Assembly (NCBI GenBank): GCA_000146045.2
Contig: BK006936.2
Coordinates: forward strand, 352,001-416,000
Length of the DNA stretch: 64,000 nt
Reading direction: 5' to 3'
From: TPA_inf: Saccharomyces
Lineage: Eukaryota
The first letter of the stretch is position 1. Each line of letters starts with the position of its first letter. The position numbers were made by a program, and so were the translations under genes. The notes under the pieces are model-generated. The model was not told where the DNA came from, searched no databases, and worked only from the letters and a program-made list of their open reading frames with translations. This document shows, one piece after another, positions 1 to 64,000 of the stretch.

Positions 1-192
1 CATCTAAGACAACATACTTAAAAAAGTAATAGTCTTTGATACATTCCTCGTGTAGGACAAAAGCAAAAATTCTCTTCCGTTTATTTTTCATGAAAAAAGC
101 TTGTATCATATACACATATCTATATATTTGCATATTATTCTTTTTCGTTTTTTAGAATTAGCCATATGTTCTCGATAATGAGTAAACCTCTT

Positions 193-1293
193 TCAATTAG
201 CAACGTCCTCCTTTGAAGACTCCTTTGAAGCCAAATGGGCTTCCAAAGATGCGATTTTTTCTCTTAATTCTAGATTTTCTTTTTTGGCCAACTGCAGTTC
301 AATTTGGGTCTCTTTTGATCTGCCATATGCTAACATCTTGGCCATTTCTTTGTTCTCGTTTGTTAAGTTTTCTAATCTTACCACCATTTTGTGAGCAATC
401 GATTCTGCATCATACCTGCCATACTTAGTCACTGAATTTGTTGGATTTAGCGCCAGTGCAGTTAATATACTTTCCAGATTTTCTTTCGTCTCTGCTAACT
501 CCTTTTCCTTTGCATGCAGTGACGATGACAGTTTTCTGAATATCACTTCCAAGGAAGCTGGCAATTCGAAAGTTTGGGGTATATGGCAGTTTTCCTTCTC
601 ATACTTATGCTCATTCTGCTTGTAGTTTAGCCCCTCGTTGAAAATTTTCTTTAGCCTTTGAATTTCGTTCTCGAGTGATTCGATTTGACTTTCCTTTATT
701 TGTAGTTCTACTTCCAATGCTTCCATTCTGTCATCTTTATTTGAATTCATCTCATTGCTGTTGACATTATTCATTGAGAGCGCTGTCACATGATTAAAAG
801 GAACAAATGAATTCTTGAATGCCGTACTATTGATTGAGGTTTTAGCGGTCATATTAGACATTGATGACATCGAGTCATTAGGATTCCCATTAGTATCCTT
901 GTTATTTGTCATATTATTCATTGGATCCAGCCAATAATCATTAGCAGTTGCCCCATTCATGATATTGTTATGATTGAGAGTATTTCTCATAGATGCTTGT
1001 GGTACATTCTGGTAATTATAGGTATTCATTGATGGGGGCATGTTGAAATTTGTTGTACTGTTCAAGCTATGTTGACCCGTTAAGGGACTAGCCGACGAAC
1101 CTTGAGGAAGCATGGAATTATTCATTTTACTCGCCTGACCTAAGGTGTTCATTAATCCCGGCCTGGCATCGTTTCTTTCACCAGATTCGTATAGGGCTTG
1201 TTGCTGTGACTGTTGGTGGGGATGAAATGCCAAATTGTTAAAGGACGTTTCCAACGAATGTTGGGGATCATAATCATAAGCCATGTAATTCAT
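193..1293 (-). CDS. MUM2: MUM2 (YBR057C), meiotic mRNA m6A methylation complex subunit, 366 aa
   Basis: Track ORF 193..1344 is 383 aa. The first ATG is at M18 (the + strand reads 'cat' at 1291..1293), giving MNYMAYDYD... and the known 366 aa with a C-terminal coiled coil. The position next to UBP14 matches chrII gene order. Confidence 0.9.
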
Positions 1294-1589
1294 TTTTACA
1301 ACAGTATTCCAAACGAGCCGTGTATGCAAAAAGAATGAGGTCAAATCAAAAGATCAAGTACCAAGCCAGCTGATTCTCTTCTTACTAAGTTTGACTATCG
1401 TTTACATTTCTTGCTTGTTGTTTCATCAAACAATGTACTCTTTTCTTGTTTTAAATGATTTTTTAGCGGCGAAGGTAACAGCAGCAAAAAAAAAAAAGAA
1501 AAAACATTGCAAAATAGCTAATGGAAATGGATTTATTACTGAAATATGTAGAAATATTTAACTCGATAGATTTGATCATACACATATAA

Positions 1590-1595
<6 letters not shown>

Positions 1596-1661
<66 letters not shown>
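1596..1661. repeat. Compound dinucleotide microsatellite (AT)20(GT)13
   Basis: Read directly from the sequence, in the MUM2 5' / UBP14 3' intergenic region. It is the source of the spurious 71-aa 'HTHTHTHIYIYIYI' ORF. Confidence 0.98.
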
Positions 1662-1671
1662 AAACGTTCTT

Positions 1672-4017
1672 TTAGCATCTTGTATAGAAATAAATATAAC
1701 CATTTTTTTTCATATCTTCAATGCTGTCGGCAGCAACTAGTTTCTCATCGTTATAAAGAACCCACTTCCATTTGTCTGCCACTAGTTTACGAATAAAAAC
1801 AACATAGTGACCAGAATGGACAGAATTTCCCTTATGACAAATAACTGCAGTTAAAGCGTACGGTTTAGCGGTCGAATATCCAAGATCCTTTTTTTGTTGC
1901 TGTTCTTCATTTGGCACTTCAGGTTCGGGAAATGTTCCATCATCATCCATGTTGTTAAATACCCATTCAACACTACGATTAACATCTCCGTTGTTGAGTA
2001 TCAAGGCTTTACGACATAAGTTGGGATTTAGTCCCATGGATAACATTGAAGTCAATGATACCTCATCCACTTCTCTCTTATCTTTCTTGGGGACATTAGG
2101 AGGCGGGACAAAGGGATCATTTAAATCAGGGTCATCCATATGCTGGAATAGCCAATTCATAGCGCTCTCAGCGTCTTGGTTTCCGGTGTTAAATAGGGCG
2201 CGCACGCTAGCATTTTGAGTAAAGCCCATTTCAATTAATTGAGAAATACTGCATTGGTTTGGCGTAAAAGAGCTACGGTTTTCGTCCTCATCAGGCAATA
2301 AGTTTTCAGTTTGAGGATCAAATCCTTGTGATAAATAAGACGAAACATCTAGCATATCATCCCTGTCTATTAAACCTGGTAAAGAAAGCTCATTACTTGT
2401 CTTAACAGGAATCCAGTTCTGTAATCTAATCCTTATTGGGTTCAAAATAAGTGTTTGAGGAAGAGATTTGAAACCAGGTTTTTTATTTGCGGTAACCTTT
2501 TCCTTACAATTAGCACATTTAAATTCAATCGTCTGCCCTTCAAAATACGCCTTGATTCTCTCTAACATATCTTGAGGTTCATCATTCTCCTCTAAGGGAA
2601 TCTGTATAGCCTCTGTGGGTTCATAAGAATATTTAACCTTCCCGCAAATGTTACATTGGAGCCTATCCTCCATCATAAATCTAACTAAATCGTTGGGATT
2701 TGGAATACCTGAAGAACTACTTGAAAAAAATTTCTTGTCTAACAAGTCTAAAAGGAAGGTTAGAAATTCCATCGCATCCTGTTGTCTATTGGAACTGAAT
2801 TCCTGATGATTTTGCCCAATGCATTTCTTGAAAGTAGTAGGTTTGATACCATTTGGATATAGTTCGGGTTCACATTTCATGGCATTGAGTAGCTTGATCC
2901 ATTGGCACTTTAAATTATTGTCCGGATATACAACATCCAGTGGAAATTTACTTCCTAGAAAATCCAAGGACCAATTCGGGACGCCACCATTCACCAAGCT
3001 TTGTATAACCGAATTTAAGTAACAGGAATTACCCAAATTGATCAGACCACAGCCATAATTCTTACTAGCGGATAATTTTTCAAATTCTTTACCGCTAGAA
3101 TCGACCATTCTAAATTGCCAATTTTCGTTCTGTTCCACTTGTAATTGAACTAGAGTCTTTTCATCCGCAATCTTTTCTTGTATGTTAATTCCGTATATTT
3201 GTAGTGCACTGCCTAAATTAACATTATCTGGAAATCTAGTTTCGTCGTCACATGCGTAACAATACAGATCATAGGTTGAAGAGCTTAAAGACCCTAATTT
3301 GATAGCTAATGGGTGATTATTATTACTCCGATAATGATCCAAAGCATGCGAGTGACCATCAATCCCGATTTGTTCCCTGCCACATCCGATATTACCACAA
3401 TGTAGGCATAACCAGAGATTTTGAGTCAAATCACAGGAAGAGCATTGGTTTAAATTCACAGTATTTTCGGGCTTAGATGGAATTTGAAAGTTTTCTGTAT
3501 GTGGACAGGTGCTGATTTCTAACACCCAGGAGTTCTTCTTATCCTCGAAGTCTTGTGACTTCGCCTTTAATATCTTTTCAATCTTCTCCAAGGCCGTAGA
3601 AGAAATGTCAGAGTCTGTCGACTTCGAAAGTACGGTCCTGGGAACATTTTCACCATTGAACCTTTGTAAACTCCAAATAGTGTTGTGGGTGTCGTCTTCT
3701 GACGTCTCAATTACCTGTAGCTTTATTTTTTTGTTGTTATTATTTTCTTCTACATTTTCTTGCTTAGGTTTCTCCACTTTAGCAATAGTTAAATAATTGG
3801 AATGTATGGTATCGCAAGCATATTCTGTGACTCGGATATGGAGTGGAACATGTCTGTTGCACGTAGCTTGGAAACAGTTTAAGCATATATTCAATGAATG
3901 TTTAGGTGATGCATTGAGGGCCAATGGTTCATTATAAGGGGATTCAAAGCAATAAATACACTCATCTTTTGAAACGACTGCAGGAACGTTAACGTTTTCT
4001 AGTACTGCTTCTGCCAT
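1672..4017 (-). CDS. UBP14: UBP14 (YBR058C), ubiquitin-specific protease (isopeptidase T-like) with ZnF-UBP and tandem UBA domains, 781 aa
   Basis: Track ORF is 803 aa. The true ATG is at M23 ('cat' at 4015..4017), giving MAEAVLENVN... and 781 aa. The Cys-box GLINLGNSCYLNSVIQ, the His-box and UBA-like motifs are all present. Confidence 0.93.
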   Translation of the reverse strand: MAEAVLENVNVPAVVSKDECIYCFESPYNEPLALNASPKHSLNICLNCFQATCNRHVPLHIRVTEYACDTIHSNYLTIAKVEKPKQENVEENNNNKKIKLQVIETSEDDTHNTIWSLQRFNGENVPRTVLSKSTDSDISSTALEKIEKILKAKSQDFEDKKNSWVLEISTCPHTENFQIPSKPENTVNLNQCSSCDLTQNLWLCLHCGNIGCGREQIGIDGHSHALDHYRSNNNHPLAIKLGSLSSSTYDLYCYACDDETRFPDNVNLGSALQIYGINIQEKIADEKTLVQLQVEQNENWQFRMVDSSGKEFEKLSASKNYGCGLINLGNSCYLNSVIQSLVNGGVPNWSLDFLGSKFPLDVVYPDNNLKCQWIKLLNAMKCEPELYPNGIKPTTFKKCIGQNHQEFSSNRQQDAMEFLTFLLDLLDKKFFSSSSSGIPNPNDLVRFMMEDRLQCNICGKVKYSYEPTEAIQIPLEENDEPQDMLERIKAYFEGQTIEFKCANCKEKVTANKKPGFKSLPQTLILNPIRIRLQNWIPVKTSNELSLPGLIDRDDMLDVSSYLSQGFDPQTENLLPDEDENRSSFTPNQCSISQLIEMGFTQNASVRALFNTGNQDAESAMNWLFQHMDDPDLNDPFVPPPNVPKKDKREVDEVSLTSMLSMGLNPNLCRKALILNNGDVNRSVEWVFNNMDDDGTFPEPEVPNEEQQQKKDLGYSTAKPYALTAVICHKGNSVHSGHYVVFIRKLVADKWKWVLYNDEKLVAADSIEDMKKNGYIYFYTRC

Positions 4018-4323
4018 TTCTGAATGTGAGAAAGACTTCGGGCTCTCTTTTTGGATGAATTTACCTGTCATCTCTACTGCCATTGCAAGTCGCTTTTCAC
4101 TGTGATTTCATCAAGTGATAAATTTGATCTCATTCCAAACGATGTCATTTTTCAAAGGCACATCAACTGTTATAAATTATATCCTATAGCCACAAGCAAT
4201 TATTAGTTTATGTATTGTGTGTATATTTATGTAACTCTATCCTCCATGATATCCTCCTAAATTTTCTGTCCCCTTGCCTCCAGCTTATACTATTATTAAC
4301 CGAATAAGGATATAAATAATCAT

Positions 4324-4566
4324 TCAAAGGAAGCAATACTTTAGTATACCGAAGAAACTCAAACTGAAAATTGTGAGAAAAAAAACATGGAGGAAGAATG
4401 AATCAAAAGAGGCCATTAAATAAAAGGGTAAATGTATGTAGTAGGTCCAATAAAGCTTTTCCACCACTTCTTCAATAGTATTTAGTATGCCTTCTGATTT
4501 CCCATTACGTCTTTTAGCTTCCTTAGTGGTGGGTATGTACACCATCGAGCTTTTATGTTGTGTCAT
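4324..4566 (-). CDS. TSC3: TSC3 (YBR058C-A), small membrane activator of serine palmitoyltransferase, 80 aa
   Basis: The 80-aa ORF starts at an ATG ('cat' at 4564..4566) and has a hydrophobic C-terminal half. Its size and its position between UBP14 and AKL1 both match TSC3. Confidence 0.85.
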   Translation of the reverse strand: MTQHKSSMVYIPTTKEAKRRNGKSEGILNTIEEVVEKLYWTYYIHLPFYLMASFDSFFLHVFFLTIFSLSFFGILKYCFL

Positions 4567-4860
4567 TTCTTCCCCTTATGATATGTTCCACCTTTGTTCT
4601 TCCGGTTTCTACACTCTTTATCTCTAGTACTTTTAAAATGGTGTCATTTCTGTCAAATTGCGAGCACTATTACTCTTCACTTAACCGCTTCTCGTTAAGC
4701 GCGTCAGGAGTAAACGTCATCTCGCACGATATGCTTAATGCATATGATTTGAGTTACTATTGTTCTATCAATTTAGTTTTTGAGGAAGATATACGGATTG
4801 TCTGCGCCTCTATATGTAACAATGTATGTATATGATTTTATATGTGCTCTATTTATCGAA

Positions 4861-7800
4861 TCATTTCTCGCTTCTAAAGACTGAGAAAAAAGATCTCCTT
4901 TTCCCGTTACTGCCACCACTACTGGATGCACTACTTGCCATCGCTTCACGACGGACCCTTTCCAAATCAAGCGATTGACGGGCCCTAGCGAAGGATTTTC
5001 TCATCTCTGATGGAGTTGAGGTGCTAATAGTAATGCTGCTATTGCTATCCTTATCCTTCGAATGCCGGTATCTTTCCAAATCGTGCCTTTGCTTGGAACC
5101 AGTCCTGTGTGTTTCATGCTTGCCATTTGACCGGGTTGACAGTTCGTGACCAGTACTGTGGCGCTTATTCTCAGTTATTGCGGTGGAAGCATGAGGTGAA
5201 ACTCTATACGAGTGATGTGAATTTGGTGCTGGCGAGTCGTTTTTATTTCTATGCTCTTGAGTTAACGTTGGTGAAGACAGATTTACTTCCTGGAAATTCA
5301 GATCCAATGACTGCCGCGGTTGCCTTGTTGATACGCTGCTGAAGTCCTTGCTTTTGAATTGATTAGACTTACTAGCATCACTTGATCTTGCCTGGTCTTT
5401 ATGACCTCTTTCATTATGGAGTGGTCTTCTTTCAGCTGTTTTTCCTCTCCTTGCATCATCCAAATCAATATCAATGCTTTCGCTGGAGACCATACTATCT
5501 CCCAATTCGTCTGTTGAATAATTGTTCCTCTTACTGGAACCTTTGCGTCCAGAAAGCTTAGCTTGTTGAATTGATGCAGACGATGAAGACGATGAAAAGG
5601 AGGAGACAGCAGCACCAGTATCATCTCTTGATAAGTCCATCTCATTCAAACTTAAATTTAAAACGCCATTTCGATTATTGTTCGAGCCTTTGATAGTTCC
5701 TGAACCGCCGGCATCTTCGATACCGCCAGTTTGAGGCTCATTTGTATCTTGGAAAGATTGCTTTCCTGCATCTTCTTTTAATGGAGATAGTTCAATTAAG
5801 AGAGCTTCATTTTTAGAGGATGAGTGCATTGGTTCATTTGCAGAATTTCCTGCAAGAATTGGAGGTTCACCCCCCTGAGCATTTCTCATATCTTCTGTGG
5901 TATGATTTGTTCTATCAGAGACGTAAGTACCATTATTATTTGCATTTTGAATTTGCATTTGCTGTTGGACTTGCAGTTGTTGCTGAACTTGCATCTGCTG
6001 CTTGGCTTGCATCTGTTGCTTTGCCTGCATCTGTTGTGCCTGCAATTGCTGGGCTTGTATCTGTTGCGCTTGCTGCTGATTCATGGAAATAACAGGTCTC
6101 ACCATTGGAATTGCTGGGGAATTTTGACTTGGGAGATATCCTGACTGGGAGTTCGTGGCGTAATTTTGAGAAATATTCTGAAAGTTGACTCTTCTATTAC
6201 CACTATCTCCAGCAATAGTTCCACCCAACTGCATAGGTTTATTGGACCGATCCCTCCCAGTGTAGAAATTTCTTTGGCTATAATTAGCAGGTCCTTTGGG
6301 TTGGTCCTGTTGTTGCTGCTGTTGTTCAACTCTAGATTGATACTGAGATTCATCTGGAAAGGTATTCCCTTGTGTACCTGTTTGATTTTGAGCTTGCTGA
6401 TATCTCTGGCCTTGCTGTTGTTCTTCCAGGAAAAAGTTACTTGCGTCATTGCTCAATTCATTCGTAGAATGGTATGCAACATTCATTTTTGGAAAGGGAT
6501 TATTCGATTTATGTTGTTTCATCTTATTAATACCAGCAGTTTTCTCGTTCGCCAAGGCTTCGTCTGACCCGATCGTTGCTGCACCATATGATGTGCTCTT
6601 CATTGATCTGCCACCTGAAGAATAAGAGCTTGTGCTCTTTTGCCTCTGTGGTAGTGATTGGGTATTCAAACGAGGACTTTGTTCAGAAATAGTCGGATCA
6701 CTTGATTGTTTGACCAATTCTTTGTCCAAATAAGTATCTAATTCGCTCACGCTTGGATAATATAACTCTCCAGGAGTTTTATTTTCAAAAATTGATTTGT
6801 CCTCTATACCTGGAGACTGGATTGTATTGATTTCTTGAGGATTATTGGCTGTACCAGAACTGTTAGCATTCGATGTTGTTCTTGACGATTTATCTTCGGA
6901 CAGGGTAGACTTCCTCTGATCGGATTGACTTTCTTTCTCTTCTTCAAGTTCTTGGCCGACATTTTGAGATGGTATTCTAGAAACAGCGGCATGACCGTCA
7001 CTAGCGTTCATGGGAAGTTTGGATGAGATTTCAAAAGAAGAAAGAAACATGTCATTCAGTAAGTTTTCTTCTGAGTCACTCAATTTATTGTTCTGCATAA
7101 TTTTCTTTTGTTGTAGCTGGTACATTTGCAATTGAACATTTTGTAATTTATTCTGAAACTGCGTATATTTAGAAAAATTATAGGCACCTTCCGCATACTT
7201 ATCCTCGATTGGAACTTCCACATTTAAAATCTCACATAAATGGTATAATACTTGATAAATGTTCGGTCTCAAATTTGGGTTTTCCGCCAACATGATAATG
7301 ATTAAGTTGATTAGTTTTGATGAATATTTGTTGACAGGAAATTCATATTTGGAATGTAATATAGCAAATTGACCTGTCATTTCAAAAGGGGTGGTGAAAA
7401 ATAATAATTTGTAAAGGAAAACTCCCAAAGCCCATATGTCTGATTTTTCGTTAATGGGCAGACATCTGTAAAGGTCAATCATTTCAGGGGACCTATACTG
7501 CGGAGTAGTATGCACATAGATGTTTTGAGTCAAAAGAGCAATATCTTGATGAGTAGTGACAATTGGGAAACATGTCGACGTGGACCCAAAATCAGCTAGC
7601 TTGAAATTGTTTTTGGCATCTACCAAGACATTTTCAATCTTGATATCGCGATGGATCAAGGACACAGGAAGGTAGTGCATTTGAGAGATAGAAAGAGCAA
7701 CGTCATACATAATTTTCACAATTTCAGCTTCTGTCAGTTTCGTTGACAATCGTTGGTTCATATAATCTAGCAAAGATTTGTTTGGACACAATTCCATTAG

Positions 7801-8187
7801 CAAAAGAACCTCAAATCCTTGAACGCCATCACGACGGCGAGAGGCGTTGGAATCGAAGTATTGTACTATATTTGGGGCCCCTTTCAATTTCTTCATTACC
7901 TCCACTTCATTTCTCATCTCGTTCAATCCATTCTCATCTTGAACTAATACTCTTTTCAGACATGCGACATCGCCAATCTTTAAGGGAACACTTGCTGTAT
8001 TATCAAATTCATTAAGATACTCTAGGAATTTCACCACGTAAATTTGAGCAAAGCCACCTTCTGCTAAATAATTTACCACTTCAACTTTATGTGTGCCTAC
8101 GCAGACAATATGGCCTGGAGTGTACCTCTCTACCGCCGGATGGCCCATTGCCGAAACGCTTCTAGAAGTACCATTCGTGATCGACAT
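4861..8187 (-). CDS. AKL1: AKL1 (YBR059C), Ark-family Ser/Thr protein kinase, 1108 aa
   Basis: The 1108-aa ORF starts at an ATG ('cat' at 8185..8187). An N-terminal kinase domain (HRDIKIENVLV, DFGS) is followed by a long Q/N/S-rich low-complexity tail. Confidence 0.95.
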   Translation of the reverse strand: MSITNGTSRSVSAMGHPAVERYTPGHIVCVGTHKVEVVNYLAEGGFAQIYVVKFLEYLNEFDNTASVPLKIGDVACLKRVLVQDENGLNEMRNEVEVMKKLKGAPNIVQYFDSNASRRRDGVQGFEVLLLMELCPNKSLLDYMNQRLSTKLTEAEIVKIMYDVALSISQMHYLPVSLIHRDIKIENVLVDAKNNFKLADFGSTSTCFPIVTTHQDIALLTQNIYVHTTPQYRSPEMIDLYRCLPINEKSDIWALGVFLYKLLFFTTPFEMTGQFAILHSKYEFPVNKYSSKLINLIIIMLAENPNLRPNIYQVLYHLCEILNVEVPIEDKYAEGAYNFSKYTQFQNKLQNVQLQMYQLQQKKIMQNNKLSDSEENLLNDMFLSSFEISSKLPMNASDGHAAVSRIPSQNVGQELEEEKESQSDQRKSTLSEDKSSRTTSNANSSGTANNPQEINTIQSPGIEDKSIFENKTPGELYYPSVSELDTYLDKELVKQSSDPTISEQSPRLNTQSLPQRQKSTSSYSSGGRSMKSTSYGAATIGSDEALANEKTAGINKMKQHKSNNPFPKMNVAYHSTNELSNDASNFFLEEQQQGQRYQQAQNQTGTQGNTFPDESQYQSRVEQQQQQQDQPKGPANYSQRNFYTGRDRSNKPMQLGGTIAGDSGNRRVNFQNISQNYATNSQSGYLPSQNSPAIPMVRPVISMNQQQAQQIQAQQLQAQQMQAKQQMQAKQQMQVQQQLQVQQQMQIQNANNNGTYVSDRTNHTTEDMRNAQGGEPPILAGNSANEPMHSSSKNEALLIELSPLKEDAGKQSFQDTNEPQTGGIEDAGGSGTIKGSNNNRNGVLNLSLNEMDLSRDDTGAAVSSFSSSSSSASIQQAKLSGRKGSSKRNNYSTDELGDSMVSSESIDIDLDDARRGKTAERRPLHNERGHKDQARSSDASKSNQFKSKDFSSVSTRQPRQSLDLNFQEVNLSSPTLTQEHRNKNDSPAPNSHHSYRVSPHASTAITENKRHSTGHELSTRSNGKHETHRTGSKQRHDLERYRHSKDKDSNSSITISTSTPSEMRKSFARARQSLDLERVRREAMASSASSSGGSNGKRRSFFSVFRSEK
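5953..6080 (-). repeat. AKL1: Imperfect tandem repeat of about 15 bp encoding the poly-Q/QAKQQMQ tract of AKL1
   Basis: ttgcatctgctgctt / ttgcatctgttgctt / tgcatctgttgtgcc and further copies encode QAQQIQAQQLQAQQMQAKQQMQAKQQMQVQQQLQVQQQ. Confidence 0.85.
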
Positions 8188-8651
8188 GATCAGTGCTAAT
8201 TAGAAAGAAAATAACAGGCGACAGGGACGAAAACAAGAGCTTGGGAAAACGTAATAGCAAAAAATGAATGGCAACTAAAATTATCTCTATGATGTCCTGT
8301 GTTGCTTATGCTCCCGAGGCACCGATTCTGATTCAACAATGCTATTGAATTTACTCATTCAAGAAAGGGGGTTCATAGGATTATGGCTTTTATTCAGTAT
8401 TTTTAAGTTTTTTCGGTTATTGAGCTCTGAATAGGGCATTTTCAGAATGGCGGGGTTCACCTAAAAAAAATGAAAAACAAATATAGGTCATAACTCGTCT
8501 GAATTTTCGAAGAGCTCATCAGACGTTTTTCAGTAGGGTTATATGAGAAGTTTTTTAGTCGTTTTAAGATACATCACTAAGTATTGTTGGTTATGGGAAA
8601 GCAAAGCTAGCAAGCCTAGTACTATTACAATTGTTCGTGATATGTATACAT

Positions 8652-10514
8652 TTATAGAGTATTTAAAACGGTTTTCAGAAGTTTTTCAAGTTCCGCATAC
8701 GTGTAGGGTACCCAAATAATTTCCATTCCAGAATTGTTCTTAGTTATGTTGGCCATTTTATGTTCTATGAATTCTCTAAGCATCGACCTTAGAGCTATCT
8801 CATTAGAAGCAATAAAATCAGCGGCACAGAGATGGTTGAAAAGTTTAAGTTCTACTCCAGTTCTTTGAGTACCACGCTTAGGACCTGTGTTAGCGGATAG
8901 ATTCCCCATATTCTGCATTTGTGTTTCAATAAGCAACTTATACATCTTCTTGGAGTTCACAGTAAGTGATTGTAAGACGTATTTCGCACCTTCAGCACCA
9001 CTGCTGGTATCGCTTTTACCCATCTTCATCACATCTTGGAACGTAGACTCGACTGTCGACGGTTCAAAATTCGAAATATCATGAAAGACAAAGTTGTAGT
9101 TTTGGGCCTTCATGTTGTCCCAGAGGAGCGGAGCGTAAATGTGGTCTGTAGAGGCGACTATGGCGATTTGTCTGATGACGGAGAGGAAGCTTAGCATCGT
9201 CTGAAAAGTGTTTTTCCTTATGCTAGGACCATCCAGATTATGCACTACAAGTATTAATTTGATATCTAAAGGTTGATTTTTGTAGAAATCAATCATCTTT
9301 TGGATCTGCAAAATCACATGATTGCCCCAGTACTTAGTTTCGCTTCTTGTCAACTCAGCGGGGACCAAAAGATCGGTAATCTCTTTGAAGACGTCACGAT
9401 AGTTACAGCTAGGGTTGTAACCATTTAAAATAAGGCATGGGATGGAATTTACAGGTTTGTTTTGTTGTAATTCATTCTCATAAGCCAGTTGCGAGTACGC
9501 GATTTTCGGAGACAAGTAGTCAATGGCAAACTCTTCCAAAAAATTACGTTTCGAACCTACACCATAAAATAATAAGGAGAATCCTTGAGTCAATTCAAAC
9601 CAATACTGGGGAAACATTTTTTTCTGAATTTCAAATAACTTTTGCCTGGGACGTTTTTGAAAATTTTCGTTGAAAAAGTTTGATACTAGGGAAAACTCTT
9701 CTCTGGTAACGTCAGGTGCCATTGACATGGTGTGCCTTGACTTCGCATTAGTTCTGACAATTTTTCTTTGGTCGAAATATCCTTCAAAAGTATCCAAAAA
9801 CGAGCTTGCTGACTTGGTTTCCGAAGTTTGGTAGAGCTTTTTATTTTTCGGTACAGGGGTTGGAGTAAAATTTCTACTCAAGGTTAATTTACCTGGGGAG
9901 GTTGAGTCTTTATATTCTTTTAAATTATTCATTATAATTTGCTTTAGGGGCGAAGTAAAATCATGATTAGTGGTTAAAGACTTCTTAGATGGTGTTGCAG
10001 GTTCTGGTGGCTCGGGTGAATTTGATACAAAATTATCATCAGTTTGTGGAGTCACATTATCTTCATATGTTGTGGTCGCTACCTGTATTTTTTCGCGTTC
10101 TCTTTTCTCTTTTATCCCCGTCTTTTCCATCACCTGCTTGTTGTTAGAAGTCTTGCTTTCCTCATTGACATTACCTGATGTATCTTTGTCCAATTTCCTC
10201 TTTTTCTTAGAGGAAATTGTATCTTTCTCATCCTTCTTGATCCTATCAGTTAATTCTTCCTGTATCTTTCTTGGTCTTCCACGTTTACGGGGAGCTTTAC
10301 TTGGCGTTTTAGGTTTGAGTGCCGGATCTGGAGATGTATTTTTCCTTTCGTTGCCTACAAGCGAGATTCTTTCCAACAAATTCTTCTTTGATGAATGAAT
10401 TCTTCTCAGTTGTCTTTCTCCATGTGGGTCAACCCTTTTTGGGGTTACATTCCTGCTTTTTGCCGGAGACGATAGGATATCATTATGCTCTACAAAGTCT
10501 TCCCCATTTAGCAT
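8652..10514 (-). CDS. ORC2: ORC2 (YBR060C), origin recognition complex subunit 2, 620 aa
   Basis: The 642-aa track ORF begins at a non-ATG codon. The real ATG is at M23 ('cat' at 10512..10514), giving MLNGEDFVEHNDILSSPAKSR... and the known 620 aa. Confidence 0.93.
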   Translation of the reverse strand: MLNGEDFVEHNDILSSPAKSRNVTPKRVDPHGERQLRRIHSSKKNLLERISLVGNERKNTSPDPALKPKTPSKAPRKRGRPRKIQEELTDRIKKDEKDTISSKKKRKLDKDTSGNVNEESKTSNNKQVMEKTGIKEKREREKIQVATTTYEDNVTPQTDDNFVSNSPEPPEPATPSKKSLTTNHDFTSPLKQIIMNNLKEYKDSTSPGKLTLSRNFTPTPVPKNKKLYQTSETKSASSFLDTFEGYFDQRKIVRTNAKSRHTMSMAPDVTREEFSLVSNFFNENFQKRPRQKLFEIQKKMFPQYWFELTQGFSLLFYGVGSKRNFLEEFAIDYLSPKIAYSQLAYENELQQNKPVNSIPCLILNGYNPSCNYRDVFKEITDLLVPAELTRSETKYWGNHVILQIQKMIDFYKNQPLDIKLILVVHNLDGPSIRKNTFQTMLSFLSVIRQIAIVASTDHIYAPLLWDNMKAQNYNFVFHDISNFEPSTVESTFQDVMKMGKSDTSSGAEGAKYVLQSLTVNSKKMYKLLIETQMQNMGNLSANTGPKRGTQRTGVELKLFNHLCAADFIASNEIALRSMLREFIEHKMANITKNNSGMEIIWVPYTYAELEKLLKTVLNTL

Positions 10515-12786
10515 GTTATGGCAATTCGCAGTACTACAAAAACTTGTTTTAAAGATATAGCAAATAAGATCAATGATCAATTATCAAATACAATTTCAGC
10601 TAATATATTCTACTTTGTCTTAATTTAAAGGTGGTTCCTATTTCTTTATAACTTTTACACATTGTGAAGAATAACAATTCTGCTTACTATTGTCATTTCC
10701 ACCTCAATGATGCGGTGAGTGGGTGTTCTGAAAAATTTTCCCGATTTTGCTAGACTAGAAATTGGTACTAGCTGATCCATATCACATTTACGCGAATAAG
10801 TCGATATTTATGCATGGATATTTGGCCTTTTACGACACTTATTCTTATGATCCATTGAAAGATGGTTCATATTACATATAAAGGTGCCACAGCAAGTTAA
10901 TGTCACGGCAGCTAGTGACGCTATTGCTAGTTTACACCTAGATGAGGCCACTGGAGAAATGGTCTCTAAGACAGAGTTGAAGAAGCGTATTAAGGGAATA
11001 CAAATTGAGGCCAAAAAGCTGTCAAAAAGACTCTTGCGAAACCAAAACCAGCTTCGAAAAGACTAATTTCCTGGCCGGTTTATAGTCATCTCAATACTAG
11101 ATCACAGCAAATCCAATTAAGAAACAGACTCTTGATATAAATTTTTATCCATACAAGTTCCGATTATATATATTCAATCCTGAATTTTTGGCCAAGTATG
11201 CCCATTCAAAAAGGCGAAAATTTCCCTTAAGAGAAGTTTCACATTGCTAGGAGAGTTCATGCAGAAAGAGAATCAGCTTAAAAATTGAAATTCTACGTTC
11301 TCAATGGTGGTGTTGAGCTCTAAATTATTTTACAATTTCAGGATTATTACGACGAGAACCCATAAAAAGGAGCATGACCTTTAAGGAGGAGTAATATATA
11401 TCCACCAAAGAAGACCGGCGGAGATGAGATATATTTTTTTCGTTAACAGAGTGCAATTGACAACTTGTTTGCACTTGCCTGCTAACTGTTTTGGTTTCAA
11501 AGATCAAGAAAATAGATAGAACCCGTTTTATTATTCAATTGACATCGCCCGTTATATCAGACGATTTTTGGATCAAAAAAAGTTTATTGGAGCAGAAGCA
11601 ATTCTGAAATGAAGGTCCTAATATGACCCCAATATGACACATAATTCGGAATCTGCCACTTGTGAGTTTTATCAAGCCTATGCGGATGTTTGTGACTAGT
11701 TGGATATGACTGAATTAATACTTTCAGAAATGGACAAGGAGATATGTGATTCTCTATTATCAAATACCATTTGAACCTTACTGGTCCAGCTAAAAAAGAG
11801 CTAGAATTCATCTGTTCTAGCCCATGGAAGAGAACCGATATGATTGGCAGATAGAAACCATACTGATTCGCGTCGTATCTAGCACAACCCACGTAAGAAC
11901 CTTAATTGACGAACAGTCAAACCTTCTTGGCTTTTACAACCGAGAGGAAATACTAAGTCAACATCAAGGTGGCAAACACAATTCACAGTATCTAATTTTT
12001 CGTTATATCACATTGGAAAAAGTATTAACGTATAATTTCCATCTGCTGAGCACTTGCTGCCGTTGAGACCGGCGAATTTTTGAAAGAAGTGTATGCCAAT
12101 AATAAATTGGAAAGCCCATTAAATAATGCTCTTATGTTGGATAAGCTTTCTTCGGTGGAATAAAAGGCACATGTATCAACCTGACTTTCACTTTTACTTA
12201 ACCCCAAGCTATGTCTCCATTGGCCAGGTACTCAAAAGAACAACCGGGTTTATGTGAGCGTTTCGAGGTTTTTGTATCTAAAAAGGAGATATGTAATGCG
12301 TAAACCCGAACTGAACAATTCGTTTGACCAAAAGGGGCTTTCCTACAAACAAGCAGGGCAATAGGAGCAAGGCAAATGGATCAAGGTGATGCTTATGCAT
12401 AATTTATACGATGGAATCCTTTGTAATGCTCCGTACTACGGTTTACCACCAACCGGCTTTTGGGTTGTAATATTGACAGATTCACCATGTTCTCAATGGT
12501 TCTGTCACAATTCGAAAGTTCTATTACTCGCAAATTCGAAAGCAGATGTTTTAAGAGACGAGGTGAAGTAAAAAAGAAGAAAAATGATTGCCATACTCCT
12601 CAATGCTTGCATGTAATATAATATAATATAATTACTGTTTCATTTTCTTTTATATTATACAATGGATATTCTACATAACCGTAACCTATATCGTTTTTAA
12701 TGATTGCAAGGAAAAGTTGATTTTGTAGATAATCTTATAATGTAGTGACTTATTTAATTGTTTGATTAGAGGTAGTAATATTGCAA

Positions 12787-13719
12787 TCAAACTGATCTAG
12801 TGAGTTTCCCGCTCCTTTTTAATTCCAAAGCTTTCTTGTAGGGAGGGTTCGTCGGGCTTTGAACAGGATCTAAGGACGATGAAGTGCCTGCAACCGAAGA
12901 AGGTAGGTCATGATAAGTGGCATCTGAGTCGAAACTTTGAAGACTTCCACAAGCCATAAATTCGGCTATGTTTCTCTCCTCTTCATTCCAATGAGACAAT
13001 TTGTCTGATATACACAATTTATTCAAAAAACAGCCTTGAAAAAATTCATCAACGGATGTATTTACATCTAATTTTGGTGTCCAATTGGATGGTGGGTTAT
13101 AGCCTAAACAAACAATAAAAGCTTCCAGAGATGTACCTCTTGATGATCTTGGCTTTGCGCAAACGATTTTATCGAATAGATAGCCCAATTGGGAATATAG
13201 CATATCTATATCACGACCTCTGAAGATCTTTGCCACAAAAGTTCCACCTTTTTTCAGAATGCATGCAGTAAGTTGCAGCGCACTCATAATTAACTGTTGT
13301 TGCACGTATTCGTCAAGATCGTGTAACCCAGTAACATCAGGTGCACCATCACTACAAACAAAATCGGCCTTTTCGTTGCCAAACAGTTTTAGAATCCTCG
13401 CCAATGTTTTAGGATGAGTGATATCGGCTTGCAACGTTGTCACATGAGGTATGGGGGACATCGGTTGTAAATCGACAGAGACAATTTTCCTGTCCTCCTT
13501 ATCTGAACTGGGACTTTCATCAAACAGTTTTCTCGAGAGCACTTGTGACCATGAACCTGGTGCTGCACACAAATCTACAACTCTTTTTAAGTTTGGATCA
13601 TCCAGGAAATGAAATTGGTCATTGAGTTGAAGTAGTTTGAAAGCAGATCTAGCCCTATAGCCCTGCTCTTTTGCTTTTCTATAGTACAAATCTCTTTTAT
13701 CTTTGCTGCTCTTACCCAT
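12787..13719 (-). CDS. TRM7: TRM7 (YBR061C), FtsJ/RrmJ-type tRNA 2'-O-ribose methyltransferase for anticodon-loop positions 32/34, 310 aa
   Basis: The 310-aa ORF starts at an [35 protein letters not shown] plus the SAM-binding motif [12 protein letters not shown] identify the FtsJ family. Confidence 0.95.
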
Positions 13720-13975
13720 CTTGAATACTTTCTTTTTAAGCTTGCCTTGTACTCATCTACTGTTGTTTTACAGTAATGTTAGGAGCATCGCTTGAAAATT
13801 TTCAACTCGCGATAATTATTGTTAGCGCAGAATAATAATACCTAGTAAAAAGTTTATCGTTGCTTTTACTTCATCATGATAATCAAAATACTTGTAGGTC
13901 TGTCTTCTGTGAAAGAAGACGTAGTTACCTATTCTACTTAGGTTTGGTGTCTTTATATAATATAAAAGAAAGATA

Positions 13976-14600
13976 TTAACCGTACATACCCCAATCTTCT
14001 TCCAGTTCTGCTTCAGTTGTATCAATCTCATTAATGATTCGGTGGCCCATAACATTATCTCTGCATAATGGACATGTTGTACTTCGAGATAGCCAGACAG
14101 ACAAACACTCTAAGTCGAACTTATGATGGCAATGAGGTAATTCAACTACTAAGGGGTACTCATCTTCTAAATAATTAGTGTAACAAATGGAGCAGTTGTC
14201 AGTTGCTTTGAGCTTTTTTTTATTGATTCGTGGTAAAGAGGCTGCAAAAGTATCAGGACAGCCCGCACTCTTGCCTTTATCCATTTCTTGCAACCATTCT
14301 TCCTGTAATGATTCTGGAAGCATTTGCGATAATAATCGTAAAAGTAGTGTTGAATCTGAATGTGCATCACCCTCACCACTGGTGTTACCAAAGTTTTGAA
14401 ATAGACCTTGCAGTTGGGATCTGACCTGTCTTCTCTGCTCCTCCTGTGAAGTTCCTCCTACTTCTTGGTAATCCCTTGAGTTTTGTTGTATTCCATGTTC
14501 CTCTAATCTAATGATGAGTGCAGATTAAAATTCGGTTAGTTAATTGGCTTTGGGGAACTTACTTCATAATATATCATTACATACCTTCATATGTAGACAT
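13976..14600 (-). CDS. YBR062C: YBR062C, RING-H2 finger protein of unknown function, 180 aa, spliced. Exon1 is 14585..14600, the intron is 14503..14584, exon2 is 13976..14502
   Basis: Exon 1 is ATGTCTACATATGAAG followed by GTATGT, with an AACTAAC branch-like site. Splicing to the second TAG acceptor gives MSTYEEEHGIQQNS...MLPESLQEEWLQ... and 180 aa. The C-terminus carries a RING-H2 motif (CSICY...HCHHKFDLECLSVWL...CPLCR). Confidence 0.85.
14503..14584 (-). other. YBR062C: YBR062C intron, 82 nt (GTATGT...AACTAAC...TAGATTAG)
   Basis: The 5' splice site GTATGT reads 'acatac' on the + strand at 14579..14584. Two TAG acceptors lie 5 nt apart, and only the distal one keeps the reading frame open. 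Confidence 0.8.
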
Positions 14601-14969
14601 TTTTTTGATTGTGATTATGTTTGATGAATATATCTTTCTATTATTTCTTTAGTAGTTTAGGAGTGGCAAAACTGGTATTATAACGAACTGAGCGCTCCTC
14701 GGTGCAAACAAAAGCCGCCCACAACAATTTTGACCAACTTAGGCAAAATGAAGCCATTACTAGAAAACGAAGAGTATATATCATCACAGTAATTCGGGTA
14801 GGAGAGTTGGTCACCAAAATGGGACTCATATGGAAGGCAAAAATTTCGAGCTTATTCATCATGGTTGTACCCGTAAAGTTTTTGTTTCCGATATATAGAG
14901 TACAGATGTTTTCTAGTTAACAGTTGGCATATCTTACATTTTCCGGATTATGTATCAAATAAACTTTAT

Positions 14970-16184
14970 CTATGAATAGTTAGAGTACCACAGTAGAATC
15001 GAAGTTGCGCCTTTATCATTAACTAACAATTTTTTTGTGGGAACCGAACTATTATGTCTCCTGGAACAAATCTTTTGACTTTTAACCCGGAGCAAATTGC
15101 GAATCCTTGTCAAATTTTGAACTTCATCATAGCGGATAAGATCCTTATGAATCACTTCATCTAATCGCTCTCGTTTTTCTCGGTATGCTCCAGTTATTTC
15201 AATTGGGATGTTGTTATCAAAGAAAACTGGTTTTTCCATGAACATAGTCAGGAAAAGTTCGTCACCAAATTGGCTTTTTATAATCAAAAACGATTTACAG
15301 ATATCACGAATTTCTCTACTCACAGATTTAGTATTATCTCGAGCAGTGAAGCTTCTCATAATTGAAATATTTCCAGGCGCGTATTGTCTGCCATAATGGG
15401 AGAGAGATACATCGCATCCCATAGGAACTTTAACCATTGTTTCGTTAATACTTTTTTCAATACCTTTAAACGGCGTTTCATTCGCGCTATCAAGTAATGT
15501 ATTATTTACCACTGCTTTAAACTCGGGATTCGAGCCAGGTGATCGCGTTAAGACCTCTGTTGTATAATCTTTAGTTAATAAGTCGTACTCATCAAAATTG
15601 CCATAGGTGAAATTTTCATCGCTTTGGTTCAAAGTTACCATATTTTGCCTACCAATGCTGAGAACTGACTCCTTTGAATGTAAAACTGTGGATTCCTCAT
15701 AATTTCTCTCTTCGGTAACGTCACTTCGATTATTGAGGCAGTCTTCATTAAAGTTTATTACAATGGATATGGTATCACCAGTCTTGAACCTACAATCATC
15801 TATTTTAGGTGAGCTCGTAGGCATTATTGGAAAAGTGTTCTTTCTCTTAATAGAAGAGATTAAATACCCGATAATCACACCCAAAATTATTGTGGATGCC
15901 CAGATATCTTCTTGGTCATTGTTTTTTTTCGCTTCAATCTGTAATCTCTCTGCAAAATTTCGGGAGCCAATAGTGACAACATCGTCAATAATAAGTTTGA
16001 TGGAATCGGAAAAAGATCTTAAAAATGTAAATGAGTATTTCCAAATAATGGCCAAAATGCTCTTTATATTGGAAAATAAAATAGTTGTTTCGCTCTTCGT
16101 AGTATTTAACATTTCCGTTCTTATCATTGTAAAGTCTGAGCCATATTCATATGGAAAAGTGCTTTTTAAACCTAGTTCCTCCAT
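14970..16184 (-). CDS. YBR063C: YBR063C, protein of unknown function, 404 aa
   Basis: The 404-aa ORF starts at an ATG ('cat' at 16182..16184). Its length and position match the chrII gene order. Confidence 0.85.
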   Translation of the reverse strand: MEELGLKSTFPYEYGSDFTMIRTEMLNTTKSETTILFSNIKSILAIIWKYSFTFLRSFSDSIKLIIDDVVTIGSRNFAERLQIEAKKNNDQEDIWASTIILGVIIGYLISSIKRKNTFPIMPTSSPKIDDCRFKTGDTISIVINFNEDCLNNRSDVTEERNYEESTVLHSKESVLSIGRQNMVTLNQSDENFTYGNFDEYDLLTKDYTTEVLTRSPGSNPEFKAVVNNTLLDSANETPFKGIEKSINETMVKVPMGCDVSLSHYGRQYAPGNISIMRSFTARDNTKSVSREIRDICKSFLIIKSQFGDELFLTMFMEKPVFFDNNIPIEITGAYREKRERLDEVIHKDLIRYDEVQNLTRIRNLLRVKSQKICSRRHNSSVPTKKLLVNDKGATSILLWYSNYS

Positions 16185-16583
16185 ATTTTAGTTTTTTATC
16201 GATATTGGAAAAAAAAGAGCTATCAGAAATCAGTCAATATATCATGTACCTATGGAACCTTATCTTTCTCAAAATAATAAATTATAGTGATACTTTTAGA
16301 ATTGTGTCACTTTCTTTTTATTTGTACTTACAAAATTCGGCCGAGTTATCATCTCGGTAACCGAGAGGAAGAGCCCGAGCAGCTAAAAGCGACAAACCGT
16401 ACAGATAAAATGTTCGTGCTAATCCAAACTGCAGCATTCCGTATAAATTTGTCAGATATACTGATCAACTTAGATAAAGTTCCCCACTCAACCTGCTTTT
16501 GTTTATTACTTGCAAGGTAGATGGATGGTCGAAATTGATCAAACAGTTCGTTTCTTCAACCCATGATTTTTCTTACGTTTCAT

Positions 16584-17678
16584 CTATATTGTTAACTTGT
16601 TAGCGCGAGGTTTCGATTTCTTTGATCTGTCCTTATGAACTTTTTTTGATGTCTTTTTCTTGTCATTCTTTGCGTTATCTGTGCTTTTTGTAGGAAAAGA
16701 AAGCCCTAGCTCCAACTGAATAAGCTTATTCAAACTTAAACTAAGTTTTATATTTTCTGCAGTGTTGGTTCCGAATGACGCAGCTGAAAAGCCAGACGAC
16801 CACGGAATGATAAAGATTCTAAAACGGTCAATAAGTAAAACTCCTCTCTTTAGGCCCTTTGGTGTGACAAGTGTCTCACTTATTTTACTGACAAACCGCT
16901 CCCCCAATTCACTAGATTGAAATCTTAGGCCACCACACTTCGCCTTGTGGTTGACTATTAATGACAATGAATTTCCATCCTTCCATTTCTTTATACCCAA
17001 TAATTGCGAAACTGTATCAGTTATTTTCCATTCAGGGATCGAGGCATCAATATTATACAGAAAAAATGATTTGGTGGAGGGGTTTTTTAAAAACGATTCA
17101 TTCAAGGGTAGTTTCTTCAAAATATGAGAAATGTCCACGGACGCGTACTTTTCCAAGTTTTTGACCTCATTTGCACCTTTTTCATTTTTATACAATGCAG
17201 TTGTGTTTTTTATTAACGGAGTACTTGGGCCATCTGATGTTGCTCGCAGAAGTATATTTTTCAATTTATCAACGATATTATCTGCTTCTGACGGATCACT
17301 CGTAATCTGAGCTCCTCCTAATTTCACGTTTTTTAGTGACAGAAACCTTTTCATCATGTCGTTTTTTGCTTCCTCCGTCATAACGTTTTCCTCGTTCACA
17401 AGGGATATTAAATGATCCCGCAGTTGTATAGGGATGTGCCATCTTGAATCAAGCATACAGCATTGACAAATGTTTCTCTGAGTGGCGCACCGTACACATA
17501 TTAATGTTTTAATGATATTATTGCTTCGTTTAGACGTCTTAAAATGGTATAAGGTGAACGGTAAGGTACAAATCTTACATTCAGAGCCTTGTGGAATTTT
17601 AGTCATTCGTATATTAGCCTCATCACCTAAGCACTGCTCACATATATTGGGCGGTGGCTCATTAATTTCATCATTCAT
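16584..17678 (-). CDS. ECM2: ECM2/SLT11 (YBR065C), pre-mRNA splicing factor with zinc-finger and RRM-like regions, 364 aa
   Basis: The 364-aa ORF starts at an ATG. The N-terminal Cys-rich motifs CEQCLG...CKICTLPF...CVRCATQRNICQCCMLD are typical of Slt11/RBM22. Confidence 0.9.
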   Translation of the reverse strand: MNDEINEPPPNICEQCLGDEANIRMTKIPQGSECKICTLPFTLYHFKTSKRSNNIIKTLICVRCATQRNICQCCMLDSRWHIPIQLRDHLISLVNEENVMTEEAKNDMMKRFLSLKNVKLGGAQITSDPSEADNIVDKLKNILLRATSDGPSTPLIKNTTALYKNEKGANEVKNLEKYASVDISHILKKLPLNESFLKNPSTKSFFLYNIDASIPEWKITDTVSQLLGIKKWKDGNSLSLIVNHKAKCGGLRFQSSELGERFVSKISETLVTPKGLKRGVLLIDRFRIFIIPWSSGFSAASFGTNTAENIKLSLSLNKLIQLELGLSFPTKSTDNAKNDKKKTSKKVHKDRSKKSKPRANKLTI

Positions 17679-18036
17679 TATATTAAGGGTGCAATAACTC
17701 TTTTCCGTTAGCTACCTTCTATTCACCTGCTCAAAAGCCCTTCCATCATCATTACCACTTCTATCAATAAAATTTGCCATAGCATTTCTTTTTTTTTTTT
17801 TTAGTCCTTATTGCCTAAACGTCATCACAGGAGAGGGTAATCCCGGAATGAATAAGGTTTGAAACTTCACGTCCCTCCGGGTTGTGACTTAAAAAAATTA
17901 CGAAAGAGAACCGACTATCGTTCCTGCTATTGTTCTTGGTGAGTATTACTAACCCGCTTAGTTTTATTACTATTTATCAGTCTTTTATTTGTACGTTATT
18001 TGAATATTTAAATGTTTTTGGCTGAGCTCACTCACA

Positions 18037-18699
18037 TCAACTGCTAGCCTCCCTCCTCTTCCAGTTTCTTTTCTTCTTGTTTGCATGAGTTCGATAATGC
18101 TGATTACAGTTATCATGTCTACTAAACCTCTGTCCACAGCCCTCATGCGGACAGATATGATTTTTTTCACCTGTATGGATTCTGTTATGTCTTGAAAGAT
18201 GACCAGAAGTGGTGAACCCAGTAGAGCAGATCTTACAGAAATGACGAGTCCTCTGTCCTGCTGTATTGGTTTTCGTAGATTTCAATTTTATCACGGTTTT
18301 TGTCGGTTTGCTTATTTTAATTGAGCTATATGGATCTGATTTACCGTTACCGGTATTCTCTGCTTTTACAATATTAATATTTTGCAATGGCAGTATCGGT
18401 GACGTTTTTCCACTTGCTGTTAATCTTGAAATAGTCCCGTCACTCGTTCTGTTCGCTTGTTTTCCGGAGAAAAAATCGAAAGCGCACTTATTCAATTTAT
18501 CTTTCAAGTCATCATCAATTAGATGTGATGTTTTCATCAAGGGTATCAGGGTTTGGTATTTCCTTTCATTGTTAAAAGAGAACATTTCAGGCATAAGAGT
18601 TATCTGGGAGGGCGAACATTCGAAATTGATGGGAAATTCACATTTCCTATCTTTAGCTAGAATAGTTGACATCAAGTTGTCTTTGTAACCTATGGACAT
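18037..18699 (-). CDS. NRG2: NRG2 (YBR066C), C2H2 zinc-finger transcriptional repressor, 220 aa
   Basis: The 220-aa ORF starts at an ATG. Two C-terminal C2H2 fingers are present (FCKICSTGFTTSGHLSRHNRIHTGEKNHICPHEGCGQRFSRHDNCNQHYRTH). Confidence 0.92.
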   Translation of the reverse strand: MSIGYKDNLMSTILAKDRKCEFPINFECSPSQITLMPEMFSFNNERKYQTLIPLMKTSHLIDDDLKDKLNKCAFDFFSGKQANRTSDGTISRLTASGKTSPILPLQNINIVKAENTGNGKSDPYSSIKISKPTKTVIKLKSTKTNTAGQRTRHFCKICSTGFTTSGHLSRHNRIHTGEKNHICPHEGCGQRFSRHDNCNQHYRTHANKKKRNWKRREASS

Positions 18700-20102
18700 C
18701 TGGAAATTTTGTAGAAGCTTTATATTTTTTGTTCTTCGAACAGTAGCGAGTGCTCATATGACTTGGTGCCGGAAATTCATTTGAGCTGTCATAATATGAT
18801 AAATATTTATATGTAAAAATTTAGGCCAGATAATATATAAAAGATAAACGATTTAAAGAGGGTGTAGGATTTGCCTGTTAGCGATGTAGGAGCTACTGCA
18901 CGATGTAGCATGTAATAGCCAGACGTGATTCCCCTAAACTCAGGCCCTTCTCCAAGGAGAATGCAACGGTAGGCAGTTCGTTTGAAATTGAAACTTTTCT
19001 CAACGACAATGATGTCCCGCAGCATAAGAAAACATGAGATCAGAAAAGCGTTGCAAAACGCAGAAGCCACTTATCAAGAGCTACGGCTGCGCGTTTTTCT
19101 GGGACGTGCTGACAAACGAGAAAAAAGATGGCTTTGTATTCAGTTCAAGGCCCTGTGTATTTTTTTCCTTCAAGAAATTTTTATTTTGGCCTGGGGTCTT
19201 TAAACGGACGGGTGCCCTGAGAGTACTCTCGCATAATCCAGGGATGGCTTTTTCACAGTCGTTTAACATTCGTTTATGAAGTAAAGAAAAAAAATACCAA
19301 ACCCCGTTAAAAGAGAAAAAAGGTAGCCGAACATTGAAGCAGCCCATGCCAGTTTGTCCTTGGGCAGATAGTTTTCCGTCTGGCTTGAAAGGTTATAGTC
19401 TCCTTTTTTTCTTGGCTTCGGGAAAAATACGATTTGTTTGTTATTCTATATGCAGAGCCGCTGCTCTGCAGGGATTTATGATCTCGAGTGCCATTGATCT
19501 TGAAGCATCTTTTGTTGAAAGGATTTGTATGACATCATACCCGAACTTTTTTAGCACGTGAAAATGGAGAAGTCTATGGTTTTAGAGGTTGCTATTAAGG
19601 CATTTTCTAAACTTGAGGGTTGTTTGATCTTATGTTGGTTGGTTGTAAGCCAGCCGGTGTAGCCACGTGTTAAATCTTGACTTTTTTTCCCGAAGAGGGT
19701 CTGGTCCTGTCTATTTTGTTTCATGCATATTTTTTCTCAAGGAGAAAGACTCTTCGCTGCGCCTTGGCATAATAACGTCTTCGGTAGGGTCCATTTTTTT
19801 AACGTTGGCGATGCCCATATTTAGCTCGTTTGGTCGTTCCTTCGAAAGATAATCGTTCGTAAATTAAAAATAAAAGAGAGTAGTTTTCGAGCAACGAGTA
19901 GCCAGCTGGTGCCAATTGTCAAGAAAGGAAACATTTCTTACGGATTGGGAAGAAGCACTAATCTCGAAAAAGAGAACGTTTTTAGAAAGTTTTAGAAGTT
20001 GATTATATTAATGAAGAAAAAATTTTCGAACTAACAATTACATAAAGAGAAGGTATAATAATGGAGGTAATTTTTCAAATATTTGTTGTAAAAGGTTCCC
20101 TT

Positions 20103-20735
20103 TTATAACAATAAAGCAGCTGCACCTGCAACAACAGCACCGAAAGAGGCAGCGCCTGCATTGACTCTTTGACCGGCATTGGAAGCAGTTTCGACTGTAG
20201 AAGTGCTGACAGAAGAGGTAGTTGGAGCGACAGAAGAAGAAACGGCCTTAGAAGATGATTCGGCAGATGATGATGGGGCAGCAGAAGAAGATGGGGCAGC
20301 AGAAGAGGATGGAGCGGCAGAGGATGTAGCTTCGGAAGAAGATGCAGCCTTGGAAGAAGATGCAGCCTCGGAAGAAGATGCAGCCTCGGAAGAAGCTGGG
20401 GAAACGGAGGCAAGAGCAGCAGCGATTTCAGAACTCAATCTTGTGGTGTACCATGGCAATTTAACAATTGTCTTAGTGATAGCATCAAAGTCCAATTCAC
20501 TAAACAAGGTAGTGTAAGCGTCATCGGTGTAAGTCATGACTTGTTGATACACACTCAAGACATCAGATGGAATTTGGAATCCACTGTTGCCAGTTTCTAG
20601 ACCCAAGTAGTCAGAAAGATGAGAGTTGATGTCACCGATAATAGCTTGCAATTCAGCAGTTTCGGCGGCGCTGGTGTCAGCGACGGCCAAAGAGGCAATG
20701 GCACTTAAAACGAAAGCAATCTTGGAAACGGACAT
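20103..20735 (-). CDS. TIP1: TIP1 (YBR067C), SRP1/TIP1-family cell-wall mannoprotein, 210 aa
   Basis: MSVSKIAFVLSAIASLAVA signal peptide, an SRP1/TIP1 domain, a Ser/Ala-rich repeat region, and a C-terminal GPI-attachment-like hydrophobic tail. Confidence 0.95.
   Translation of the reverse strand: MSVSKIAFVLSAIASLAVADTSAAETAELQAIIGDINSHLSDYLGLETGNSGFQIPSDVLSVYQQVMTYTDDAYTTLFSELDFDAITKTIVKLPWYTTRLSSEIAAALASVSPASSEAASSSEAASSSKAASSSEATSSAAPSSSAAPSSSAAPSSSAESSSKAVSSSVAPTTSSVSTSTVETASNAGQRVNAGAASFGAVVAGAAALLL
20275..20398 (-). repeat. TIP1: Intragenic 18-bp-periodicity minisatellite in TIP1
   Basis: The unit tcggaagaagatgcagcc occurs about 3.3 times at 20332..20398, and the unit ggggcagcagaagaagat about 3 times at 20275..20328. 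They encode the (SSSEAA)n/(AAPSSS)n blocks. Confidence 0.9.
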
Positions 20736-21860
20736 TTTATTTTATTTAGCAGAGGGTATAGTTATGCAATAGCAATTATTGTTACTGATTGAATGCCTTT
20801 ATAATTTCGGTCCGAACAAAGTTAGGCAAGCGAGAATAATTGACGTTTGAAAGAGGGCTGCCAATGTACTATTTATATTAAATGGTGAATGAAGCAACGC
20901 AGTACCTCAAAGAGGTTGGAGACATATTCACCCTTACAGCAAACCTTTTTTTTCCTTTACTGGAAATAGCTCGAAGAATTGGAGAGAAAAAAAGATGCTT
21001 TTAGAAAATAAGACACATTTCCCGGAACAATCAATTATTTCCATCACAATCTTTGAAAGAAAGGGCCAAACCGCCGCAATAACTGCCGTAGGATTCAAAA
21101 CCACAAGTACATTCTTCAACGGAAAAGAGTCGGAAAATCGGAAAAGGGACCTCCCGAAGACATTAGTCTCATAATTAAGGTTATAGTCAAGAAAAACCAT
21201 AACCAGATCGTCTGATGCTCTTTTTGGGAATATTGATTACCCAATAAGGTCATTACTCCAATTTGTTGGGCTCCATTGTGTTGAGTATCGGTTGCTTGGG
21301 TTTTGAAAATCTTGCTGCCGTCCGGCTGCATGTGTGCGCCGCAAGTGCCGAGAAAGTAATTATCAATGTGGATCGCAAGCCAAGACAATAAATTTGTTGT
21401 TTCTGTGACTATTTCATGATGGCCTCCTAGTCAAAATACCAAGAAGAAGAAAGGTTTTTTTTTCTTTTTTTCCCTACCTGGCCATTCAAAGGTGAAATAT
21501 CCTTTCCATTACCCAAAGAGGTAGTACTGTTTAGGCGGGGTTTGACAGGCGCTGGAAGGGATAGGCAAGAATAGGAACGGTTTCCAAAGCCATAGAAATT
21601 CCTCCTTCACGTTCTGTTGAAGGGAGGATAAAGCAAAATTTGAAACAATAACGACATTGTGCGGGTATGTATGCTACGGATGATTAATGAATGTATGTAA
21701 AAAAAATATAAAATTACAGAAACGAATAAGGTCATTAAGGGAGGGGAGGGCACAAGCAAATGTGCTTGTGAAGTCATACCTACTCAGCGCTAAGGACATG
21801 CCGTGATATCATCAACCGGCTCTAATGGGAAGTGTCCAGACCTGAGTGGTGTAGTTAAGT

Positions 21861-23765
<1,905 letters not shown>

Positions 23766-24065
23766 CTAGAGATAGTAATAATCTAATGGCAAAATAGCCA
23801 TTATACGTACCTAATATATACGTATATATACGAGGAGATGTGCTCATCAAAGAAGTGGCATTTCACCCTGAAATTTTTTTTCTTTTTCTCGCTGAAGAGT
23901 CATTCCTAGTAAAGCATGCTACTTTTCAGTATATTCCATTATATTTTTAACTACAAGCGGCGCAGAAACCAGAGGATCAGCCACTGCTAGCAGCATTTGC
24001 TGCTGACATATTTACCGTTGAAGGCCATCATAAGGCAGTGTTCTGCGGGGAGTTGGAATGTGGAT

Positions 24066-24230
24066 GCCGGTTCCGGTCCCACAAAATATGAGCCGTGAGA
24101 AGCGGCACATAATGCAGCGTGCGGCAGTGTCAGTAGCCTCCTTATACTCCTAGATCGAAAAAAGGGCTTTTCTTTTTGCGGCACCCCAAAGACAGCATTT
24201 CTTTTCTGTCAATTACGCGCCGTGTCGCCG
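24066..24230 (-). promoter_or_regulatory. BAP2: Cluster of CGGC/GCCG motifs, about 375-540 bp upstream of the BAP2 ATG; a candidate Stp1/Stp2 (SPS-sensor) UASaa
   Basis: Motifs gatGCCGgttCCGGtcc, aaGCGGCac, gtGCGGCag, ttGCGGCac and gtCGCCGttt. Stp1/2-responsive UASaa elements of AAP genes consist of CGGC repeats. Confidence 0.5.
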
Positions 24231-24573
24231 TTTCTTTTCTTGGCACATTTACACACTTAGTCCGTTTCTTTTTTTGCGCGTTATATTCTGCTATGTTTTT
24301 TCGTTGGTTTATATGATGAGTAATCAAACTCATCCATCAGTCTGCAACATTAGTAGGTGCAAGGTGGAAGCTTTGTGCGCACAACATGTTTGATTGCAAA
24401 GATTTTTAGTAGAAATAAAACTACTCTTAACAGACTTAAAAATTTAATTTAATTATGCAGATTTGTCCTTTCTCGACTTGCATTAATGCTAAAAAACAAT
24501 TATATATTTTGTTATCCTGAAGAGTGGCAACGAAAGCCCGATGAAGCCAAGCGGAAAATGAATGGAATTGCTG

Positions 24574-26433
24574 TTAGCACCAGAAATTGGTCATCCTCTT
24601 AAAAAACTTTCTTGAACGCGAGCTGTTTGGATTTTCCGACGATTCTGAATTTTCATACTCTTTAAGATCATCGTTATCGTCAACTTTGTCGATCTCTGTA
24701 AGCGATGGAGACACAAATATGTTTCTATGTGAGTCCAAATCAATTTTTTCGGCTGGAATCCAAAAGCTCCATGATTTGAAGTATATCTTGTGACCAAAAT
24801 AGGCAAACAAAACGATGGGCATTGCCAAATAATTTTGGAAAAACACTTTGACGTTAAGTTTTCCATGTTCATTAACAGGTGCGATGGCTACCCAGAACTG
24901 GCACACAAGGAAGAAGATTGCAATTAAAACTGCAAGCCATGAACCCCAATAGCCAGTTTGTGCTTTGTATCCAACTTCGTTCATCGAACGACCTTGCTTT
25001 GCCATGGCATCTCTAAATCTTATATGTGACAAGGACATTGACATCCAGATAAATAATTGCGAAAGACTAGAAATTGCCAATAACCAGGTGAAAACCTGTT
25101 CTTCAGCGTCACTAGTGGCTACAAACCCAATGCATCCAAAGACAAGGGAAACAAAAAAACAAAGTAAAGGCCTGCCGTTTCTATCAACATATGCTAAGCA
25201 TTTAGGTAAGACGCCTTGTTCTGCCAATGATAATAACAATCTTGGCCCAGAATATAACGAAGAGTTTGCAACAGAAATGACAGAAATCAAAATAACAGCA
25301 TTTATAAAGTGAGGCACAACTTTGACACCATGTGATGCAACAGCAATGACAAATGGGGAGGCATGGGATCCAGAGGAGTCACTAGACCCTAATAATTCGT
25401 CACTGTTGTATGGAACAAGAAAGCAAACCAAAATGGTGGTGAGCATGTAAATCAGCAGAATACGGTATACCACTTTTTTGCAGGCATTGGGAATAGATTT
25501 TGTTGGGTTTTCCTGCTCAGCGGCAGATAGAAGTAGAACTTCAATTCCACCGTAGCTGAATGCAGCATAACAGAAAACCGTACATACACCTTTGAAACCG
25601 TGGGCAAATGGACCAGGATTGTGCCAGTACTCAGCACCGATGTATCTTCTGTCACCTGCACCACCACAATTGATGATAATCGCCAGAATGACGAATCCGA
25701 TTACCATCAATATCTTACAGGAATTGAAAATGAACTCGGCTTCAGCATAGCCTCTGGACCCAAATAGATTAATGATAATTACAAAAACGAAAACCACGGC
25801 AACAAAGATGTCTGCATTTACACTCGTCCAGTACTTAACTGTCATTGCCGCAGTGACCAATTGTAAGGGCAGAACAGTTAGCCATTGAATGGTGTAAACC
25901 ACAGAAACTGCAAAACCCAACGAAGGGTCGACTAAAATAGAAGGATATCTGGTGTAATTGCCGGTTAGTCCTGCATAACAGAGACCTAACTCGCCTGCCG
26001 CTTGGATGATACAGTAAAGCATGATCGATGCTATTCCGTAACCAAGGACTAACCCGGCAGGACCAGCTGTTCCCAGCACCTGACCATTACCGACCAGTAA
26101 ACCAGTACCTATACCGGTACCGAGACTGATCATGACTAAGTGACGAGATTTGATCGACTTTGTCAGGTTGTTTTTTTCTTGGGACTCTAGTTCGGAATTA
26201 CGGTCTGGTGGCAGCTGCCTTTTAAAAGAGTCGAAGAATTCTTTGCATTTCCTCTGTAATATGGATTTGCTGTCCGTCCTTCGAGGCTCCGCTGTTTGTC
26301 CAGATACCTCATCTTGTTTTTCTGTTATTGTAAAGTCTCTCTTTTGTTTTTCACTGTGTGTTCTTTCATGCAAACTGTGCGAATATTGTGCTGGACTGGC
26401 CTCTTTGGCAATGAAACTGACACTATCGTCCAT
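24574..26433 (-). CDS. TAT1: TAT1 (YBR069C), tyrosine/tryptophan (and branched-chain) amino-acid permease, 619 aa
   Basis: The 619-aa ORF starts at an ATG. It is a clear paralogue of the adjacent BAP2, for example [23 protein letters not shown]. Confidence 0.93.
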   Translation of the reverse strand: MDDSVSFIAKEASPAQYSHSLHERTHSEKQKRDFTITEKQDEVSGQTAEPRRTDSKSILQRKCKEFFDSFKRQLPPDRNSELESQEKNNLTKSIKSRHLVMISLGTGIGTGLLVGNGQVLGTAGPAGLVLGYGIASIMLYCIIQAAGELGLCYAGLTGNYTRYPSILVDPSLGFAVSVVYTIQWLTVLPLQLVTAAMTVKYWTSVNADIFVAVVFVFVIIINLFGSRGYAEAEFIFNSCKILMVIGFVILAIIINCGGAGDRRYIGAEYWHNPGPFAHGFKGVCTVFCYAAFSYGGIEVLLLSAAEQENPTKSIPNACKKVVYRILLIYMLTTILVCFLVPYNSDELLGSSDSSGSHASPFVIAVASHGVKVVPHFINAVILISVISVANSSLYSGPRLLLSLAEQGVLPKCLAYVDRNGRPLLCFFVSLVFGCIGFVATSDAEEQVFTWLLAISSLSQLFIWMSMSLSHIRFRDAMAKQGRSMNEVGYKAQTGYWGSWLAVLIAIFFLVCQFWVAIAPVNEHGKLNVKVFFQNYLAMPIVLFAYFGHKIYFKSWSFWIPAEKIDLDSHRNIFVSPSLTEIDKVDDNDDLKEYENSESSENPNSSRSRKFFKRMTNFWC

Positions 26434-26817
26434 TTTTACGCCTTTTTATCGAGAAACTATATTAGGTAGCTACGGTGGTAAAGGCACCTTATAATACAGC
26501 TTGGTTCTATGTATTAATTTCAGACTATTTTATGGTCTGCTTTTTTTTACGGTCAGAGAAAAGATGAAATAGATGCCACAAAACAGGGATATATACGAAA
26601 ACAGCATCTTATATACTTTTTTACTCCAACATTAATTTCCAAAACAGGTGAGATGAGGTAACCCATTCGAAAAATTTAAATGTTCAGACACTGTCAAGTT
26701 AAAGAATATAACCTGGAGGTTTTCTTTTCTTTTTGTCCATCAAAATGCACTTTTTTTGAAAAAAAATGCCTTGTCAAGATAATGTGAAGTTTACTGGAAG
26801 GGCCCTTTCCTCATCGG

Positions 26818-26905
26818 GTTGCCGGCCCTGACTGACCTTTTTTGTATTTTTGGCCGTCCCGGCGCGGCGAAGAGTGAGACGACACCAAATAGCCGTACGG
26901 CAATA
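26818..26905 (-). promoter_or_regulatory. TAT1: CGGC/GCCG motif cluster about 385-470 bp upstream of the TAT1 ATG; a candidate UASaa analogous to the one at BAP2
   Basis: Motifs gttGCCGGCCctg, tGGCCGtcCCGGCGCGGCGaag and aGCCGtaCGGCaat. Confidence 0.45.
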
Positions 26906-27220
26906 ATCCTCGTGCAAAAATCTCTAAGACCGGTGTCGCATTATCCTTTACACACCAAATTTGGTGCCGTAATGCATTATGCATACACTGTGCAATTATG
27001 CAGACATGAAATGTGATTGTTTGCTTTGTATACGTAGTAATTGTAAGTAAGTGATTTACTGATTTACTTTCTGGTTAGCAGTGGTAGTTTTAATGCGTTG
27101 GCCGGATTGTTTATATTTTGTGAAGCAATCCTGGAAATTTTAAGCATCAAAGAAGGTGCGGTGCCACCATAAGACTTCAAAAATAGTTGGAAGTTTTACT
27201 ATCCTACATAAATGGTTTAC

Positions 27221-27934
27221 TTAAACAAGGATGCCGAACCACTTGGATCTTGGTAAATAATTGTCCCTCAATTCTTGCCACTGGACAATGAATTCATCCA
27301 CTACCCAATATAATATTTTTCCGGTCAGACTAGGAGTATTAATCCTTGCCAGCGATTCTACATAAACTATATGGGAGGAACCCAACAGGGGCAAAAGAAG
27401 TTCCATAATTTTCAACCAAAAGGATATTATACAGCATGTTCCAGGCCCATTCAATAAAAACAGATGAGGGGAACCACACATAGCAAATCTGATTCTAACC
27501 ACGTGCACAAAAGATTGTACCAACGTTCCAATGATGGTCTTTACACTTTGTAGGAGAGTCGCTTTAACTTCCCTAGCTTTCATGAATTCATAGTATTTTA
27601 CTTTGCAATGACCAAATTTTTTTATAAAGTGGGCGAATCTTTGCCTGGAAGCCTCATCAGAATAACCCAAGTACACAATCGACTTACCCAGTAAAAGATC
27701 CTGGTAATTTTCTAGAAGACGGATCATTTCACCAGTATGACCTCCCGATCCTAAGAATACAAAAATCTTGAGCGGTTTCTTTGACGATTTTCGTATTTTC
27801 AGTAGGTTAACTCCATCTTTCGTATCCTTTTCTGTACCTGCTTGAGTGTGGAAAAAAGGCAGAATCGCTATCAACCTAATAACATATGCTGTCGATACGA
27901 TGAGCACCAATGACGCCAAGTAGGCCGTTTTCAT
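27221..27934 (-). CDS. ALG14: ALG14 (YBR070C), membrane-anchor subunit of the UDP-GlcNAc transferase Alg13/Alg14, 237 aa
   Basis: The first track codon is TTG. The real ATG is at M4 ('cat' at 27932..27934), giving MKTAYLASLVL... and 237 aa, with an N-terminal TM segment and an Alg14 fold. Confidence 0.9.
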   Translation of the reverse strand: MKTAYLASLVLIVSTAYVIRLIAILPFFHTQAGTEKDTKDGVNLLKIRKSSKKPLKIFVFLGSGGHTGEMIRLLENYQDLLLGKSIVYLGYSDEASRQRFAHFIKKFGHCKVKYYEFMKAREVKATLLQSVKTIIGTLVQSFVHVVRIRFAMCGSPHLFLLNGPGTCCIISFWLKIMELLLPLLGSSHIVYVESLARINTPSLTGKILYWVVDEFIVQWQELRDNYLPRSKWFGILV

Positions 27935-28410
27935 GATCTTCAAGTCACTTCTTTCGACTTTCCTGATACAATAATAAACCGCCGATTACAGTTATTGCGG
28001 GCCCTTGTACATGAAATATTAGGATGGCTTCGCTAAGAACATTTTTGCTTCTGGACAGACAGAACACGTAAAAAAAGAAACACGAAATTACGACTAACTT
28101 TCGCGTAGGGGTAAAATTACCTAATGCGCGTAATTAAAAAAAAAAGCACAGCAGTGTAAATTGGAGCAATAGGAGAAAATGACCTGTAAAGGAAGTATTC
28201 GAATTCACTAGTGCGGATATTAATAGAATTCATAATTTCGCGCTTGGCTGCTCATTATATTCTTGACTATTTGCCAAACTGTTATAAAGAAGCCTCAATA
28301 TTCGTTTGGTTTATTGTTAAAGAAGGCGCAAGCTCGGCACGAGAAATATACGACGATAAAGAACATACCAACTATATATTGTGACGGCACAAAAAGACAA
28401 AATACGTAAA

Positions 28411-29046
28411 ATGCTAAGACGCTCTAAAAATTCCAGCACTAACACAAACGCAGACACCAAGAAAAGACAATCCATGCATTTAGGATCCAAAAGTTCGCTA
28501 ATCTCGCTGACTAGCGAATTTGGCCATGGACACTCCAAGACGAAGCAGAAAAAGGAGGAGGGCACAGCTCCTTCTCAATTCCTGTCTCCTACGAATAAGA
28601 GAAGCACATCTAGTCAGTCAAAGTTAAAAAGGAGCAGCTTGTTACTGGACGAAACACTGCTTAAAGACTACCACTCGGCCATGAGGCACATGCAAACAAA
28701 CGCTGCAAAGGAAGAAAAGCTGCGGATGGCTCCATCACCAACGCAGTCAACGAGGAGCGAATCAGACGCCAGTCTTTCCTCCACCAAGAGCTCGATCTCT
28801 TCCATATTTTCCCAAGATAATGACTATTCCATTCACGATTTGTTGTACGAAGATATTGAAGAGATGGATAAAACAGACGCTTTCAAAATTAACAACACAA
28901 TAGCAATCGATGATTCTAAAGCTCTCTTTGTCTTCTGTTCAAACGACTCCTCCTCAAGGACAGCGTCTATCGAAACATTGCACGAATCAAATTTGGACAA
29001 CCTGGATATGGGTTCCAGTAGAAGGACATCGTTGGACTTTTTTTAA
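28411..29046 (+). CDS. YBR071W: YBR071W, Ser-rich protein of unknown function, 211 aa
   Basis: The track ORF starts at GTG 28381. The first ATG is at 28411 (MLRRSKNSS...), giving 211 aa. Confidence 0.85.
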   Translation: MLRRSKNSSTNTNADTKKRQSMHLGSKSSLISLTSEFGHGHSKTKQKKEEGTAPSQFLSPTNKRSTSSQSKLKRSSLLLDETLLKDYHSAMRHMQTNAAKEEKLRMAPSPTQSTRSESDASLSSTKSSISSIFSQDNDYSIHDLLYEDIEEMDKTDAFKINNTIAIDDSKALFVFCSNDSSSRTASIETLHESNLDNLDMGSSRRTSLDFF

Positions 29047-29375
29047 TATAACCTACCATAGGACACACTTTGTTGTTGATGTTGGACAATTCGTTAATTA
29101 AGAGTCCCTAAACGGCTCTACTAGTTCCAACCTCACTTTGTTTTTTCATTTTTTTATGTTTTTTCTAGAACCTTCTTTACGTGATTCTCGCTCGGAATCC
29201 GTCAATAGAATGTTTTCAGTCTCCGTTTCAATATTCTGCGCACATCAATCATTTTCTTACTACATACACTAACATTACTCCTAGTTTAATTTAATTGAAT
29301 TTTTAACTTTCTTTTCTTTTCATTTGGCAATTTGGCTCCTTGAAAACAAGACTATGGGTCTCTCTCATAAGCCTC

Positions 29376-29380
29376 AGGGG
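29376..29380 (+). promoter_or_regulatory. HSP26: STRE (AGGGG) in the HSP26 upstream region, within AGGGGGGGACCCC
   Basis: Msn2/4 STRE core, about 650 bp upstream of the ATG. Confidence 0.45.
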
Positions 29381-29538
29381 GGGACCCCAAAAAAATAACG
29401 CGGCCATCTTGCATGCACCGTTGAACCTGTAGCTTACAGTAAGCCACAATTCTCTTACCTTCTTGGCAATGTGGCACAAAATAATCTGGTTATGTGTCTT
29501 CATTTGGTAATCACTGGGATGTTACTGGGGCAGCAGCA

Positions 29539-29574
29539 ACTCCGTGTGTACCCCTAACTCCGTGTGTACCCCTA
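29539..29574 (+). promoter_or_regulatory. HSP26: Perfect 18-bp tandem duplication (actccgtgtgtaccccta x2), each copy carrying an STRE CCCCT (29551..29555 and 29569..29573)
   Basis: Read directly. It lies about 460-490 bp upstream of the HSP26 ATG. Confidence 0.7.
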
Positions 29575-29675
29575 AAGAACCTTGCCTGTCAAGGTGCATT
29601 GTTGGATCGGAATAGTAACCGTCTTTACATGAACATCCACAACCAACGAAAGTGCTTTTTCAAGCATTGCTTGAT

Positions 29676-29683
29676 TTCTAGAA
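29676..29683 (+). promoter_or_regulatory. HSP26: HSE core TTCtaGAA (gaTTTCTAGAAagATC) in the HSP26 promoter
   Basis: The inverted nTTCnnGAAn repeat is the Hsf1 recognition unit. A third unit (ATC) is imperfect. Confidence 0.55.
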
Positions 29684-29703
29684 AGATCGATGGTTATTCC
29701 CTC

Positions 29704-29708
29704 CCCCT
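29704..29708 (+). promoter_or_regulatory. HSP26: STRE (CCCCT within tccctCCCCCTtatg), about 325 bp upstream of HSP26
   Basis: Msn2/4 STRE core. Confidence 0.5.
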
Positions 29709-29875
29709 TATGCGTCCAAAAATATAGGGTGCTCGTAACAGTAAGGTATTCGCACTTAGCGTGCTCGCAACACAAAATTAAGTAATATGCGAGTTTTAGA
29801 TGTCCTTGCGGATCTATGCACGTTCTTGAGTGGTATTTCATAACAACGGTTCTTTTTCACCCTTATTCCTAAACA

Positions 29876-29883
29876 TATAAATA
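29876..29883 (+). promoter_or_regulatory. HSP26: TATA box TATAAATA of HSP26, about 150 bp upstream of the ATG
   Basis: Consensus TATAAA in the expected position. Confidence 0.7.
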
Positions 29884-30029
29884 GGACCTCCATTAGTTAG
29901 AGATCTGTTTTTAATCCATTCACCTTTCATTCTACTCTCTTATACTAATAAAACCACCGATAAAGATATATCAGATCTCTATTAAAACAGGTATCCAAAA
30001 AAGCAAACAAACAAACTAAACAAATTAAC

Positions 30030-30674
30030 ATGTCATTTAACAGTCCATTTTTTGATTTCTTTGACAACATCAACAACGAAGTTGATGCCTTTAACAGATT
30101 GCTGGGTGAAGGCGGCTTAAGAGGCTACGCACCAAGACGTCAGTTAGCAAACACACCCGCAAAGGATTCTACTGGCAAGGAAGTTGCTAGACCAAATAAC
30201 TATGCTGGCGCTCTTTATGATCCCAGAGATGAAACCTTAGATGATTGGTTCGACAATGACTTGTCCCTGTTCCCATCTGGTTTCGGTTTCCCTAGAAGTG
30301 TCGCAGTTCCAGTTGATATTTTGGACCATGACAACAACTACGAGTTGAAAGTCGTGGTTCCTGGTGTCAAAAGCAAGAAGGACATTGATATTGAGTACCA
30401 TCAAAACAAGAACCAAATTTTGGTTTCTGGTGAAATTCCATCTACCTTGAATGAAGAGAGTAAAGACAAGGTCAAGGTCAAGGAGAGCAGCTCTGGTAAG
30501 TTCAAGAGAGTCATCACTTTGCCAGACTACCCAGGTGTGGATGCAGACAACATTAAAGCAGACTACGCAAATGGTGTTTTGACATTAACAGTTCCAAAAT
30601 TGAAGCCTCAGAAGGATGGTAAGAACCACGTCAAGAAGATTGAGGTTTCTTCTCAAGAATCGTGGGGTAACTAA
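30030..30674 (+). CDS. HSP26: HSP26 (YBR072W), small heat-shock protein with an alpha-crystallin domain, 214 aa
   Basis: MSFNSPFFDFFDNINNEVDAFNRLLGEGGLRGYAPRRQ... identifies HSP26. The promoter upstream carries STRE and HSE sites and a TATA box. Confidence 0.97.
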   Translation: MSFNSPFFDFFDNINNEVDAFNRLLGEGGLRGYAPRRQLANTPAKDSTGKEVARPNNYAGALYDPRDETLDDWFDNDLSLFPSGFGFPRSVAVPVDILDHDNNYELKVVVPGVKSKKDIDIEYHQNKNQILVSGEIPSTLNEESKDKVKVKESSSGKFKRVITLPDYPGVDADNIKADYANGVLTLTVPKLKPQKDGKNHVKKIEVSSQESWGN

Positions 30675-30859
30675 AGTGACCTGGCTCTATAGTGTTGTCC
30701 CTCTCGCGAGGACCATTGTTGCTTGCATATGGGCTTGAAACATATGGTCATCACATCTGAGCGATTTTACCTCTTAGAATTAGTTTAGATATATATGAGT
30801 TGATGAATAAATAGTTATAAAAACTTGCTTTGGCTTCGATATATGACCGTTATTTTTGA

Positions 30860-31021
30860 CTAAGTTTTAACGAAGGAATCTAACCTCGTTCTTGTAATTA
30901 CCAAAATCTTCAACAACGCGCTGTTGGAGGTATCTCTATGGATGTGGCTTGAAATATGGATGTCTTGCCTACTTCTACTTCTGGGAAAGGCATTTTTACT
31001 CGATCGCGTTAATATATGCAT
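30860..31021 (-). CDS. YBR072C-A: Small ORF of 53 aa (MHILTRSSKNAFPRSRSRQDIHISSHIHRDTSNSALLKILVITRTRLDSFVKT), matching in size and position the small annotated ORF YBR072C-A
   Basis: Hand-translated from the minus strand, starting at the ATG whose 'cat' is at 31019..31021 and ending at TAG. It is below the track's length cut-off. The call rests on my recollection of a 53-aa ORF annotated between HSP26 and RDH54. Confidence 0.35.
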   Translation of the reverse strand: MHILTRSSKNAFPRSRSRQDIHISSHIHRDTSNSALLKILVITRTRLDSFVKT

Positions 31022-31111
31022 CAAGAAAATAAAAAATAAAACGCGAAGAGCTAAAAAAAAAAAAGAAAACCTACTATAAATAACCGATTAGAATCGAGTT
31101 TTTGTATTGAA

Positions 31112-33988
31112 ATGGCGGTAATAAGCGTTAAACCTCGACGAAGAGAGAAGATCCTACAGGAGGTAAAAAACAGCTCGGTATATCAAACGGTATTTGATTC
31201 CGGTACTACTCAAATGCAGATACCGAAATATGAGAACAAGCCATTCAAGCCTCCAAGAAGGGTTGGATCAAATAAGTACACACAACTCAAACCAACCGCC
31301 ACTGCAGTCACAACAGCCCCTATATCTAAAGCCAAAGTTACTGTCAACTTGAAAAGAAGCATTTCGGCGGGACCTACTTTAAATCTTGCCAAGAAGCCGA
31401 ATAATCTGTCCTCAAATGAAAACACTAGATATTTTACTATCATGTACAGGAAGCCTACTACCAAAAAGCACAAGACTTGGAGTGGTGATGGCTACGCTAC
31501 CTTAAAAGCCAGTAGCGATAAGTTATGCTTTTATAACGAAGCAGGGAAATTTCTTGGGTCAAGTATGCTACCAAGTGATTCAGATTCTCTCTTCGAAACT
31601 CTTTTCAAAGCAGGCTCCAATGAAGTACAATTGGATTACGAATTGAAGGAAAATGCAGAAATACGTAGCGCCAAAGAAGCCTTATCACAAAACATGGGAA
31701 ATCCCAGCCCACCGACCACAAGCACAACAGAAACAGTGCCTTCTACGAAGAATGACGGTGGCAAATACCAAATGCCTCTGTCTCAGCTGTTTTCACTAAA
31801 CACTGTGAAAAGATTCAAATCAGTAACAAAGCAAACAAATGAACACATGACCACAGTACCTAAAACCAGTCAAAATTCCAAAGCCAAAAAATATTATCCA
31901 GTATTTGATGTCAACAAAATCGATAATCCTATAGTAATGAACAAAAATGCAGCCGCTGAAGTTGACGTAATTGTTGATCCATTACTGGGCAAATTCTTGC
32001 GCCCTCATCAGAGGGAAGGGGTGAAGTTCATGTATGATTGCTTAATGGGCTTGGCAAGACCAACTATTGAAAATCCGGATATCGATTGTACTACTAAAAG
32101 TTTAGTGTTAGAAAATGACTCAGATATTAGTGGATGCCTTTTGGCTGATGATATGGGTTTAGGTAAAACACTAATGAGTATAACTTTGATTTGGACATTA
32201 ATTAGGCAAACTCCTTTTGCATCAAAAGTTTCATGTTCGCAATCAGGCATACCATTAACTGGACTTTGTAAGAAGATTTTAGTCGTTTGTCCCGTTACTT
32301 TAATAGGAAATTGGAAAAGAGAATTTGGAAAATGGTTAAATTTGTCAAGAATAGGTGTTTTGACATTAAGCTCAAGGAATTCTCCTGATATGGATAAAAT
32401 GGCTGTCAGAAATTTTTTAAAAGTGCAACGAACTTATCAAGTCTTGATTATTGGCTACGAAAAACTCTTGAGTGTTTCTGAAGAATTAGAGAAAAATAAA
32501 CATTTGATTGACATGCTGGTGTGTGACGAAGGCCATCGACTAAAAAACGGGGCTTCTAAAATTTTAAATACGCTGAAGAGTTTAGACATAAGAAGGAAGC
32601 TTTTGCTTACGGGAACTCCTATACAAAATGATCTTAATGAGTTTTTCACTATTATAGATTTCATAAACCCAGGAATCCTTGGAAGCTTCGCTTCTTTCAA
32701 AAGAAGATTCATTATCCCTATAACTAGAGCCAGAGACACTGCAAACAGATACAACGAAGAATTGTTGGAAAAGGGGGAAGAAAGGTCAAAAGAGATGATA
32801 GAAATTACGAAAAGATTTATTTTGAGACGAACAAATGCGATTTTAGAAAAGTACCTTCCTCCAAAGACGGATATAATTTTATTCTGTAAACCATACAGCC
32901 AACAGATATTGGCATTCAAAGATATTTTGCAGGGCGCACGTTTAGATTTTGGACAATTGACGTTCAGTTCTTCGCTAGGACTAATAACATTACTGAAAAA
33001 GGTTTGTAACTCTCCTGGATTGGTTGGCTCAGATCCCTATTACAAATCACATATAAAGGATACCCAATCTCAGGACAGCTATAGTCGTTCTTTGAACTCT
33101 GGTAAGTTAAAGGTATTAATGACATTACTAGAAGGTATTAGGAAGGGTACCAAGGAGAAGGTCGTCGTAGTGTCTAACTACACTCAAACATTGGATATAA
33201 TTGAAAATTTGATGAATATGGCTGGGATGTCACATTGCAGACTCGACGGTTCCATACCTGCTAAACAAAGGGACTCTATCGTCACATCTTTCAATCGGAA
33301 TCCAGCCATATTTGGATTCTTGTTGAGTGCAAAATCGGGAGGTGTAGGATTGAATCTAGTCGGTGCTTCGCGACTTATTTTATTTGATAATGATTGGAAT
33401 CCTTCAGTAGATTTGCAAGCGATGTCACGAATTCATAGAGATGGTCAAAAAAAGCCGTGCTTCATATATAGACTTGTCACAACTGGGTGTATCGATGAGA
33501 AAATATTGCAAAGGCAATTAATGAAGAACAGTTTGAGCCAAAAATTTCTAGGTGACTCGGAGATGAGAAATAAAGAATCTTCTAATGATGATCTTTTCAA
33601 TAAAGAGGACTTGAAGGACCTGTTTTCTGTCCATACAGATACCAAGAGTAACACACATGACTTAATTTGTTCTTGCGATGGTTTAGGTGAGGAAATTGAA
33701 TATCCTGAAACAAATCAACAGCAGAACACCGTAGAGCTGAGAAAGCGTAGCACTACGACATGGACAAGTGCGCTGGATTTACAAAAGAAAATGAATGAAG
33801 CAGCCACCAACGATGATGCCAAAAAGTCACAATACATTAGGCAATGTCTCGTTCATTATAAGCATATCGATCCAGCAAGACAAGATGAATTATTTGATGA
33901 GGTTATCACAGATTCGTTCACCGAATTGAAAGATAGTATTACCTTTGCGTTTGTAAAGCCCGGCGAGATATGTCTCAGAGAACAATGA
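31112..33988 (+). CDS. RDH54: RDH54/TID1 (YBR073W), Swi2/Snf2-family DNA translocase that acts in recombination. It is 958 aa from the first ATG, or 924 aa if translation starts at M35 (31214)
   Basis: The ATG is at 31112. The SNF2 N-domain (DEGHRLKN), Walker A (LADDMGLGKT) and helicase C-domain motifs are present. Confidence 0.93.
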   Translation: MAVISVKPRRREKILQEVKNSSVYQTVFDSGTTQMQIPKYENKPFKPPRRVGSNKYTQLKPTATAVTTAPISKAKVTVNLKRSISAGPTLNLAKKPNNLSSNENTRYFTIMYRKPTTKKHKTWSGDGYATLKASSDKLCFYNEAGKFLGSSMLPSDSDSLFETLFKAGSNEVQLDYELKENAEIRSAKEALSQNMGNPSPPTTSTTETVPSTKNDGGKYQMPLSQLFSLNTVKRFKSVTKQTNEHMTTVPKTSQNSKAKKYYPVFDVNKIDNPIVMNKNAAAEVDVIVDPLLGKFLRPHQREGVKFMYDCLMGLARPTIENPDIDCTTKSLVLENDSDISGCLLADDMGLGKTLMSITLIWTLIRQTPFASKVSCSQSGIPLTGLCKKILVVCPVTLIGNWKREFGKWLNLSRIGVLTLSSRNSPDMDKMAVRNFLKVQRTYQVLIIGYEKLLSVSEELEKNKHLIDMLVCDEGHRLKNGASKILNTLKSLDIRRKLLLTGTPIQNDLNEFFTIIDFINPGILGSFASFKRRFIIPITRARDTANRYNEELLEKGEERSKEMIEITKRFILRRTNAILEKYLPPKTDIILFCKPYSQQILAFKDILQGARLDFGQLTFSSSLGLITLLKKVCNSPGLVGSDPYYKSHIKDTQSQDSYSRSLNSGKLKVLMTLLEGIRKGTKEKVVVVSNYTQTLDIIENLMNMAGMSHCRLDGSIPAKQRDSIVTSFNRNPAIFGFLLSAKSGGVGLNLVGASRLILFDNDWNPSVDLQAMSRIHRDGQKKPCFIYRLVTTGCIDEKILQRQLMKNSLSQKFLGDSEMRNKESSNDDLFNKEDLKDLFSVHTDTKSNTHDLICSCDGLGEEIEYPETNQQQNTVELRKRSTTTWTSALDLQKKMNEAATNDDAKKSQYIRQCLVHYKHIDPARQDELFDEVITDSFTELKDSITFAFVKPGEICLREQ

Positions 33989-34207
33989 CGCCAAATATGG
34001 ACACTTATATACTAAATAAAATAGCTATTATTTAATCACTGATTGTATTTAATAGGTTTATTCTTGCACGACTCATTCAGGTTCAAGTCACATATTAAGT
34101 AGGGCCTATTGCTGATTCAAGTTGATATCCACGTTTTCACTAATTTGATAACGATACGCTGCGGGCGCAAATCAAACATCTGAAAGATTTGAATAGCCTT
34201 TAGTCCC

Positions 34208-34226
34208 AAAAAAAAAAAAAAAAAAA
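34208..34226. promoter_or_regulatory. PFF1: Poly(dA:dT) tract (A19) about 60 bp upstream of the PFF1 ATG
   Basis: Read directly. Confidence 0.7.
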
Positions 34227-34285
34227 TAATGTGAAAAATTATCTACAAGGAAATAAATTGATAGGTAAAGTTAAAGAATCACGGC

Positions 34286-37216
34286 ATGAAATTAAAAAGT
34301 GTATTCAGATCAGTTCTAAAGTACCGGAAAACAAATTTGAGTTTGCTTCTATTAATCACCTATTCGATTATTACGTTACTCTATATCTTTGATCATGAAC
34401 GTTATAAACTCAATCTACCAAAAGAGGATGAGCACCCTGAATTCAATGACTTATTAGAAACAGCATGGGGGGACTTACAGATTATCACGGCCTCTTTTCA
34501 TCCGTACACGTCCAAAGAAAATGATAAAGTACATGATTACTTGCTCAAAAGGGTTCTTGAAATTACAGGGAATTCTTCGTTTGCAAGTGTTTCAGATGAC
34601 AAAGAAAGCGAGAGATCCATATTATTTCAGCAACAAGATCCTTTCAATGAGTCATCTAGGTTTTCGAGAGTGACATATTTTGAATCTTCTAATATATTAG
34701 TTAAGCTTGAGGGTAAAAATCCTGAGGAAGAAGGGTTACTTCTTTCAGCTCATTTCGACTCTGTACCCACAGGATATGGAGCTACCGATGACGGCATGGG
34801 TGTAGTGTCTTTACTAGCGAACCTCAAGTACCATATAAAGCACAGACCGAACAGGACTTTAATTTTCAACTTTAATAATAATGAAGAGTTTGGCCTACTA
34901 GGTGCATCAACTTATTTTGATCACTCATGGTCTAATTTAACCAAGTATGTGATAAATTTAGAGGGAACTGGTGCTGGTGGTAAAGCTGTACTGTTCCGAA
35001 CTTCAGATACTTCAACAGCAAGAATATACCAACAGTCTGTTAAGGAAAATCCATTTGGTAACTCTATCTACCAGCAAGGTTTTTATAGCAGATATGTCAG
35101 GAGTGAGACAGACTACAAGATTTACGAAGAAAATGGCATGAGAGGCTGGGATGTCGCATTCTACAAACCGAGAAACCTTTATCATACCATAAAGGATTCA
35201 ATACAATATACCTCCAAGGCATCTTTATGGCATATGCTACATACTTCCTTACAATTAAGTGCATATGTGGCTTCTAATTCATTGGATACAGCTGACCAAA
35301 CGCCGGCTTGTTATTTTGATTTTATCGGTTTGAAGTTTTTCGTTATAAGCGCTAAAACGCTTTTCTATTGGAACTGCATATTTCTATTAGTTTCACCCGT
35401 TGTGGCCATTGGCTTGTATTTAATTTCTCGTGATAGAATGACTTGGAAATCTTATTCATGGCTATCGTGGACACGCTTTCCTCTTTCATTAGCCGCTGGT
35501 ATTATTGTCCAAAAGCTTTTCTCTAACGACATAATTCGTTCCAATCCTTTGACGTTCTCAAGGAACTACTTTTGGCCTATCTCGGCTTTTTTCACTCAAG
35601 TAATTTTTACCAGTTATGTTCTGATTAATTGCTCCAATTTTTTTTTCCCCTGTGCCGATATGAAAAGCCTATCAATTATCGAATTGTTCATTATTTTATG
35701 GACCATTTTACTTTTTACGTCGAAGTTATTGTATAGTTCCGACTATAGGTATACCGGGCTTTATCCTCTCTCGATTTTCTTTCTTCTGAGCACAATAGCT
35801 GCTATATTGAGACTACTTGCACTAGCGTTGGGAATGAGAACAAGGAAGAGGCTTGGTAGAGAATGTAGGGACCATCACTCCAATTACAGCTCCCATTCTC
35901 AAATAGATATGGAACGAGACGGTCAGGAAAACTTGGAACAACCCCAAGATCAACTTACATCGTCACAAGACGATCAAGCAAGTATCCAAGATGATAATGT
36001 GTCAACTACTTCAGCTGGCCCATCACATAATGTTGACGAGGATCATGGTATGGATTCATCGTCACAACAACATGATGAAAGGGTACCATTACTGAAGGGG
36101 TCTAATAGCATGGAGGAAGGATTGAGTACTAGAGAAAATTCTCTAAAACTTGAGTATACCGATTATGCCTGGATCATTCAATTTTTGCTAATTGTACCAA
36201 TACCATCATTTATTTTGTTTAACAGTGTGGATGTTATCATGGACGCACTAAACCATACTGTCCAGGAAGGAAGTAAGGCTACATTTGATGTACTCAGGTT
36301 CGGAATGGTGGGCAGTATTTTGATCGCGCTACCAATTTTACCTTTTTTCTATAAGGTCAACTATATCACAATTTCTTTAACTGCACTGCTTTTCTTGATT
36401 TCCGCATCCAAAACGCTCCTAGTGCACCCCTTTACCAATAGTAACCCATTAAAAGTAAGGTTTTCTCAAAATATTGATTTGTCTCAAGGGAACGCTGCCA
36501 GTGTACATGTCCTTGGAAGAGAAGGAAATTTTTTAAAACCTATGCTGCAAGATTTACCAAGTATAAAATATAGCTCTACACATATTAACTGTACTTCCGT
36601 AACCAATGGAATGGAACTTTGTATGTATGATGGAATGCAACCTAATTTATTGAGCACGAATGGAAATACGAACATCAGCAGTATGGTCAAGGTTCATGTT
36701 TTACATAATAACCGAAACTCAACAGAGAGATCTCCTTACGAACCAATAGTTGCAGAGTTACTTTTGGAGGTGAAGGAGAACAGGGCTTGCACTTTAACTT
36801 TTGAAAGTAGACATCAGGCGAAGTCACCTGTCAGAGAAATCACGGTATATCAAAAGAAAAATTCGGCCCCACAGAAAGCTAATATCACGAAGACGATCAA
36901 GTCTGCTTCTGGCATAAACGAACTGCAATTGCATAAACTTGATTTCGATCAGGAAACTTACCATATCGGAGTCCAGTGGTTTCCAAAACTTTTGACGGAT
37001 GGAAATGTAGAGGATGACAAGTTGGGGACAAAAGACGAACTGTCTGTTTCTATTAGCTGTTATTGGGGAGAATATGATTCGGAATCGGTTGTAAATGGTA
37101 CCGCTGTTAGGAAAATTCCAGCATTTGATGAATTGATAAATTACGCACCTCTAAGTTTTTCCTTTACCAACGAACAGAAAGGATTAGTTATTGTCAAGGA
37201 TGCTATAATTTTATAA
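34286..37216 (+). CDS. PFF1: PFF1 (YBR074W), vacuolar-membrane M28-family metalloprotease, multi-pass, 976 aa
   Basis: The ATG is at 34286. The protein has an N-terminal TM segment, an M28 peptidase domain (HFDSVPTGYGATDDGMG) and multiple TM segments. Confidence 0.92.
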   Translation: MKLKSVFRSVLKYRKTNLSLLLLITYSIITLLYIFDHERYKLNLPKEDEHPEFNDLLETAWGDLQIITASFHPYTSKENDKVHDYLLKRVLEITGNSSFASVSDDKESERSILFQQQDPFNESSRFSRVTYFESSNILVKLEGKNPEEEGLLLSAHFDSVPTGYGATDDGMGVVSLLANLKYHIKHRPNRTLIFNFNNNEEFGLLGASTYFDHSWSNLTKYVINLEGTGAGGKAVLFRTSDTSTARIYQQSVKENPFGNSIYQQGFYSRYVRSETDYKIYEENGMRGWDVAFYKPRNLYHTIKDSIQYTSKASLWHMLHTSLQLSAYVASNSLDTADQTPACYFDFIGLKFFVISAKTLFYWNCIFLLVSPVVAIGLYLISRDRMTWKSYSWLSWTRFPLSLAAGIIVQKLFSNDIIRSNPLTFSRNYFWPISAFFTQVIFTSYVLINCSNFFFPCADMKSLSIIELFIILWTILLFTSKLLYSSDYRYTGLYPLSIFFLLSTIAAILRLLALALGMRTRKRLGRECRDHHSNYSSHSQIDMERDGQENLEQPQDQLTSSQDDQASIQDDNVSTTSAGPSHNVDEDHGMDSSSQQHDERVPLLKGSNSMEEGLSTRENSLKLEYTDYAWIIQFLLIVPIPSFILFNSVDVIMDALNHTVQEGSKATFDVLRFGMVGSILIALPILPFFYKVNYITISLTALLFLISASKTLLVHPFTNSNPLKVRFSQNIDLSQGNAASVHVLGREGNFLKPMLQDLPSIKYSSTHINCTSVTNGMELCMYDGMQPNLLSTNGNTNISSMVKVHVLHNNRNSTERSPYEPIVAELLLEVKENRACTLTFESRHQAKSPVREITVYQKKNSAPQKANITKTIKSASGINELQLHKLDFDQETYHIGVQWFPKLLTDGNVEDDKLGTKDELSVSISCYWGEYDSESVVNGTAVRKIPAFDELINYAPLSFSFTNEQKGLVIVKDAIIL

Positions 37217-38226
37217 TTCTAATTAGTTTTAAATGTAAATTTTTATAAACTCAAATTCGCCTACTGGGGGAGTTGTCCAAAGGCTTCGCTTCTTCCCACA
37301 AGAAGAACAAAATAATAAAAAATATTTTGAGAAATTTTTCGTAACAAAAGGAAAAACTATTGAGTTTAACTTATGAATGTACTTTACTGGCCAAGAATCC
37401 GTCTGGAACCATTCTACGGTGCTCTCTTCGTAGCGCTAAAGACAGCTATAGTGGATATTCAGACGGTATTGAAAATCACTAATGATATCAGTTAACAAAG
37501 TAAGAAACATGTTTCGTCAGATAAGTTCTACACTGCTGCAAGTGCATACAATGCTCGTTTTTATAAAGTCCTAAATTATATAACCCTCCAGTAACTATTA
37601 GAAAATAGCACGCAATAATGCTAGCGATATACAAATAACCTGTAAATCTATATATTTATTAAGTATAAAGATAATGGTCTTGGAAATGGTTCTTCAGGGA
37701 TTGTGATTGACTATAGCCGGATATCGTTTGGATCAAGAGCTTGGTTAAGCGGATATTTAAGTTATTTTAATATATCGCTTTGTCCAAAAGCAAGTTTTGG
37801 AGGTGGGATCTCAATTTACACGATACAGTATTAACCAAATCTTGATAGCAAAAAAATGCAAAATATCGTATAAGTGAAGGCAAAGCATTGTCCAATGTAA
37901 GGTTCTGTGCCGCCCTTCCCTTTTTTGAAAGCTGCTAGATATCATTGTTACCCTTTTTAATTTCTACGCTATTCTCGGACGTCATAATTTTATAGTTACT
38001 GACACTAAAAAAAGGGTCGTACGTCTTACTGGCAGCGCCGAAAAATGTTTCGAAAATACACCTTAACACATTGAAGTAGTGATGATTTCATAAAAAACCA
38101 CAAGAATTTGTTCGCTAATACATTAATTCGGTACTAGACTTTATTGACTCGTATATTTCTAACGAATAAATCACCCACTCTTGCTATCCTAACAGTATTT
38201 AATATTAGCTATTTAAAAGCCTTAAG

Positions 38227-39291
38227 ATGGACTATGGCTACTTTTTTCCCGCACAACGTATTGAAGAAACAAATGGTGTGGATTTTTGGATAGACAGTAA
38301 TGCTGAATTTACACAGTCTAAAAGACCTGACTCTTCAACATCCACTCTTTCGAGGGTTTTAACGGACACCACGAATGTATCCAATAATAGTGGATCACTC
38401 AAAAGAAAAACCATCAAGAACAAAATATTCCCACAAAGGAAAATATTCAACGATAGCGAAAATTTTGACTTTGGTAAAGCCAACACTGATTGTAAGCATG
38501 TGTTTAAAAGTATTTCTAAGCAACTGATTTTTCTTCCAAGGTGTTTCCAACATCACAGTATCCGAGGCTGGATGAAAGACAGATACTCCGAATTTGGTTA
38601 TAAAATAAAAAGAAATCAAAATTGTCCCCCCTCAGCATGTGTACAGGCACTATACAATACTAGTAGATCCAATACCGAAGAGTCAAACCCCAACAGTCTG
38701 GATTCTCTGATAATGTATAAATACATGCGATACTCTGAAAAGAAAAAGGAATTGATGTGCAGATTTTGCCAGGGGAATAATTGGATTCTAGCTGAAAACT
38801 ACCTAAAACATTTATTCTTTGCGCACGGCATTTTGTCTGAATTTAAGCCTCACACTTTATACCATTTCGAGTCTAAGCTGTTAAAAATCCAGGGAAAACT
38901 TAATTTCAAAATTCAAGTATTAAAAGAGCCAGAGTTTAGCAAAAAAATTTTGAACTCTCTTACTGTATCCATCATTCCCTCTCCTTTGGCCTACTACACT
39001 CAAACGTTGAACGGGGGATTTAGGAGAATCCATGTGAAATGCCCCCACTGCGAAAATTGGATCCGTTTGGGTTGGTGTGAATACGATGAAATCATTAGGG
39101 ATTCCTTTCAGGATTTCGAGTCTCTAAGAAACCTCAATGCTGATTATAATGGGATGTCGTATATTCAAACACGCAATAGAGAAGACATTGAAGGTATATA
39201 CGAGAATTATTTTACACACTACATCCAATGCGACTTAGCCACGTTCCGAACGAAATGTTTATATGTCCAAGTTATAACAAAAAGCAATTGA
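38227..39291 (+). CDS. ECM8: ECM8 (YBR076W), protein of unknown function, 354 aa
   Basis: The ATG is at 38227. The 354-aa length and the position match the gene order. Confidence 0.85.
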   Translation: MDYGYFFPAQRIEETNGVDFWIDSNAEFTQSKRPDSSTSTLSRVLTDTTNVSNNSGSLKRKTIKNKIFPQRKIFNDSENFDFGKANTDCKHVFKSISKQLIFLPRCFQHHSIRGWMKDRYSEFGYKIKRNQNCPPSACVQALYNTSRSNTEESNPNSLDSLIMYKYMRYSEKKKELMCRFCQGNNWILAENYLKHLFFAHGILSEFKPHTLYHFESKLLKIQGKLNFKIQVLKEPEFSKKILNSLTVSIIPSPLAYYTQTLNGGFRRIHVKCPHCENWIRLGWCEYDEIIRDSFQDFESLRNLNADYNGMSYIQTRNREDIEGIYENYFTHYIQCDLATFRTKCLYVQVITKSN

Positions 39292-39804
39292 TTGTGTACG
39301 CAAGATATTAAAAATAAATGATCATATAACAAATCAAACAAAATTTGCCGCTAGTAACGAACTAAACGATTACGAGACGGCTGATAAATACTAATATTCA
39401 CCATCCTAGCGAAGAAACGCTTTAAATTTATAACGGTTACCATCCAAAATAATGAACATAAGCAGATCTGGCACCGTAGCAGCTCATTGGGGAAAAAAAA
39501 GCTGTCATGTAGGGCCCTCTGAGCATAATAAAAAAAGAAGATGCTTCCGTTCAATAACAGCGATAGGTAGATGGGGGAAAAAAAGGAGAGGAAGATGAGG
39601 CCCTTATGTACGTGCATATATATGTGCGAGTGCACGAAAGTGCACCACGGCAATCCGCGTAATCAAGCTTATGTAAATGGCGTGTCTGCGTAAACTCTGT
39701 CCCTGCGAAAATGTGTTTATTTATAGACTGTTCGCATTGTTTTTTCCAGCCCCCATCCGGAGACGCATGAAAAGGTGTGGCCTCGATACATATTGTTAAA
39801 CCCA

Positions 39805-40293
39805 TCAACCTAGCTTGTAGCCAAACAAATCAGTCAACTCTCTCATAGCTCTTTCAATTTTAATTACCAGTAGTCCGTAAGGGAAGCTACCTTCCGCAAT
39901 GAACAATAGCAAAAGGTCGCTATTGGGTATCTGTGCGACACAGGTATGTAAATCTTCCATTTCGTAAGTATATATTTTTGTCTTAAAGGAGTCGATTTCC
40001 ACAGGGTAACAGCTATTGGAGTGCTGTTCCTCAGTATCGTTTTCATCCTCTGACCACTTATCCTTAATCAATAAGCTCATCATTTTCAAGTTATTGACCG
40101 AGTTTATTTCGTTTATGGAATTTTTCGGTACATCGTTGTTTGACGTCGCATAGGACAGTATACCCCCATTAGTGGCGGTTATAATCATAGACGATTGCAA
40201 AGACGATGTCTTGAAGTCTACCGAATGCAAATCATACGGTTTCAAAGTGTTTTCCAGAAACCCTTTAACGTTTTTAGAATGGAGCATCACCAT
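39805..40293 (-). CDS. SLM4: SLM4/EGO3 (YBR077C), EGO/GSE complex subunit (TORC1 signalling), 162 aa
   Basis: The 162-aa ORF MVMLHSKNVKGFLENTLKPYDLHSVDF... starts at an ATG ('cat' at 40291..40293). Confidence 0.9.
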   Translation of the reverse strand: MVMLHSKNVKGFLENTLKPYDLHSVDFKTSSLQSSMIITATNGGILSYATSNNDVPKNSINEINSVNNLKMMSLLIKDKWSEDENDTEEQHSNSCYPVEIDSFKTKIYTYEMEDLHTCVAQIPNSDLLLLFIAEGSFPYGLLVIKIERAMRELTDLFGYKLG

Positions 40294-40569
40294 ATTGCTT
40301 CAATATTTTGGATACCGTTTGCTGCTGATAACTGCCTTTTTTTTTTCTTCTTATCTTCCCTTAATTAATTCATTAGAGTCTTTTTAGCTTATATGCCAAA
40401 TGAAGCAATTGTTTTTCTTTTTCTTCGTCTCTCTCTCCATATTCACCTGTTACCCAGAGGGCACCATTCATATCATTATCAACGTAAAATCTGCGAATTA
40501 CCGTAAACCGCAAAAAAAAAAGGATGGCGGGCAGTATCATCCTTCACGACCCGGGTGGCTGCTGCGCCC

Positions 40570-40576
40570 TCGCGAA
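40570..40576 (+). promoter_or_regulatory. ECM33: SCB-like element CGCGAAA inside a GC-rich island (40540..40700) about 550 bp upstream of ECM33
   Basis: The sequence is ccctCGCGAAAaag. ACGCG/GACGCGCC motifs lie nearby. Confidence 0.3.
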
Positions 40577-41122
40577 AAAGAAATGAAATGGAGTGCAAAA
40601 ACGGGAAAGACGCGCCACCGTTTCTGGCCCACGCGCTCATTCTCAGTGGCCAGGCACTAGAGACAGGACTGAAACCGCGTTACCACAACAAACAAAGGCA
40701 ACGTGCAGTAAACAACCATCCCTCCTGGGATCGAAATCAAAAGTACAAACCTCAGATCGAACTGAAAAATTTTCGGTAGCGTGCTTGAGCCGGTATAAAT
40801 ATTCAATGTCAAACACCTACGACTTTTCGCAATCAACGGACCTCTCTTGCATTTTTGTATTTAATATGTGAAGATCTTTCCTCTGCATTTTCTTTCCTTC
40901 TTTATCTTTCTTGGCTTTTCACCCTTTCTCTTCTTTTTAGAACATCATCTTTGAGTACTTCGGCCACTTTTAGAAAAGAAATTAAATAAAAGAGTTAATC
41001 GTTCATTCGCTTCTACACAGTTTAATCTTTTCCATTTTTCTTTCAACAAGTCCCTTTGAGCTATCAAGAATACGTTTATTTGACTTTTAAAGATCTAGTT
41101 TTAATTTTACTATTATTCCGCA

Positions 41123-42742
41123 ATGCAATTCAAGAACGCTTTGACTGCTACTGCTATTCTAAGTGCCTCCGCTCTAGCTGGTATGTACACATTCTCCTTT
41201 TTTTTCATCTTTTTTTCTTTATTTGCCTCTTTCCTCACAAATCTCGAGTAGATTCGTGGTCCTCTTCATTCTTTTCTTTTTTCTTTGTCGATTACTGGGC
41301 TTTTTTTCATAGGTCTCGATTGACGCGGACGGACAATGCGAAAAAAAAAAATTTCCAAAAGAGGAAACGGGTTTCGAGATCTCGTGAGGATGGTTTTGGA
41401 ATATTCTTCAATATTTCTGCCTGTCATAGGATTAGGGCGAGTAATGAAACAGAATAATACATGTATAAATCGATCGGGAATACTAACACTACTTTTCTTT
41501 ATCTAAGCAGCTAACTCAACTACTTCTATTCCATCTTCATGTAGTATTGGTACTTCTGCCACTGCTACTGCTCAAGCTGATTTGGACAAAATCTCCGGTT
41601 GTAGTACCATTGTTGGTAACTTGACCATCACCGGTGACTTGGGTTCCGCTGCTTTGGCTAGTATCCAAGAGATTGATGGTTCCTTGACTATCTTCAACTC
41701 CAGTTCTTTATCTTCTTTCTCCGCTGACTCTATCAAGAAAATCACCGGTGATTTGAACATGCAAGAATTGATCATTTTGACCAGTGCTTCTTTCGGTTCT
41801 TTGCAAGAAGTAGACTCCATTAACATGGTGACTTTGCCTGCCATTTCTACCTTCTCCACCGATTTACAAAATGCTAACAACATTATTGTTTCTGACACCA
41901 CTTTGGAAAGTGTCGAAGGTTTCTCCACTTTGAAGAAGGTTAATGTTTTTAACATCAACAACAACAGATATCTAAACTCTTTCCAATCTTCCTTGGAAAG
42001 TGTCTCTGACTCTTTACAATTCTCTTCCAACGGTGACAACACTACTTTGGCCTTCGACAATTTGGTCTGGGCTAACAACATCACTTTGAGAGATGTTAAC
42101 TCTATTTCTTTCGGTAGTTTGCAAACTGTTAACGCTTCCTTAGGTTTCATTAACAACACTTTGCCAAGTTTGAACTTGACCCAATTGAGCAAGGTTGGTC
42201 AATCTTTGTCTATCGTCTCCAACGATGAATTATCCAAGGCCGCTTTCAGTAACTTGACTACTGTTGGTGGTGGTTTCATCATTGCTAACAACACACAATT
42301 GAAGGTCATTGACGGTTTTAACAAGGTTCAAACTGTTGGTGGTGCCATTGAAGTTACTGGTAACTTCTCAACCTTGGACTTATCTTCTTTGAAGTCTGTT
42401 AGAGGTGGTGCTAACTTCGACTCTTCTTCCAGTAACTTCTCCTGTAACGCTTTGAAGAAGTTGCAAAGTAACGGTGCTATTCAAGGTGACTCTTTTGTTT
42501 GCAAGAACGGTGCCACATCTACCTCCGTTAAGCTATCCTCTACTTCTACTGAATCATCCAAGAGCTCTGCTACATCTTCCGCTTCTTCTAGTGGTGATGC
42601 CTCCAATGCTCAAGCTAACGTTTCAGCTTCCGCTAGCTCTTCTTCCTCTTCTTCTAAGAAGTCTAAGGGTGCTGCTCCAGAACTTGTTCCAGCCACTTCA
42701 TTCATGGGTGTCGTTGCTGCTGTTGGCGTTGCCTTACTATAA
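41123..42742 (+). CDS. ECM33: ECM33 (YBR078W), GPI-anchored cell-wall/plasma-membrane protein, 429 aa, spliced. Exon1 is 41123..41180, the intron is 41181..41510, exon2 is 41511..42742
   Basis: Exon 1 encodes MQFKNALTATAILSASALA. The intron has GTATGT at 41181, TACTAAC at 41481..41487 and the acceptor CAG at 41508..41510. Joining keeps the frame (ANSTTSIPSSCSIGTS...) and gives 429 aa with a Ser-rich C-terminus and a GPI-signal-like hydrophobic tail. Confidence 0.93.
41181..41510 (+). other. ECM33: ECM33 intron, 330 nt
   Basis: Canonical GTATGT...TACTAAC...CAG. The branch point lies 24 nt upstream of the 3' splice site. Confidence 0.9.
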
Positions 42743-43382
42743 GATTAAAGCAACAATTTGTGTTTCTATTATTACTTTAATTTCTTCTCTAATGATTTCT
42801 TTACCATTCCTTTTTTATTATGAGACGGTTGGTTCATCACTGAATTTTATATGTAGATAAAATTTTAGTGTCGTTAATATCTCTTTTATTTCTTATTGTT
42901 ACTATATTATTACTGTTTTGAAGTTCCAGTTTCATCAACTTTTGCTACCTTAATTAAAAGAACCACTCAGACTTTTTACCATCCTTTAGCTTTACCTAAT
43001 ATAATGAAATTTGTCTAAGTAACATAAAAAAAAGGAGTAAAGAAAAAAAAAAAATAAGTAAATGAAATAAAATATAAAAAAATTCTTACTACGGTTTAAA
43101 ACAAAGTGCTCTTCCGCTAACGTTTCAAGTTTCTAAAGAATCGTTAGGGCCTTTTAACGGATCGCTTTTTTAAAACAGTAAAACGTTATTTATAGTTATT
43201 TATACCAACTATTTCTCGAAATTCGTTTTTAAAATAACTGCCATCTTTACTGCTCTTCTGCTCCTTCCTTTGACATGAAAAAGCAATCAGAAAGAAATAG
43301 TCTAATAAATTGTTATTATGTACACATACTCTTATACGTATAAAAAACGGTATAAATTAAGTAGATCATTTTGCGTTGTCTG

Positions 43383-46277
43383 TTACCTGCCCCCCTTGGC
43401 CAATCTCTTGGCTCTCAACTTTTCAGCCATAGTCATTTTCTTTGGACCAGAAGATGGAGTTGGGGTTGCTGGGGTTGCTGGAGTAGCTGGAGTAGCTGGG
43501 GAGGACCCACCAGCTGTTCTACCGGCTAGTCTCTGTTCGATGGCTTCTTCCATTTCTCTTTGTTTTTGAGCGATCATATCCAATTTAGCTTTATCTGGAG
43601 AAACGGTCGCCTTTGGTAGAGTGCTTGGTGTACTTGGAGGTTCCCTGTTTCCTGCGCGGAAAGAGTATGGAGTTGATTTCTTGGCAGCAGCTTCTTCGAT
43701 TTCTCTTTGTTTACGGGTAGCCTCAGCGAGTTCTTGAGCACGCTTCTGTCTTTCAGCATTTGCAATTTCTTCCTTACGCCTTGCAATGGCTTCCTCGTAA
43801 CGACGCTTACGAACTTCTTCAATTCTGGCCTTTTTGGCAGCTTCCAATTCAGCCTTCTTTTGGTTGCGGATGGCAGCTAATTCGCTTTCCTTAGTGCCCG
43901 AAACATGCTCCTTGAACTTCAAATAATCATCATAGACCATGACCAAGTTCTTACGATCAGCCATTCTGGCTTCGTATTCGGCCTTGGCGGCGTCGACAAT
44001 TTTTTTCTTCATAGCTTCATAATTTGCTGTGTCTGTTTCTTGTAGCTTGTCAACTTCTTTTTGCAGCAATGGCAATTCGACCTTTCTCAAAGCTCTTTCC
44101 GTATGATCTAACTTCTTCATAGCATATTCCATACGACTTTCCAATTCACTCTTGTTCTTTGATACCTCAGCTATAATAACCTGTTTAATGGTGTCAAGAT
44201 CTAAGCTTTTAGCTTCGTTAGGGTCAATGTAAACATGTCCCTTAGCATTCACCTCAGTAATCATCTTTGTGATTTCTCTTTCTTTGATAGCTTCAAATTC
44301 ACGTTTCTTCTTTTCAATTAAGCGACGGTGAGCCTCTTCTTCCAATTTAGCTTCAATAGCAGCTTTTTCTTCCAAAATACGCTGTTGTCTGACCTCAGCA
44401 TCCTGTTCAGCATGTAGGGCAGCATGTTCCATATGTTTTTGCTTTTGCTCTTGAGATCTCTTGACACGTTCGTCAACAATCTTGGAAATCTTTTCAAGGT
44501 CATCCTTGTTCTTCTTAATTAAAGTTTCACGGGCAATTCTAACCTTTTCCATGTATGAAGCATTGTTGAAACTGTCAACATCGTGTAGGACATTGGATAA
44601 TTCAAGCAACTTGTTGTGGATGTAAGAATTGCGGATAATAACAGGATCAGATTCTTCTTCCTTTTCTTCACCGTCTTCAGTTTCTTGTGGCCCAAGAGCT
44701 TCGTCAGTTTCCTCCTTTTCTTCTTGGACTTCTGGCTCTGTGTTTTCTTCTTCAGAGACTTCTTTAGAAGCAGTTGATGCGAAAATGTCAAATGGATCTT
44801 TAGCGAATGTAACCTTAGCAGATTCATGATCGATGGTAATTGAAACATAATCTTCCACAGCAGCTTGTAACAGCGATTTTTCGATGTCCCAAGCAGATAA
44901 GTCTAACGGAGCAGGTAGGGTAGCGAGCTTGTATAATTCGGACTGGGAGACAGTAGTGAATTTTTGAGAGGCAGCAACAAAAACCCTTCTCATAATGACG
45001 TCTCTTAAAGGTGCGATGTATTGGCTGAAGTAGGTTTTAGAAGACAATTTGACTAATAAATTTTCCAGCTGTTGTTTCACTGTGTCGACATCAAAGTTAA
45101 CTTCAATGATATCGTACAATTCTTTCAATTCCTCGTCAACTTTACCATAAATGGATTCGTCTTCAATAATGGATTGCAACATTTCCTTTCTAGTTGGCTT
45201 GGCGTCCAAGTTTAATAAACGGTACATACGTAAATGAGGATCGTAGCCAATAGATGGAATTTCGTCTAGTTGGGTAGAAATAGCGGATAGGAAAATTGTA
45301 GAAGAATATGTTTTGAATTCTTCTTCCGTGGCTCTTGGATTGGTAGAATATAACTTATAAAACTTCTTCCAGGCAGTAGTGTGCAACAATGGATCACCGG
45401 AAACAAAGAAGACCTTTACGAGATTCTCGTAGTAATTAGCCAAAGTAGATGGTTTAGGAGCACGTTTGGATATTTTCATTAAGTGGAAAACATCCTCAAT
45501 GGATCTATAAGCCTCGTGCCACAATTCCAACTTGACAGAAACATCGACTTGTTGGAAACGTTGATCTAAATAACGTTGCAAGGTATCAGCATCGCTCAAG
45601 TCAACTAAATTGTTTCCTGATTTACTTTGTTGGTAGTTAGCAGCATCTAAATGTTGACGTAACATTTCAGCTAATCTCTTGAATTCGTTTTTACGCTGAT
45701 ACTTCAAACAGAAATGCATAGTTTTTTTAACGACACCAGAATAAGTAATTTCCAACAAAGCGTTGTTTCTCAATAAATCTAAGACTGCACGATATGATTC
45801 CCAAGTAAATCTTAACCATGAAGTAATGGCTTCATCATTGAAACCAGCCACAGATTGATCTGACTCGTAAACAGAAATCAGCAAATTTTCTGGGGTAACA
45901 CCACCTTCCAAATCATCATCGATTTCTTGCTTTTGAAGTTCGTCAGCTCTAGTTTGTTCAGAAGCGATTTTAGATTCGACTAAATCAATGAATTTACGTG
46001 CAACGGCACCGACAGAAACCAAACCTTCGGTAGATCCTTGAATTAATTTTTTGTACTGGTGCAAACCGTCTTTTAGCAGCTTACCTTTCTTTAGTTCAAC
46101 ACCAATTTCCAAGAATTTAAACACGACTGGCTCAACAGTTGAAGGTGTAGCCCAACGGATTCTTCTGGCAGTTATGAAATCATGCAAAGATTGTAAAGCA
46201 GCTTGTTTTTCGCCAACAGAAATAAGTTCATCGGCTCTCTTAATGGCATTTTCAGGACGGAATGGTGGGGGGGCCAT
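43383..46277 (-). CDS. RPG1: RPG1/TIF32 (YBR079C), translation initiation factor eIF3a, 964 aa
   Basis: The 964-aa ORF starts at an ATG. It has a PCI domain, a long charged coiled-coil ([27 protein letters not shown]...) and a C-terminal [13 protein letters not shown] tract. Confidence 0.95.
43440..43500 (-). repeat. RPG1: 12-bp tandem repeats (gttggggttgct-like) encoding [13 protein letters not shown] at the eIF3a C-terminus
   Basis: Read directly: ggagttggggttgctggggttgctggagtagctggagtagctgggg. Confidence 0.8.
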
Positions 46278-46613
46278 CTTGATGTTTCCTGGGCGTTTGT
46301 ATGGTTTATTTTGGAACTCTCTCTATAGTTGTAAGTATATCTACTTTCGATTTAGTTCACCAAGAAAAATTTTTCACCTGGCAAAGCTTCTCGGGCAAAG
46401 CGACTGAAAAATTATCATCTTTACCCGGTGGGTGATAATTATGACAGGCAGATTCCAATGACAGAATAAAAGGAAAGGATGCCTTGGTTTTGATAATTTT
46501 ATAAAATTTATCACTAAAATATATACCATAGAGGAAAGAACTTGTTCACTAGATCCTTTCTGATTGGAAGGGATAAAGAATAAAAATACAAGGACATGAA
46601 AAATTTGAAATAA

Positions 46614-48890
46614 TTATGCGGATTGGGTCATCAACTCAACAAGCTCGTTCACGGGATCTTCATCGTGCCTTGCGGTTTCAATGTTGGTCAAGGTCTTTTT
46701 AATACCGACATTGAAGTTAGGACAGCTCCTTGATAATTCATTAATAACTTTAACTCTACCAGCATCGTCAAGAAAGTTTGATTCTATCATGACGTTGTTC
46801 AATTCATCTAAATTGGTCATATTTGGAACTGCTATCTCATTGTCGAAGCAACTCAAGATATCCATTTGTTGAAGTACCGAATAAGCTGATGTAGTAGTCA
46901 TGATCAATAAACGACGGTCTTGTGGGGGTTTACGCTTCAATGCAACCTTTAGCATTTGTAAAATGTTATTAGAGAATCTTGGACCAATTGGTACCCAATC
47001 AACTAGAGTCTCTAACGAATCAATAACAAGAATGTTTAGTGGAGATTTATACGCATCTCTGAAAGTGTTATCAATATAGGCAATTTTTGCGCTTTCTGAC
47101 ATGCCTGACAACTCGTTGGGAGAAATTAACCTGATGAATGGGAATCCAGATTTTAAAGCAATTTCAGCGGCTAAAGCTGTTTTACCGGACCCTGCAGGGC
47201 CGTGGATTAATAGAGATACTAACCTGGATTTATCACTCTCGCGAACTTGGCGGACGTAACGGGCTCCGTTCTTCAATATTGAGTTAACTCGTTCGGAATA
47301 AAGCATCATTCCACCTTCCACACATGTTTTCAAATCTTCTTCACTAATCCCAAAAGCGGGAGTAACATCGTTGAGTGCATTTAAAAAGTCTTCTCTTGTT
47401 ACTTTAAGTTTTGCTATATCTTTAGTGTTAAGTTTTGTGGCACCTTTCCCGATGTTGACGGTTTTGTTGATTGCAAAAGAACTTGCACTCTTCACTAAAC
47501 CCTCAATCTCAGCACCAGAGAAGTTTTTTGTTAACGCAGCTAACTCAGCTAAGTTAACATCGTCGCTCATCATATTATTTTCCCTCATTTTCTTCGTCTG
47601 AATGTCGAAAATTTGGAGTCTTCCTTTTTCATCGGGTAAATGAATTTCAACTTGGACTTCAAATCTACCTGGACGCAAAAGAGCACTGTCTATTAAATCT
47701 TTACGATTGGTCATACCAATAACCAAAATATTATTCAATTGATCAACACCATCCATTTTAGCTAACAATTGATTAACTACATTGTCCCCTACACCGGTAC
47801 CATCACCTCTTGAACCTCTCTGCTTGAAAACAGAATCCAGCTCATCGAAAATAATAATATGTAAGGAAGATTCCTCACCCTTGGCCCTATATTCTGCTTC
47901 TGCATCCTTAAATAAATTACGAATGTTTTCTTCTGAAGAACCAACGTACTTACTCAAAATTTCTGGACCATTGACGATTTTGGGCTCTTTGGCATTCAGC
48001 ATTGTACCAATCTTTCTTGCAATTAAGGTCTTACCAGTACCTGGAGGACCGTACAATAGCAAACCTTTAACATGAGAAATACCCAGTTTTTCTATAACTG
48101 AAGGAGGAAAGATTCGACTTGCAAACGCTCTTCTGAAAATTTTAGTAAACTCTTTATCCAAACCACCGACACCCAAATCTTCAAACTTGAAATCCGGTCT
48201 GATCACAGCATTTGATCTTGGTCTTAATGAATTTGATGATTTCAAATTAACTAAACCATCTCTTCCTTTGAAAAAATTAATTTGTGTTTGTTTTGTCAAA
48301 ATTCCCTTTGTCTCTATCCCAGTTGCAACAGCGGAGGTTGGTTCAATATCACCCAAATCGATTGCTTGGACATTTCTAATTTTTAAGTCAAAGAAATGGC
48401 CTTGGAACTCCATGATAAGGTACTGGGTGGGAGAAAATATTTGAGATTCGTAGCAACGAACAAATTGTTTGGCTAACTCATCTTGATCGAATACCGTGCT
48501 TACCGCCTTACCTCTAGCTCTGAATGAGATATCTATATCTATTGAACCAAGATACGATTGCTTACCGGAATACTTGAATAAATCAAATGCTTTTGCTTGC
48601 ACGTCTTGATTTAGGGACCAACCACCCCAGGTACGCTGGTTACCGTTAAATCCAATGGTTCCCGGTGGAATGTCGTTGGAGTGTCTAGTTGTGAAAACAA
48701 ATAAATTATCGATAATAATATAAATGTTATTAGGGAAATCATTTGGTGAGACAGCAGCTACGTTTGCGAGTGCATAGGAGTTATTTGGACAGTTTGACAC
48801 CTTTAAATGGCGTGTACGGGTATCCATGTTTGTCATATCTGGTGGAGTATGATTTGCAGCAGCTTTTCCAAAACCAGGTATCTTGAACAT
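46614..48890 (-). CDS. SEC18: SEC18 (YBR080C), NSF AAA+ ATPase for SNARE disassembly, 758 aa
   Basis: The first track codon is TTG. The real ATG is at M3 ('cat' at 48888..48890), giving MFKIPGFGKAAANHTPPDM... and 758 aa. Two AAA domains carry Walker A motifs GPPGTGKT and GPAGSGKT. Confidence 0.95.
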   Translation of the reverse strand: MFKIPGFGKAAANHTPPDMTNMDTRTRHLKVSNCPNNSYALANVAAVSPNDFPNNIYIIIDNLFVFTTRHSNDIPPGTIGFNGNQRTWGGWSLNQDVQAKAFDLFKYSGKQSYLGSIDIDISFRARGKAVSTVFDQDELAKQFVRCYESQIFSPTQYLIMEFQGHFFDLKIRNVQAIDLGDIEPTSAVATGIETKGILTKQTQINFFKGRDGLVNLKSSNSLRPRSNAVIRPDFKFEDLGVGGLDKEFTKIFRRAFASRIFPPSVIEKLGISHVKGLLLYGPPGTGKTLIARKIGTMLNAKEPKIVNGPEILSKYVGSSEENIRNLFKDAEAEYRAKGEESSLHIIIFDELDSVFKQRGSRGDGTGVGDNVVNQLLAKMDGVDQLNNILVIGMTNRKDLIDSALLRPGRFEVQVEIHLPDEKGRLQIFDIQTKKMRENNMMSDDVNLAELAALTKNFSGAEIEGLVKSASSFAINKTVNIGKGATKLNTKDIAKLKVTREDFLNALNDVTPAFGISEEDLKTCVEGGMMLYSERVNSILKNGARYVRQVRESDKSRLVSLLIHGPAGSGKTALAAEIALKSGFPFIRLISPNELSGMSESAKIAYIDNTFRDAYKSPLNILVIDSLETLVDWVPIGPRFSNNILQMLKVALKRKPPQDRRLLIMTTTSAYSVLQQMDILSCFDNEIAVPNMTNLDELNNVMIESNFLDDAGRVKVINELSRSCPNFNVGIKKTLTNIETARHDEDPVNELVELMTQSA

Positions 48891-49252
48891 ACTCAATTTA
48901 TAAAGGCTGAATATACGGTACTATTTGCTCTTATCTTTGAGAGAAACAACGGTAGTACTTAAAGGCTACGAATAAGCCAATTTCATGAATCTCGAAATTT
49001 GGTACGCCTAACGTATAGTGTGATACCGAATTAACCCATGGGAAATACCTTTTTTTAGTGACGCTACGCTTGTGTAAAGAGAAAAAAATACTAGGTGACA
49101 TTTTAGAGAGGGTACTGCAGAAGTATAAAGCGTACTCTGAGTATTAAAGTGCATTGAATTGGAATCCTACATCAACTACAAGTAAATAGTACAACCTTTA
49201 TAAGCAAATGTATTTAATTAAAGATAAAATATTCAACTATTTAGCGCGCTCA

Positions 49253-52200
49253 TTATTGATTAAGGCGAGGAAGGCTCAAGCTAAATGAACTATTGCTGCC
49301 CATATTGGTATCATCAAAAGCATCATCCATATCCAAAGGATCTAAAGGTTGAGGCGTTCGCAAAAATAAGGAAGAATCTCCATCATTTTCTGCACCCACT
49401 TTGGCGTTTACAGTTGTTGTTGGATCCGCTTTTACGTCGTTTTCCAAGTCTTCTTCTGGAAGTATAAACGCGCTTGCGATCGGTTTCTTTTTGTATGTGG
49501 TACTTATCTTACCAGTAGGAGGTAATCTTGCCTTCGTTGCGGTTTTCTTTGAGACAAACTGATCCTCTTCTAGTAAAGCGAAAGAATTGTCTTCTGTGGA
49601 AGTCATTGAGGTTTTATCATTTGCAGATGACTTGCTTTGCTTTGCTATATAGGCCTTGGAACGTTCATAATCTTTTTGTAATAGGGGAAGTAGAGTATTC
49701 CAGAATGAACCAGCATCCAGCATACCTTTTGTAATTTTCTTATACACAATGCTGTCTGATTCTTCCGGTTGGATCTTTTTGGCCTGCACTTTGGTTTCCC
49801 CGTCAACAGTTTGAAACTGAGTAGTCAGTAACTGTAATGGAACAGATGAACTCAAAACTCCAAACTCCTTTTCTAATCCAAGCTCTCTAAAACCAAAGAA
49901 GTCTTCACCAGTCAATTCGCTGGCAAAGTCACCTGTAAAAAAGCTTTGGCTCTCGTCTTCAAAGTTTCTCTCGGACAACTCCTGCAAAGTTGGCCTTAAT
50001 AAGGCTCTCAAAAAGCTTTCTAGTTTCTGTTTGATGTCCTGAAGTTTCTTAGTTTTTTTACCAAATTCAGATTCAACATAGGAAAATAGATCGTCTGGCC
50101 TGTTGATACCGTTTTCCAACAGTGTTGTTTGCAGCATTTCCACATTTGTTCCTCTATTTAAGGAGTTAGTTTCATGATGAAGCTTCAAAGTCTTTATCAG
50201 ATTAGATAGGTAATCCCCGGCGATTTCAGTAAGCATGTTTATTGCTGATGGATGGGCAGTTTCAAACCCATTGGCCATAGCAACCTTAGATATGTTCTTA
50301 TGCATGAATTTCCATATCAGCTCCCTGTTGTTTTTGTAATCATGCGTTGGAAGCTGTGACACCGGATCAATATCGAGTGAGTCATCAATAATAGTGTAAT
50401 TATAAATGTGGTTGTTAAGGAAAGCGTTGGGATTGCTTCTGGAGTTTTGAGCCGATAAAGGGCTCTGTAACATTCTGATCAGGGATATTTTATGGCATAT
50501 GTGCCTAATTTGCTGAATCAGTGTGATATTTTGGTTCATTTTAGGTGTTAGTCCTAAATCCTTGTTAGCCAGAAATCTGCTTTGTTTGTTGATACCATTT
50601 TGAAGCATGCGGTCCACGGAAGCGTCTTCCATCTTGTCTAATGTTTTAGTATTTACTCCCTCGTATACTATGTCAGGAATGGCGTTACTAATATCATATT
50701 CCTGTAGGAATCTGGTATCATCTAACTCAATATCATTGGGTTGCTTTTCAAAAGCTTCATTTCCATTTAAAGAGTGATCATTATGAAACTGCAATTGGTC
50801 ATCGTCTTCCTGTTTTAGTACTGTTCCAAAGCCATTTTTCATAATGGAATTTTGCTCTATTTTTTGACGATATGATTCTAAAGCTTTCTGCTCTTTATAT
50901 TCAAGAAAAAGCTGGTCGAACCTTTTCATTCTTTGTGGGTTTTTCAAAAACGCCTCTGAATCACTATTTAATTTTCCATTTTTAAAATATTCAGTTCTTT
51001 TTAAGCAAATTTCCGCACGAACTTTGGCAGTTACAGTTTTCCACACGGATATTTCCAAATCGTCTCTATCGTCATCCTTTTCAAGTAAATAAGATTGGGA
51101 GTCGACCATGTCTTCGTCTTCATCTTCGTCATCATCATCCTCTTCCTCTTCATTATTTTCCCCAGCCTCCTTATTTTCTGCAGTTTTATCTTGTAGTCCG
51201 TCTTCCGTATCCTTTTTGGCAGCATCAGCATCTTTTGATGAATCCTCAGTCTTACTACTTTCCTCAACCATATCTTGCTCTTCATTTTTCCCATTTTCTT
51301 TTATTTCGTTCTTATTTACATTTTCGTGTACCGTTACAGTAGATGAAGCAGTTTTATCTTTCTCTTTTTCCCCCTCAGGGATGACAGAAGTTAGTTTGTC
51401 ATCATTGGTTGGTGCTTCATCCTTGACGGTTTTAGAGCTATCTTTTTCTGACACCTTGCCATTCTCTTTGGCCAACATATGAGCTCCCATATTCAATCCT
51501 TTTCTTCCAGAACCAGCAACTTCCTCTTCCTCATCTAATTCGTAGTCTTTGTCTTTTTCCATATCTTCAATTTCCTTTTCTAAATCAGCCCTGTTTCGGA
51601 TTGTGATATTTGGAATCATGCGAATCAACTGAAGAGATTTCTTCTGCATAGCAATAGCATGCCCTCTCAAAAAATGTGAAGGATCTGAATTATAGGTCAA
51701 ACAATTTTTCCATATTAGCATAATATCGTCTACAAATTCTTGTTTGGAGTCATATTGAAAGCTTTTCAGTTTTTTTAAAACAGTATTCAGGTCCATGGAC
51801 TTTTTGATGATTTGATGATAATTGGGGGCTTCTCTTTTGCTCACTTTATTCAGAAATGGTGTAGAATGCTCAGTGTAGTTTCTAAGTTCCAAAACAACCT
51901 TTTCACAGGCTTCGTATAATTCCTCTTGCCCAATTCTTTCATCCGATGTCCATTTTGACCGATTTTTTCTGACATCCATAATCAGATGTTTTAATTCGTA
52001 ATCTGATATTCCTAATTGGGATTTTTTTTGCTGGATAGATGATAGAAGGTGCTTTAATGATAAATTTTCGATGCCTAGATTGACTGTTAAATCTAAATTA
52101 CTTTGTTTGGGGCGCTTGTTCCCAGTATCGCTGAATGTTGAACCTTCAGGAGTGGGCAATTTTTGATTAGTATCTGGCTCATCATTTGTATTTTCGCGAT

Positions 52201-53251
52201 CTTGTTCATCGGTAGCTGCTTCTAAATCACTTCGACTTCGTTTCTTCTTTCCTTTCTCTATCATTTTATCGCTTTCTTCAAGTTTTAATCGCTTTATCAT
52301 AGTTTCTTTATCGTATTCAAAACTGTGGTAAATTTTGTTCCAATTTCCCATAATTTCTTCTACATTATTTGTTTTTAACTTTGACAGTGTTTCTTTTGAT
52401 ATTGAGATATTTAGCACCAAGCGTCGTTCATCGTCAATTTCGATATTAGAAGAGGAAATAGAATCGAGATTTTTTGGAGGATCATCGACATTTTTTACGT
52501 CTGTACTGTCTTCATCATAGTTCTCGTCTTCATCGTCGTAATCTTCATCCTCGGCGAACTTCGAAATACCTTCTTTGTTTTGTGGCTTCTCATTTTTACC
52601 AATTTCCTCTTCCTCCTTCTCTTCAACATCTAATAGGGTGTATTCTGTATCATTTTCATCACCAAACTCATTACGATCACAGTATATATAATCTATGGCG
52701 CACTGCCACAAGACGTATCTGATTTTCAAGGATAAGTTTCCAATAAACCTTGTTCCGCTTATTTGCTGCTTCAAGTCCTCTAGATCTAATTTGAATAAGT
52801 CTTCTTCAACATTATCACTTTCGTCATTATTCACAAAATTATCTTCATTTGCTATTGCGTTATCGCCTTTATCTTCAATTTCATTTTCAACATGATTTTC
52901 ATTGCTGATACTGGTGTTGGTATTAGTATTGTTATTGTCCTTAATTGTTTGTGATGATACATCATCTGATCGTGTGTCAACGGCAGGAGAGACCGCTCCG
53001 TGATGTTCTTCTTCTTGGGTTAATGGAAATGATTTTTCGACATTTAATGCTATGTTTCCCTTTAAGAAATAGTCCCATGCTTTCAGTTTGTCTTCTTCAC
53101 TTGAAATCGACAGCAGGTATTCAAGAACGACCAATTGCTGAGAGGTTAAATAGAGATCAAAAAAGTTCTTGTTAAAAAGTTTTTCAGTCAATTTAAGTAA
53201 AGCTTTGGCATTTGTTCTTTGATAATTCTTTATTGGTATTCTTTCAGTCAT
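49253..53251 (-). CDS. SPT7: SPT7 (YBR081C), bromodomain-containing SAGA subunit, 1332 aa
   Basis: The 1332-aa ORF starts at an ATG. It has a bromodomain (MDLNTVLKKLKSFQYDSKQEFVDDIMLIWKNCLTYN), long acidic D/E tracts and a histone-fold-like C-terminal part. Confidence 0.95.
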   Translation of the reverse strand: MTERIPIKNYQRTNAKALLKLTEKLFNKNFFDLYLTSQQLVVLEYLLSISSEEDKLKAWDYFLKGNIALNVEKSFPLTQEEEHHGAVSPAVDTRSDDVSSQTIKDNNNTNTNTSISNENHVENEIEDKGDNAIANEDNFVNNDESDNVEEDLFKLDLEDLKQQISGTRFIGNLSLKIRYVLWQCAIDYIYCDRNEFGDENDTEYTLLDVEEKEEEEIGKNEKPQNKEGISKFAEDEDYDDEDENYDEDSTDVKNVDDPPKNLDSISSSNIEIDDERRLVLNISISKETLSKLKTNNVEEIMGNWNKIYHSFEYDKETMIKRLKLEESDKMIEKGKKKRSRSDLEAATDEQDRENTNDEPDTNQKLPTPEGSTFSDTGNKRPKQSNLDLTVNLGIENLSLKHLLSSIQQKKSQLGISDYELKHLIMDVRKNRSKWTSDERIGQEELYEACEKVVLELRNYTEHSTPFLNKVSKREAPNYHQIIKKSMDLNTVLKKLKSFQYDSKQEFVDDIMLIWKNCLTYNSDPSHFLRGHAIAMQKKSLQLIRMIPNITIRNRADLEKEIEDMEKDKDYELDEEEEVAGSGRKGLNMGAHMLAKENGKVSEKDSSKTVKDEAPTNDDKLTSVIPEGEKEKDKTASSTVTVHENVNKNEIKENGKNEEQDMVEESSKTEDSSKDADAAKKDTEDGLQDKTAENKEAGENNEEEEDDDDEDEDEDMVDSQSYLLEKDDDRDDLEISVWKTVTAKVRAEICLKRTEYFKNGKLNSDSEAFLKNPQRMKRFDQLFLEYKEQKALESYRQKIEQNSIMKNGFGTVLKQEDDDQLQFHNDHSLNGNEAFEKQPNDIELDDTRFLQEYDISNAIPDIVYEGVNTKTLDKMEDASVDRMLQNGINKQSRFLANKDLGLTPKMNQNITLIQQIRHICHKISLIRMLQSPLSAQNSRSNPNAFLNNHIYNYTIIDDSLDIDPVSQLPTHDYKNNRELIWKFMHKNISKVAMANGFETAHPSAINMLTEIAGDYLSNLIKTLKLHHETNSLNRGTNVEMLQTTLLENGINRPDDLFSYVESEFGKKTKKLQDIKQKLESFLRALLRPTLQELSERNFEDESQSFFTGDFASELTGEDFFGFRELGLEKEFGVLSSSVPLQLLTTQFQTVDGETKVQAKKIQPEESDSIVYKKITKGMLDAGSFWNTLLPLLQKDYERSKAYIAKQSKSSANDKTSMTSTEDNSFALLEEDQFVSKKTATKARLPPTGKISTTYKKKPIASAFILPEEDLENDVKADPTTTVNAKVGAENDGDSSLFLRTPQPLDPLDMDDAFDDTNMGSNSSFSLSLPRLNQ

Positions 53252-53877
53252 TATTCAGACTTAATTTCTTTGTAGTGTTACAGTTTAAAGAGTAACCAAC
53301 AATTTTCACTGATCCGAAGTTCAATCTGAAAAAAGGAAAGATCTTATTGTTTGACTTGCTAAATAAATAAAAGATGTATTTTGCCAACTTCTCCAATGAT
53401 CTTTTTTCCTTTGTACATCTAACATAATTGAAGACTTACGAGTGTACATTCACTTTTCATTACTTGGATCTGAAATATTAGAAAGTTACCCGTACCATCA
53501 AGAATATAATCGCAGCCCTAATAATTATTCACTGGAGTTAGTCCCAACAAGCATTCCTGTAGAGATTTATTTCAGTTAAAGCTGGCCAGCATTTGACCAA
53601 TTTTCCTATATGTACAATAAAAGAGCATAAGGTTTCAGTGGGGTATTTTACCTTTAAAAAAATTTCGTCTTTATTCTAAAAAGCCAATTGAAATATGCTA
53701 ACTTTCATTTAATATATCCTTGCATTGGTATTTATACAGATATATTACAGATATAAGTCTTTAATACAAGCCGACACCAAAAACAAATGAATTGTCATAC
53801 AAGAATAATACTGGAAGCACATCCATCTTTAGAGGAAACATGTTTTCGTTATTTCATAAAACCTTCAACAAATAGTA

Positions 53878-53949
53878 GCTCGCGTGGCGTAATGGCAACG
53901 CGTCTGACTTCTAATCAGAAGATTATGGGTTCGACCCCCATCGTGAGTG
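53878..53949 (+). tRNA. tR(UCU)B: tRNA-Arg (anticodon UCU), 72 nt; first gene of an Arg-Asp tandem pair
   Basis: GCTCGCGTGGCGTAATGGCAACGCGTCTGACT-TCT-AATCAGAAGATTATGGGTTCGACCCCCATCGTGAGTG. It has an A-box TGGCGTAATGG and a B-box GGTTCGACCCC, and the acceptor stem pairs G1-T72...G7-C66. Confidence 0.95.
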
Positions 53950-53959
53950 CTTTGTTTCT

Positions 53960-54031
53960 TCCGTGATAGTTTAATGGTCAGAATGGGCGCTTGTCGCGTG
54001 CCAGATCGGGGTTCAATTCCCCGTCGCGGAG
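53960..54031 (+). tRNA. tD(GUC)B: tRNA-Asp (anticodon GUC), 72 nt; second gene of the tandem pair, 10 bp downstream of tRNA-Arg
   Basis: TCCGTGATAGTTTAATGGTCAGAATGGGCGCTT-GTC-GCGTGCCAGATCGGGGTTCAATTCCCCGTCGCGGAG, with a B-box GGTTCAATTCC. It is followed by the T7 run at 54033..54039. Confidence 0.95.
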
Positions 54032-54032
54032 A

Positions 54033-54039
54033 TTTTTTT
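54033..54039 (+). terminator. Pol III terminator T-tract (T7) immediately after tRNA-Asp
   Basis: The sequence is gaTTTTTTTg, directly after the discriminator position of tRNA-Asp. No T-run of 4 or more lies between the two tRNAs, so the pair is terminated together. Confidence 0.85.
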
Positions 54040-54627
54040 GGCTACTCCTGCAGTTATTCTTCTGCCTCCTTAGTACAGTGTAATGCTCCTCAGAATTTTT
54101 GCCAAACAGAGAACCAGTCATTGATCGTTGATTACATATACTAGCTATGCGTTGAACTTCAAAAATTTAAATAGGCTTCACCCCAGAAATGATGTTAATG
54201 ACAATAGTAATTAACCTACAGATAGACTAGAAATGAAAAAGGTACGGTTAACGTTGACGCTCCCTCGACAAGTTAGGTCAAATATGAACCACAACTGAAA
54301 TATATGCGGGATATACCCGCGCTTGCGTGCATGTAACTAAGCAAAAATTCTCCATACTGTTCGAGGAAAAAAATGTTCATGAATCTCCCCTGAATAAATT
54401 AAATTAAGGTTTACGATTCGAGTTGTTTGGAAAAAAAAAAAAAGGTTCCCCTGTACTGTTGCCAACAATAGTCTTATATCTTATATCAGTAAATCTATGT
54501 TATTAGAGATAGAATATACATATATTTTATTGTATTCTTTCTTAAATACATTGTATCTAATATTCTTTTCATCGTCCAATCCCATATAAATCTTGCTTCT
54601 CTTTTTCAGCTGAGTAAGGACTTCTGT

Positions 54628-55169
<542 letters not shown>

Positions 55170-55472
55170 GTTTTTTTGGATGCTTGTTTATGTATGTACT
55201 CTATAGTCAGTGAAATTTATTTACTTGTGGCGATAGTGATTTTCCTGGCTTCTTTACTTTATTTTTTTTCAGGATAGATTTATTCTCTGGATTATTTATT
55301 AAGATGAAAAATAAGAATAAAGAAAAAGAAAGAAGGATGAAGAAAAAAGAAAAATACAGGCCAAGGCCTTTCAAGGTGAGCTGTTGCCAGGTTTTTCCGC
55401 AGCGGGAAAAATCTCGCAGACCATGTGACCGCCGGTACTCCTTTTCCTGTTGCTCGGCCATTTGATCCTCGC

Positions 55473-55480
55473 TTCGAGAA
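55473..55480 (-). promoter_or_regulatory. UBC4: HSE-like two-unit element TTCgaGAA about 305 bp upstream of the UBC4 ATG
   Basis: The core reads gcTTCgaGAAaa. UBC4 is known to be heat-inducible. The element has only two units, so confidence is low. Confidence 0.3.
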
Positions 55481-56031
55481 AAACTATAACAATTGATTAG
55501 TGCGGAGAGGAGGATAGGCGGTAAGATCAGTTTTGTTTATTGTATAAATGAGATACTTTGGAATAAGGACATTAGCCTTATGTTACATCATTTCTTATCA
55601 CGTAAGACTACTTATTGTCAAACTTTTTATGAAGTCATAAGGTGGACATATGAATAGTGCAGTTACCCTTGTTCAGGAATGACACCTTGTGCATTCCAGT
55701 GAGAAAGGAATGTTGACTAAAACAGTAGCTGTGCTTTTTTTTTTCTTTTTTGCCTTTTTATTCTTAATGTTCAAGAAAACTTTCTTTCCATGGAATGTAT
55801 GAGGACCCTTTATTTTGAGGAATGGGTTCGAATTTATCATGCAAATTGGCAAGAATTTACTAAGTGGACTATATTTAAAGAGTTGAATTTTACGGTGAAA
55901 GTAAATTAACGCTACTTCTGTTGTTTTGGAAAAGCCAAGTTCAAGTTTCTTTTCTTGATTATTTATTCTCGTAACGATTTCGCTTTTCCTCTCTATATAT
56001 TTTCCTACTCCATTCTGTAAAGAGCTTCCAG

Positions 56032-56048
56032 AACAAAATATAAATAAA
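56032..56048 (-). promoter_or_regulatory. Candidate replication-origin core: a 17/17 match to the extended ARS consensus WWWWTTTAYRTTTWGTT (TTTATTTATATTTTGTT on the minus strand)
   Basis: RC of + 56032..56048 (aacaaaatataaataaa). The 11-bp ACS ATTTATATTTT is a perfect match and the 3' GTT is also present. It lies in the 2-kb UBC4-TEC1 intergenic region. Confidence 0.45.
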
Positions 56049-56659
56049 TAAAAAAAACTTCTCTTCAGGCAAGAGTACGTTCTTCGCTGGTTTCCTACAG
56101 AATCAAAAGAGTACTGCAGCTTATTGTACACACTTACAATATTCAAAACATGTGTGGCCTACTCGGTTCCTGGCAAGGTTAAGCCAAGTGGTGTAGTTAC
56201 CAGAAAAAAGTGAACACATACAAGATACGATGCGTAAGTACATAAGGTATGACAGCCTGTAACAAATCCACGTTAGATTTATATCTTCTAGGCTGAGAAT
56301 CTGGCAGGTTTTAGCAAAACATATATAACTTGCTCTCATTAAGCGGGCTCACTGCTTAAGCGATTGTTACCTGGAACTACAGGCAAGTACAATAGCCTCC
56401 TCCAGCTTTTGACTCTGAAAAAAAGGTAACGAAAGAAACTTTTCACACAGATAGGAACTATTCTAATATTACAGTAAAGCCAGCTATGGAATAACAGGTG
56501 GCATGTGCCCACTGTATTCATGTATGAGCGGCCTTTTTTTTCCACGAAAACAGATATGATGATGTTTTAGGCCAAAATGGTGAGATCCTTTTACAGGAAG
56601 ATTTTACGCCAACTCTTTCCATTTAGTGACACAGGTGAGGGTCTTTTATCGGCGCAAGG

Positions 56660-56666
56660 TGTTTCA
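56660..56666 (-). promoter_or_regulatory. TEC1: Ste12 pheromone-response element TGAAACA (reverse orientation), about 505 bp upstream of TEC1
   Basis: TGTTTCA on the + strand. Confidence 0.5.
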
Positions 56667-56768
56667 GATGAGCCATTTTGCCCGTAGTCCGGTTTAATCA
56701 GCCTCATTGGAATTCCCCGGCACCGCTCGCATTCCGCGTACGACTCAAAGAATTTCCCATTGAATTCG

Positions 56769-56785
56769 GGAATGTGCGTGTTTCA
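56769..56785. promoter_or_regulatory. TEC1: FRE-like composite: a Tec1 site GGAATG (TCS, RC CATTCC) 4 bp from a Ste12 PRE TGTTTCA
   Basis: GGAATGtgcgTGTTTCA, about 385-400 bp upstream of the TEC1 ATG. Filamentation response elements are adjacent TCS+PRE pairs, and TEC1 is autoregulated. Confidence 0.5.
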
Positions 56786-57009
56786 GATTGCGTTTGCTTA
56801 TTATTCTGGGAAACTCTCCGGAAACAAGCTGAGCTGGACTCCACGAATGGTCCCTCACAAGGCTCTTGGCTCATGCACAGTTAAAAAGCACCTGTAGCTA
56901 CCATCAGCAATCCATGGTGCTGGAGTTTCTCTCGATGGTACGGCCCATAGCTGGAGAAAATAGCTTATTACCAAAAAAGTAATTCCCCCGCAGAGGTATA
57001 TATTAAGTT

Positions 57010-57016
57010 TGAAACA
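57010..57016 (+). promoter_or_regulatory. TEC1: PRE TGAAACA about 155 bp upstream of the TEC1 ATG
   Basis: The sequence is gtttGAAACAaaag. Confidence 0.5.
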
Positions 57017-57074
57017 AAAGGCTTGCTTAATTTTTTACATATGACAACCCTTTTCTTACTTTTATAAATGTTTA

Positions 57075-57081
57075 TGAAACA
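57075..57081 (+). promoter_or_regulatory. TEC1: PRE TGAAACA about 90 bp upstream of the TEC1 ATG
   Basis: The sequence is tttaTGAAACAgg. Confidence 0.5.
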
Positions 57082-57168
57082 GGAGATTCTTCGACTGGTG
57101 CCAGATTCCTCCCATATCGACAAGAAGAATAATCCACCTATTTCAACAATTCTGATACCTGTTTAACC

Positions 57169-58629
57169 ATGAGTCTTAAAGAAGACGACTTTGGCAAGGA
57201 TAATTCTAGAAATATAGAATCATATACTGGTAGAATTTTTGACGTATATATACAAAAAGATTCGTATTCACAGTCGGCCTTGGATGATATGTTTCCAGAA
57301 GCCGTAGTTTCAACCGCCGCTTGTGTGAAAAATGAAGCGGAGGATAACATCAATCTCATAGACACGCATCCTCAATTCGAACTGGTAAATACTGGACTGG
57401 GTGCTAAATCGGACGATTTGAAATCTCCATCAGCAAAGGCTACGTTCACTGACAAGCAGAGGAAGAATGAAGTACCAAATATATCTGTGAGCAACTACTT
57501 TCCCGGACAAAGTAGCGAAACGTCGTCAACAACGGAATCTTGGACTATCGGTTGTGATAAGTGGTCAGAAAAGGTAGAAGAGGCATTCCTTGAGGCACTT
57601 AGACTGATAATGAAAAATGGGACCACAAAAATAAAAATAAGAAATGCCAATTTTGGAAGAAACGAGCTGATTTCATTATATATCAAGCACAAAACCAACG
57701 AGTTCAGAACCAAAAAGCAAATTTCTTCCCATATTCAAGTCTGGAAGAAGACCATACAAAACAAAATCAAGGACTCGCTGACCCTATCATCAAAGGAGAA
57801 GGAGCTTCTACACCTTATCGAACATGGCGCTGAACAAACTACTGAAAACTCAAACCTGTTTTATGACATATTTGAAGAAATTATCGACTCTCTACCTTCA
57901 GTCAGTGATTCTGGAAGTTTAACCCCTAAAAACCTCTATGTAAGTAATAATAGCAGTGGATTGTCAGTACATTCAAAACTGCTTACGCCAATCACTGCTT
58001 CCAACGAGAAAAAAATTGAAAATTTCATAAAAACTAATGCTGCATCTCAAGCCAAAACCCCCCTCATTTACGCTAAGCACATTTATGAAAACATAGACGG
58101 CTACAAGTGCGTTCCGTCAAAGAGGCCTCTTGAACAACTTTCCCCCACGGAACTCCACCAGGGAGATCGCCCCAATAAGGCTAGCTTTTCCAACAAGAAG
58201 GCAATCCTGGAGAGTGCAAAAAAAATCGAAATAGAGCAGAGAAAGATAATCAACAAATACCAAAGAATTTCCCGCATACAAGAACATGAAAGTAATCCTG
58301 AGTTCAGTTCCAATTCCAATTCCGGTTCAGAGTACGAATCGGAGGAAGAAGTAGTCCCAAGATCAGCCACAGTCACACAACTCCAAAGCAGACCAGTGCC
58401 ATACTACAAGAATAATGGAATGCCCTACTCACTCTCCAAAGTACGAGGAAGGCCCATGTATCCAAGACCTGCTGAAGATGCTTACAATGCCAATTATATT
58501 CAAGGTCTGCCCCAGTACCAAACATCTTATTTTTCGCAGCTGTTATTATCATCACCCCAGCATTACGAACATTCTCCACATCAAAGGAACTTTACGCCAT
58601 CCAACCAATCGCATGGGAACTTTTATTAA
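57169..58629 (+). CDS. TEC1: TEC1 (YBR083W), TEA/ATTS-domain transcription factor of the filamentation/pheromone MAPK pathway, 486 aa
   Basis: The ATG is at 57169. The TEA domain CDKWSEKVEEAFLEALRLIMKNGTTKIKIRNANFGRNELISLYI is present. Confidence 0.95.
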   Translation: MSLKEDDFGKDNSRNIESYTGRIFDVYIQKDSYSQSALDDMFPEAVVSTAACVKNEAEDNINLIDTHPQFELVNTGLGAKSDDLKSPSAKATFTDKQRKNEVPNISVSNYFPGQSSETSSTTESWTIGCDKWSEKVEEAFLEALRLIMKNGTTKIKIRNANFGRNELISLYIKHKTNEFRTKKQISSHIQVWKKTIQNKIKDSLTLSSKEKELLHLIEHGAEQTTENSNLFYDIFEEIIDSLPSVSDSGSLTPKNLYVSNNSSGLSVHSKLLTPITASNEKKIENFIKTNAASQAKTPLIYAKHIYENIDGYKCVPSKRPLEQLSPTELHQGDRPNKASFSNKKAILESAKKIEIEQRKIINKYQRISRIQEHESNPEFSSNSNSGSEYESEEEVVPRSATVTQLQSRPVPYYKNNGMPYSLSKVRGRPMYPRPAEDAYNANYIQGLPQYQTSYFSQLLLSSPQHYEHSPHQRNFTPSNQSHGNFY

Positions 58630-59053
58630 ATGTCTACATACATACATACATCTCGTACATAAATACGCATACGTATCTTCGTAGTAAGAACCGTCACAGA
58701 TATGATTGAGCACGGTACAATTATGTATTAGTCAAACATTACCAGTTCTCGAACAAAACCAAAGCTACTCCTGCAACACTCTTCTATCGCACATGTATGG
58801 TTCTTATTGTTTCCCGAGTTCTTTTTTACTGACGCGCCAGAACGAGTAAGAAAGTTCTCTAGCGCCATGCTGAAATTTTTTTCACTTCAACGGACAGCGA
58901 TTTTTTTTCTTTTTCCTCCGAAATAATGTTGCAGCGGTTCTCGATGCCTCAAGAATTGCAGAAGTAAACCAGCCAATACACATCAAAAAACAACTTTCAT
59001 TACTGTGATTCTCTCAGTCTGTTCATTTGTCAGATATTTAAGGCTAAAAGGAA

Positions 59054-61981
59054 ATGTTGTCGAGACTATCTTTATTGAGTAACTCGAGGGCGTTCCAACA
59101 GGCCAGATGGCGCATTTACCGCTTAAAAGTTTCGCCAACTGTGCATGCTTCTCAATACCATATTCTTTCTGGTAGGAAACTTGCTCAATCTATTCGAGAA
59201 AAAGCCAATGATGAGATACAAGCCATTAAGCTTAAGCATCCTAATTTCAAGCCTACCTTGAAAATCATTCAAGTCGGGGCCAGACCAGACTCATCTACGT
59301 ACGTGAGGATGAAATTGAAAGCTTCAAAGGACAGCAATGTAGACTGTATCATAGAGAAGTTACCAGCAGAAATCACTGAAGTTGAGCTTTTGAAGAAAAT
59401 TAGTGACATCAATGATGATGACTCTATCCATGGGTTGCTAATTCAACTACCTCTACCGCGTCACTTGGATGAAACCACGATTACAAACGCTGTGGACTTT
59501 AAAAAGGACGTTGATGGGTTCCACAGATATAATGCTGGTGAATTGGCTAAAAAAGGAGGGAAACCATACTTCATACCATGTACTCCTTATGGTTGCATGA
59601 AATTACTTGAAGAAGCTCATGTTAAGTTAGATGGTAAGAACGCCGTCGTGTTAGGCAGATCAAGTATCGTCGGAAATCCAATTGCTTCGTTGTTGAAAAA
59701 TGCGAATGCCACTGTTACTGTCTGTCATAGTCATACAAGGAACATTGCAGAAGTGGTCTCCCAAGCTGATATAGTTATCGCAGCTTGCGGTATTCCTCAA
59801 TACGTTAAATCAGACTGGATTAAAGAAGGCGCCGTGGTTATTGATGTAGGTATCAACTACGTACCTGATATCAGTAAGAAAAGTGGGCAAAAATTAGTTG
59901 GTGATGTTGATTTTGATTCTGTAAAGGAAAAGACATCTTATATTACCCCTGTTCCTGGTGGAGTGGGTCCAATGACTGTCGCTATGCTTGTTTCCAATGT
60001 ACTATTAGCTGCTAAAAGGCAATTCGTGGAATCTGAAAAGCTTCCAGTTATCAAACCTCTTCCATTACACTTAGAAAGTCCAGTGCCTTCAGATATTGAT
60101 ATATCAAGAGCTCAGAGTCCTAAGCATATCAAGCAAGTTGCCGAGGAGTTGGGAATCCACTCTCACGAATTAGAATTATACGGCCACTATAAGGCAAAAA
60201 TTTCTCCAAATATTTTTAAAAGATTAGAATCTAGAGAAAACGGTAAGTACGTCCTTGTTGCAGGTATTACTCCGACTCCATTGGGTGAAGGTAAATCCAC
60301 TACGACTATGGGGTTGGTGCAGGCTTTATCCGCTCATTTAGGGAAACCATCCATCGCGAACGTTAGACAACCATCTCTTGGCCCAACCCTGGGTGTCAAA
60401 GGTGGTGCTGCTGGTGGTGGTTATGCCCAAGTTATTCCTATGGACGAGTTCAATTTACATTTGACCGGGGATATTCATGCTATCAGCGCTGCGAACAATC
60501 TTCTTGCAGCAGCTATCGACACTAGAATGTTCCATGAAGCCACTCAGAAGAATGATAGTACATTTTACAAGAGACTAGTTCCAAGAAAAAAAGGCATCAG
60601 AAAGTTTACCCCATCCATGCAGAGAAGGCTTAAAAGATTGGATATTGAAAAAGAAGACCCTGATGCTTTAACACCTGAAGAAGTCAAAAGATTTGCTAGA
60701 TTGAACATAAATCCCGATACTATCACTATCAGAAGAGTTGTCGACATCAATGACAGGATGTTAAGACAAATTACCATTGGCGAAGCCGCTACGGAGAAGG
60801 GTTTTACAAGGACCACTGGATTCGATATCACTGTTGCCTCTGAATTAATGGCCATTTTAGCTCTATCTAAAAGCTTACACGAGATGAAGGAACGTATTGG
60901 ACGCATGGTTATTGGTGCTGATTATGATAACAAACCAGTAACAGTAGAAGATATTGGCTGTACCGGTGCTCTGACTGCATTATTACGTGACGCTATAAAG
61001 CCTAACTTAATGCAAACTTTGGAAGGGACCCCCGTAATGGTTCACGCTGGTCCTTTCGCCAACATCTCCATCGGCGCATCATCAGTAATTGCAGACTTAA
61101 TGGCATTGAAGCTTGTTGGTTCAGAAAAGAACCCGTTAAATGACAAGAACATCCATGAACCTGGTTATGTAGTTACTGAAGCAGGATTCGATTTTGCCAT
61201 GGGTGGTGAAAGATTCTTTGATATCAAATGTCGTTCCTCTGGATTGGTGCCAGATGCAGTTGTCTTAGTCGCAACCGTAAGAGCTTTGAAATCTCATGGA
61301 GGTGCTCCAAATGTTAAGCCCGGACAATCATTACCAAAAGAATACACAGAGGAAAACATCGATTTTGTTGCCAAGGGTGTTAGTAATTTGGTTAAGCAGA
61401 TTGAAAACATCAAAACGTTTGGAATACCAGTCGTTGTAGCAATCAACAGATTTGAAACAGACTCACAGGCAGAGATTGAGGTAATCAAGAAAGCAGCCTT
61501 GAATGCTGGCGCATCTCATGCCGTTACTTCTAATCACTGGATGGAAGGTGGTAAAGGTGCAGTAGAATTAGCACATGCTGTGGTAGATGCAACGAAAGAA
61601 CCAAAGAACTTTAACTTTTTGTACGACGTCAATAGCTCCATCGAGGACAAGCTTACCAGCATCGTCCAAAAAATGTATGGTGGGGCAAAAATCGAAGTAT
61701 CACCAGAAGCCCAAAAAAAGATAGACACCTACAAAAAACAAGGCTTCGGTAATCTTCCCATCTGTATTGCTAAGACACAATATTCATTATCCCATGATCC
61801 ATCATTAAAGGGTGTTCCTAGAGGTTTTACGTTCCCCATCAGGGATGTGAGAGCTTCAATAGGTGCAGGTTATTTATACGCTTTGGCTGCAGAAATTCAA
61901 ACCATACCGGGTCTATCGACATATGCTGGTTACATGGCAGTAGAAGTCGACGACGACGGTGAAATTGAAGGTCTATTTTAA
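59054..61981 (+). CDS. MIS1: MIS1 (YBR084W), mitochondrial trifunctional C1-tetrahydrofolate synthase, 975 aa
   Basis: The ATG is at 59054. An N-terminal mitochondrial presequence (MLSRLSLLSNSRAFQQARWRIYRLK) is followed by the dehydrogenase/cyclohydrolase domain and a formyl-THF synthetase domain with its P-loop (TPLGEGKSTT). Confidence 0.95.
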   Translation: MLSRLSLLSNSRAFQQARWRIYRLKVSPTVHASQYHILSGRKLAQSIREKANDEIQAIKLKHPNFKPTLKIIQVGARPDSSTYVRMKLKASKDSNVDCIIEKLPAEITEVELLKKISDINDDDSIHGLLIQLPLPRHLDETTITNAVDFKKDVDGFHRYNAGELAKKGGKPYFIPCTPYGCMKLLEEAHVKLDGKNAVVLGRSSIVGNPIASLLKNANATVTVCHSHTRNIAEVVSQADIVIAACGIPQYVKSDWIKEGAVVIDVGINYVPDISKKSGQKLVGDVDFDSVKEKTSYITPVPGGVGPMTVAMLVSNVLLAAKRQFVESEKLPVIKPLPLHLESPVPSDIDISRAQSPKHIKQVAEELGIHSHELELYGHYKAKISPNIFKRLESRENGKYVLVAGITPTPLGEGKSTTTMGLVQALSAHLGKPSIANVRQPSLGPTLGVKGGAAGGGYAQVIPMDEFNLHLTGDIHAISAANNLLAAAIDTRMFHEATQKNDSTFYKRLVPRKKGIRKFTPSMQRRLKRLDIEKEDPDALTPEEVKRFARLNINPDTITIRRVVDINDRMLRQITIGEAATEKGFTRTTGFDITVASELMAILALSKSLHEMKERIGRMVIGADYDNKPVTVEDIGCTGALTALLRDAIKPNLMQTLEGTPVMVHAGPFANISIGASSVIADLMALKLVGSEKNPLNDKNIHEPGYVVTEAGFDFAMGGERFFDIKCRSSGLVPDAVVLVATVRALKSHGGAPNVKPGQSLPKEYTEENIDFVAKGVSNLVKQIENIKTFGIPVVVAINRFETDSQAEIEVIKKAALNAGASHAVTSNHWMEGGKGAVELAHAVVDATKEPKNFNFLYDVNSSIEDKLTSIVQKMYGGAKIEVSPEAQKKIDTYKKQGFGNLPICIAKTQYSLSHDPSLKGVPRGFTFPIRDVRASIGAGYLYALAAEIQTIPGLSTYAGYMAVEVDDDGEIEGLF

Positions 61982-62185
61982 ATAGTTTGGCAGACTCCTA
62001 ATGGCATCAATTCGACCTCGATGTCCGTCTGCACGAGTACCCTTTATATAAACAATTGAGATGAGAATATTAGAAAAATGGGTTTTAGTTATGTAGGTAT
62101 ATGTGCATACATACGTATTATCGAAGTTTTTGCTACCTGTTTATTAACTGAGTATGTATATTAAGATAAATTAATTAAAGAAAAT

Positions 62186-63261
62186 TTAAGCGTCTTCCTT
62201 CAATAAAGCATCTCTCTTTTCAGCAACTCTTTGAGCTCTTCTGTCACGAGCAGCTCTGTTCTTCAATCTTCTAGCTTCAGCTTCTTCGTTCAAAGCCTTT
62301 TCACGTTGAGCATCAGCCTTAGCTTGGATGATGTGTTCAACCAAGGCTCTCTTGTGTTTGAAAGCGTTACCCTTAGATTCCTTGTACAAAACATGGTACA
62401 AGTGCTTGTCAATCTTACCAGCATCACGGTACTTAGCCAATAATCTTCTCAAGACACGTAATCTTCTGATCCAGACAACTTGGGATGGTAAACGGGCTTC
62501 TCTGGTACCCTTTCTCTTACCGTAACCACTGTGACGACCTTCTCTCTTAGATTGAGCATGGGCTCTGGTTCTGGATTTAGAGTGGACGGTAACGGCCTTC
62601 TTTACGATGGTACCGTTCTTAACCAATTTTCTAATGGCGTTTCTGGAGTTGGCTTGAGCAATTTCAGAGGTTTCATTTGGATCTAACCAAACCTTTCTCT
62701 TACCGACACCGACGACAGAAGCGGCAAGTCTCTTTTGAGTACGTAAATTAGCCCTGTTAAAGTCATGTTAGTTATTATCGTTCTGTAAGAAGGAAAAAGT
62801 CTATTCGCGTCGAAAGATAGAAATTGCGGTGGTAGACACTTTAAAACTCGCTATAGAAAAATGACATGGTTATTATGTATGCTGGATACTGCAGCAGCTC
62901 GAGTAACTTTTATCACGTAACTGGTTCTCGTATTGAATACTCATATTAATGGTCTCACTTATCGCTATAAATATCTTAATGGTAAACTGCACAGAAAAAA
63001 AATTCTTCCACAAGTTTCCTCTTTTGCCTTTTAGTGCTAAAACTCCGATTATAGAAACATCTGGCTTCACTAGCATATTCATGATGCAAATGGAACACAG
63101 TATCGTTCTTGGCATATATTACCCATATCACTTTTCAATAACGCTGGTGTTTCAGGTGATAACTCATCAAACTCGCATTCCTCAAGAGGGAGTTATTATA
63201 ACAATTCTATCTTATTCCTGATAAACTTTCATAGATTCATTATTCACTGCATCACATACAT
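62186..63261 (-). CDS. RPL19A: RPL19A (YBR084C-A), ribosomal protein L19, 189 aa, spliced. The exon1 coding part is 63260..63261 ('AT' only), the intron is 62754..63259 (506 nt), exon2 is 62186..62753
   Basis: The mRNA reads ...AAAAAT|GTATGTGATGC...intron...TTAACAG|GGCTAATTTACGT. Splicing restores ATG GCT AAT TTA CGT, giving [28 protein letters not shown]...[11 protein letters not shown]... and 189 aa. Confidence 0.9.
62754..63259 (-). other. RPL19A: RPL19A intron, 506 nt, lying between the T and the G of the start codon
   Basis: The 5' splice site reads ATG TATGT on the minus strand ('acatacat' at + 63254..63261). The acceptor is ACAG|GGCT, which on the + strand is 'gccctg' at 62751..62756. 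Confidence 0.85.
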
Positions 63262-63683
63262 TTTTGCTTTGGAGTTCTTAATCAACTTTCTATGTGAAGC
63301 GTAAAATCAATAGTTACCTTGTATTCTCTGTTGATCACTGTCCAAACCTATATTTTTGTTTCCCCCTCAGAGAAGTTAGGTCGATGCCTATCGTAGTTTG
63401 CAAGGAAGACGGCTTCCAACTGAGACCGCCCTAGTCTGGCAGGATTCGTGAAAGGAGTCCATGCCAGCTGCTACCCAGGGATTGCCACGGCCCCGGCCAG
63501 CGTATAGTACACTGTCAGGAGCAATTCGAAGAGGCAACCAAAATTATGCTAAGCATCGCACTCTCTCTCAGTCTGGTGCTAAGCGGAAGACATGCTTCCA
63601 ATGGCCTCCTCACCGAGAACGGATATTAAACGAAACGAAGAAAAAAAATCTTCACGGAAAATGCGTAATGTCTGGATGACAAA

Positions 63684-63695
63684 ATGCATGGGTGT
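63684..63695 (-). promoter_or_regulatory. RPL19A: Rap1 site ACACCCATGCAT (minus orientation), about 425 bp upstream of the RPL19A ATG
   Basis: The + strand reads ATGCATGGGTGT. It matches the Rap1 consensus ACACCCRYACAYY at 12 of 13 positions. Ribosomal-protein gene promoters typically carry Rap1 sites 250-450 bp upstream. Confidence 0.6.
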
Positions 63696-63764
63696 AAAAA
63701 AGGAAATGAGACGAACTTGTAATAAACCTTAGTGGGTTGACGAATTTTGAAATAAAGTTTTTCC

Positions 63765-63781
63765 TTTTTTTTTTTTTTTTT
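63765..63781. promoter_or_regulatory. Poly(dA:dT) tract (T17) in the RPL19A/AAC3 divergent intergenic region
   Basis: Read directly. Tracts like this exclude nucleosomes in yeast promoters. Confidence 0.7.
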
Positions 63782-63982
63782 CTTTTTCATTGTTTGGTTG
63801 CCTTCAAATTACATATAAGATTTCTCGAGAAGGGTTTTCCATTGTCCTTTTCATTAGGCGTTGAAGTGAATCTAAAGTGCGCTTGAATGATTTCAGATAG
63901 AAAGACTAAAGAAGTGGTGTGAGTATAATTAACTCAATTGAAGACGGTTTACCTGAAGTGATATACTGTGCCTTGAGAAACA

Positions 63983-64000
63983 ATGAGTAGCGACGCTAAG
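63983..64000 (+). CDS. AAC3: AAC3 (YBR085W), mitochondrial ADP/ATP carrier, 5' end only (MSSDAK...), truncated by the window edge
   Basis: ATG AGT AGC GAC GCT AAG at 63983..64000. AAC3 is the expected next gene in the chrII order. Confidence 0.7.

Follow-up and report, generated by a model that had tools for sequence, protein, structure and literature searches.

Two tandem TAG acceptors in the YBR062C intron of Saccharomyces cerevisiae, the proximal one non-productive, are both used in upf1-delta cells

Here, we propose that the intron of YBR062C, a Saccharomyces cerevisiae gene for a RING-H2 protein, ends in two equivalent acceptors that are in constitutive, leaky competition, and that the product of the proximal one is expected to be removed by nonsense-mediated decay (NMD). 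We regard this explanation as probable, if short of assured. It draws on published junction reads from upf1-delta cells, in which the distal, productive acceptor is favoured about 4:1 and the proximal one takes 19.2% of spliced junction reads (95% CI 17.1-21.4%). Positions below are those of the window, that is, the whole 64,000-nt stretch of DNA that was analysed, and a slash in a splice-site motif marks the point of cleavage.

Anatomy and products of the YBR062C intron

YBR062C is a minus-strand gene, and a script run on the window sequence places its ATG at 14600..14598. The coding part of its first exon, ATGTCTACATATGAAG (14585..14600, minus strand), was delimited by the same script and is followed by a phase-1 intron. 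A preliminary description of this DNA had spoken of a 16-nt first exon, a length that holds for the coding part alone; the whole exon also contains 5' UTR. The annotated intron (14503..14584, minus strand; sacCer3 chrII:366,503-366,584) is 82 nt long, runs from GTATGT to TAG, and is given both by the script and by S1 Table of Talkish et al. (2019; PMC6726248), whose listing has it as a standard "Ares intron". The published intron coordinates fall on the window without any offset and so place it at chrII:352,001-416,000 of S. cerevisiae. Its 5' splice site, GTATGT (14579..14584, minus strand), is the consensus sequence. The sole ACTAAC-type site of the intron is AACTAAC (14535..14541, minus strand; branch A at 14536), which matches 6 of 7 consensus positions, having A in place of the consensus T at position 1, and which was correctly described earlier as non-canonical. 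The identical branch point, 49 nt from the 5' splice site and 33 nt from the annotated 3' splice site, was predicted by Talkish et al. (2019; PMC6726248), and AACTAAC is, judging from sequence, the branch site that the YBR062C intron probably uses. A 5' splice site of the GUAUGU type, a branch site of the UACUAAC type and YAG acceptors within 10-60 nt of the branch make this a standard U2-type intron.

Exactly three AGs lie 3' of the branch: a UAG at 28 nt, a UAG at 33 nt and a GAG at 35 nt from the branch A. The first is the proximal, unproductive acceptor (14508..14510, minus strand), identified by translation and published junction reads; the second is the distal, productive acceptor (14503..14505, minus strand), for which the conserved N-terminus of the protein can be added to the same two kinds of evidence. 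The two belong to a direct repeat, ATTAG-ATTAG (14503..14512, minus strand), so spaced that the acceptors stand 5 nt apart in a context that is identical from -5 to +1 (AUUAG/A) and differs from +2 on, with AUUA following the proximal site and AGGA the distal one. Scanning the intron sequence between the branch and the TAG at 14510..14508 turned up no AG, in agreement with the preliminary description, which had also foreseen that an overlooked AG might upset its scanning argument. One had indeed been missed, the GAG at 14503..14501, and the argument is unaffected by it, the GAG being downstream of both TAGs.

This third AG (14501..14503, minus strand) lies 2 nt 3' of the productive acceptor and matches the class of +2 GAG "slippage" sites that are reported to become active in prp18-delta cells (Roy 2023). 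Its use would give a frameshifted product of 43 aa, and GAG acceptors were excluded by filtering in the junction data discussed below (Talkish et al. 2019, PMC6726248). As for the additional UAG, 37% of composition-matched shuffles of the spacer have a YAG 10 nt or more away from the branch. An extra YAG is thus not above chance by itself; it is its use and its retention in most Saccharomyces that go beyond chance.

The products of the two acceptors are very different, and both came out on translation as had been described. Splicing to the proximal TAG retains ATTAG, so that the message reads GAT TAG and encodes only MSTYED before a stop, with the distal TAG doubling as the stop codon of this isoform. 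Splicing to the distal TAG joins exon 1 to an exon 2 coding sequence (13976..14502, minus strand, including the stop codon) and gives a protein of 180 aa. Its RING-H2 assignment is borne out by Pfam, in which residues 106-153 match both zf-RING_2 (PF13639; 45.2 bits against a cutoff of 27.3, E = 1.2e-11) and zf-rbx1 (PF12678; 33.8 bits against a cutoff of 31), and S. cerevisiae proteins that bear the name YBR062C-like share 99% identity with the product. Conservation of the N-terminus MSTYEEEH extends out to Lachancea and Pichia (MSTYEQEH in Pichia), and it is this depth that identifies the distal acceptor as the productive one. Unspliced YBR062C RNA reads MSTYEGM before a stop and is also non-productive. 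The gene is flanked downstream by a 310-aa FtsJ-type methyltransferase and upstream by a 404-aa ORF, a synteny kept in all the Saccharomyces loci compared.

Gene models for YBR062C orthologues disagree, with lengths of 102, 115, 149, 161, 183, 184 and 190 aa (the discordant models are among our loci L001-L007 and proteins P0040, P0042, P0048, P0054, P0057, P0060 and P0061). The lengths differ mostly because the 16-nt coding exon was missed, as it often is, and many public gene models of the locus are wrong in consequence. Almost certainly an artefact of annotation, the 190-aa model from S. pastorianus takes as its acceptor an AAG that follows the branch A by 5 nt, and its reading frame runs through both TAGs.

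Published junction reads and splicing efficiency

Talkish et al. (2019; PMC6726248) sequenced rRNA-depleted RNA from BY4741 upf1-delta cells after 0 or 60 min of rapamycin, in duplicate and with no wild-type control. The annotated YBR062C junction received 164, 156, 429 and 292 reads in their S1 Table, or 1041 in all. Their S2 Table, under "overlapping standard introns", contains a YBR062C intron of 77 nt that ends in a TAG acceptor with a branch-to-3' splice site distance of 28 nt, has its 5' splice site and predicted branch AACTAACC in common with the annotated intron, and corresponds to the proximal junction, with 47, 35, 83 and 82 reads (247 in all). It had been reasoned earlier that spliceosomal scanning should arrive at the first TAG, and junction reads from the distal acceptor alone had been named as the result that would overturn this; the counts agree with neither, since the distal junction prevails and the proximal one is nonetheless present. 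The proximal share was 20.4% at 0 min vs 18.6% at 60 min of rapamycin (chi-square p = 0.50), which lends no support to the suggestion of a built-in unproductive switch.

A mapping artefact is unlikely to lie behind the proximal reads, whose counts are taken as published, since the two junctions differ by an ATTAG that is retained inside the read. The figure of 19% may understate how often the proximal site is chosen, if the isoform with the 6-codon ORF is less stable even in cells lacking Upf1.

A second data set, of much lower depth, contains what is presumably the same junction. Table S5 of Kawashima et al. (2014; PMC3983031) gives 0, 0, 0 and 1 reads for an alternative YBR062C junction in wild type, upf1, upf2 and upf3, and 5, 5, 6 and 4 reads for the annotated junction in the same four strains. 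That study's own numbering puts the alternative site, under the label "*AGA", 4 nt upstream (Kawashima et al. 2014, PMC3983031). Because nearly all of the minus-strand alternative 3' sites in the table read "AGN", we infer that its minus-strand numbering is off by one base, so that "*AGA" would be the proximal UAG/A. At this very low depth, proximal reads number 0/5 in wild type and 1/16 in the upf mutants, the latter being compatible with a share of 19% (binomial P = 0.16). In the same study, the RPKM of the gene is 1.22-1.38-fold up in the three upf mutants, which is compatible with NMD and not specific to it; full clearance by NMD of an isoform making up 19% would predict a rise of 1.24-fold. 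The proximal junction is, therefore, already tabulated in two published data sets, where it was never discussed. YBR062C was not found in the supplements of Schreiber 2015, of Roy 2023 (on Prp18; searched by name and coordinates) or of the Fyv6 paper, and a full-text search for YBR062C returned no paper on its splicing.

The efficiency with which the intron is removed is a separate matter from the choice of acceptor. Before rapamycin (0 min), the log2 ratio of intron to exon 2 signal was -1.04 and -1.09, and at 60 min it was -2.35 and -2.29 (Talkish et al. 2019 S1 Table, PMC6726248). In upf1-delta cells the unspliced signal is thus about 49% of exon-2 coverage at the start and about 20% after treatment. 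The median splicing efficiency of standard introns is about 93% (Talkish et al. 2019, PMC6726248). The YBR062C intron is poorly spliced, which fits its non-consensus branch site, and it gains from the "hungry spliceosome" condition brought about by rapamycin. Rapamycin alters the amount of YBR062C RNA that is spliced and leaves the choice of acceptor alone. Intron retention is a second non-productive fate of YBR062C RNA and a bigger one than use of the proximal acceptor. YBR062C has a weak branch site, substantial intron retention and a leaky acceptor together. At steady state in upf1-delta cells, under the conditions sampled, the productive fraction of its transcripts is perhaps only about 40%.

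Conservation, structure and the choice between explanations

Orthologous loci were reached via protein matches, and the S. mikatae intron was taken from S6 Table of Talkish et al. The coding sequence of exon 1 is identical across all the Saccharomyces orthologues compared. Beyond S. cerevisiae, AACTAAC is invariant in S. paradoxus, S. kudriavzevii, S. uvarum and an S. eubayanus-type allele, and the same four keep a 3' end of T[T/C]AGATTAG/AG, while most of the spacer between branch and 3' splice site has diverged (the introns are 62-83% identical to that of S. cerevisiae) and invariant columns make up only about 27% of the rest of the spacer, as counted from the alignment of those species. The S. 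paradoxus CBS432 allele, CAGATTAG, has a T-to-C change that turns TAG into CAG and so preserves a YAG. The S. eubayanus-type allele (L007:1501-1610) has GTATGC as its 5' splice site and an exon 2 that begins AGAAG. S. mikatae is the exception: in TGAATTAG / TTGAATTAG the proximal AG is absent, with TGA at the place of the proximal TAG, and this species has GACTAAC and then AACTAAA where the others have AACTAAC. The tandem TAG, whose conservation in sensu stricto Saccharomyces had been posed as a question, is thus found as YAG-ATTAG in four of the five species compared with S. cerevisiae and missing from the fifth. The loci of protein P0057 were considered as an extra species and rejected as S. 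uvarum-like.

Within S. cerevisiae, seven alleles (the window and six more strains) are identical over exon 1 and the intron, so that the six further strain loci offered no polymorphism there. Outside Saccharomyces, Naumovozyma dairenensis, Kazachstania africana and Lachancea dasiensis share the phase-1 intron position after 16 nt, no 5-nt tandem YAG was found in any of the three, and Pichia inconspicua is intronless at that position. The conservation score given to the YBR062C proximal site by Talkish et al. (2019; PMC6726248) is 0.60. The text examined of their S. bayanus table, which concerns an NMD-competent strain with only 50 reads at the annotated junction, has no second row at the proximal 3' end, which carries no information either way. 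From the species comparisons, the tandem acceptor is ancestral to Saccharomyces, kept in most lineages and lost in one, a pattern that suggests tolerance or weak constraint, unlike that of an essential element.

What might then cause the distal acceptor to prevail? RNA structure was one option raised by the preliminary description. In S. cerevisiae only, UUUUAAUCUG is predicted to pair with UAGAUUAGAG in a hairpin of 10 bp with a 10-nt loop that spans all three AGs (14501..14530, minus strand). At -6.5 kcal/mol it has a z of -1.34, a fold equalled by 21 of 200 shuffles, and it is probably not significant. Base-pair probabilities, computed for six alleles in four sequence contexts, predict about equally low unpaired probabilities at both AGs in S. 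cerevisiae, a proximal AG that is open and a distal AG that is paired in S. paradoxus, and a mixed picture in the remaining species. A consensus structure sought by RNAalifold across the alleles contained no shared pair. A downstream branch at CACTCAT, which would put the branch A 7 nt short of the proximal AG and 12 nt short of the distal one, was also considered and rejected: it matches the consensus at only 4 of 7 positions and is not conserved.

The explanation that we favour, leaky competition, would operate as follows. In an ordinary U2-type intron, two equivalent AUUAG/A acceptors lie at permissive distances of 28 and 33 nt from the branch A, and after the first catalytic step the spliceosome would dock either AG. 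The distal AG would be chosen, or would survive at steady state, about four times as often. About one fifth of spliced transcripts would use the proximal AG, keep AUUAG and shift frame, and the resulting isoform would read the distal UAG as a stop after six codons and be non-productive. In wild-type cells, NMD would be expected to remove these mRNAs. The ratio would reflect splice choice, as opposed to residual differences in stability, and would be constitutive, in the manner of a leaky choice at a low-information 3' splice site and not of a regulated switch. Yeast 3' splice sites have low information content, and flexible choice among them is documented. Published work supplies candidate influences on the choice: Prp18, Slu7, Fyv6 and Prp22 favour sites that are branch-distal (21 nt or more), Prp17 promotes branch-proximal sites (Kawashima et al. 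2014, PMC3983031), and nucleotides on the exon side, together with contacts to U5 loop 1, influence 3' splice site use (Roy 2023).

How does leaky competition compare with other explanations? Strict first-AG scanning, under which most splicing would go to the proximal TAG and the annotated protein would be left to a minor isoform, could appeal to the lack of any earlier AG and to a distance of 28 nt that is normal between branch and 3' splice site. It is already refuted by the 1041 distal against 247 proximal reads obtained even without NMD, and it sits badly with a distal frame that encodes the deeply conserved N-terminus; we give it practically no credence. Structural masking of the proximal AG, of the kind known from APE2, would account for the distal preference and possibly for a dependence on temperature, and we judge it very doubtful. 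The sole G-C pair of the S. cerevisiae hairpin does use the G of the proximal AG, and the distal AG does fall in the weak G-U/A-U base of the stem; the hairpin is nevertheless no better than shuffles, the two AGs are predicted to be about equally inaccessible in S. cerevisiae, and the difference predicted in S. paradoxus goes the wrong way. With single-sequence folds, pair probabilities and RNAalifold giving nothing consistent or significant, we rejected masking as the source of the distal preference, and the stable conserved structure that hides the bypassed AG in an APE2-type intron has no evident counterpart in these predictions for YBR062C.

The more serious competitor is selection. The tandem acceptor could be a selected AS-NMD attenuator or switch, in which a set or condition-dependent diversion of transcripts to decay tunes the dose of a stress-induced RING-H2 protein, and this we consider unlikely without dismissing it. 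In its favour are the persistence of the proximal YAG in all seven S. cerevisiae strains and in S. paradoxus, S. kudriavzevii, S. uvarum and S. eubayanus despite a diverged spacer, the YAG-preserving change in CBS432 against so few other invariant columns, the stress induction of YBR062C, and the greater use under stress of some non-productive sites elsewhere (Kawashima et al. 2014, PMC3983031). Invariance of the tandem in four other species amid a diverged spacer could mean selection for the site, which counts against mere leakiness, as does the retention of a YAG that is somewhat unexpected given that YAG motifs are generally depleted close to yeast intron 3' ends. On the other hand, S. mikatae does without the proximal AG, which makes the site dispensable; the intron occurs without the tandem in Naumovozyma, Kazachstania and Lachancea; bases adjacent to the 3' splice site may be under constraint of another kind; and rapamycin improves splicing with the acceptor ratio unchanged. 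The steady ratio in the single condition compared, rapamycin, is not the behaviour of a regulated switch. A stronger version holds that AUUAG-AUUAG has been kept by selection since the Saccharomyces ancestor, that the proximal share rises in heat, metal or proteotoxic stress and sets the RING-H2 dose through NMD, and that the pair forms a natural position ruler; we think this improbable. If it were true, the identity from -5 to +1 would serve as a natural ruler for positional discrimination between AGs by the second-step spliceosome (Prp17, Prp18, Slu7, Fyv6 and Prp22).

Related systems and neighbouring features

Leaky competition at YBR062C would be one more instance of a class that is well described, the non-productive alternative 3' splice sites that are cleared by NMD. 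The features of this AS-NMD class that we find at YBR062C are a common 5' splice site and branch, the observation of both junctions, and a premature stop. The closest relatives are two introns analysed by Kawashima et al. (2014; PMC3983031). In TAN1, an upstream AAG lies 6 nt from a UAG that becomes a stop, and its two alternative products jointly account for about 20% of the spliced RNA in upf1-delta cells. Like YBR062C, TAN1 has an upstream AG a few nucleotides before the canonical UAG, with the 5' splice site and branch in common and the retained UAG as the premature stop. Unlike YBR062C, which has two UAGs in AUUAG/A and a frameshift of 5 nt, TAN1 has a weaker AAG and an in-frame insertion, and the roles of Prp17 and Prp18 were tested on it (Kawashima et al. 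2014, PMC3983031). In TFC3, 27% of the spliced product is non-productive (Kawashima et al. 2014, PMC3983031). Here too a substantial constitutive share goes to an isoform with a premature termination codon, whose degradation by NMD is a feature of TFC3; the TFC3 site, however, is 17 nt downstream of a weak annotated AAG, whereas that of YBR062C is 5 nt upstream of a consensus UAG.

Two better-known systems are more distant. In the NAGNAG tandem acceptors of animals and plants, adjacent AGs compete, with a partly stochastic outcome. YBR062C likewise has two adjacent AG acceptors in competition, but NAGNAG AGs are exactly 3 nt apart and in frame, whereas those of YBR062C are spaced by 5 nt and produce a frameshift with an immediate stop in place of the gain or loss of one residue; moreover, yeast is without U2AF1-based AG recognition. 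APE2 is reported to be a thermosensor and a case of structure-mediated 3' splice site selection (Meyer et al. 2011; Plass et al. 2012). It resembles YBR062C in having an AG between the branch and the 3' splice site that is used, and a spacer in which a stem-loop can be predicted. YBR062C differs in that its predicted structure is neither significant nor conserved and in that its proximal AG is not silent.

YBR062C is in line with two established points, namely that yeast does not choose its 3' splice sites by a strict first-AG scan and that, for some genes, a measurable part of the output is wasted and presumably cleared by NMD. It also offers a clean natural substrate for the study of position bias, with acceptors that are identical from -5 to +1 and a natural knockout in S. 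mikatae.

Two further features of the window deserve mention. About 65 nt upstream of the YBR062C ATG, at 14662-14670 (plus strand), is AGTGGCAAA, which reads TTTGCCACT on the gene strand. It matches, at 8 of 9 positions, the proteasome-associated control element of Rpn4, GGTGGCAAA. Under HMF stress, expression of YBR062C rises about 2.4-fold alongside that of proteasome genes (PMC3091778).

Far from the gene, at 53878-53950 and 53959-54032, ARAGORN and Rfam identify a tRNA-Arg(UCU) and a tRNA-Asp(GUC), both on the plus strand and about 9 nt apart. The pair (53878-54032) is presumably the classic co-transcribed tRNA-Arg/tRNA-Asp pair of yeast.
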